Assembly: GCA_904063045.1 (NCBI GenBank)
Contig: CAJFCJ010000019.1
Coordinates: forward strand, 2,495,700 to 2,559,699
Direction of reading: 5' to 3'
Origin: Dimorphilus gyrociliatus
Taxonomy: Eukaryota > Animalia > Annelida
Length of the DNA stretch: 64,000 bases
This document shows positions 1 through 64,000 of this stretch, in pieces. Both the position numbers and the translations under genes were made by a program. The notes under the pieces were generated by a model, which was given only the letters and a program-made list of their open reading frames with translations, was not told where the DNA came from and ran no database searches. Each line of letters opens with the position of its first letter. Positions within the stretch are counted from its first letter, which is position 1.

Positions 1-1
1 T

Positions 2-277
2 CTGATTTTATCCATTGGAAAAGTAATCTCAGTCGTTGTGGGAAGAGTATTCGGAGTAATTCTCATACTGACTGGTTTCTTGGTTCTCCTCTTTGGATCA
101 ATATATTTCGGTATAGTTGTTTCGAGACATGGTAAAATAATGAAGGATAGAGAAAAACTTGAAAGAATGAGGACTGAATATATGAACAGTAATTCATGGG
201 CGAATAAGACGGAAAATGTTAGAAGAACACCCGAAGAGTTAGCCAAGATAAGTAATCTCTTTCAAGCAAAATCATAA
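2..277 (+). CDS. 3' end of a membrane protein gene; starts before the window
   Basis: Frame is open from base 2 to TAA at 275-277. Hydrophobic stretch (LILSIGKVISVVVGRVFGVILILTGFLVLLFGSIYFGIVV) followed by a charged tail. Family not recognised. Confidence 0.55.
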   Translation: MILSIGKVISVVVGRVFGVILILTGFLVLLFGSIYFGIVVSRHGKIMKDREKLERMRTEYMNSNSWANKTENVRRTPEELAKISNLFQAKS

Positions 278-477
278 AAAACAAAATCGCCAGTTTCCAT
301 TAGTTTGTTTGTTTGTTTGTACATAATGATATAAGATATGAATATTACTATTGTTGTTATTCTTTTCTAAAAATTAGTTTATCATGTATATTGTATCTTG
401 TAAATTATTGTAGGATTGGAATATTAATAACAAGCTATAAGTCAATATAGTATAAAATAGCAGATGACGCTTCTTGA

Positions 478-2901
478 CTAATTGAAAGTTTTCGTTCCGG
501 TAATGTAAAATTTGGAATGGAGAATATTCGACGGCAGACTAGTTTGTTGGAATGGTTGTTGACCTCCGACATAAACGTTTAGCGTTCCTAAATAGTATGA
601 TTAAGATACTTATTTATATCATATCAATTACGTATAATACCTTGCTCAATTACGTAGGAATCATGCTTCCAACCGGCCATAATTTGATATGGAATTCTCA
701 TTGTAACCTTTACAGTTTCTCCAATTTTTACTCTTTCTATCCTTTTGAAATCTGCTAACTGAATCTTTGGCATAGTCACACTTGGACTCTCCCAACTGAT
801 GTATGCTTGAACAACCTCATCACCGGTGTACCAACCAACATTTGATAGAGAAACTGATAGTTCAAGATCTTTTCCCGCCTTGATGATAGCGTATTTTAAT
901 TGTAATTGACTATACTGGAAAACCGTATAAGACAAGCCATATCTGTGAAAATTTAACAGCGTTTTATAATACTTCTTTTAGGGATAATTTGCTACTTTAA
1001 TCAAAAAGAATTAGTATTACCCAAAAGGGTACATAGGATTTCCTTCAAAGTATCTATAAGTCCTTTTATTCATCGAATAATCAATCATCGGTGGTACTTG
1101 AGCTAAGGTGGTTGGCCAAGTTGCCACCAACCTGCCAGCTGGATTGGCGTAGTCTTCCCTTAAGGTAAGGACATCAAAAAGAGCCTCTCCTGTGGCTTGG
1201 GCAGGATATCCAATTGTAAATATAGCATCAACAAGAGGGTTATCTTTAGCCCAACTAATATCTACTGGACCGGCGTTAAACAGTAGAACTATCAAACGAG
1301 CTCCAGACATTTCTGTTCAAAATATACATACAATTCTTTTATATAGAATGAAAATACTATTCTCTATTTGAATGAAACAGACTAGTTTTAGCGGCATCCA
1401 TTATAAGACGAGTTTGATTTCCTGGGAGTTCTAAATTTGCTCTATCATTTCCCTCTCCTTCCCAACTTCCCAAACCCATACAAGCAATAATGTAGTCGGC
1501 ATCATTAACGGCTGAAGCTATGGTGAGGGAATCGTACTTGTGGCATCCTATATCGAAACATCCTTCTGCTTTTGTAACAAGTTTTCCTAGATTTTTTAAA
1601 CCGGTCCAAGGGGTTGTTGTATATTTCGGTTCTACGTGAGCTGCATACGATCCAAATTGTTGGTTGGCATCGTCGACAAAAGGACCGATAAGAGCTACCT
1701 TTCGAGGTTTTGATCGAATGGGAAGAGCTTCCCGGTTATTTTTTAAAAGGACAAAACTCTGAACAGCAGCCAATAAAGCCGTGTTCGTGTGAGCACGGTT
1801 GTGAATAATATCATCAAATTTGTAGGTATTATAGATATTATATTCAGGGGGATCAAATTCCCCTAATTTTAATCTAGTAAGAAAGAGAGGCTTGATAGCT
1901 TCTCTGACAGTTGATTCTTTAATCAGGCCTCTTCCTACAGCTTCAATTAAAAGAGAATAGGGCGATTTTCCTCCAGGCATATTAAAATTTGTTCCGGCAT
2001 TCATAGCTTCAGCAACAGCATCAATCAGAGTTGATGTATAATGGTGAGAGTCGTAAATGTGACTGATTGCTCCCATATCGCTTATAACGTAGCCCTTAAA
2101 ATTCCATTGTTTTCGGAGAATATCTGTGAGGAGACGCCGGTTTGCGCAAGCTGGTATTCCGTTGATTGCATTGTAGGAGCACATAAGGGCGGCGGCTCCT
2201 GCGTCTACGCACTTCTTAAATGCAGGAAGAAATGTCATATGCAAATCTGTGTCAGAAATGTTAGCGTTGAAGGAAAAACGCGAGGATGGTATTGTTTCTG
2301 GTCCAGTGTATGCGTCAAAATGCTTACAACCAGTTGCAGCCTGCATGTACTTGTATTCCTTTGGGCCTTGAAGACCAGAAACTATTCTATCAGCTAGAAC
2401 GCCACTCATGAAAGGATCTTCTCCATACGTTTCCTGATTTCGTCCCCAAAGGGGATGACGCATGATATTTATTACCGGCGTAAGACAAACCATCCCCTGA
2501 TCTACCCCATATTGTCCTTTGGAGCTATATTTATTATATCCAGCTCTGGCTTCTCGACCTATTACGTTTCCAATTTCATAGAGGAGTTTTGGATTAAACG
2601 TCGCAGCAAGGCCAATCGACTGAGGAAAGCCAGTCGCATTGTTATTAACACCGTGTAAACATTCAGTATCAAAGGTAAATGGTTTGATTCCTAGCCTAGG
2701 AATAGGTGGGAGACGACTATGACCACTTCCTCCCCCTTCGGTTAAATGGGATTGAATCTCTTCTAAGGTCAACCTTTTAACTATATCATTTGCTCGCTCA
2801 TCCCAAGAAAGATTTGTGTTTTGGAATGGTAAAAGTCCACATATTACAGTAGTTCGAGCAATAAAAATGACACACAATATTATCCAGAGTAGCTGTTTCA
2901 T
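478..2901 (-). CDS. Secreted GH3 beta-D-xylosidase/beta-glucosidase; 4 exons (2901-1383, 1312-1021, 942-641, 587-478)
   Basis: Signal peptide; GH3 motifs WGRNQETYGEDP, CKHF, YVISD (nucleophile Asp), EGEGNDR, PAGRL, YPFGYGLSY and an FnIII-like C-terminus. GT-AG introns join all exons in frame. Confidence 0.92.
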
Positions 2902-3044
2902 TTCTCATGTATTTTATTATAAACTACAGATGGCTTTACTAATCAACAGGAAGTAAACGCCTCCTATCTGCAAATTCTTCTAAGTAGGCACCTGTATTTC
3001 AATATTGTAGAGAGTAAAAACGCAATAACGAAGCTATTATGTAT

Positions 3045-3140
3045 CCCGCGATAGCTCAGTTGGTAGAGCGGAGGACTGTAGTAGTTCAAACAAGGATCAT
3101 AGCAATCCTTAGGTCGATGGTTCGAATCCGTCTCGCGGGA
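3045..3140 (+). tRNA. tRNA-Tyr(GTA) with 23-nt intron, copy 1
   Basis: Acceptor stem CCCGCGA/TCGCGGG, A box TAGCTCAGTTGG, anticodon GTA, intron after G37, B box GGTTCGAATCC, downstream T-run. 96 = 73 + 23 nt. Confidence 0.95.
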
Positions 3141-3254
3141 ATTTCATTTTTTTTTATTCTTTCTCTTTTTATACGTTTTTATAATAAATTAAAAAAAATT
3201 TTGAAGGTAATAAAAGATTAGCAAGAAATCTTGCTCTAAGCTCCAATTCATTAT

Positions 3255-3350
3255 CCCGCGATAGCTCAGTTGGTAGAGCGGAGGACTGTAGTAGTTCAAA
3301 CGAGGATCATAGCAATCCTTAGGTCGATGGTTCGAATCCGTCTCGCGGGA
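3255..3350 (+). tRNA. tRNA-Tyr(GTA) with intron, copy 2
   Basis: Mature sequence identical to copy 1; T-run terminator follows. Confidence 0.95.
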
Positions 3351-3682
3351 ATTTCTCTTTTTTTTTGAACAATTGCTTCGTGATAATCTTTGAAACATTT
3401 CAAAACGTTCCAATAATCGACTATACTGGTAAGGACGATTGAATTGATTATTGGATATTTCAGTATCAAGCTTGATGCTGTAAAAGCTCCGTCTTCAGCC
3501 TTTTTTCCTTCATTGGAATATAGAAAAACAACTTGGGAAAAAAAATGAGTCAAAGATAGCCTCTTATGTAAATTCTTTAAATTATTCGCCTCTACTCATG
3601 AATATTTATAAATCAATTTATTTTTAACAGAAGCCCTTAAAAAATGTCAAAAAAATTCCAGTTTTAAGCAACAATTTACCAT

Positions 3683-3778
3683 CCCGCGATAGCTCAGTTG
3701 GTAGAGCGGAGGACTGTAGTAGTTCAAACGAGGATCGTAGCAATCCTTAGGTCGATGGTTCGAATCCGTCTCGCGGGA
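3683..3778 (+). tRNA. tRNA-Tyr(GTA) with intron, copy 3
   Basis: Mature sequence identical; intron 3720-3742. Confidence 0.95.
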
Positions 3779-3865
3779 ATTTCCTTTTTTTTAAGTCTTT
3801 GCTATTGTAGGGAGAAAAAAATGGAATGGAGAAATTTTTATCATCTACACAAGCCATCATCATCT

Positions 3866-3945
3866 AGCTGCCAACTGAATTGATAAAATGGTGGATTGTA
3901 GTAGTTCGTTATGGTATGCGATTCGTTCTTAGGTCTGGTATATTT
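3866..3945 (+). pseudogene. Decayed tRNA-Tyr copy
   Basis: 3873-3907 matches the functional D-arm, anticodon and intron start at 26/35 positions; CTTAGGTC retained; B box and acceptor stem lost. Confidence 0.7.
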
Positions 3946-4089
3946 TACAGTCTCAGGGGATTGCACTGCTCAATTTCACCCCAAAAATCTTTGTCATCTC
4001 AATAGATATAAAAGATGAGGCAATTTGTCATTATCAGTCATTTATTTTGCTTCTTTCCTCTTTTAAAGCGGGGGGAAAAAAAGAGAATT

Positions 4090-4185
4090 TCCCGCGAGAC
4101 GGATTCGAACCATCGACCTAAGGATTGCTATGATCCTCGTTTGAACTACTACAGTCCTCCGCTCTACCAACTGAGCTATCGCGGG
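4090..4185 (-). tRNA. tRNA-Tyr(GTA) with intron, copy 4
   Basis: Reverse complement of the same 96-nt gene. Confidence 0.95.
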
Positions 4186-4348
4186 ATGGTAAATTGTTGC
4201 TTAAAACTGGAATTATTTTCAAACCTCTACCCGAATAGAGTTTTTTTTAAATAGTATAAAATATATATTGTGTAATCTTAAAGATTAGATTTAGCAAGCT
4301 AATTATCAAATTAGGAATAAACATCACGAACAAAAAGAAAAAAGGTTT

Positions 4349-4444
4349 TCCCGCGAGACGGATTCGAACCATCGACCTAAGGATTGCTACGATCCTTGTT
4401 TGAACTACTACAGTCCTCCGCTCTACCAACTGAGCTATCGCGGG
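4349..4444 (-). tRNA. tRNA-Tyr(GTA) with intron, copy 5
   Basis: Reverse complement of the same 96-nt gene. Confidence 0.95.
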
Positions 4445-4521
4445 ATGGTAAATTATTGCTTAAAACTGGAATTTTTTTTTAAAATAAAAAAAAAGAATAA
4501 ATTAAAAAAAAAAAATGAAAT

Positions 4522-4617
4522 TCCCGCGAGACGGATTCGAACCATCGACCTAAGGATTGCTATGATCCTTGTTTGAACTACTACAGTCCTCCGCTCTACC
4601 AACTGAGCTATCGCGGG
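4522..4617 (-). tRNA. tRNA-Tyr(GTA) with intron, copy 6
   Basis: Reverse complement of the same 96-nt gene. Confidence 0.95.
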
Positions 4618-6678
4618 ACGTTAAATTACTGCTTAAAGTACCTTAAGAATAAGCATTTAAATTTCACTCTCCAGCAATAAAAAAAAAATCGATTTTAAAG
4701 TAATGTCTTTTAATCAAAACATCCGGAAAAATTTAACATTTTCTATCAGGAAAATATTATAAATTAACTAAATAAAAGAAGTATATACTGCAAATAATCT
4801 TACCTTCATTCAATTTACCTTTGCAGCCATTATTACTTTAATATCATGAATAAATAATAACTTAATAACATTTAAATAATGAATTCATTTATAGCATATA
4901 GATATTTTGAATTATTAATAACTGTATAGTTAAAATGTAGAAATCCTTTGTTTATTCGATTATTACATGTATTGTAGGAAAGGAGAAAAAAAATTGCCTC
5001 TCTCTCTCACTCTCTCTCTTCTCATTCTTTCTCTCTTAGGTTATAAAAAGATATAATTGGAAAAAGTAATTGGAGGTTAAACAGGAAAAGATTCGCATTC
5101 TCTCTTATTAAATGATAATTAGATTTCAATTTTAATTTGCCTAGATAGAATAACTCTAAAAAGAGATCATTTATTATTCTATTTGCATTAGGTTTATCAA
5201 TTTATCATTATCTTCCTATTCAGAGTGCAATATAATATATAAAATAGATATAAGGTTTATTTAAATTATAATTTCATTCATTAACTCTTTTGTGAAGAAG
5301 ATTTATTCATAGAAAAAGAATTGGAATAAATTTATAAAGGAAATGTAAATGACCTATATTTCTTGTAGCCTCAATACATTCTATATAATTTAATTTTATA
5401 GCAATATAATAATTCAAACATAAATATTCATATTTATATTAGATTATATACAAAGAGTGTTAAAATTAGTATTTAAATGCTAATTATACTTATTTCATTA
5501 TCTTTGTCTGTTTTGTTTTTGAACGAACGTCTATTTCTCCTTTCTCATACTGGTATAAATAACTAATTTACCTGTTCTATATAACAGTATATATGTGTCG
5601 TTACGTCGAAAACGTCGAATATTTAAAATTAATACCAAATGAATAAAAAGGCTAAAAGTTAATAAGGTCTTTTTTTTTAATATATATAAAATATATGGTA
5701 ATTCTATAATGTAAAGTTGTGTTTCTTTTCTAGTGCAAGTAAACAGATATACGATTAATTCTGTAGGTATACAAATACAAATAAATCAAAAATATGAAGA
5801 GAATAATAAGCTATCAGGTTGACAAACTGTTACTATTCTTTCTATAGGATTTTAATATAAAGTTTACATTAAATTAAATTATTTAATAGAAATTCTCTCA
5901 TGTTTACATCTAAAAAGGTCTTCTTGATTTGAAAGACTAATATTATCGTCGTGAGGATGTGTGGGATTTGATAGGTAGTTTGTTTACGAAACTAGCTAAA
6001 AGCTTATCACAATTAATTTCATCATCTTCTTTTTGGTAGTGATTAACTGGATCGTAAAACTTGATTAATGAACATGTGGTATCCAACCTCTTTGTATAGA
6101 CATTGTACAGGTTTATAAGGAGATTTATTAGAGAATAATATGGCAGAAGAGGAAACAATGGATGACCTACTTAATGAATCTTTTTCTTAAAATAGCGCAT
6201 TTCTTATAATTTTTATGTATACAGAATTTTATTTTATTTCCGTTCTAATCTGCAATGAATAGGTAATTAATTTATGCAAATTAGCTTATAGTTAACACTG
6301 AATAATTTTAACACTCTTCATTTATTCCATTTCTGAAGTAGTAGCGAAATTTAAATTAGTGTTTTTAAAAGTCTTTATTTCTAATTAGAACATGACAAAG
6401 TGAAATACTGTTTCTTTCCTTACAGACGTGGAAATTGATATCCTTTTTTAGAGTCTTGGGAGGATTTCTCACAAAGAAATAATACTAAAAACAGTATAAA
6501 CAGATAAATTCATTCCGATTCTACTACGTTTTCTTTCTATAAGAGGAACGCGAAAGAAAAATGGATGATTGTTTGTATGAAAATAATTAACTCTAAATAG
6601 ACAAACTGTTCGTAATTACTGTGTAAGCAAATTTTTTCCTTTTTCAGAGTCTTATTGTTGTATTTTTTAAGTCTTTCT

Positions 6679-6709
<31 letters not shown>

Positions 6710-6713
6710 GAAG

Positions 6714-7711
6714 AAACTATCAGCAGGGAAAAGGATTTCGGTAAATAGATGACATATATGGAAAAGTACAATGTTTTAAAAGAAAAAAATCGTTATATCT
6801 TTAACAATTGGAGGTAAATGAACCATTTTCCGGATGTATAATAATTAAATAGATTAGAGGTGATTAATGACTATTATAACAAATTCTAAACTATTGTTTA
6901 TTAGTGAACAAGTATAAGCTTGATGATGAATAGTGTCATATTCAATAGACTGTTATAAATCTCTTCTACTCAATAGGAATGAGAAATGATTTTCACACTA
7001 TATGTATTCTACATATCTACTCTACGTACATATGGTATACTAAACATTGTACATAAAATGCCGCATATTGCTAATCTGCTAATCTATAATTAAGTCATGT
7101 TGTATTGCTGCAGTTTTGTATTTAACGAGACTAATAAGTTAATTCCAGAACTTGATATTTCTAATTTATAAGTATAATCTATTAACCCTATTACTATAAA
7201 TTAAATACTTAGGGTAAATGCAGTTTATATACTATATGCGTGCGGTGTTGATTTTATTCTATGCGAACAATTTTATCATTCTAATTCTAGGCTGATTAAT
7301 ATACCGCAAATTTAGGCAAATTCAATCATGACAAGAAAAAGAAAAGAAAAGAAAGAAGATGAGGAAGAGAACCCTAAATGAATGAGATAAGCTAAAAAAA
7401 AATAAGCTGAATAGGAAGAAATTACAACTTAGCCTTTTAATCAAGTAGATTTTAGGATAATATAAATATCAACTTCTATGTAATTTACAATATACCGTAT
7501 TTAATAATGGTAAGATAATATATATATACTCTATATACATTACGTTATTAATACAGAGCATGACATGAAGTTATTGTAATTTCTTTTATATCTTCCTATA
7601 TACAAGAGCTAATCTCTTTGATATGTGAAACATAGGAATAGAGTAAAACTAGCTCCTTAATAGAGAGAATTCGATAACATATATCCAAATAAGCATCGTA
7701 TATAAATATAT

Positions 7712-7748
<37 letters not shown>

Positions 7749-7836
7749 AGAGGTGATTCTATTTTTGAAATCAATAAACTAAAGTGCCCGAATCTAAGCG
7801 AAATACTGATCTTTTTCAATCTGTGAAGGTGTTTAT

Positions 7837-7868
<32 letters not shown>

Positions 7869-9261
7869 TCTATTCTATCTTCAGAGAATAAGGTATGAAA
7901 GTATGGTTGTAAATATCGAAAATATTTATATTTTCCATTTATAATTTGTAAAGATAGATGATATTCTCCTTTGTGATACTTCCCTCTCGCTTATTACAAT
8001 AAAGTCTTGTAATAGCTATTAATAATGCTTCATTGCATCAATCTATTTCCTTATGAAATATCTTTAAGGTTTCCTTATCAATATATAATTAAACGAGAAC
8101 TGAATATTTATATTCCACGTTATATATGGATAGTATATTTACTATTGTATATATATATATATATATATGAACTGTATATTATATATATAAATATATAAGG
8201 TCAGTTATAATACGTTTTCTTCTCTCTTAGAAAACTTATCATGCAATCTCTATGGGATGGCGTAAACGTAATTTACTCTTCCGGCATAATACTCTCTTGA
8301 TTATATATAGTAGAAGAACCATGAACAAAAAGTATACTATTGATTTCGAATTAGTTTAGATACTTTTAAGTCCTTTTCTCTAAGATGCTCGAATTAAGTC
8401 AAACGAAGCGTCTAAAAAATTGAAAGGACAAAGGAAAAAGGTAACTAATTTTTTCTTAGAAAGATGGAATTATTCGTTTTTCTATTAATTAAGTAAGATA
8501 CGGTAGCCGAGCCAGATTGTCATTTTAATAAATAACAGATAGAAAAGAAAAAGATTTTGTAGATGAGTAGTGAGATACTTTATATAAAAAAAATGATGAT
8601 TTAAAGGGAGAACAAAAGATAATGAGGATTTTTTTCGAGGCTATATATTGGTAGTGTAAAGCCAAAAGGACTTTTGTGGGGAAGAGACCTCTTGAGTCTT
8701 CCGTATTCCGTTGAGGTAAACACTCTTAAAAGTCGAATTCGTGACATATTTTAGAATTGACCCTAAATTCTCACTACTTTGTCGCAAAGAGCATTCCATT
8801 TTATAATTAGAATATTCGCATCCCAACGCCTATAATTTCTCGAGTCGAAAATATCTCGTTCCATTCAATATCGATGTATATAGAATATAAAATGAGAAAT
8901 ATTTAATTTTTATCCCTAATCTTATTTATTAACGATTCATTACAATAAAAGAAGAAAAGATTATTGGGAAATTGAAGAAATTTCTTTAGAGTAGTTTCCA
9001 TAACAAAGACTAATATGTCACTATTCTTCCACAAGTTTATCTATTATTTTTTTTCTTTCTCTTCCTTCCCTATCTCAAAGCTACCCCAGGATATACATAA
9101 GATTAATTCTGATTTTCTAAATTGATATTCTTCCTGTAGAGTACAGAATAAATTGATCCGTATTCCTTTTAAGAGCAATTTTATATCCTTTCTGTCTAGT
9201 TGTTTTTTCATGAGAGAGATGCAAATTGTATGACCAGTATGCCTACTATACATACATACAT

Positions 9262-9305
<44 letters not shown>

Positions 9306-10939
9306 TATATACCTATACATCATTTTTCCATGGGATTAAGTCTCTCGTTATAACTATGATTTTTCCTTTCAATATAACAGTGATATACCTAATTTATCTA
9401 ATGAAAAAGAGTGATATTTGTATTTTATTATATTAAACGAATACAGTCTATTTTATCCCAGGATTTCACATTTCTAATAAACGTAAACTATATTTCAAGA
9501 TCATTTATTATAGGTATTTATATAAATTAATCTAATAAAGTTATATTAGTAGGGAAATTTGAAAATATTATATTAAGTAAGGATAGAAGAAGAAAGGGAG
9601 AATGAGAGAGAAAGAGAGGGCTGTGAGGGAGGGGGATGGGGGGAGCAAAAAGAATACAGTTAAATGTCTCCATCTCTCCCTTTATCTCTCTATCTCTCTC
9701 TATTACACACACATACACACAAATACAAACACACTGTCAGTTTGTTTCATTCTCTTTCTATCGCTTCCCTTTGCAGTTAAAAGATAATTTTTAGACTGCA
9801 TTTGTAAATGTTCCTGGTGGAAAATTGAAATTAATGAAAATTACCTTTGCAACATTGTCAGCTGTAACTAGGACATATATACCAATATATTATTAATAGC
9901 AATATTACAGCAAGAAAGACCTAAATGAAAATATACAGCTAAATAGGAATAATAATGATAATGATAATAAAAGTAATAGTATTTATATTCATATTGTAAA
10001 TTAATAATTAATAATTTAATTAATTGTCCACATATATACATAAAGTATCGTCCTTTCTCTTTTATGGATAGAAGCCGATGAGTCTTTAAAAGCTCATTAG
10101 AATAGATTGATAAATATATCATTTATTGCGGAAAATGTGCTATTGTGCTATTTATTCTAATTTCAAAAGAAGTTATTAAAAAAATACAGCAGAAATTATT
10201 TTAATTAATTAATACAAAAGATTAGTAATTTTTTTTGCTAGCTGAAAGTGTATGAGGTAAAAGAAACTGCGTGGGAATCAATAATCTTTCTCCTCTCTCT
10301 CTCTCTCTCTCTCTCTCTTAATGTCAGTCAGCCAGTCAGTTAGTCTATCTCACTGTCTCTTTCTCCATGAACTTTGGAGAGCCTTTTTTGTTGTGTTTTC
10401 TATTTGTTCTAATTTAGGTCAATGGATTCGATTTTGACAACAGGGTAAAGTTTTTTATTCTAATGTTAATACAATTGCTTTACATTCTATACAAAAAAAA
10501 TTCTTGTCTATTAAAGATTCTTCTCTTGTCCCTTTTCCACACAATTAAGTATTTATATAGTTATTTTTTTTACTCTTTCCTCTTCCTTCCGCTCTTTCCT
10601 GTTTTATTCTACTTTTATACAAGTAAACTTGAACTTTAATCAGTGTTCCTACTGGCAAGAAACTTACTAAAAATGGCATCTTCAATCTCTATAGCCAAGA
10701 TGTGTAAAATTTTCTTAGCTTCGTATTTTAAATAAATTGCCACAGGTTATAATTGTAGGGCTAAATTATAAATTGTCCGTTAACAAAGTACTCTTTTCAA
10801 AAAATTTTCAATTTGACAAGAGGAGAGAAAAGAGTATGGCTGGATGGATGGACAAATTGATAAATGTTACTATAAGACAGCAACGATTTTTCATGTTCAT
10901 TCAAAAGAGAAAGACGTAATATATTCTCGAGTTGTGTGA
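6714..10939 (+). other. Candidate unannotated gene built from short and micro-exons; cannot be fully assembled
   Basis: Several AG/GT-bounded segments with pyrimidine tracts. Some chain in frame: 8640-8715 + 8811-8875 + 8990-9034, and 9462-9482 + 10242-10256 + 10418-10444. Terminal-like exon at 10821-10939. Confidence 0.3.
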
Positions 10940-11281
10940 CAAACACTAAAACGTTTTCATCTAATAAAATGATTGCTATATGATATTAGTTAACTTTTAT
11001 GTATGTATATATACAATGTATATCTATTAGTTTCCTACCAACAGCATTTTATAGAGGCAGTTTATTGTTGAAATTAAAAATATTCTCTTTTATTATTCAT
11101 TTCCAATAAAACTTTCTTATCAAAGAGGATTAAGTCACTTTGATGTTATTTTCATAGTTTTATATATATATATATATATATTCTTGTTAAAAATTAAAAA
11201 AAGGAGTAAACACGAATAAGAGGTGAATGAAATTTGAACAATTTTCTATTATCAATATTGTCAGATCATGATTAAAGCATG

Positions 11282-11312
<31 letters not shown>

Positions 11313-12759
11313 TAGTATATATATTTATATATTTATATATAAACAGTTATATATGTATATCAATTCACGTTTAAAAGTAATATTTACACTTAAATTCCTC
11401 TTTAGAGTAACATTCTATTTACAACAATTTTTGCTTTTTTTGATAGTAATTTCACATTATTATTATGTTTTTTATCAATTAGACGAATAGTAATTAAATA
11501 TTTAAATAAAAAAATGAAGGAAATTTTTGCTAACATGAATGTAAAATCCAAAAAAAATACATAATAGACTTTTTTTTCTCTGTTTGTTTGCTTAAAATAC
11601 GAATATAACGAATATAACACAGATTATTTGTTTTTTTTTTGTATGTTAAATAGTGAAGAAAAAACCTATATGTAAAAAAAAAAAAGAAAAGAGATAACCG
11701 CCATTTTAATCGGAGGTTGGCAAAAACAAACAAAAAAAATTGTTAATATACATATAAAAATGTATATAACAAGAGAAGAAAAAAGGAGAAAGATCAGCAC
11801 AGTCAAACATTGGAAACTTGACCAACTCGTGAAATTTTCTTTTTTCTTTTCTTTCTTTTTTTTTTTGTTAAGATATTACAATAATAAAAAGGTTGTATAC
11901 CAAAAAAGAAAATAAAGGATTAAAAGATTTTCTTTAAAATTGTATCATCATCATCATCGTCGTCGTCATCATCATTTTGTTGTTTTTTTGTTAATTTTTA
12001 GTTTTTTTTTTGTTTAGAAAAAAAAAAATTACTTCTTTCTTTTTCTTTTTTTATTTTTTGTTTTTTTTTTTCAATTACGAATAAAAAAAAAAAGAAAAGA
12101 AGAAAAAAAATTGTTTATACTTAGAGAATAAAGATGAGGAGATTTGTTTAGAATGAAATAATCTTACTTTTAATTTTGTCTAGCCAGTTTTTATTAAACT
12201 GTTTCAGGGTTATCATTCTCTTTTTTTTTTTTAAAAAAAAAGGCTCAAATATGCAAATTTTGACTAGAGTTATTATGTCTGCGTCTTTAATATATATACT
12301 CTTAAAGTATTTTTCTTTTTACATACAATACATCATCTTTTTTCTTTCATTTAAAGTATTAAGAGAAGAAAGTTTTGTTTTTTTTTTACTGGCGCAAAAA
12401 ATAAAAATATGATAAAATAGTTGCTCAAATATTCATTTTTTTGGTGTTTTTTGTTTTCATATGGATAGAGAGAGAGAGAGAGAAAGAAAAGGGGGATATA
12501 TTAAAGATATCTATTATCATAGTTTTTGTATCTTTCTCGTCTCTCAAAAAATGTTAAGATAAATCAATAAATGAATGAATGAATGAATAAATCAATCAAT
12601 CAATCAATCAATCAGTAAAAGTTTCTAATTTTGTTGTTGTTTTTTTTTCTTTTCTTACGAAATTTTGTAAAAAGAGAGAAAAAAAACGCGCCAAAAAAAA
12701 AAAACAAACGAAAAAAAAAATGAAGGAAATTATATTTTTTTCTAGTCAACTAGTTTTCT

Positions 12760-22342
<9,583 letters not shown>

Positions 22343-22381
22343 CTTGAATGAGAAAATGATTGACGCATCGCTCTCGCTACT

Positions 22382-22391
22382 TCTCGCGAGA
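22382..22391. promoter_or_regulatory. TCTCGCGAGA palindrome (BANP/ZBTB33-type promoter motif) upstream of CaMKII
   Basis: Perfect 10-bp match 40 bp upstream of the ATG, in a CpG-rich patch. A YY1-like AAGATGGCGG overlaps the ATG. Confidence 0.5.
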
Positions 22392-22633
22392 TGCAATTGG
22401 CGCGACTATCGGCTTAAAGTGACATTTAAAAAAATTATTCAAAAATGGATCTAAAAATTAATATTTGGCTTATTTTCTATATTAATTACTTTATAAGATT
22501 TTTGATACTTGATCCACAATATAAAATATAGGCTTATTGAATAAAATTTTTCATGACCAACTGCATTATTCTAGGTCATTAACCAAAGGCATAAACATAC
22601 GCAGTGCAGCTGTATATCAATAGCAAACGAAAA

Positions 22634-23553
22634 ATGGGAACGAATAAAACTACGGTTGCGGTCGGTTGTATTTTCGAATATTATGGAAAGATACCAGAGA
22701 ACGTCTATAATACAAACGAGAAATTGACGTTGCTAGAGAAAGCGGTCTATGACAATGATCCAGAAACAATAAAGAAATTAGTTATGGTTAGTTTTTTGTA
22801 CAAATACATTAACGTATATCTCTTGTATAAGTTATAGATTGATCAATAGCTATCCTTTACTCTATTTTTGAAATTTAGAATGGCCGAATGGTCGATGCTC
22901 AATTAAAGATTGGCAGAATGTCATGTATAGAATATGCGGCAATGATGGGATATCATAAAGTTCTTCAACAACTTTTTGAACTTTCTATCAATGGAAAAAT
23001 TCTAGAGACCTATTTTCGATCGAATGACATTGTCCAGAGGTCTCAGCTATTATCGCGTAACAAAGACGTCTTCTTCGATAGAGGTGGCTTAGCCGAGGCT
23101 AATCGATGGTTAGCTGCATTATATACAGCCATTGAATACAATCAGAGCGAATGTCTACTGGTTTTACTTGATTTGCTCGGGTCAAGAGAAATCGAAACGG
23201 CCGCCTTTCGCAGTGGCTCTACAACTGAGGCTATTAGGCCTATTGAGCTAGCGGAGCTAAGAGGTTTCTGACATACATATACAGTTATATTTATACATGC
23301 TTATATAAATCTAATATATTAGAACAGCATTTATATACAGTATATATATACTTTATATATATATATATACTGTATATTAGTATAGATATATATATATATA
23401 TATAAATATATATACATTTATGTATGTATAGTATAGTACAACTTCTATTCTCTTTTTTATACATTTTCTAACAAATTTATTGCAATATATCTCTGAAAAG
23501 GTCACAACGAGTGCTATACAATACTGCAGAGACGCAAAGACGTCGAACCTTAA
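22634..23553 (+). CDS. Small ankyrin-repeat-like protein; 3 exons (22634-22786, 22879-23263, 23501-23553), about 197 aa
   Basis: In-frame GT-AG joins; ankyrin-like segments TLLEKAVYDNDPETIKKLV, SCIEYAAMMGYHKVLQQL, ALYTAIEYNQSECLLVLL, RPIELAELRGHNECYTIL. Confidence 0.7.
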
Positions 23554-23607
23554 AAGAAAGAATACTTGAAAAGCTGAATAGACACAGAAAAGGAAAAGTT
23601 TTCCAGC

Positions 23608-26600
23608 TCAATACTCTTGTCTGAGAAAACGAGCCGTTGTTTCAACAACTGTAATATTGCGTTTTCTGCAAATAAAACTGGTTTTAGTTTTTTTTTCTTT
23701 TGCAGTTTATAGATGTTTATTGTTTGCCACTGTTACAAAAAAATATACGAACCCCTTTTCACTTAACCTCCTATTGAAGAGTACAGATGCAAAACTGGAA
23801 AATTGATAAAATTACTGTATTTTAATTATTCAATATACATTTATTATAAATATTCCTACTTTGGAATTTTTAAAATAGCTGATAATTCGTTTGCTCGATC
23901 CACTATTATTTTCTTAATATTCCCTTTCATTTTGTCGTTTGTTGTTTGCTGATTGGCCAGCTTAGAAAGGCATATTAGAACACGGGCAGTCAGTTGTTGA
24001 TTACGAGACGACAACTGCAATAAAAAAGTAAAAAGAGAATTAGAAATGTTATACTGGGGCTGTATAATTAACAAAAAGAGGTGATATTTCTCTCTCTTAA
24101 TAGTATATCTTTTAATACCTTACAAAGGGCTGACATTAAACATGATAAAAATTTAGAATAAGATTCATCATTGTCAGCTAAATTCTTCGAAACTTCGTAA
24201 GCCAGAGCTTCGAAACTTTCATACATAGACGTTGTAGTCTCAATTGTACACTTTGTACTTATCTCTGATGAAAGGAATTCACCCACGCACCATACTAAGT
24301 TTGAAGCTAGTGTAGGAGCAGACATAATGCCTGGCAGACAAGACAAGAAGATGGACATTTCGTACTGCATTTCACCTATGATATCTGGATGAAGTTGTAA
24401 GAACTTCAAGAAGTACTTTCCCAAGACTCTAAGTAAAACAGAAAAAGATCAAAGTTAAGAAATTCTTTTTTTCTAATAAAAAAAATTGTAAATCAATCTT
24501 AACGAATACATTTCGATTTCTTCTCTATAACCTTCAACATCATACAAGGACAATGATCTCTCTATAATAGATGGGCAAAGCTTCTTAAGAATATCAATGT
24601 CGTCTTCTTCATATACTTGCGAGAAGAAGCGTCTACGAGAGAAATTAAAGAATTCGATGAAATACATGATAAAGCATATAAGTAAAAAAGTTATGAAAAT
24701 TCCATATATATACTAAACAATATTGATAGAAAGATATATACTCTAATAAAGGAGCCACGTTCTTAGAACAAGAAACAACTGAATATGACGTATTAGAGAG
24801 TTTTAAAGCTCCATGCAGTTGCTTCAATTTATCAACGGTATCCGTTGAACCAGATTCGTTTCGTGTTATAAAGTCGACTAGAGTTTCCAGAACAGAATCG
24901 TTATTCGCTTGTAATTTTTCTCTCGTTTCCACAGCTGCAGCGACACAAGGCAAGTCGAGCAAGTAGTGAAACATCTGTTATTATTTTTAGTGATGTCTAA
25001 GTATGCTTTCAAAGAAAGTTAAACTAATCTATAAAATATTAATACCTCCAAGCAAGTATCGGAAGACAGGAACGCAGGTAAAAGTTCCTGGAAATCTTCG
25101 CGAAATGTATCCGATTTCATCGCAAATATCTAAAGCATGGATTATTATGTTATATTTCAATATATGTATAGATTTGATGCTTTTTTTTTAAAAAAAGCAA
25201 CATGCACTGTATAGAGTAAAAATAATGAATATCTAGTATATTCAGCGTATATGACATCTATTGTATAATCTAGACAATATATCCATTTTTTTTATGATGA
25301 GAAATGCAGTTATATTTACTGAAGTTATATAGAAAAGACGTACTTTCATAAAGGAAGGGAAATATTTGGATAGGAAAGGTGTTTCATAGCATAGTTGCTC
25401 CAAATTTTTATCCAGGAATAAAACCGTTTCAAATGCCAAAGATATGTTACTAACGTACAGTGGTAGTAACTTGGTACAAAAATATTCCATTGGTGTAGAT
25501 ATATCTTGTAATCTTTTATCACCTGCATAAGTAATTGGAATAAAGTATAAACCTTTGCAGGTTTTATGCAGCAAACCATGATTTAGGTAAAATTGCAGTA
25601 GGCTTAACAATATTCTGGCCTTGAAAACATTCGCTTTTCCGGAACATAGTGTATCTTGCCATTTTCTAATACAGTCAATAATCTCACTAGAAAAATGTGA
25701 AGACCAATTTGCGTCTAAGATTACGAGAAGTTCTTGTAAACACTGCAAAAAAAAAATTGTAAAATGTCTAAGCGCTTCTCTTTACTCTGTCGTCTTAAAA
25801 TATACAGCCAATTGTAAAGTGACGTCCGATGGATGTTTACAATCTGCAATAGACAATATATATAGATATACATATATACTCTATATATTAAACACATTCA
25901 GTGGGCACAAATATTGTGTAACCAGTCGAAAATTGTGAACATTTCTAATATAAGTATAAGATATTCAGGCTTGAAGACAACAACATTGTCATAATGGTAG
26001 GTGGAACAAAACTGTTGAAAGAGGAGCAAATGAAGCCAAAGTTTTAAGGGGATAAGGGCTTCTTCTTTTGAAAACATTGGCAAGAAATGAAAAAGGAGTC
26101 GTGCTACTATTAGCAGGTTCTTAAAAGATCCAGAAAACCATGATTTGAGAATGTTATAGTGGAAAAGAAAATTCACACTAAGAACTTGAAAAACAAATTA
26201 CTCATTTTGCCAGAAATGGGTTAATATCCAGAAAAAAAATCAAAAATGATCTGTTGCTTCCTGGCTGTTTATGCGCTGTCTAAACTGCGCTAAAGGGAGG
26301 AGCGCTCGAGAACATAAAAATATTGAAAAAGGCAAACTCAACTCCAACAACTATTGATCAGAGATTGAATTTCTGTCACAATTATTACAATTTCAATTTT
26401 TGGCACATAGCTATGTTCACTGATGAGAAGAAATTTAATTTAGATGGACCTGACGGTTGAGCCTATTACTCACATGATCCAAGAAAAGAGAATTTTTTCA
26501 AAGAGACATATAAGAGACAAGTAGTGTAATGGTGTGAGGAGTTTCTCAACAAAATTTACTTCTCGTTAAACCTAGAATGATGACTGAAGGCCAAAATAGA

Positions 26601-28028
26601 AGTTCTAGAGGAGACACTGATTTCAGCCTCTCAGTCTCTATGTGTTGAATACAAGATAATACTCTATGCCATCAAGCTTTATTGACCTGTAACTTTGTAA
26701 AGAAGTAAAGCATAAAAAGAGATAAAATGATAGACCAGAACCCCTGACTATATTATTATTGAAAATGTTGGAGGATGCTGATAAGAGCTGTTTTTGAAAA
26801 TGACAAGCAATAACAAACTATTCAGGAGTTAATATATGCCATACAAAGAAAATTAGCTGGATTAGATGCTATTAAAATAAAGGATTCCATGCACCCAATG
26901 AGTAAAACAATCCTTAATAGCCCAGAGAATAAAAAGGGAAAGTTACAAAATATTATAAATATAATGTTTGAAGGAAAAATGATCAGTAGTTTCGTAATTT
27001 CAGTAGAGAGAAAAAGATACTATTTATGCCCATAGAATATAAACAAATGCATCTAAGAGTAAAACTTGAGGGACATACTTCTACGGCATTGTTCCAACAT
27101 TCTAAACGAGTAGCGTATTATTTTACCACTTTCCTCCATTCCATCCATTCTAGTGTAATCGAATTGCCTGATACAATATCGAAGAGAGGAAAAACCGTAA
27201 ACTTGCAATAAACAGTCATCATCAAGTGTTGAAGCTGAAAATATGAAATTTCAATCAACAGAAAAAAGCATCCTTTGAAATTTTTACAACCATAACATAG
27301 TGGTGTAAATTCCTCGACAGAGATTTCCCCGTCTATCTCTCTTACAGAATCTTTGGAAGTCGCCAGACAATTTGATATAATGGAGACAAGCTGTTCAGCT
27401 AAAAGGCTACTTTGTTCTGGGCTAAGGTAATTTGTATCCCTCTGCCAGTAGGTTAGTGAAATAAGACTGGTACTTCTTGTCTTAAAATCGTAACCCTTTG
27501 TTGACAGGAATCTAAGAATTTGATCTGAATGACTAACAAAACTCTGAGAAATTAAAATGGGTAAAATGTAAGCAGATTTAGAGGAGTTAATCTCGTCAGA
27601 AAATGCAATGCCGTCAAGGCCTGGAGAGAAGAGCTTGAGGAGTAGCACAAGCGCATTTCTCGCCGCCAGCCTCTCTTTATTAGGTGCTTCTCTAGGATCT
27701 CGTTTACAAATTACTTTCCAAGCAGTCTCCCCTAATTGTCTTGGCAAACTGTATCGATCTCTTATAATAATTACTTTAATAAAGGTACATGCGCCTACTT
27801 TCTCTCCGAAGAACAGAAAACTAGATATAATTGACGTAAACTTGACAGACAGTCTTTCAGCGGTTTGTCATCAATTTGCTGGGACAGATTGTTGGATAAT
27901 AGTTCTATTTCGTCGTCAGTTGCCGCCCTTTAATTTAAAATGAAACCCGAATAAAAAGAGCTATACGAAATAAGGTGTATATGCCACCTGCTCTGAGCAA
28001 AAATCTTGTCCAACACGTTGTTATCCAT
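23608..28028 (-). CDS. AP5Z1: AP-5 complex subunit zeta-1 (multi-exon; 3' end approximate)
   Basis: N-terminus MDNNVLDKIFAQSRAATDDEIELLS; internal EMFHYLLDLPC; C-terminal LVWCVGEFLS, YESFEALAYE, LSSRNQQLTARVLICLSK and DRANELSAILKIP all resemble AP5Z1/SPG48. Confidence 0.85.
25899..27035 (+). mobile_element. Decayed Tc1/mariner (Tc3-like, DD34E-type) DNA transposon inside an AP5Z1 intron
   Basis: Broken transposase frames: KRSRATISRFLKDPE, MFTDEKKFNLDGPDG*AYYSHDPRKE, SVMV*G, QDN, PD...IEN. Left end CAGTGGGCACAAATA; degenerate inverted copy TATTTATGCCCATAG at 27021-27035. Confidence 0.85.
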
Positions 28029-28287
28029 GCAGTTTTTCACCTTGTAGAGAATTAACTTTTACGATGAAGTCATTATACAAAAAATTGGCAGGCTTTTCTT
28101 ACAAATCCTCTTAAAATTATTATTTTTAAAGGCATAGATCGAATCAAATATAATAGGCCTATACTTCCGCCTACAGTATCTTATAATTTTTTATGTGTAT
28201 ATAAAAAAAATTCTATAAAAGCAAAACAAATACAGTCTCGCATTTAGAAAGAGTAAATTCAATCACAGTAATTTTTTAGTCTTGCAG

Positions 28288-31200
28288 TCAAGCCCAATAA
28301 GCACCGGGATTGGTGACGGCCTGCGGCGTCTGATTGGAATTCTGTCCATAATAGGCTTGTTGCGTAGAAGTTTGAGCAAGGGATGGCTGTGTGTGGACGT
28401 TATATACTGGAGAAGCCGGTAGACTTGTATACGAGATTTGCTGACCGTAAATCGGTTGAGCGGTATATTCCACCGGAGCGGCTGCATTCTGAGGTACTTG
28501 AGGAACGTATGTTTGAGTTTTACTTGAAAACTGATTGTAAGCTATAGTCTGTTTGTTCCCAACATCTGCTAAACTTTCTTCTCCTTCTGTCACATATATA
28601 GTAGCTTGACTCATATTCCTATTGCTTTTTGGCAATTTGAACGCTGGCGGATTGGCCGGTGGTGGCATGAGCTGCTTGTCTACTTCGTTCTTTTGTATTT
28701 GATCTCCGACTACCTGCAAAGGTCGTTGGACATAATAGTCTGTGATTGTGGAAGAAACTGGTGGTGGGACTGGTTCTATTTCCACTTCTCCCTTTCGATC
28801 CTCAAACGGGTAATGTCTCTTTGTGGCATAATGTAAATCCGTTTGAATTGGCTGAGAATATTGGACATAGTATTCCTGACTTAAAGTATGCGATATCTGC
28901 TGTTGAATAGGCTGGCCTATTGGAACTGCTTGATAAGATGCATGAGCAGATGGCTGAATAAGTTCCTGGACTGGTTGCACAAACTGAGAGACGGTTGGAG
29001 GAGGCACGGCAGTGTTAGGCAAGGACATTGGAGGTGGGGGGACGGCTACACCTGAAAATACAATATAGCAAAATATATATTTTTTGTTAAATTATCACCA
29101 AACATCGCGCTATTATTCAAATATCATGGTTGTTCTATTCAATAATGCAACAAAGATTCAATAGTTTTTAGCTACTAAATCGAAGTCAAGCGCAACCATT
29201 ATTGTCAGCGTATGTAATACAGCATTTGACTGTCTTGGTTCAAACACGCTGTTCTACGCTCGCATTCTTTAGGAAGGCAGTATCGGAAAGAAAGCTGATC
29301 TATAGACTCTCCTCCTTCGAAACCCTCCGGCTGAAAATAACTACAAGATATTAAACAAAAAAATATATTAACTATCCTCCATCTTGTCTTCCTAAATTAA
29401 CGCCCTCAAATATCGAAATGCGTTAGAAAATATAAAGCACCGTGTAAAAATTTTTAAAAAATTATATAAAAAACTGAATATTTCTTCTCAATCGACCAGT
29501 CTGGAAAAATTGAAAAGCAGGATGAGAACGACCAATCACTTACTCTGCACAGGCGATTGGTAGAAGTCAACTGTCTGAACAAGAGCAGTGGGAGCAATGC
29601 TTGCATTCGGCGGCTGAGCGGCCAAAGCTTGCTGAAAAGCGGCAAATTCCTTCTGTACCTATCAAATAAATATATTTCTGTCATTTCACTAATAAGTCCT
29701 TTTAGAAGTAGAAAATCTCATGGAGTACATTTTAAAATTTCTAATTTCTTTTTATGTGTATATGTAAATATATAATATAATTATTATTCTACATTGGGTA
29801 CATTAATTTTACATATACAAACATATTTTTCTACTCTTGATTTCCTTTGAAACATTTTAGTAAATGAGATTTTTTTTTTATGGTTAAAGCATTTTAATCT
29901 GTCTTTGAAAAGTTATTTATAAAAAAAAAAATGAAATAGTTATCGAAAAATTATTTTGAAATAAACATCAAAAAATATATGATTCTCTTCAGCGCTTTCA
30001 GTTGTACCTGTAAATTGTTTGCGTTAATAAAAAACTTTCTCAAATATAAATACTATAATAAGTTATGACAAACAATGTTTGATGAACGCAGTCCATTGCT
30101 TCTAAGTGAGTTTTTTTTCTATTTTTTTTTTAATTAGTTTTCATGGTCAAATTTTCATTTTTCTTTTACTCTTAACAATATAATTAAAATATATTTTGAA
30201 GGTGAAAAAAAAAACAATAAACAAAAAATTTCTCTATCAGATAAAATTTGATTCATTATTTTTACTAGAAAATCACAAATGTGTTTATTCATTATTACTG
30301 AGCATACGAAAAATTTTTCCAATTTAATTACTATTATAATGAAAGAAAAAAAAATTCCATCTTTCTCAATGAATACCAAAACTTATTAAATATACATTTT
30401 CTATCTACTTTCTAAGCAGTAATAAAGGAGAAGAGTAAAATAATTGAAATTCACCTTTCGGGTTATTTGTAACAGTCAATATGGTTTTTTTGTCATCAGT
30501 AATTATTTCTATGTGAATAGAAAATGGAGAACAAAAATAATGAAAAAAAGAGAAAATGAACGACTTTCATCTATAAACTAAAAAAGAAACTCCAATCGAT
30601 TAATGACTGTTCCTTTTTTGCGTTATATATTACAAAAACATTCAACGTAATTGGACAAAACCTTTTTGTTTTTTGCCAGCTAGCGAAATATTGCGGTGAA
30701 ATCCTTCCTTTTTAGATTTAGTTGTTTTTAAATCCCCTTAATTAACTTGCAGAAAATACGTAAATCAAAAATAAAATATACATTTATTATTTATTCATAA
30801 TGGAAACTGTGTTTGATTCTTTATCGATGCTAACACTACTTATTATCATTTTCCTTCGACCTCACCAAACTTAATCTGTTTCAACTTTACTTATAGTTAA
30901 TTAAAAAAGCTACTTTTATTTTCATCTTTTTTTAGACAGAATTCTTTTCTTTCGATTAATCAAATTTTAGATAGAGAACTCTTTTAAAATACCTTTATAT
31001 ATTGATAAATGGAGACTGTATACATATATAAATATATATATAGTATTAAATAAATAATTTAGGGGCATTGTTTTCATCAATATACCCTGAAAAATGAAAT
31101 TGAGATAAAAAAAATCTCACTCTAAATGCAACTTAACTGCTTAAAGCACACAGAGACAAAAAAAATTAAAAAAAATCTTTTATAAGGAGAAAAACCTAAG

Positions 31201-32532
31201 AGCAACGTACCGTTTGAACAAGATCATCTGCTAATTGTTTGGCGTGCTGAAGTCCTGCCAGTGTTGTATGCCTATTTCATAAAACATTATGTTGAAATAC
31301 CAAATTCTTAAAACATTTATATTCCCTAAATATTTTATACTTTTATAGATAATTGGAATATTGACTTATTTTAAGCTATATTACTACTTACTGAAGGTGT
31401 ATATTCATTGGCTCTGTCGAATCCAATATTAGAGAGTCTCCTGAGCCTCTACCTCTTAAAGTAACTCTTGCTCCAGATTCGTTTTGAATATGTTGTAAAT
31501 ATTGACCCTAAAGTGTATAACAATTTACAATACTTGAAAATGATCGATTGAGTAATCCTTACCGATGGTCCATAAACTCTATTCTTAACGTCAAAGGAGG
31601 GAGGGGCATGCTCCAAGTTTATGTTTACTTTATCTTGAACCATTATGGTTGGCTATATAGTACAAATTCGCATGAATATTTCTGAGAATCGTTGGAAGAT
31701 TGCAAAATACAAACTTGAGCCACTGATGAAGTGGAAGGGCAATTAACGGCTACTTGCTGAAGTTGACTATTTGTTGATCCTATTGGAGCAGTTTGCACAG
31801 ATTGAGTTCTTGGAGAGGAAAGTGATATAAATTTGCTTATATCTGCGTTGTTTAGTCCATGACTTTCCAATTCTATTTTGATTATTTCTTGTATTTTCAT
31901 AATTGCAGCTGAGGAGAAAATATGAAAATAATGAGCAATTAAGATGATGATAAAGGGAAAATAAAATCTTTAGAAGTAAATATTTACCATCAACGGCGTC
32001 GGCGGTTGGTCCTTGAATACATAAATATAAAGGCCGTTCGCTGTTGGTAATTAAATAGTTACACGTTGTATTTTGTTTATTTGAAACTCATACCCTGGAT
32101 TCTTGAGCCGTTCTTCACTGCTCATATGTCTACCTTTTGTTGATATAGCTGAATTACTAAATCGTGATATCTGTAACAATATGTTTCGATTAGATCGGTC
32201 AGTTTTGAAATAGACAATATGACAAAACTTCTCACATCGTCCTGGGTCGTTCCTCTTGTTAGCGTGTTTCTACAATAAACGGGACAGTCATTTATTTCTA
32301 CTTCAGCTAGAACTGGTCCACCACCCCGAGAATGCTGAGCTAGACCATGATGAATGACTGGTTTTTTAGGGACAACTGTTGTTGGGGATGAAAGTTGAGA
32401 CGGTTTTAGTTTTCCTTTGGCAATCAATGTTGCGTTCACTTTAGCAGCCACTTCCTTTACTTCATCAATAGCACTCCGATTTTTAGGCCAGTATTGTTTA
32501 CTATATCTGCTCATGGTTTCTTTTAATAGCAT
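28288..32532 (-). CDS. KHDC4: KH homology domain-containing protein 4 (BLOM7/KIAA0907); start may be the ATG at 32514
   Basis: [75 protein letters not shown], proline-rich tail with KRHYPFE and KQLMPPP. Confidence 0.9.
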
Positions 32533-33187
32533 AGGATAGCCGATTTGCTCATTTTTGCATTACCTGCTATCGTTCGTGATCTCACACTCTAACCGGAAAT
32601 CACTCTGCCCATGCGCATAAATATATTAAATTCATTTATTAAATTTATCATCCATATATTGTTTATTTATTTATTAGCTTATATTCTAAAAAAAAAATTA
32701 ATGCGTCACATTAAGATTTATACGAAAACAACTGTTACCGCGTAAAAATCAAGTCCCAGTTTTATGAGAGTGTCACTAAGCCGGGGCTTTGAAGTTATAT
32801 AAAGACATTGATAGTCTATGTACATGAGATTTAACAAGTAGGTATTGGGCAGAAGTATGTTTTTTATACAGACTATACATTCAAACTAATACGTAAATAT
32901 GCTAATGAATAATGAGTTCATAACAATCAATATAGTTTCGATTTTCATATACAGGCGCCGCTCTCTACGTGAACGATTGATTCTCCGACCCAATAGTTGA
33001 ATATTTTCAGCTTTCTTCCCATATTCGAGCGGATATTACTCTCAGTGTGCTGAGTACGTCGATGACTGCAAAAGCTGTCACTTGAATATACAGACTGCTA
33101 GAGTATACTTGTAGAAAATTTATCGTAAATAAGGTTTTTTTCTTTAAGAAATATATAAATTAATAATACAGTATTTTCAGAGTTAAT

Positions 33188-34514
33188 ATGTCTGGATGGT
33201 GCAGCTTGGCAGGATACTTAACGTACAAAGCACCTGGAGGTAAATTTCTTATTTTTTGTATTTATACCTTCAGTAAGTCACCTTACAAGGGAATGAATAA
33301 TTTATTTCGCTATTATTGTTTATTACTAATTACTTATGCATAAACCTGAACCAAAAATATACCAGGCGCTTCTATTTGTAGAATACTTTAACGAGTTAAA
33401 AAGTAATACAATATGCGTTTAATAGGCCGATTTTTCACAGCTGTATCTTTTTTCAGTAAGCTTGTAAAATTTACCAGAGTATGATTGAAAATTAATCAAA
33501 TCTATTGGATTATTTCCCTTATTGAACGACTTATAGGCTAAATGTACATACAATTTTATATATAATTTATATATAGTTTCATTCTTTTTGCTACTGTTCA
33601 GCGCTTGGAAAGTTACGAGGTAAAAGGCGACAATGGTTTATACTGGACGAGAAAAACACTGTTTTAACATTCTACAAAAGTGAAGACGAAGCTTCACTAA
33701 ATAAGGAACCACAGGGTACAATAGATGTAAAGAATGTGGCTATTTGCACGAGTGCTGATAATTCGAATCAATTCATTATCGTGTTAGTAATTTGCATAAA
33801 TAAATTAGTAATGAGCTATTATTCTTTTGAGCCAAAAAAAAAAAGCTATTACCTACTTTACAATATTACTTAATATTTTATAGATGCGATAATAAGGAGC
33901 ATATACTGACTGCTGACAACCATGAATCGATGATGATATGGCTTGTACGCATTCAAGCTCAGAAGAATAGGCATTCGTCATCCTCATCCAGTAATAGTAA
34001 TAGGTCACCTTATAGAAATGCCCGTAGCGAAGACGATGCCGATACAACACCATTTCAAGATTGCAGAAGAAGGGTATTTACTAATTTATACCTCATTTTA
34101 TTATATTTTTCTTGATCTATTAACCATTTTTTTTACCGATAAAAAAACAATACTTTCCTTTTCCCAAAACTATTAAAATATAAAATATTACAAATAAAAA
34201 ACAATACATCAAGAACAAGAAATACAAAAAAAGGTTTCTTTCAAACTATTTCTTAATTTCTTTCAGATTTCTTTTGATATTGAGGTATATAGCCTTACTT
34301 TTGTTTCAAATACGGAAATTTATAGACTACATTTTGTTTTTATTTTTTTTTATTACTAATATTCATATCCCCAATGCAAAAATTGTATATATTTTTTTTA
34401 GTGGCCTTTTAATTCGCTGACCATTTACTTATATAAGTGAACGTTACCTGGATATTTTATCTCTCATTTTGTTTTCTTTCTATCTATCTATCTATCAATC
34501 TATCTATCTATTTG

Positions 34515-34546
<32 letters not shown>

Positions 34547-37500
34547 CATCTATATACCTATCTATATATATTTTGTTAATTATTTTGGATATCTAACCAA
34601 TCACGCTTTGAAGCCCTAAAACTTTTTGCGTTGTTCCTAAGACTTAAACTTTTTCATTTATATAGAGTGAAGCTGATATCAGACTGCCCCGACCACTTAG
34701 TGATAACATTCGACGTATATCAACCCTTATTAGTGCTCCTAAAGGATTCGATAAAGATATTGACGAAGTTTTCAGCGATAGACCTCACAGGAAGAGGAAA
34801 ACAGGGCAGGATAACCTCACGCCCTTCTCCGCTAGTCAAAGATCTGCAGATTCAGTTTTTGATAGCACACAAGGTACCACACCGGCCACAAATTCACCTG
34901 ATTCAGATTTTGAATGTCGTATGGCTGACCTAGAAGAGGAACTCATGGACGTTAAACAAGCTCATAAAGAAGCTCTTGAACGAGAAAATTCATACAAGTT
35001 AACTTTACAAAGGCGAGACGCTGTTATTTTGGAGCAAGATGAAAAGATTGGAAAACTGCAAGAACAAGTTATAAAACTGGAGCAAAGAAATAGAACACCA
35101 ACGAATAAGAATGAAGAAATGAGAATTTTACGAAACCAGAACAATTTCCTAAACGCAGAGATAAAGAGATTGACGAGATTAAGAGTTAACGAAAGAGAAG
35201 CATCAGGCAGCAAAGATAGTCGTCTTTACGAATTAGAAAACGAGATTGAACAATGGAAGCGTGACTATGTACTTCTCTTGCAAAGCTGCATTACAGTACC
35301 GACTGGTGACATTAGCGACGGAGTCTCAGTCAATTTATATGGTGGTGATCTTCACAAAAACAGAGTAAAGCAATTACTTGCTGAAGCTCGTTCCCACAAT
35401 CCAAGCCTGCCGACTTTTGATAAGATGGCCTCAGCTGCCCTTCACGTTGATGGTTATGGATTTAAACACTCTCATTCGAATGAAGGTCTCCTTCTCCACT
35501 ACATCTGCACTCAACTACATCAGTTCTATTCAGCAACTGACCTTGAAGTGATGCACAGTGATTGGAAAGAGGTAATTGCTTCCGGTCCGGAAGCCTTGCG
35601 TCAAGGTACCTTCATCCTCAAACGTCTTGTTCGAAGTGGAGTACCGGCAGTTATGAGACCAGCCGTTTGGAAAGCTTTAATTAGATCCAAGGTAAGCAAT
35701 GAATTGGAGGAAAAAGGTCTACATTATTACGATAATCTCGTTTCGATATCTCGCGAAAACGAACAAGTTGCGAAACATCGAAAACAAATTGCTCTGGATC
35801 TTCTACGAACTATGCCTTCTAATGTTCACTTTGATTCACCCAATACTGACGGAATAGCCAAGTTACATGATGTCCTTATGGCCTTTTGTTTACACCGACC
35901 TGAAACTGGTTATTGCCAAGGAATGAATTTTATCGCGGCAACAGCTCTTCTCCTACTTGATCCACACGATGCCTTCTGGACCTTGGTTGCAATTACTGAA
36001 AAATGCTTTAGTGAAGATTACTTTGATTCTTCGCTCACTGGAGCTCAGGTTGATCAAGAGGTTTTAAAAGAGTTAATAGCTGAAAAATTGCCTCATCTAC
36101 ATAATCATCTTCGACGTCTCGACATCGACCTAACAACTATAACTCTTAATTGGTTCTTAGCCGTATTTATCGATGCTGTACCATTTGAATGTCAATTAAG
36201 AATTTGGGATTGCTTTCTTTGCGAAGGCCCAAAAGTTCTCTTTCGGTTCGCTGTTGCCCTTTTGAGTATGCATGGCGACGGCCTTTTGCAACGACAAGAT
36301 ACTATAAGCGTTATGAGATACTTAAAAGCTGTCGCAAAGTTAACATACGACGTTGATGGTCTCTTGCATACAGCCTTTAATAAATTGGCTCCTTTTCCAA
36401 GAAGAGCAGATATTACTGATAGGCAAAAGAGGCAAAGTAAGAAGCTAAAGGCTGAAATGCAAAGAGCTAGAGCTCAATGTGAGAAAGTCCTAAGAGTAGA
36501 GAGCTTTGAAGGAAAGGCATTGCCTCTAATATCTTGTCCCATCGACAATAAACAAGTTCTTATCTGTTTCGTAAAGGAAGATACGAGTATACTATACAGA
36601 GCTGATATTTCACTTTTGTTACTTCATCGACTCGATATCAAGATCGATGGTCGGGTGACATGCGCTTTATCGATTCAGACTGGTTGTATTGTATTGGCAA
36701 CAGTCTCTAAAAGATTTTATAAACTACATATTGATGGAGAAGATTGTAAAATAGTATGGAGCTGCAACCTACATGCAGTGATGCTTTGCATGGCAGTTCA
36801 CCTAGAAGATGATGACTGTTGTCGCCTGTTTACTGGAATGGCTGATGGTACTGTAGGGGTGATGGATAGATTAAACGAATCGGATGATGACTGTCTTTAT
36901 GTACCGATTTCAAGATGTGCTGTTTCAGCATTATGTGTGGCATCGGATCACTTATGGGTGGCATGCGGAGCAACAATACATATAGTACATTTAGAAACAC
37001 TGGATCCAATCGATAAAATAACGGTGGCATCTGATCTCCTCGACCAAGTTCTGTCCATGAGCTCGACACCTGCGGGTGTTTGGATGGTCGTTAGAGGTTC
37101 CAGCTTAATACAATTGTGGTCACCAACCAATTACACCTGCCTACTACAGTATGAAACTAGAGAAGGTAGTAATAGACTGGAAGAAGATGAAACTGCTTTA
37201 AATCCTACAAGAATAACAAGTATGTTGACGGGTCGTAATGGAATATGGCTTGGAACCGCTAATGGTCAAGTAATGGCCTTGGATTTAATATCTTCAGTCA
37301 TATTAACTCCTCCCATTAATAATGATTCGACTAGTTTGGATTTGGGTAGTGCTTCAGTGTCTCATCTATTGGAAATTCCTGCAGGCGATTTTCGTTCATC
37401 AACTTCTTCTTTAGCATCGACAACGTCGTTGAAAGACGTTACCTATGATCTCAAATTGATTTTTAGGTCCAAAGTTTCGGATAATGTCGTACGATGTATA

Positions 37501-37722
37501 GTTGCCCTATCTTCACCTTCGGATATAAAGGTAGTTACAGCGGCGGGCGACGTTGAAACAGATAAGAATGCTGTTTTTGTATGGGGTCGTAAATCGAACG
37601 AGGAGGATGATTGGTTACGAGAGAGTGTACAGCTAGCAAGTAAAGTTCCCGACATTAACTTCAGGTCACCATGTCTTCAAGTCCAATGCAACGATAAGGA
37701 ATCAAGCAATATGATACAGTAA
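33188..37722 (+). CDS. TBC1D2: TBC1 domain family member 2/2B-like Rab-GAP: PH + coiled coil + TBC + C-terminal WD40-like region. Exons about 33188-33239, 33602-33782, 33884-34073, 34666-37722
   Basis: PH domain (LAGYLTYK..RRQWFILDE); EIEQWKRDYVLLLQSC; TBC motifs LVRSGVP, IALDLLRT (R finger), GYCQGMNF (Q finger), WFLAVF, RIWDCFLCEGPKVLFR. Confidence 0.9.
34478..34566. repeat. (TCTA)n tetranucleotide microsatellite
   Basis: Directly visible imperfect TCTA array in a TBC1D2 intron. Confidence 0.9.
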
Positions 37723-38003
37723 TTTACGTAACAGATATAACATAAATAAGCATATACATATATATATATATATATACATAAATGATATATATGTAATATA
37801 TGTCTATTTATTTATCTATCTGCTTTGAGTCCTACACTGATTTCTAAATGTTTTCCCTGCATTTACGTATTTGAAAATTATTGCATTTACTATATTTTAG
37901 CTCATTTCTTCTTCATAGTTCAACTTTGTGCCATTCTTTTATGCAAAGAACAAAATATAAATAATTTTATCCTAATTTTTTATTTTATTTAATGAAAAAC
38001 ATT

Positions 38004-38525
38004 TTAAGCTTGAAGCTTCGACTTAGCATTAAAAGCCAAATACCAAACAACAATACCTAATAAGGCAACAACAAATTCAGTTTGTACGATAAAAGATCTG
38101 GATGCTCCAGAGTGGGAAATTTTCACTTCGAACAAACTTGCAATTCCTGAAGTATCTTCATTTAATCGTTGAGCCTTTCTTAGTTCGCCGAATCCATCAT
38201 CATCGAAAATTCGTACGCTGTACTGTCCAGAGGGGAGCTTCTTATGTTCGTCGCTAAAGCTTACTTGATATTTGCCTCTTGAGCCTTCTACTCTTGTTGC
38301 CGGTACGGAAAAACCATTTAGATCGGCATATAAGTTGAGGTTTTCAACGTTATTCTTGCAAGTTAGCCCAAACTCAACTACAAAGACGGTTTGTGAAGAC
38401 AAAATACTCTCTGACGTGCTGTATACTTTTGACTGGACTTTTGGTGATAAACATTTATCACCCCATGCCAAAGAAGCAGAGAAAAAGAGAAAAACAGCTA
38501 AATTTAACAACGATTTACCAACCAT
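38004..38525 (-). CDS. SSR4: Translocon-associated protein subunit delta, intronless, 173 aa
   Basis: Signal peptide from the ATG at 38525; CLSPKV, FVVEFGLTCKN, YQVSFS, YSVRIFDDDG..LRKAQR, C-terminal TM and AKSKLQA. Confidence 0.95.
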   Translation of the reverse strand: MVGKSLLNLAVFLFFSASLAWGDKCLSPKVQSKVYSTSESILSSQTVFVVEFGLTCKNNVENLNLYADLNGFSVPATRVEGSRGKYQVSFSDEHKKLPSGQYSVRIFDDDGFGELRKAQRLNEDTSGIASLFEVKISHSGASRSFIVQTEFVVALLGIVVWYLAFNAKSKLQA

Positions 38526-38857
38526 TCTATCAACCGGAAGTGACACGTGTGGAATTGTGGAAGTTTTGGTAGCCTTGACATTTAGGTAACAGTTTGCAAA
38601 TCGTAAATGATACAATTTTACGACAAATATCCAACTTGAACTTGAATCTCGAAAACATACAGAACCAGTTTTCGATAAATTAATTGTTACATCCAAAAAA
38701 TGCTGTTTTCATTTTATTTTTACGACCGAATTATATAACAAGCAATTTATTATAATATTTGGAAGCATTTAAAACTTTCGATACTCTGTCAAGCTTTTTT
38801 AGAATCGAGAAAATCAAGAACCGGTACGTTGTCCTTGAAAGGTCTGTAACGAACATT

Positions 38858-40735
38858 ATGAAAAAGTCAGTTCGAATTTTGCTGGTTGGAGATAGAGGGG
38901 TTGGAAAAACGTCTTTAATTTTAACCCTTCTTTCGGATGTTTTCCCTGAGCAAGATATTCCGCTAAGATCGGCAGAAGTAACTATTCCCGGTGATGTAAA
39001 TCCTTTAGGTGTTCCTACTCACATCGTTGATTATAACGCCGAAGAACAAGATGAAAACTGTTTGTTCGAAGAACTTATTGCCGCTGATGTTGTGTGCATT
39101 GTCTACGACGTAATGGATTTGAATACTGTGCGAAATATATCGGATTATTGGATGCCTACAGTCCGTCAAGCAGTTCAAGAAGAAAGAAACCACGAATCAG
39201 ATGATTATTCTTTAAGAAGACCGATTGTTCTTGTCGGAAACAAAGCTGACGATTTGATCGAATCAAACGTCGAAACTATGTCAGACATTATGAATACATG
39301 GTCAGAAATTGAGAGCTGCATAGAATGTTCGGCTAGAGCTATGAAGAATATTACGGAGGTTTTCTATTATGCTCAGAAAGCGGTATTGCATCCAACAGCC
39401 CCCCTTTATATTCCAGAAAGGAGGTGTTTATCGGATAGAGCAAAGCAAGCTCTCTCTAGAATTTTTCGTATCTGCGATGAAGATAATGATGGTCTTTTAA
39501 TGCACTCAGATTTAAATCTTTTCCAAAAACGATGTTTTGGAGTCCCCCTTCCTAATAGATCCCTTAATGATGTGCTCTCAATAGTTAAAAGGCACATAAA
39601 TGATGGTGTAATTGGTAACGGTTTAACTTTAGCTGGTTTTTTATTCCTGCATAGTCTCTTTATACAAAGAGGTAGACATGAAACAACATGGACTGTTTTA
39701 AGAAAATTTGGCTACGATGATCAGGTGGAAATTAATAAAGAATACACCCATCCTTCTCTTCCAGCCACTCGTTCAAAAGCAGAATTAACTGCCACCGCAG
39801 TACATTTTCTACTCGAGTTAGTAAACAAGTATGATGCAGATGGAGATGGATGTCTTTCACCAACAGAGTTGCATGCTTTCACTTCCACTACGTGCAATCT
39901 TCCTCCTCCGTGGAATTCAGAAGTGGCTGTTGATATGAATGCTCAAGGGTGGATTTCGACTAGAGGTATTTTAGCTCATGTAGCTTTAGCTTTAAGAGAA
40001 GATGCAACTCGTACTCTAGAATGGCTAGCCTATATGGGATTCCCTTACTTAGAGGACAGCTGCTTATTAGATGCTGTTCATTGGCCCTCCACTAAAAGAA
40101 CAACTTTTGTTTGCGATGTGGCCGGACCTCGGGGAGTAGGAAAAACCTGTTTCATTCAAGCGTTACTTGGTCGAACCTTAAACTATACCATTGCTTCTAA
40201 TATACCGGCTCAGAAAAAACCGTCTGTAGCAATCACAAGCGTCAATGTCTCCGGAACGAACGATAACATCTGGTTAATACTTAAGGAAGTCGGAGAAGAA
40301 CGACCAACCGCACAAAAGGCTGATGCAGTCGCAATACTTTACGACGTAACAAATGCTCGCTCATTTGAACAATGTGCTCGTTTGTATGATGACTACGCAA
40401 GTGTAGGAGTTCCAACATTAATTATCGCTGCAAAATCCGATCAAAACCATGTACTCCAAGATAGTGCACAACAACCCCTAGATTTTTGTGTTAGCAGACG
40501 CCTTCCTCCACCAGCTCCCTTCACATGCGTCCAAACAATTACTTCGCATACATACAATAAAGTAGCTGCAGTGTGCGTTGGATGCCTAACCGAAATTTCC
40601 ACGTCTCCGCCTCCAGGAAACGCAGCCGCTCTTTTAACCGGAGTTGCTGTGGGAGTAAGCGCTGCGGCAATCATTGGTTTAGTGCTTCATAAAGTTTGGC
40701 AAAGTCCTAAGCCAAGAACGCTCGCTAGGTTTTAA
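38858..40735 (+). CDS. RHOT1: Mitochondrial Rho GTPase (Miro), intronless, 625 aa
   Basis: VRILLVGDRGVGKTSLI, VLVGNK, ECSAR, FYYAQKAVLHPT, two EF hands, RGRHETTWTVLRKFGY, second P-loop GPRGVGKT, C-terminal TM anchor. Confidence 0.95.
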   Translation: MKKSVRILLVGDRGVGKTSLILTLLSDVFPEQDIPLRSAEVTIPGDVNPLGVPTHIVDYNAEEQDENCLFEELIAADVVCIVYDVMDLNTVRNISDYWMPTVRQAVQEERNHESDDYSLRRPIVLVGNKADDLIESNVETMSDIMNTWSEIESCIECSARAMKNITEVFYYAQKAVLHPTAPLYIPERRCLSDRAKQALSRIFRICDEDNDGLLMHSDLNLFQKRCFGVPLPNRSLNDVLSIVKRHINDGVIGNGLTLAGFLFLHSLFIQRGRHETTWTVLRKFGYDDQVEINKEYTHPSLPATRSKAELTATAVHFLLELVNKYDADGDGCLSPTELHAFTSTTCNLPPPWNSEVAVDMNAQGWISTRGILAHVALALREDATRTLEWLAYMGFPYLEDSCLLDAVHWPSTKRTTFVCDVAGPRGVGKTCFIQALLGRTLNYTIASNIPAQKKPSVAITSVNVSGTNDNIWLILKEVGEERPTAQKADAVAILYDVTNARSFEQCARLYDDYASVGVPTLIIAAKSDQNHVLQDSAQQPLDFCVSRRLPPPAPFTCVQTITSHTYNKVAAVCVGCLTEISTSPPPGNAAALLTGVAVGVSAAAIIGLVLHKVWQSPKPRTLARF

Positions 40736-40954
40736 CTGCTTCATTTTCCCTTGTTCGTAGTCCTACTATTCAGTACATATTAAATACAACGTCAATAAAA
40801 GAAAACAGTATTGTGAAGTATGAAATTTACCTTAGAAGTAACACGAATTTTTGCCCCATGTTGCATATTTCGTTTATAAATATTTTGTCGATTCGTTACG
40901 TTAATACCTTTTATCTTTTTCTAAACAATATCAAATATTGTTTTATTCAATAAA

Positions 40955-41676
40955 ATGACTACTATTCTTCATTCAGGAATATTAGAGAAGAAGCGGTGGC
41001 TCGGTATATGGAAGAAATTCCATTGTCAATTAAACGAGAGTTCTTTAATTATGTACTCCTTAGGAAAGACAACGAAGAAGTGTTGCGAAATATTCATCAG
41101 CAATATTCAAAGCGTTCGTCAAGATATAGTTAATATTAAGCAAATAGAGATTATTGTAAATGATAAAAGAAATTGCGTACTTCGCAGTGAATCGATAGAA
41201 AATTCCGAGATATGGGTTAGAGAGATTAGGAAAGCGATATTAAGTCAAAATCAAAGAAGTATTGATATGTTAGCGAATCCGCAAGTTTGCGTTTCTCCCG
41301 TTGTTGAACAAGACGATAGCGATGATTATATTCCAAACGAAGAGTGTTCGAAACAAAATAACAACAACAACAACAACTTAGAAACAAATTCTGGTTCAGA
41401 TTATGCAAACGATTCGTCTATTATACTGATACTCCCTCATACGATAGCTTATCGATCTAGGAAGATAAACGAATTAAAAAGGTATTATTTACTAGTTGAA
41501 ACAATGTTGTTACATTGTTAAACAAACTAATATCAAATTATATTTATATATATATATATATATATATATCTATATATAGATGGCTTTCGTTAAGTTCTTC
41601 CACTCAAACTATTCCCGATTTGAAAGCAACAAAGAATGGAATGAAAAAATTAAAAGACTACCTTGAAAATTATTAG
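40955..41676 (+). CDS. Small PH-domain protein; 2 exons (40955-41481, 41580-41676)
   Basis: HSGILEKKRWLGIWKKFHCQL...EIWVREIRKAI PH pattern; a phase-2 GT-AG intron continues the frame to TAG. Confidence 0.7.
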
Positions 41677-41770
41677 TACTATAATTTGACCTAATTTTTT
41701 AAAAATCGTTTTAAAGTGAACAAACTTTTGATTTTAAATATAAAAATTTTAATCCTATTTTCCCGCCTTT

Positions 41771-41791
41771 ATCTCCTTAGCAACGTAAACA
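41771..41791 (+). promoter_or_regulatory. X-box (RFX) abutting a forkhead site upstream of KIF19
   Basis: ATCTCCTTAGCAAC fits RYYNYY-WW-RRNRAC and is followed directly by GTAAACA; about 490 bp upstream of the ATG. Confidence 0.55.
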
Positions 41792-42275
41792 TTCGAGTCC
41801 TTTAACCGCTTTATCGTCCCGCTAGACTGCTAAGTCTAGATAGAAGCAGTACCACTAAAGGTCAAGTATTTCTTAAGAAAGAGGAAGAAAATAGCATTAA
41901 TGACTATCTGAAGTAAATTGTAAATCGTTCTGAATATAGATAACTCTGAAACACCGTTAGTTACTGTTTGGAAAATCTAAATTTTCGAGAACTACTTTTA
42001 AAATGGCGTAAGGTTTGGCCGCGGGAAGTGGTGAATAATTGATTAACAAAGTTGTATCATTCATCGATGCTCCAATAAAACGATTATCAGACGCATGAAA
42101 TTTAATTATTACATTGGATCTTAATCATTGTATTATTATTGTTGGTGATATTTTTTGTTGAAAAATAATAACCTTTCACAGCTCTGATACGATGAGCGTT
42201 CGCAGCAGTGTTGAAGTGTTGTCGATCGATTAATTAATTTGTTTTTTGCTGATATTGAATATATAACGTTATAGA

Positions 42276-45200
42276 ATGGCAACCAAACTTAGTGAAAGCG
42301 ATGCGATTCGAATTCAGGACCAGAATCTTGTAGTAAGTTTTTAAATTAAACTTTTTTAACTATTTGAAAATTAATATAAGAGAAATGAAAGCAGTCCTAT
42401 TTCTATATATATATATATATATATATAGGTATACAAAATAAATGAATTTAATATTTGCTTAAAAGCGTAAAGAAGGAGAGAAAATTTTGTTGTCGAATGT
42501 TGATCTTCGCTTAACTAAATATTTGTTGAAAGAAATTTTTCGTCAAGTACAAATCGCACATCAGTCAATCTTTAAGTTGATAATTTGTTTAAATACAGTT
42601 AAAAGTTTGTGTTGTATCACGTGACGTCATAAACTTGTAGCCAATAAGCTCAATAATCACAACACTCATTCAATGAAAGATTGCGGATATAAGCGGGTCG
42701 TTCAAAATATTATTATGAATAATAATAAATTCGATTTAATGGAAGTTATATAAAGCTGGTATGAGATTAGAGAAGAATAGCGTATTGGTAAAAAAATAAA
42801 GAGATACTCCTCTTGTTTTCATACTCAAATAAAAGAACTAACTGCTATATAATCTATAATTCATATAATGCGTTCGAAATTTTCCCTACTAATTGTTAAT
42901 TATCTTCTTCAGGTAGCCTTAAGAATTCGGCCGATAAGTGAGGAAGAAATTTGTGTTGGAGCAACTCCAATAGCTCATTGCGTTGACAAAAACGTAAGTA
43001 ATAAATCACATTCTCCTATTTTTTTCTTTTCTATACCTGTAGACTTTTTGTTGAATTAACGAATGGAACATGTTTATAATGGTGAAAAAGAGTTATTGAC
43101 TGGAAAAAGTTATGCAATATAGGTGTGAACTATAAATTAATACTAGGTATCTTTCTGTAATTGTATATATAGCATATATGCTATCTAAAAAATATAGGCA
43201 AATATACATTAGCTTTACTCTATCTAATCCTTGACAGATGCCATATTCTGTATTATTCGATTTTTCTATTTAAGATTACTGAAGCGATTTAGTATCGCAC
43301 ACGACTATTCCATCATTTTTAATATATGTTACCTTCAGGGATGAAGAAACCTTCTTTCAACTGTTTATTATCTATGTTTTTCCTTCCCCTGCCCTCTCTC
43401 TCTCTCTCTCTCTCTCCTTTCTTGTTTCTAAAGACATATGCGTGCAAATTATTGTTGCGTTTAATTATGTATTTATTGAGCTTTAAAAAGCTCTTTTGTT
43501 ACGATAATCGACAAATTTGCATAGGGCTTCGAATCATATTCGGATGCTAAACTATTAAAAACCATTATCAATACAGATGGTCGTTCTTATGGATCCTTTG
43601 GAAGATCCTGACGATATTCTTCGAGCTAATAGGTCACGAGAGAAGCAATATGTTTTTGATTTGGGCTTTGATGGAAACGCTACACAGGAAGAAGTGTATG
43701 TTAGCACCTGCAGATTATTAATTCCAAATGTGATTAAAGGCTTTAATGCATCGGTTTTTGCTTACGGCGCCACAGGTAAGGAGAATAAAACTCTTTAATC
43801 CTAATTTTTTTACAATTATTATGTATTAAAGGCGCCGGTAAGACCCACACAATGCTTGGCACTGATCGAGAGCCTGGAATAATGGCCAGAGCACTAAACG
43901 ACTTGTTCCTAGAAATGGATAGAACAAAAGAGGATATGTCCTACAAGGTGACCATGTCGTATCTTGAGATTTATAACGAAATGATTCGAGATCTCTTAAA
44001 TCCGGGAAGCGGTTTCTTGGAGTTACGAGAAGACGCAAAAGGCGTTCAAGTAGCAGGGTTATCGGAAGTATCCGCACGCTCAACGAGAGAGGTCATGGAT
44101 ATGCTCATGAAAGGCAATAAAGAAAGAACCCAGGAACCAACCGCAGCAAATAAAACATCATCCAGATCCCATGCAGTTCTTCAGGTTACAGTTAGGCAAA
44201 GAGACAGGGTTAGAGACATTCTACAGGAGGTTCGCGTCGGCAAACTCTTTCTTATCGATTTAGCCGGTTCGGAAAGAGCCGCAAATACTCAAAATACTGG
44301 TAAAAGAATGATAGAAGGTGCTCATATAAATAGATCTTTATTGGCTTTGGGAAACGTAATTAACACGTTAAGTAAGTTGCAATTATAATTTAATTGAAAT
44401 TTAAAAAAAGAAACACTCATTTTTTCATTTTCTTAACAAATCTCTTTTTTATTCTTTTCTCCTACTTTCTTTTAACTACAGGCGACAAGAATAGTTCGAG
44501 ATACGTCAATTATAGAGATAGCAAATTGACTCGCCTCCTCAAAGATTCGCTTGGTGGCAATTGTAAAACGGTAATGATAGCTCATATAAGTCCTGCAAGT
44601 GTACATTTTGAAGAATCTAGAAATACCTTGGCCTACGCTGATAGGGCTAAACACATTAAGACAAAGGTGAAAAAAACAGTAATGGAAGTGTCTCATCATA
44701 TAGCGCAGTATAATAATATTATAACTGAGCTGAGAGAAGAAGTTGAACGATTGCGTGAGAAGCTCGATCAGCAAGGTGCAGTTAAACGAAATAGTTCCGC
44801 CCTAAAGGCTATTAAAAGTAAAAAGGTGATTAACTAGTGGCTTTTTAGCTTTAACGAAACTCATTTCAGGTGAAGTTATGCAACCCCAAGAAGAAGCCGA
44901 ACTGGAGAGAATGAAGGAGAAATTAGTTAATAATTTCCGTGAACAAATGGACTTGAGGAGACAACTAATGGATCTCAATAACTCTGCTATGGAAATTCAC
45001 CTAGAAACAGTTCGAAATCAGTTGATAGTCGATGAGTAAGAAAACTGCTATATATATATAGTATTCGTATATTAATTACTTGCTAATTATCCATGCGTAT
45101 TGTATAGGCACGAAAGGCAAAAAACTTATAGGGCTAGTAAGAGGGCAGCTGAAATGGATGATGAAAGCATTAAAGATGCCGACGTTGAAAAGGACATGAT

Positions 45201-46623
45201 TGAAAGTGAAGAAGTTAAAATAGCTCGAAATGAATTAGTCACTTTAGATGCTGATAAAGTCAAAGTAGAGAGGGATAGGCAAACGTTAGAAAAATATCTA
45301 AAAACTGCAAGAGGTAAAACGTCTAGTTTACTTCCGACATCCTCCTCCCCGTCTCCGCAACACCGTGAAGTTTTAGCTCTTATGTGCAGGGTTCACGAAC
45401 TAGAAATAGAGCAACTTGAAACTCAATCAGCATGTATTCTAGCTGAATTTGAAATACGAAGAAGAGATTTAGGCCTTCAGAAATATGAACAATATAGATC
45501 GATAGCTGATCTCCTTATTAGACAACAAAGAGATTTATTAACCAAAAATAATATTGAAATTCCACGATACCTTGACGATTTATATGAAAATTATACAACG
45601 TATGCCGAGACTAGCCTCGTACCCGAACTACCTCGCATTTCCGGACAGAGGCCTCCAGTGGTAAATAATAATTTTAAATCTGGTGTTGATTCTTTAACCG
45701 ACATTGAAAAACATTCAAGTCGCGATGATAATAATTTACCATCAATCACGGAACAGGGCGTTTCTCGTCGGCGACTTTATAGAACGAAATCTATGCTGAC
45801 TTTACCGAAACCTGGTGAAGAAAATGAGGAAAAGGTTTTCAGCCACTCTCCGAAAACTCGTCATATCAAAGAAGCACAGCTGCGTTCACTTCACGGTACT
45901 AATGCTGCAAAATCGACCCCAGCAATTAATCGTGCAGTAGCACATAATCAACAAGTTGAGAAAGTTATAGTGCTTAGTAGAAGTAATACTAGTACGCCTA
46001 CAGCTATTGCTAAAGAACAAGCGTTTAAAGACAAGCAATTAATATCTTTAAATACGCGTTCAATAGCTGCCAGAGCGGCAAGAAAGAAAACGAGAAATTT
46101 AGAACCAATTAACGACCAGTATCTTTCGCCCTCCCGTCTGGCAAAACACGATAGAACATACCCACCCCAGCCACTTCCTTCACATGGGGACGATACCTCA
46201 TTAGGAAGAGGCCGGAATGGCAGGACAAGGCGTGGGGGATATCCACCGGTAATTATTAAACCATATTAGTCTATCAATCCTTAATTACTGTGGTACATGG
46301 AAAATTTATTTAATCTTTTCTTTATTTAGTTTATTAGGCACACAAATAGAAAACTAAACGAATCGACCATACCAAAGAAAGTCAAAGTTGCAAGACCTGG
46401 CGATAGAAGACGTCCAAAAAATCATATACACGAAGATGAATTAGATTCATTAACTCCTATGCAAAATATGGAAAAGAAGCGATTCACTCATAAAGTTGCT
46501 TCAAGCGACGCTTCAACGGTAAGCACACCTCAGACCAACAACAGTCGGTTGAGAAAGAATAATGGTACAATACCAAATTATGGAAAAGGTGATATATCTG
46601 TTGCTGGTCATGGAATTCGCTGA
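42276..46623 (+). CDS. KIF19: Kinesin-8 family member KIF19 (multi-exon)
   Basis: QDQNLV|[72 protein letters not shown]. Last exon 46330-46623. Confidence 0.95.
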
Positions 46624-46743
46624 TTTTTACTTTTAATTGTATTCTCTTTTAATATTTATTAAACTGGCTTCCAATGTCTATGTTATAAATATTCGTCCAA
46701 TTTGTCCTCTTTTTGTTTTGGTAAAATAAATTATTGCTTTGCT

Positions 46744-46757
46744 GTAACCTTGGCAAC
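46744..46757 (+). promoter_or_regulatory. Canonical X-box GTAACCTTGGCAAC
   Basis: Matches GTNRCC-N2-RGYAAC; 59 bp upstream of the Ly6-like ATG. Confidence 0.65.
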
Positions 46758-46815
46758 CTGAGGATCAATAGTAGTGTAAATAATTTGAGCGGCGTCCATT
46801 TTATCCTATATCTCG

Positions 46816-47384
46816 ATGGATGGTATAGATTTTTATGCGTTTTTAATCTTTCTATTGATCTCTTGCAAAACCACACTTGGATACGGTGGAGTTAAATGTT
46901 TGCGATGCACACGCTCAATTGATGGAGACAATTGTGTCTATGTAGACCGAATGGATAGATTGGAAGCAAAAACTTGCAAAGACGACGAAGATTATTGCAT
47001 TGTTTGTACAAATTATTGGAGAATAACAATTTTCTATATTTTCTAATCTTTTTATAGACAAAAGTTGAGAATTTTGGCAACAAAATTCTTACATTCGAAA
47101 GAGACTGCGCAAGTAAACAAGTATGCAAATCATCATATTGCAGATCGGTTGGCCGAAGTACATATGTGTAAGTATTATTTTAAAATAAAAACAAACAAAC
47201 AAACAACTCTTCAATTAACGATATACTGTCCACCTTTAGATATAAGCATTGTTCATGGTGCTGTCAAGGTCAACGCTGCAATATTGATGGTCAAGCAAAC
47301 GCAATACACAAAAATAATTCCAAGATAGTGATCTTATCCGTTTTAACTTCCTCTTTCTATGCATTGTTTCGGCAATTCTGTTAA
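46816..47384 (+). CDS. Ly6/uPAR (three-finger) protein, probably GPI-anchored; 3 exons
   Basis: Signal peptide, KCLRC...WCCQGQRCN motif and hydrophobic C-terminal tail. Exons join in frame. Confidence 0.85.
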
Positions 47385-47682
47385 ATAAAATTTTTCATCA
47401 ACAATATCGATTAGATTAACACTCAATTATAAAAGATAATAAACAGAAGAAACCTATTATCTATAAGTATCTTAGACAAAAAGGACATTAAGCACTATGT
47501 AGAAAAACAGACAATAATGATAATTTTCTCTCTTCCTCTTTATAAACACTTCTACGTGTTAAACAATAAACATTTGTCGGTGATTTTCTCTCCTATTTTT
47601 TTTAAATAGGATATAAAGTTTATTCCCATTTTAATTCAATTTCTTGATTAGTTTTGGCGTTTGAGAATTGATTTTGTTTCTT

Positions 47683-47717
<35 letters not shown>

Positions 47718-48519
47718 TTCCCTTTCTCTCTTTTTGATCTAAATTTGGAATTTTTTAATCTAAAAATTCCGATAATAAACATTTCCGATAGCAAATCTGA
47801 TATTTTATTTTCAATAAAGAAGAAATTACTCTTTCTATTATAATAATAACAACAAACGAGAAAATTTTACATCGATCATAAATAATCCTATACTGGCATT
47901 TTATTTAATTATTCTCAAGAGTATTAAGATTAATTCTTGATAATGTATTAAATTAGAGTTAAGAATTATGAATATTCATTATTTTCAGTCAAATTGATTT
48001 AACACAATAATTTAGGTTAGTTTTAAAAGAAATATTTAAAGCTTAAAAATATTTTTTGTCCTATTGTTTGTGTTTAAGATTTTGTGTTTTTAGTTTTATT
48101 TTCCATAAGATTAGTTTGGATTATGAGAATTTTCTATACACGTATTTAATTGTGTTTTTAGTTAAAAATTCAATTATATGTGAAAAAATTTTATTATTAA
48201 CTCAACTAGTTCGTTTAAAATCAAACAGTATTAAATAAAAGTATTAGAAAGTTTCATATAATTTATTGCATGACTATAAAAGTTAGATACCAAATATTAA
48301 TATATTAATTAACAGTTGACAAGTCTTAAAATATTCAAAAAACAAAAAGATGGAAAGTTTAGCCCTAATATCGCTCATCTTATGCTTTAACTATAATGGC
48401 GTAATATGGACACCGTATTTCAGAGCGTTTAAACAAATGTGCTCTTTAGTGATACGTATTCGTGATATTTTTCGCATTTCCAGCCACCTAATTGAACTTT
48501 TTCAAATAATAACATTATT

Positions 48520-50903
48520 ATGAGTGATAAACACATAATATCGACAACTAAAGGTGAAAATAACCAAGTTAAATGTTCAGATTGCAGCGTTTATTACAAA
48601 AGAAAATCTTCATTGAAGTCTCATATGCGAATTGCCCATAATAAACAAGCGGATGATGCGCTATCAGTGGTTCATATTTTAGAGGAAGATATTGAACAAA
48701 AAGACGAGGAGGTTATTGAGCACATTCCCCATGCCGAAAGGCCTTTTATCTGCAAAATTTGTTCGAAAACTTTCAAAGACTTAACAAACGCAAAAACTCA
48801 TCAATTATCTCATTCTGATTATAGACCATTCGTCTGTGAAGAAAAAACTTGTAAAGCTGAATTTAAAACAAAAGGAGCCCTCGTTAGGCATTGGCGTCGA
48901 CATACTGGAGCGAAACCCTACGTTTGCGACAAGTGCTCTATGACATTTCGTGAATCTGGTGCTTTGGCGCGCCATAGACGATCAAAAACACCATGTTATA
49001 AAAAAATTCGAAAAGGAATTATTAATGAAGAATGTGTTGTAGTTATTAATGAATCTGACTTGAAAGGATCAAGCGAAAAAATTGTTGATTCTCCAACAGA
49101 TGGCGTAACAATTTCCACGGAAGATTCTGACGTTACAGTAGTGACTTATGAGGTTATTATAATAGATTCAATGTCATTCCATTTATTTTCTAAAAGACCC
49201 CTGTCTCATTAATATTATAATAATATTCGTTAAACAGGTGGACAGCTTAAAAGAGGAAAATTCTAAAGTCGTTACAGGCGATTTACATAAAGATGATATA
49301 GATTCGGCCTTGAATCAAAACTGTAAAGTCTGCGGGGAAAATTTGTCTCAAATTGACGATCCATGTACTCATTTAAAAACTCATTTACTTCGAATACCTT
49401 TCCAATGTCCAAATTGCTCCTATTCGGCTAAAGAAGAGGAGGATATTCGTAATCATTTACATCTTACTCATTCCATAGATACTGGCGAATGTAAAAATAT
49501 AGTGAGTGTTGCTACTAAACTAAGATTAAACGTATAAGTCAATCAAAACCCTTTAAAATGATTCTTTAAAGTCGTTGAAAAACATTCTATTTTGTTATAA
49601 ACACTATTAGCTAATGTATTCCTCTTGTTCAAACAGGAAAATCTTCTAAAATCAAAGAGTTGTGGGATAGGAGTTGATTTACCAAATGATGAAAACTCCT
49701 CCGAATATGATTCGATTGTTTCGTAAGTAATTAATAGTAATTAATTTTTATCTTTCTATTCTGTACAAGTACAGAAATTGGTTGTTAAGTCACTCTGTTA
49801 TTTAATATAAATCTATAGATGACGTATAGTCTATTTTTAGACTTATTAATAGTGGAGAGGGAAACTATTGTTTTTTTTCTTTTGTACAGCAACGCGTCCA
49901 AAAGTCTCATTCAACTCTTGGCCTATAAAACGTCCACGTGGGCTGGTTGCAAGATAGACGAGTATTCTAAATATTTGAAGAACTTTCTCTTGGGTTTAAT
50001 GAACTGTCCTGTCTGTGACAAGCCTTTCAAACAAAATGCTTATTTAAAGGTTCATCTCAGAACGCATACAGGTTAAATTTATTTAATATTTATTTCCTTA
50101 TGTGCTAACATTCTGGGCCCTGTCAAGCACAACAATAACGACCTCTTGATTACATTTCAATTAATAACAATTGATTTGTATTAAACGCTATATCTGCACC
50201 AGCCTGTTCAATTTAGGTTATATTTGACTTTAACTTCGCTTTCCTTATCAACAGGTGAGAGACCAGTAGAGTGCAAGGAATGCGGTAAGAGCTTTGCTTC
50301 AAAAGACACTTTAGCGAAACACGCCTATGTTCACAGTAAACATAGACGATTTCGGTGTGGTGTCTGCGGAAAACAGTTCAAACGTTATGCTCACGTTGTA
50401 TCGCATCTTAAAACTCATACTGACGAGAAACTAATCTTTTGTAAGGTCTGCCGAAAATGTTTTCGGACGACGGTTAGTAATTAAAGTTAATCAATACGCC
50501 ATTATTGAATAAGTAATCAATTTATTAATATTGCTTACAATGACTTCTATAGAGTGCATTAAAAGTTCACCTGAGAACCCATACCGACTCATACGCCTAC
50601 AATTGCCCATATGAAAATTGCTCTCATAAAAGTCGAGAAAAGGGTGCTATGCTTCGACATATAAGAACGCATACGAAGGAGAGACCGTATTCATGTTCAA
50701 AATGTGGAAAGACGTTTGCTGAACAAACATCTCTCTCAAGACATTTAAAATCTAAAGGTGCTTGTAGTCAAATTCAAAAACTAATTATCGAATGTACGGA
50801 GATGGAAGCTGACGGACAGGAAATAATGGAAACTTGTGCTGAAGAGGAAATTAGTTACGTCTATATCCCAGTAAGTATAATTAAGGAAACGATAAAAAAT
50901 TAA
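48520..50903 (+). CDS. E4F1: E4F transcription factor 1-like C2H2 zinc-finger protein (multi-exon; ends approximate)
   Basis: FKTKGALVRHWRRHTG, FRESGALARHRRSKTPC and FAEQTSLSRHLKSKGAC match the characteristic E4F1 fingers ending in Cys. Confidence 0.82.
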
Positions 50904-51100
50904 TGATATTAATTTTATGAAAATTGCAAAAATTGTATTCAATAATTAGGAGCATGCATTTTCTTTTCAGTGGTTTCTAAAACTGCTGCTAATGGTGTTT
51001 TTTTTTTGATTTAAGCACTATAAATGACTCAATTATACATGTATACTGCGAAACACAGTACACATATATAAATATATATATTTAGGCTAGTAACAAATGT

Positions 51101-52444
51101 TTAACATCCAATTAAAGCCAATAGTATTTTCTCATAGTTCGAAGAGGTATCTTCCTGCAAAAACGATAAATAAAACTTTTAAGCTAATTCAAACAGAATA
51201 AACAAATAGAACTCTATGACAAAACTAATAGCTAAATTATTTATGCCTGAAGGAATTAATAATGACTTAAATAAACTATATACCTGAATCCATTTTGCTA
51301 ATGTTTTCTTGCTTTTATTTTCAGGAAGTCCTAGAAATTCCTTCTTAATTTCTTCCATGTCAACTTCGCATCTCGACACAATGATTCTAATCAGGGTATC
51401 ATCATCAGTTCCCAATCCTTTCATAGACTTAAGAAGAGCTTTGGCGAACTGAGCTTCCTTATTCTTAACGAAACGGGCTAGCGTTAGCATTGCCTTCTTG
51501 ACATCGCCGCCCATTTCACCATCAATGGCTTTCTCAATATCAGATCCAGTTTGCACTTGATATTCGTAGAAAACTCTTTTCAAGTGAGAGAAGCTCCTGC
51601 ATATGTTCACATTCGTTAAGAATAATTTTGTATACTGATAAGCAGTTTTTTTTCCTAACTAATAAATTGTATAGTTAACAATAAAAGCGTATATGCAAAT
51701 ATACAATGTTTGTAATCCTAGTGCGTTTACCTGCTGCATAAAATTCTATTAAAAGTTGATTCATCTGTTCCCCATCTTTTCTCACCGGCAGCGTATAGGT
51801 CTTGGGCATCTTTCTTGGCCAAATTTATATCAACCTCTCTGAAATTATCTGGTCTTCCGGCTTGTAGAAGAGCAACCAGAAAACGACGAAAATCCCCGGA
51901 AGTATCTCCAACTACATCGTCCTCTAGCGTACGTTTATACAACTCCATATACCTTTGTTTTATCGCCTCCATTTCCGATGGATTTCTCGTACAAATAATA
52001 CTTATCAAAAGATCTTCGTCGGTTCCCAAGCCCTTAATCGCTCGATTGAGTTGTTCAGCATCATAAGTGAATCTATCTCTGCATAATGCCAAGACAACAG
52101 TCTCTAAGTTGCCGCTTAGCTCACTCTTCAGTCTACTTTCCAGGTCATCACCATACATAGTCTTGAACTGCTTTCTAATATCAGCTCTCTGGTCGAAACT
52201 TCTCCTACCAAATACATCAACAATAACCTTATCGTTGCATCCCAACCCTTTCATAGCCTTGTACAATTTAGTACAGTCGGCTTCCGGGTTGAAATTTGGA
52301 TCTGGACGAAGAGAGGGAGTACCGTGCTAAAAAAAAAAAACAAAAAATATAGATTAACAACAAGATTCCTTATCTAATAGATTAATCGAAATTATAAGTA
52401 TATTTTAAAGTATATCTTACGATATAATCAAAATACTGTGCCAT
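51101..52444 (-). CDS. Annexin; 4 exons (52444-52421, 52326-51731, 51596-51284, 51154-51101), 328 aa
   Basis: Four annexin repeats (KAMKGLG, AIKGLGTDE, GEKRWGTDE, SMKGLGTDD) with in-frame joins. Subfamily not assigned. Confidence 0.93.
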
Positions 52445-54718
52445 CGTTCTTCTTCTGTGTTTTACAACTGATAATGGTCTACTGACACTCCCAAAGAATC
52501 GTCAGCAATGTATGAGTAAACGAAATTATCAGATAGGCTGAAAACTCCTCTTACATAAATATATCATTCCTCGATTAAAGTTTAGTCTTTCCGTAAGATG
52601 GCACTTGTATCGCAAATTCTTGTTTTTTATTTTCAAGAAGCTAAGAATTAAATAGAGCAATAGAATCTATAATCGATTATATTAGTTTAAGATGTTAATC
52701 CGTGGATTAGAGTCATATACCTAAGATTGTATTATTTAGGACTAAAAACGACGAATTGAGAGAAAGAAGGGGGATTTGCATAGTTAAACCAATCCCCATA
52801 AAGAGATCCATTTTCGTTATTGTCTTTTATCAAAGATTTGGCTTCGTAAAAGACCATTCTTACCTACTTCTTTATAAAAGCACTTAATAAGCTTTGTTTT
52901 TTCTCTAAACGTGATAAAACTTGCATCGAGAAAGGTGTAAATACATATAAAGCCAACTCTGTTGAAAACGTCAAAAGAATTTCTTGAAAGTAGCGATACC
53001 AGTCCTTTTGTATTATAATCGCAAAGAGATACTAGTATTATTGTTTCTATATGGAATTACTTATAAGAAATACATAGGAAAAATTCTTTATTAGTAAAAG
53101 GGGTAGTGGTCTATACTGATTACTTTCGATTTCTTCAATGATTGATTAGTATCGAAACGCCCGCTTGTTTATTGACGTTGCCGAGTCCTTAAAAAAAAAA
53201 ACAACCGTAATACCCTTCAAGCAACCTTTTACTGTTATGCTATTTTAATTATCTGTCATTTTTTTCCCCTACCCGCATATTTTTGTTCTCTCTCTTGTCA
53301 AAGGTTTTTCTATAATCTAAGCGTCTGCTGCTGTTGCCTTGAAATTGATCCGTTATTTGCGGTAGCAACGTTGTTAAGTATATCCAGATAGCTGAATTTA
53401 TTTTCAAGCAACTGAACACTAAATATTGATTACAAACCGTTTATTTAGGCCTATTCACTTCAAGACCGCAATCAATCGGTTCTGGCAATGTTCGATTAGA
53501 ATTATATTGATCTACCCCCAACTCTGTACAAATACAGCAGAATCAGCACTAGATATGCCGCTTATAATATTTTTACGAGGTGTAAAACGCTTGTGCCATT
53601 ATAAAATGCTATTATTTATTAGTTCCTCTTTCCCTTAAATATCGAATAAGATATATTCATTTGGAAATGAAGCCTTTAATCATATCAACAATAATCGAAG
53701 AGAATATTATTTTTCAAGGATTGTTAGGTGAAAACTAGAGCGAAATAGGACCTTTATGGCACAAATAACATTATATATAACACTTGTATAATTCAAAGTT
53801 ATGGAAAGATATTTCAAATTTTCCTTTCCATTCCCCCATAGCTCCGCACGCTCTATAAATTGCCAATCAAACACCGGCAAGTGTCAGTTCGCTTATCTTT
53901 ATCAGAGATTTCTTTGGCGCTTATCGATCGTAAAAACGCAGACATGTTTGGGCTTATGAATATCTGAATGTCTAGAATATTACACAACAAATATTTTATA
54001 TTGGCAGTCACTTTATGTTTATAATAACTGTAGGTGTGTATGTTAACTCATGTATGTGCGTACAATGTATATAATGTATATATATATACATTGATATACA
54101 TGAATAGTTATGTAATAGCATACAGGCACACACAAGTATGACACAATGTACAAAAGAATGAGGAGTCGTGACACTGCATAAACTGCAAAATGTATCAATT
54201 GTAAACTGCATATATTCATATTTGTAAGATGCTAATACATATATGTAAAGTATTTAATAAGTACATTGTATATAATCTATACACACTCATTTTGAACTAT
54301 CTAATAAAAAGCACTCAAAATCTTAGCGTGAATAACTTCTGTACAATTCCATCACAGCAATCGCTTGGGCCGGATTTTTATAAAAGATATGTACATGTAA
54401 ATTATGCATATATATATATATATATATGCCCCATTTGAATTTTCTATATAAAACTATAAATTGATCACAGACTTCCTATATACAATTTTTCTTCATTCAG
54501 AGGACGGATTCGATAAGGACGGTAATAGTTTGCTTGAAAATAATAATGAATAATTATGAAAAAAAAGAACAATAATAAAAAAGAGTGAATAGAATAACAA
54601 AGGATAATATAAGAATAAAACAAATGGATAAGACGTAAAAATACATGCATATTGGTTATATACGTGTATGTTTTACGAATAATTAATACTCATACGGCGT
54701 TAATAATGTAAGAAAGAG

Positions 54719-56011
54719 TTAATTAATGGCCGAAGGAGAATGTAAACTGCTGAAATCCAATAGATTTCCAACATTCAAGTTATCCAGAGCACGATCTAGT
54801 TCATCCCTATTGGATTCTTCCCATGGGTGACCAGCTTCGCTTATTGGGGACGGAGCTATAGGTGTTGATAACCCAGATTTGCCGGAAGCCTCATTTTGAG
54901 ACTCCTCCATTGAATATTTCTCCCACCACTCTGGTGGTTTTATGCCAACTCCTGATACAGTCAAATCCAAAGCCCCACCGCTGCAGAGATCAAGGGGACT
55001 GTCTTGATCGTCGGTACACAGATCTGCATCTCTTAGCAATTCCTCCAGTTCGTCTGGAGTGTCCTGATGATTTCTATTGGTGCCGTCTATAATCTGCTCA
55101 GTTTTCATTTTCATACCCCCGACATCTATGTCTTGTTCGAGGAGAGCATTCCAAGAAATATCTTCGGCTGCCAAGGTCGAATCGCTAGACGAATCGACGA
55201 TGGCATCGGGACGGAGTTCTGGCTCTTGTTTCACAACAACAACCTTTGGTTCGTTACTATTGGCTGCTTCTAATGCTGCTACAGCCCTCTCAGTTTCGGA
55301 AACTTCTTTTTTAATTCGCTTAGGTGTAGGTGTTGTTGGAGCAACAAAGTTTCCAGCATGCCTTCGCTTCTTGAACACTCCATTTACAAACATATCTGAG
55401 TATTCTGGATTTAATTTCCAAAAACCTCCCTTACCGGGTTCATCCTTTCTCCTGGCCACTTTTTGAAAACACTTATTTAAAGACAAGTTATGACGTATTG
55501 AATTTTGCCAACTGGGATCGGCCACTCGGTAATACATATAATTTTCCGTTATCCAAGAATATATACCAGATAACGTAATTTTATTCTTCTTACTGGCTTT
55601 CATCGCCATACAAATTAAAGTGGCATAGCTATATGGAGGCTTTACGTACGGATTCGTCTTATAATCGATGTTCTCTAATGAGTTGGGGGCGGAAGTTTGT
55701 CTGAGAAGCCCTACGTGATGAGGGTTGAATAACGACGCATTCATGGGTAGGACGCTATTCGGATCGACGTTCTGCGTATGAGGATCCAGCGATCCAACAG
55801 GGCTGCTGGGAGCTGATTGAACTTTTTGCGGATTAACAGCCGATGATGGTGACGTTATCGACATAATATTGAGATTTTGCAGCCAAGTTAAAGAAGTTAA
55901 ACTATCATCAAGTTGTTCGACTCCATTTGGTGGTGATGAATTCTCCCTAGCCAACCAATTCTGCCTGAGACGGAGTGCCAAATTCTCCCGTTGACTTGAC
56001 ACGATCGGCAT
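54719..56011 (-). CDS. FOXJ1: Forkhead box J1, intronless
   Basis: LDDSLTSLTWL, KPPYSYATLICMAM, YRVADPSWQNSIRHNLSLNKCF, EPGKGGFW. ATG at 56011. Confidence 0.95.
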   Translation of the reverse strand: MPIVSSQRENLALRLRQNWLARENSSPPNGVEQLDDSLTSLTWLQNLNIMSITSPSSAVNPQKVQSAPSSPVGSLDPHTQNVDPNSVLPMNASLFNPHHVGLLRQTSAPNSLENIDYKTNPYVKPPYSYATLICMAMKASKKNKITLSGIYSWITENYMYYRVADPSWQNSIRHNLSLNKCFQKVARRKDEPGKGGFWKLNPEYSDMFVNGVFKKRRHAGNFVAPTTPTPKRIKKEVSETERAVAALEAANSNEPKVVVVKQEPELRPDAIVDSSSDSTLAAEDISWNALLEQDIDVGGMKMKTEQIIDGTNRNHQDTPDELEELLRDADLCTDDQDSPLDLCSGGALDLTVSGVGIKPPEWWEKYSMEESQNEASGKSGLSTPIAPSPISEAGHPWEESNRDELDRALDNLNVGNLLDFSSLHSPSAIN

Positions 56012-57383
56012 TTTTGTCGTAGCGGATCTGCTCGAATCGTTTCGGATTAATTGGTGGCACGTGTTTGAATCAAATTCTCTCTCTCCCGAACTACCGCGCT
56101 TGGCGCACAAACTTGCTCAATCATGTCGCCAACCGCAGCTAATCGTTAAGCCTATCCTTATCTATTTAGCTCCGCGTTACAAAGGCCTATTACAGTCTAT
56201 TATAATCGCCGTTATATATACCGGTATATTTGTATATATATCTATATATTTAAAAACAAATATCATAATAATAAAGTAAAATATATGATTATGCAAAATT
56301 ATCCTCTAACCGAAATCCTACTATTATAAATGAAAATCCCTGTCTCTTCAATACTAGTAAAAGTTTAACTAAAGGTCTACTTTAAACGACATAATATACA
56401 AAAAAAGGAAAAGGAAAATGAAAAAGGTAACACCTACCCGATTGATTAAATAACCAACTAATTAAATTCGGGTAATCCTATAACATATACGTGTGCAAAC
56501 ACGCTTGATTAGTTTGTTTACTAGTTTGAAATCCGACTGTCCATCAGCCTTTTTGATAAACGCCGCTCTTCCGACTGGCCAGAAAACTCCAGTGTTCAAT
56601 CGTTTTTATAGAGTTTTTCTAGGCAACAAACGTAAACTCTACTAAACAATTAGTTTGTTAGGCCTATAAGGGATTTTGCTTAGTTACCAATAAACAGTAA
56701 TGTAACTAACGAATATATTGAGGCCTATTCACCTATTGGTTGGATGGTGATCCTCCAAGAACGTTATGCTTTCCACCATTGTCTTTGTTTTACATTTTGT
56801 ATTCGTAATTTGCATTTATATTTGACTATTTGAAACTATTCGTTTACGTCAGTCGACCGAACAATTTTTTACAAATCATTGCGCCATCTATTGGCTACGA
56901 TGATGGTCACCCAAACAAACATCACAACTGTAATTTGCAGTTCACTGTCGATACTCCCGCAAAAAGTTCGTATTTCAAAATTTTTTATATCATTAAGAAT
57001 AGAAAACAAATTGCACTACATTGTCAGTCGTTTTTAACGGACAAGTCTGTACATTGAACTGTACACACGCACACAAACAGTTTATGACAATACAAAAAGA
57101 AACAATACCCATCGCGTGTTCTCCGCAAATTGTTAAAAAATTTTTATAAAAACATAACAAAATTGGTAGATGAAATAAAAAAAAAACAGAAAGGAAAAAT
57201 TTAATGGAAACGGTAGGACGCTCGTTAGGATTATAGAACATAAATTTCTTCTGTTTTTTACTATTGGACGCTCTTCTCATATTGCTTCCTGAGTAAGTTG
57301 TTTTTCAGAAGATACGCATTACTTTAATTTCTTTCAGGTTGAGCGTCATGCGTTGTGAGATCGAATCTAACTGAGGCGTCGAC

Positions 57384-58020
<637 letters not shown>

Positions 58021-58346
58021 TTAGACAAGAAATTTACTAGAAATAGCTCTTTGTGTACGTTTCGCTCCGGCAAATGAACCGCGTGATTGACGTGGCCTAC
58101 TTTACACGAATGATTGTCTATTGGTGTAGTTCACAGGAAGTGGGTGTGGTTTATAAGGTCAAAACATTGGAGCATTGAAATACTCCGCCATCCCCCCCGA
58201 TTTCGGGAAAAATTTAATTGCGTATTTAACTTTTTTCACTAGAAAAAGACTCCAACTTTTCAGATTCCGGTTAATAGCAGATTTTAAATTTCCCTACATG
58301 TAAAAATAATAATTTAATACCTTAAATTGTTCCTTTCACTTCCTAT

Positions 58347-58410
58347 AGTTTGTAAACAAACGTGACGTCATATTTTACTGTAATACTGCGGGACTATTAT
58401 CCGCCATCTT
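58347..58410. promoter_or_regulatory. Bidirectional UBALD/MGRN1 promoter motifs: forkhead TGTAAACA, CRE TGACGTCA, YY1 CCGCCATCTT
   Basis: Exact motif matches at 58351-58358, 58363-58370 and 58401-58410, between divergent ATGs 459 bp apart. Confidence 0.5.
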
Positions 58411-58478
58411 TGGTATTTTTTATTGATTTAATTTAACAATGCAAGTTTCGATTCTGAGGTCCTATTGATATATCTATA

Positions 58479-60882
58479 ATGGGCAACTTTCTAAGCCGCC
58501 GAAATTCGGGAGTACAGGAATTGGAATATTCCTCTCAAAATGCCTATCGATATCCACCACGATCTGGTTGTTATTTTGGTAGTCACTTTATTATGGGTGG
58601 TCAACGTTTTGAAACAGCACAACCAGAGGCTTACTTATTTGGTGACAATCATGATCTAAACTGGCTTCACTCTAGACCATATCCCGTGCGTATATTAACG
58701 TATCCAACTTTCATAACTTCCAACGTTTTAATTATTTATTAGTTCCCTTACCCCGGCCCATGTACAAACGAAGCAACAAAAACTTTGAAAAGCCTGGTAA
58801 ACATCCGTAAGGACACTTTACGACTAGTGAAGTAATTTCTTTGAGACCTTGACTAAATACCTTTTTTCTTACAAATTGTCTTATCACTTAAGGACTTCAG
58901 AAAATACACAGGCAGTTCTTCCTGGCGAGGAAACGCAACCAAATAGTGGCTACAACCTAGAATTCACCTTTGATTCAGATGTTCGCGTTGCTATAACTAT
59001 TTATTACTTTGCTACCGAAGAAATCAGTAATGGACAGGCTATGTAAGATCTTTAAAAATTAGAGTGTACCCACGAATTATTGCAATTAAAAATTTTTAAC
59101 AGCTATCAACCACGTGATCCCTCCACGACTTCAGAAACATTTCATTACAAACGTGGTACAAATCAACAATTTAGCCAGTCAACACATATATTCGATCCTA
59201 GCAAATATCCAGAGGAGGACGTGAGTGATAGAGTCAAAAAGAATGTTATACTTAAAAAAGATATATAATTTTAATTAAAACAGTGGCAGTATAATCCTGA
59301 TAAAGAGGTTTTCCCAATTGTTATTCAGTGCAATGTAGAGGATGATCGTAAGTGTCGTTAAAAAATTACAATTTTTCCTGGGCCTTTTATAATTTAAGTA
59401 TTGTTCATAGAGGAGAGCGTCGGCCACAGTCACATTACCTTTGCAATAGCAGAAACAAATGGCGACGATTACGTTATAAAAGCTTTGAAACAGAAACAAG
59501 TTGTCGATGGTTTATGTTTCTTGTTACAGGAGATATTTGGTATAGAGAATAAAAATTCACCAGATTTAAAAGTATTTTAAATTCTTTAGAATGTTTTCAT
59601 TTGAAAACAATTCTCTTTCTAAAATTAGGCTGATTCTGAAGAAATAGAGGACACTGGCTCGGAATGTGTTATATGCATGTCTGATATAAGAGATACATTG
59701 ATTTTACCTTGTCGACATCTTTGTCTCTGTAATACTTGTGCAGATTCTCTACGATATCAATCAAGTACTTGTCCCATTTGTCGTGTACCATTCAGAGCTC
59801 TACTGCAAATCAGAGCAATGAGAAAGAAAACTAATCAGCTACCATCGTCTAACCCAGTAATTAGATTTTCATTTCATTTGAGTATGATTTCAACTTCTAT
59901 AGTCTTCATAGGGTGAGAATGATGTCGAAAATACTTCCCAGGAGAATATTCCTCAAGGTTATGAAGCAACATCATTGATGGAAGCCCTTAATGGACCATC
60001 GGGAAATTCAAGAAACCAACAAAATACTCAGCTCATGCCGCCAGATGGTAAGTGAAATCAATTTTTCTCGTCCTAGCTAATTAACAAATATCTAGGACAA
60101 AATCCCAACTTGGATAGACTTTTGGGTAAGTAAGTTAGAATGTTGTACGATTGAAAATGTCGTGTACTATTTTTACATATCTTTATTATCAAGAATTTGA
60201 ATTTTAAAGCACAATTTTTCTTTATTATTATCATCATTTCAAAAATAATCTATTCTTTTTGCATTTCTTTTCTAGGAATAGGTAGTGCGGAGAATGGAGA
60301 AGTGCCAGAACAACGGTATTTAATTTAGTTAAATTTCTTATTGTCTCTCTAACACTTATAATTGAAACAGTACCTCTAAAAGACGTTCATCAACTAAAAG
60401 TAATCGTTCTATAAGATCAAATCAAGGGGTAGAGGCTGAGTCATCTAGCCAACACCCAACAGATATTAAAGAAGGGGAAAAAAGACAGTCTTTCAAAGGC
60501 AAACGATCTTCGACAAGCAGGTAAACAGTCTTTGATATAAATAAGTTACTTAAGTTTATCTAACGATTTGGTAAACAGACGACGCGAAAGGCAGTCAGAA
60601 ACGAATGAAGAAAATGAAATAAATGTTGAATTTAAGGGAGTTTCTGTCGAGAGTTTGTATAATTATAACATCAATTTCATTGGTAATAATAATATGATAT
60701 ATTTGACAGATAACCCGACTCCTTCATCAGCTAGTCTACAAGCCCATGTTACAGTTATGTCTGACGGGGTTGAATTAGATAAAGTTGTTGTAAGAGATCA
60801 AGAAGAGCTACCGGGAACACCCTGTCCTTCAGAAAAAATAATTTCCTGCACAAATGATGCAAATAATCAGAAACAAACATAG
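58479..60882 (+). CDS. MGRN1: E3 ubiquitin ligase MGRN1/RNF157 (multi-exon)
   Basis: MGNFLSR (myristoylation Gly), YFGSHFIMGG..PEAYLFG, FTFDSDV, KQKQVVDG..LQEIFGIENK, and RING ECVICMSDIRDTLILPCRHLCLC..CPICR. Confidence 0.93.
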
Positions 60883-61103
60883 GAAATATCCCAAAATTAC
60901 TTGATTTAAAGATCTTCGTGTAAATGTCTCTGAAAATGAATATGTTAATTTTTTTAAATTTCTAGTCGAGTGTAACATTTAGAATTTATGAATATGAATG
61001 CACTAATGAATAAATATTAGATATATAAAATAAATATCTTGTAAGGTTTTATTGATAATATTCAAATTCCGAAATGATCATTATATTCCGGTCACAGTCT
61101 TCT

Positions 61104-61910
61104 TTATATTTCTCCTTTTCTATAGAATAGCTTTGTTCCTTTTAAACCGAATCCATCAACTTTAATACAATAGGATATGAGTGAACTAAAAAAGAGGAGG
61201 CCAAGTATCTGTTATTGTATACAGAATTAAGAGTGTAGAAATTTTTAAAAATAAAAAATTTGAAATAGGAATTGCGTACAAGGATGAAAACAAACACGGC
61301 TCTGACCCAGTTTGTCCAATTATATGGAAACTTCCCCGCTGAACTATTCTCTACTTTAAAGTTTCTGCTCATCTTCAGAAAAGGATTTCTTTTAGCATTT
61401 TCTATTTCTTTTTTTAAAATGGCAAATTTTTTATCTTCATCGTTGATTGTTCTCTGTCTTAATTCGTAAGCCTTTTTTACCTTAAATAAATATGGCTTAT
61501 TATGACATCTTGTACAATAAACTCCTATTTACATTATATAGTAATTTTTCATATATATGACTTTCTAAACGATTTGCTAGCTGAACTCTATCAATTTTAA
61601 TTAAAGCCCATTTCAAATCAGCAAAGACTAAATGCAATTTATCTTTACTATTCCATCTTGCCAATTGCTCGTCGCAAGGAAATCGCGGTGGTTCTAATAC
61701 TAGAGCCCTCTTTAGGTTCTTTATTCTTTTACTTAATCTAATTTTTAGAAGTAATATTATTTTGTTACACTCTTCATTTGATAACACATCAGTAGTCGTA
61801 AATATATCCGAATTCGTTAGTTTTAATTCATTCTCTGCTAATTTCCTACCACAAAAGTTATCAATATACGAAAGAATTAGTGTAAATTTCCCCCAAACTA
61901 ACACTTTCAT
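61104..61910 (-). CDS. TMDD1: Transmembrane and death-domain protein 1-like; 3 exons
   Basis: Hydrophobic N-terminus, death-like domain (CDEQLARW..LKWALIKIDRVQLANRL), then a single TM (WVRAVFVFIL|ILGLLFF). Confidence 0.6.
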
Positions 61911-62003
61911 AATAAATTACAATTTATACTGATCGGTTCGGAATTCAAATTAGGCGCCTTACGTTTTTCCGGAATACAGGACCGCAGAAAAATATGGTGC
62001 TGC

Positions 62004-62012
62004 TTCCTTTTC
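62004..62012 (+). promoter_or_regulatory. TCT/5'TOP pyrimidine start of RPL38
   Basis: CTTCCTTTT ahead of a non-coding first exon ending at AAG|GTAGG (about 62039). Confidence 0.6.
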
Positions 62013-62252
62013 CGGTAGCCGTGGTCGATCGCGATAAAGGTAGGCTAAATATCTTTAAATATCTTGTAATTTACAGCTAAATATGCAAAAATTTTTGTGA
62101 AAACTTTACGTATATGTTAATAAGTATGGTAATCACAAACTGGCTGGAGAAAAAATGACTTAGAATAGGGTGTTTGATGTTAATTGTATTGAAACATTCC
62201 TAGCACATTTTCTCATATATACTTTTTCATTTTCAGATCAAATAGCACCAAA

Positions 62253-62582
<330 letters not shown>

Positions 62583-62896
62583 CTGAACTTTGTTAATGTG
62601 TACATTGTGTCGAAATTTTAAGACAATAGACCCAATGATACCAGACATTTGAATCAGTCGTTCTTAATTATAATTGATTTAGTTAGGTAATTCACAGTAC
62701 TCTATGTAGGTTTTATAATCATATTTTCCGCTTGATATCGTTTGGACACATTTATAAGTAAAGTGAGTATTTTATTTATTATGGTTTTTGTATGAGATTA
62801 AAAGCTCCATTTTTTGTTCAGTCATCTCTTCTGCGCCATTGACCAAAACATTAAGGTATGTTTTTAGTTTTCATATTGTAGATAATTCTCAAATTA

Positions 62897-62990
62897 GAAA
62901 ACTGATGAATCGTAAGAATTTGACACCTCTTGTATTAATACCTTTAAAGGTATGATGTACTGAATTCGCTTACGATAACGACTGAATGTA
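62897..62990 (+). ncRNA. C/D box snoRNA, SNORD60/snR48-like, copy A
   Basis: C box 62902-62908; guide TGACACCTCTTG 62921-62932 complementary to LSU rRNA CAAGAGGUGUCA; D' ATTA; hairpin; C' TGATGTA; D box CTGA 62982-62985, 72 nt from the 3' splice site. Confidence 0.85.
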
Positions 62991-63176
62991 GGCAATATAA
63001 ATAATATCAGTTTGCAAACTTTTCAACCCTGTTCTAAGTTATCTCTTATTATTTCAGATAAAAAAATACTGACAGTTTGCTCTCCACAATTAAATAATTA
63101 ATCAATGTAAGTATTATTTTATAAATGTATTTATTTATATTCTATGCGGGCTTTGAGAATTAAAATTAGACAGACA

Positions 63177-63268
63177 ATAAAGTGATGAACTAAAGCATTT
63201 TGACACCTCTTGTATTAACGCTTATAAAGCGTGATGTACTTAAATTGCTTATTAAAATACTGAAGTAA
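63177..63268 (+). ncRNA. C/D box snoRNA, SNORD60/snR48-like, copy B
   Basis: C box GTGATGA 63182-63188; identical guide 63201-63212; D box 63260-63263, 70 nt from the 3' splice site. Confidence 0.85.
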
Positions 63269-63412
63269 AACAAAAATTATATTAAAACATTACCTTTAAT
63301 ATTTTCATCTTGTAATTACCTTTTATCTTTCAGTTACTCTTTCCAATTAAGAATAGCAAACCAACTTGCATTTATAAGGTGTGTATAAGTTTCATTTCAT
63401 TATTAGAAAGTA

Positions 63413-63497
63413 CTTGTATGATGACATTTCATAAACCTAGCTCTCTAAAGACAAGTCTGAACAACTTGTCGGTGCAGACAATTTTTAACTGATTTTA
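63413..63497 (+). ncRNA. C/D box snoRNA, snR69-like
   Basis: C box ATGATGA 63418-63424; guide TAAACCTAGCTC 63432-63443 pairs with LSU GAGCUGGGUUUA (one G-U); D' CTAA; hairpin GACAAGT/ACTTGTC; D box 63489-63492, 72 nt from the 3' splice site. Confidence 0.78.
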
Positions 63498-64000
63498 ATT
63501 TAATAGACTTTCTTAACGACAAATTTCTCTTCATTATACTAATTTTAGCTGTATTTTTTCACAGGTTTTGAGGCCATGATATGAAAACTCGAAAATTGAT
63601 CTTTATCAATGCTCGGCAATTCTTAAGTCAGAAAATGGATCAAAAAATCAGCAATCCGCTCAGTAGAACAGCAGCTATAGGTCGCGTAAAGGGTACTTTT
63701 GCGACCATCGATATTTCCAGTCCAGTAGAAAAGATTCATATTTAACTCGGCATTTATCAATAAAAACACATTACGACACAATACATCGACCTCTAAAAGT
63801 TTCCAATATAATACGTAGATGCGCTATAGAATTTGTTAACTAGCTTTTCTAAATAAAAAGCTAGTTCATTTACACAGGTGTACCATCTCAGATTAGAAAT
63901 TCCTTCACCTCTTCGTTGAAACTTTGTATTAGTATCATGTAGGAATCTTATTAAGTATGTCAGTCCAAGGACAGAGCAAATCTTTTTCTTCTCTAGAGTA

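Follow-up and report, generated by a model that had tools for sequence, protein, structure and literature searches.

Downstream of the ribosomal protein gene RPL38 (eL38) of the annelid Dimorphilus gyrociliatus, the region from about 62760 or 62822 to about 63785 probably constitutes a spliced, non-coding host unit for small nucleolar RNAs (snoRNAs), with one box C/D snoRNA in each of its introns. (All positions are those of the window, the whole stretch of 64,000 nt that was analyzed.) What can be read directly at this locus is the geometry of the motifs, the pairing of guides with their targets, covariation, synteny, and an ORF that lacks relatives; from these we infer transcription, splicing, and methylation, as well as the promoter used by the unit. 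The guides, the covariation, the splice signals, and the lack of a credible ORF support the original prediction, which had placed a non-coding snoRNA host directly 3' of RPL38. The locus would add three guide RNAs with clear predicted rRNA targets; no paper on the snoRNAs of D. gyrociliatus, a model of genome compaction, was found in the literature searched.

Layout of the predicted host unit

The unit is positioned about 240 nt behind RPL38, on the same strand, and spans about 1 kb (Table 1). All three of its introns are of the GT-AG type, with a pyrimidine tract and CAG at the 3' end. They are about three times as long as the median intron of the D. gyrociliatus genome (66 bp, PMC7854359), as expected for introns with cargo inside. 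The coordinates, splice signals, and boxes agree with the claim that each contains one C/D snoRNA, and a new measurement, from the end of the D box through to the final base of the intron, gave the 72, 70, and 72 nt originally stated for introns 1, 2, and 3. Among the 191 CTGA sequences on the + strand of the window, only three are followed at 70-72 nt by an acceptor-like site, and these are exactly the ones within the host introns. In addition, donor-like and acceptor-like sites, which occur in the window at a background of 0.8 and 2.7 per kb, respectively, alternate four times over 800 nt here. Intron 1 has a branch-point-like CTAAG (63034-38) about 52 nt past the D box of sno1, and intron 3 has the branch-point motif TACTAAT (63537-43) 50 nt past the D box of sno3, giving an inferred distance of about 50-52 nt between D box and branch point in the host introns.

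Table 1. Features read or predicted in the RPL38/snoRNA region of the window
Feature	Positions	Strand	Description
RPL38 (eL38)	62003..62600	+	From sequence reading, protein identity, and tblastn; exons 62003-62039, 62237-62255 (ends in ATG), 62316-62499, and 62557 to ~62600; TOP-like start CTTCCTTTTCC at 62003; stop codon 62580-82
Candidate intron (59 nt)	62763..62821	+	Putative; GTGAGT ... TTTTTTGTTCAG; donor-like site 62763, acceptor-like site 62821
Predicted host exon 1 (34 nt)	62822..62855	+	CTCTTCT (TOP-like); no ATG; stops in one frame only
Predicted host intron 1 (202 nt)	62856..63057	+	GTATGT ... TTATTTCAG
sno1, box C/D, SNORD60/snR48/SnoR1 type	62898..62990	+	~93 nt; host intron 1; C box CUGAUGA 62902-08; D' guide 62919-33; D' AUUA 62934-37; hairpin 62938-42 with 62949-53; C' UGAUGU 62953-58; D box CUGA 62982-85
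Predicted host exon 2 (49 nt)	63058..63106	+	All three frames stopped; no ATG
Predicted host intron 2 (227 nt)	63107..63333	+	GTAAGT ... ATCTTTCAG
sno2, sno1 paralogue	63178..63268	+	~91 nt; host intron 2; C box GUGAUGA 63182-88; D' guide 63198-213; D' AUUA 63214-17; hairpin 63218-21 with 63229-32; C' 63232-37; D box CUGA 63260-63
Predicted host exon 3 (45 nt)	63334..63378	+	No ATG; stops in one frame
Predicted host intron 3 (186 nt)	63379..63564	+	GTGTGT ... TTTTTCACAG
sno3, box C/D, snR69/SnoR69Y-like	63414..63497	+	~84 nt; host intron 3; C box AUGAUGA 63418-24; D' guide 63432-43; D' CUAA 63445-48; hairpin 63450-56 with 63464-70; D box CUGA 63489-92
Predicted host terminal exon (~220 nt)	63565..63785	+	AATAAA at 63759-64; 54-aa ORF 63581-63742

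In mammals, the rule for splicing-coupled positioning is that about 50 nt separate the snoRNA from the branch point. The annelid locus appears to obey this rule, and it does so precisely where the snoRNAs are without stems. A short terminal stem is normal for the C/D kink-turn; for sno1-3, no duplex that could serve as a terminal or external stem is better than those of shuffled sequences. Since such stems are lacking, assembly of the snoRNP would most likely be splicing-dependent. The proposed sequence of events is one in which each snoRNA precedes the branch point of its intron by about 50 nt, the snoRNP would assemble on that intron, and mature RNAs of about 80-93 nt would be trimmed from the excised lariat, with the short exons as a disposable by-product.

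The host exons themselves look non-coding. Each exon was read on its own for stops and frames, and on this basis the original prediction that the exons have stops in all frames holds for exon 2 but not for exons 1 and 3 (Table 1). For the 54-aa ORF in the terminal exon, no genuine relatives were found, the single match being to a spurious bacterial repeat protein, and the ORF is absent from the protein collection searched, in which RPL38 is present. The unit has also been considered as the 5' UTR of a downstream gene; this was ruled out because the neighboring gene lies on the minus strand and is convergent, with its stop codon at about 63793.

Guides and predicted rRNA targets

Box C/D snoRNAs were defined by a 5'-proximal RUGAUGA and a 3'-proximal CUGA separated by 60-100 nt, and guides by at least 10 bp of pairing that stops 1-2 nt short of the D or D' box and sets the target opposite the fifth nucleotide. 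The boxes of sno1, sno2, and sno3 conform to this pattern, except that the first C-box base of sno1 is C rather than a purine, and with the genome's own 28S rRNA the guides form 15-16 bp (sno1 and sno2) or 12 bp (sno3). The register of the guides is backed by the Haliotis homologues of sno1/sno2, which have a canonical CUGA D' box in the same register, and, in the case of sno3, by the alignment with snR69.

Conservation between sno1 and its paralogue sno2 is confined to the boxes and the guide. The D' guide of sno1 forms 12 Watson-Crick pairs with 28S rRNA (15 pairs when G-U is included), which places C62929 opposite G3267; the D' guide of sno2 forms 16 bp with 28S 3263-3278, two of them G-U. 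The predicted target of both is 28S G3267, which corresponds to Gm2791 of yeast and Gm2792 of Arabidopsis, and the D' guide would direct its 2'-O-methylation. As in yeast snR48, Arabidopsis SnoR1, and vertebrate SNORD60 (CL00066), the D' guide is complementary to GAGGUGUC in LSU helix 88. An internal C'/D' motif is present in the order D', hairpin, C' (UGAUGU), and the D' box is non-consensus both here (AUUA within GUAUUA) and in yeast snR48 (AUGUUA). Across homologues from annelid, mollusc, and metagenome sources, the D' guide TTTGACACCTCTT is invariant (10/10), and the hairpin that separates D' from C' is 100% paired in the ten, with double changes at five of five pairs, a result matched by none of 500 shuffles. 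By itself, the complementarity of the whole snoRNA to rRNA stands out only modestly in sno1 and sno2, where 6-7 of 300 shuffles reach it.

There are also differences from the known members of this family. The register of the SNORD60 Rfam consensus, as judged from alignment, is two bases further on (the equivalent of yeast G2793), and snR48 directs two sites; for sno1/sno2 dual-site use is only a predicted possibility, in that their GUAUUA D' region might also permit methylation of G3269, the equivalent of yeast Gm2793. Unlike the members of CL00066, sno1 and sno2 have a D-side spacer that pairs with the spacer behind box C and in which no guide is recognizable; a search with the D-side guides gave no significant targets and none common to both paralogues.

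In sno3, as in yeast snR69 and Arabidopsis SnoR69Y (RF00475, CL00051), the D' guide is complementary to GAGCUGGGUUUA in LSU domain V, and in the same register. Its duplex with 28S 3421-3432 has 12 bp, as compared with the 8 bp reported for Arabidopsis SnoR69Y, and positions G63440 opposite C3424. This C, the equivalent of yeast Cm2948 and Arabidopsis C2949, is the predicted target that sno3 would mark for methylation. Besides its lower score (see below), sno3 differs from snR69 in having one G-U pair within the duplex and CUAA as its D' box. In a naive test, the complementarity of the whole snoRNA to rRNA was not unusual relative to shuffles; the target of sno3 therefore rests on the register, on the homology to snR69, and on a spacing of 157 nt. 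This is the distance between 28S G3267 and C3424, and it is the same as that between G2791 and C2948 in yeast (PMC5389607) and between G2792 and C2949 in Arabidopsis (PMC8053127 Table 1).

In an Rfam scan, which the original prediction had put forward as a check, the whole window yields six tRNAs and no snoRNA at the gathering score; the matches to snoRNA families are weak and sub-threshold. Under permissive conditions, sno2 is matched by SNORD60 with 21.5 bits (E 0.37), about half the gathering threshold of 42. The snoR1 family reaches 15.5 bits relative to a gathering score of 49, and sno3 is matched by snR69 with 21.2 bits relative to 50, in an identical register. Neither guide type has further copies in the 78-Mb genome, in which sno3 is the sole snR69-like copy; a third genomic match to the pattern of C box plus guide lies inside coding sequence and was dismissed as chance. 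Two other C/D-like candidates in the window were likewise judged to be chance, one at 55715-55816, which sits in a long ORF, and one on the minus strand at 62654-62722, whose C box is defective.

It is extremely improbable that the C/D-like motifs are simply chance occurrences in AT-rich intergenic DNA that specify no functional RNA. The sub-threshold Rfam scores, the ordinary complementarity of sno3 in the naive shuffle test, and the absence of terminal stems would agree with such a view, but it is opposed by the invariant guide and the fully compensated hairpin in annelid, mollusc, and metagenome homologues, by predicted targets that fall on two known methylation sites with exactly the yeast and Arabidopsis spacing, and by a 72/70/72 geometry that is unique within the window. 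A different possibility is that the snoRNAs are real, but are cut by endo- and exonucleases from an unspliced polycistronic precursor, as is known for snoRNA clusters in plants and yeast (for Arabidopsis, PMC8053127), and that the GT-AG signals are coincidental. Given the fourfold alternation of donor-like and acceptor-like sites despite their background frequencies, the similar spacing of D box and acceptor in three introns, and the presence of branch-point motifs in the right places, this also appears very unlikely; furthermore, there are no flanking stems at which an endonuclease might cut, and the rule in animals is one snoRNA per intron (PMC5519232).

The junction with RPL38 and promoter use

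Exon 2 of the upstream gene has 100% identity to DgyrCDS11938, the eL38 of Dimorphilus gyrociliatus, and the 3' end of the gene has ATTAAA (62574-79), after which CA and GU-rich sequence follow at about 62602-62612. If the candidate intron at 62763-62821 is real, the exon at 62822-55 would be internal, which suggests that the transcript starts further upstream, either at a start of its own or in RPL38. The two motifs that had been noted previously, CTCTTCT at 62826 and TCAGT near 62654, are indeed located at 62826-32 and 62654-58. However, CTCTTCT may sit in an internal exon, because the strong acceptor at 62821 abuts this exon and a GTGAGT donor lies 59 nt upstream; coming after a strong acceptor, the TOP-like run is only a candidate for a 5'TOP start of the host.

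We slightly favor transcription of the host from the RPL38 promoter over a separate start, while regarding the question as about evenly poised. Such transcription would either pass over the RPL38 poly(A) site or use alternative distal exons, with splicing into the acceptor at 62821; otherwise, a separate start would lie between about 62650 and 62826. In the latter case, the unit would be a separate host gene with its own promoter and would not depend on transcription of RPL38; it would begin at CTCTTCT (62826) or upstream, for example at the initiator-like TCAGTC (62654) with an extra exon that ends at 62762. This arrangement, which competes with the former at the promoter step only, is a serious contender to which we give somewhat less than an even chance. 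It is consistent with the strong poly(A) signal, CA, and GU-rich element of RPL38 just past the stop, with the finding of the genome paper that regulation is canonical and monocistronic, without operons (PMC7854359), and with the likeness of a 30-34 nt first exon that begins in an oligopyrimidine run to the 37-nt first exon of RPL38 and to the similarly short inferred first exons (~30-40 nt) of RPL38 in Helobdella and Haliotis. It is harder to reconcile with the acceptor and donor just described and with the 240-nt interval that separates RPL38 from the exon at 62822-55, which shows no promoter-like rise in GC and lacks a GC-rich patch of the kind seen at the start of RPL38. In addition, the host has no detectable similarity to the promoter or the 5' exon of RPL38, and in four other sources this type of snoRNA is driven by RPL38 (see below). 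An origin of the host as a decayed tandem copy of RPL38 is not supported: blastn and tblastx searches against the RPL38 locus gave a best E of 0.087, for a match that joins two AT-rich intron ends, and no relic of the last coding exon was found. The locus provides a simple test bed for asking whether a ribosomal protein gene, through bypass of its poly(A) site, can supply a snoRNA unit located downstream.

RPL38 linkage in other lineages and comparison with known hosts

RPL38 is probably the ancestral host of the SNORD60-type snoRNA, because sequence comparisons place the same snoRNA type inside or beside RPL38 in Helobdella robusta, in Haliotis rubra, and in two metagenome contigs (L072 and L124). 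In these four sources the copies occupy RPL38 introns in the 5' UTR, introns early in the gene, or its last intron; there are usually two of them, on the same strand as RPL38 and a few kb at most from its exons. (In the DNA stretches examined, no linked SNORD60-type snoRNA is present at RPL38 of Elysia, Mytilus, Branchiostoma, Saccoglossus, and Tachypleus, or of the contigs L019 and L020, and no homologue of sno3 was found near RPL38 of other species.) The Dimorphilus copies share the family and the RPL38 strand with these relatives. However, most of the relatives have terminal stems of 4-6 bp and a variable distance to the acceptor, the stems being present in L072 and L124 (GGTTCA/TGAACC), in Haliotis, and in Helobdella copy a, whereas the Dimorphilus copies come after both the stop codon and the poly(A) signal of RPL38, are stemless, and are positioned at the optimal distance.

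The sno1/sno2 family probably descends from snoRNAs that resided in RPL38 introns of the lophotrochozoan ancestor. A fuller scenario, which we offer tentatively and with more doubt than conviction, is that snoRNAs of the SNORD60/snR48 type were present in RPL38 before the annelid-mollusc split and that, in the compacted genome of Dimorphilus, the two copies were moved from introns of the coding gene to a non-coding 3' extension. This extension would still be transcribed from the RPL38 promoter, through skipping or read-through of the proximal last exon and poly(A) site of the gene, and the yeast-like GUAUUA D' region could direct methylation of two G residues separated by two bases, as in snR48. 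Were this relocation to be true, one ribosomal protein gene would give rise both to a short mRNA and to a long, decay-prone isoform that delivers snoRNAs. The RPL38-snoRNA link in annelids and a mollusc offers a clean case in which to study how a snoRNA shifts its place in or near a host gene yet retains the expression context of that gene.

This link in Helobdella, Haliotis, and the two metagenome contigs is new here; the host unit is otherwise an ordinary kind of gene. Like UHG and GAS5 of mammals and Uhg of Drosophila, it has short exons, no conserved ORF, and a terminal poly(A) signal, and it appears to carry one C/D snoRNA per intron about 70 nt from the acceptor, with a tie to ribosome biogenesis. 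Unlike UHG and GAS5, it follows a ribosomal protein gene of the same strand at a distance of only about 240 nt and may share the promoter of that gene; its TOP-like run follows a strong acceptor; and at about 1 kb it is very compact. As a separate observation, the position of the SNORD60-type snoRNA relative to RPL38 differs in every lineage.

The host introns and their snoRNAs

Direct reading of the sequence 3' of RPL38 bore out every coordinate of the original prediction for the host unit, a putative non-coding, spliced snoRNA host gene. As had been proposed, each of its three introns carries a single C/D snoRNA (sno1, sno2 and sno3), with both boxes, C and D, present in 3/3, and the D boxes lie 72, 70 and 72 nt from the 3' splice site when the distance is taken from the end of the D box to the last intron base. 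All three introns end in a pyrimidine tract plus CAG, have branch-point-like motifs ~50-52 nt past the D box, and at 186-227 nt are ~3x as long as the genomic median intron of 66 bp (PMC7854359). With an acceptor-like site defined as YAG with at least 9 of 12 pyrimidines ahead, and all 191 plus-strand CTGA sequences of the window taken in, such a site was present 70-72 nt downstream of only 3, which are the D boxes of sno1-3 (per-site chance ~0.008).

Coordinates of RPL38 and host unit features in the window
Feature	Position	Strand	Remark	Basis
RPL38 TOP-like start	62003	+	CTTCCTTTTCC	sequence
RPL38 exons	62003-62039, 62237-62255, 62316-62499, 62557 onward	+	ATG at end of 62237-62255	sequence, tblastn
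RPL38 ATTAAA	62574-79	+	overlaps last codons; then CA and GU-rich run ~62602-62612	
RPL38 stop codon	62580-82	+		
Host exons 1, 2, 3	62822-62855, 63058-63106, 63334-63378	+		
Terminal host exon	63565-~63785	+		
Host intron 1	62856-63057	+	starts GTATGT	
Host intron 2	63107-63333	+	starts GTAAGT	
Host intron 3	63379-63564	+	starts GTGTGT	
sno1, sno2, sno3	62898-62990, 63178-63268, 63414-63497	+	predicted	
Branch-point-like motif, intron 1	63034-38	+	CTAAG	
Branch-point-like motif, intron 2	near 63312-16	+	GTAAT	
Branch-point-like motif, intron 3	63537-43	+	TACTAAT	

No terminal or external stems were found in sno1-3, whose spacing to the branch point is optimal, whereas in homologues with terminal stems of 4-6 bp the distance to the next acceptor varies (~90 to >1000 nt). 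This difference fits the split between the two known modes of C/D assembly, one splicing-dependent and the other stem-assisted and splicing-independent (PMC5519232). The Dimorphilus snoRNAs probably depend on splicing of the host introns, and such dependence argues that these introns are real.

The short exons had been said to contain stops in all frames; judged exon by exon, this holds for 63058-63106 only, the other two having stops in just one frame each. The non-coding character that the claim was meant to convey stands, as exons 1-3 contain no ATG. The terminal exon contains a 54-aa ORF (63581-63742), for which a word-sharing protein search found no relatives, annotated Dimorphilus proteins included, and Pfam gave no match. 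The sole match in an exhaustive HMMER search, a bacterial S-layer repeat protein, is regarded as spurious; its score comes from four repeats at ~34% identity. The ORF lies in a stretch whose GC content (0.36-0.44) is above that of the surrounding introns. A C/D-like unit on the minus strand (62654-62722), which has a 12-bp match with 2 G-U to 18S 1297-1308 immediately ahead of its CUGA, was judged to be chance, given its defective C box (AUGAUUA) and the lack of a host on that strand.

Predicted rRNA targets

The suggested search with Infernal against Rfam gave matches below the gathering score only, to SNORD60 for sno2 (21.5 bits) and to snR69 for sno3 (21.2 bits); none of sno1-3 had a match at gathering score. 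Because these matches are weak, the guides were tested against the 28S rRNA of the same D. gyrociliatus genome. sno1 and sno2, which are of the SNORD60/snR48/SnoR1 type, have in common an identical 20-nt block, whose 5' part is complementary to 28S 3263-3278 (12 consecutive Watson-Crick pairs, 15-16 with G-U); after the guide come GUAUUA, a hairpin and the C' box UGAUGU. If AUUA is taken as D', the fifth guide nucleotide lies opposite G3267. This target is supported by Haliotis, where a canonical CUGA D' has the identical register. The register of the Rfam SNORD60 consensus is two bases beyond. The guide of sno3, which is snR69/SnoR69Y-like, is complementary to 28S 3421-3432 (12 bp, one G-U), with CUAA after one intervening base; its fifth nucleotide lies opposite C3424, in the register of the snR69 consensus.

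The predicted targets are 157 nt apart, as are Gm2791 (snR48) and Cm2948 in yeast and Gm2792 (SnoR1) and Cm2949 (SnoR69Y) in Arabidopsis (PMC5389607; PMC8053127 Table 1). Since this region of 28S is conserved core, the equal spacing ties both predicted targets to known methylation sites. When complementarity to rRNA was tested over the whole snoRNA by naive shuffling, sno1 and sno2 were modestly significant only and sno3 was not significant; thus, the sno3 target rests on register, homology and spacing. In sno1/sno2, the 3' portion of the guide together with the D' region (CCUCUUGUAUUAA; 62926-62938 and 63206-63218) can also pair, with two G-U, with 28S 3508-3520, which adjoins the sarcin-ricin loop, and ACACCUCUUGU of the same snoRNAs is able to pair with 28S 2852-2862. 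These extra pairings are probably by-products of the common AGAGG motif.

Homologues at other RPL38 loci

The comparison covered fetched RPL38 loci of other animals and metagenome contigs, the latter scanned for the C box plus guide. In Helobdella robusta, the stretch from a TOP-like start to the RPL38 ATG contains two SNORD60-type copies and six tandem copies of a different C/D snoRNA. These six (4213-5587 of L006, the fetched Helobdella sequence; period ~245 bp) are 72-nt box C/D snoRNAs whose D guide, TCACTCGCCGT, is complementary to LSU positions 86-96; the SNORD60-type copies flank the array, and the TOP-like start is near 3700. Haliotis rubra has two copies, located within annotated RPL38 in the pair of introns that precede the PQQISEIK-encoding exon. 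Three metagenome contigs also have copies, and their RPL38 exons most closely resemble the leech protein: L072 has one copy ahead of coding exon 2 and one behind the exon with the PPG end, L124 has two ahead of the last RPL38 exon, and L092 has tandem copies but lacks any RPL38 exon.

When ten homologues of the sno1/sno2 family are aligned, the guide is invariant, and the D'-C' hairpin has five base pairs with 100% of cells paired and two-sided changes at 5/5 pairs, a combination of pairing and covariation reached by 0/500 shuffles and collapsing in shifted controls. The likeness of sno1 to sno2 is limited to the boxes, the guide and C', and pattern scans of the whole 78-Mb genome found no further copies of the sno1/sno2 or sno3 guide type. 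As a whole, this comparison shows RNA genes under purifying selection. Five other metagenome contigs (L038, L070, L080, L099 and L136) hold a second, distinct snoRNA group in which the same TTGACACCTCTT guide precedes GATTGAG and a hairpin and the D-side element TCTACAAGAGAT is conserved; this group is probably from another eukaryotic lineage.

The promoter of the host unit

The main coding exon of RPL38 (62316-62499) is 100% identical to Dimorphilus gyrociliatus eL38 (DgyrCDS11938), and the ATTAAA, CA and GU-rich run give the gene a normal-looking 3' end. Downstream, the neighbouring gene is on the minus strand with its stop codon at ~63793, which confines the host unit to 62583-~63790 and rules it out as 5'UTR sequence of a plus-strand gene lying downstream.

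From the sequence features at hand, transcription of the host unit from the RPL38 promoter is given about an even chance. It is favoured because RPL38 hosts the SNORD60-type family in four other sources and because the supposed first exon looks internal: a strong acceptor at 62821 abuts it, and a candidate donor, GTGAGT, is present 59 nt upstream at 62763, in a window where donor-like sites are rare (0.8 per kb). Both points stand against a separate gene with its own transcription start, to which we assign something short of an even chance. Such a gene would accord with the strong RPL38 3' end signal and with the D. gyrociliatus genome paper, according to which there are no operons or trans-splicing (PMC7854359), and would have a short first exon (30-34 nt) opening in an oligopyrimidine run, as is typical of TOP genes. 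No GC rise like that at the RPL38 start was found at the supposed start of the host unit; this counts for RPL38-driven transcription but is weak evidence, because the start of the neighbouring gene is AT-rich too. By a third route, the RPL38 donor at 62500 could be spliced directly to 62822, a join that, by exon-wise frame arithmetic, leaves the frame open through exon 1 and meets a stop at the start of exon 2.

The host unit belongs to a well-known kind of gene; new here are the target assignments for the three snoRNAs, the covariation support for the sno1/sno2 family, its conserved link with RPL38, and a concrete, testable question on poly(A) site bypass at this locus.

The RPL38 5'UTR intron (62040-62236) is 197 nt long, 3x the genomic median; sequence reading and a permissive Rfam scan found no recognisable snoRNA in it, and the matching region carries SNORD60-type copies in Helobdella and Haliotis. 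A 9-bp inverted repeat, CTAGCTTTT ... AAAAGCTAG (63841-63866), lies ~50 nt inside the last coding exon of the convergent minus-strand gene and ~55 nt past where the host unit is predicted to end. Elsewhere in the window, at 3044-4618, a tRNA gene of 96-98 nt is present in six copies, three per strand, with identical Rfam scores; because ARAGORN gives a 4-base anticodon loop, 'gtag', they are probably intron-containing tRNA-Tyr(GTA) genes.
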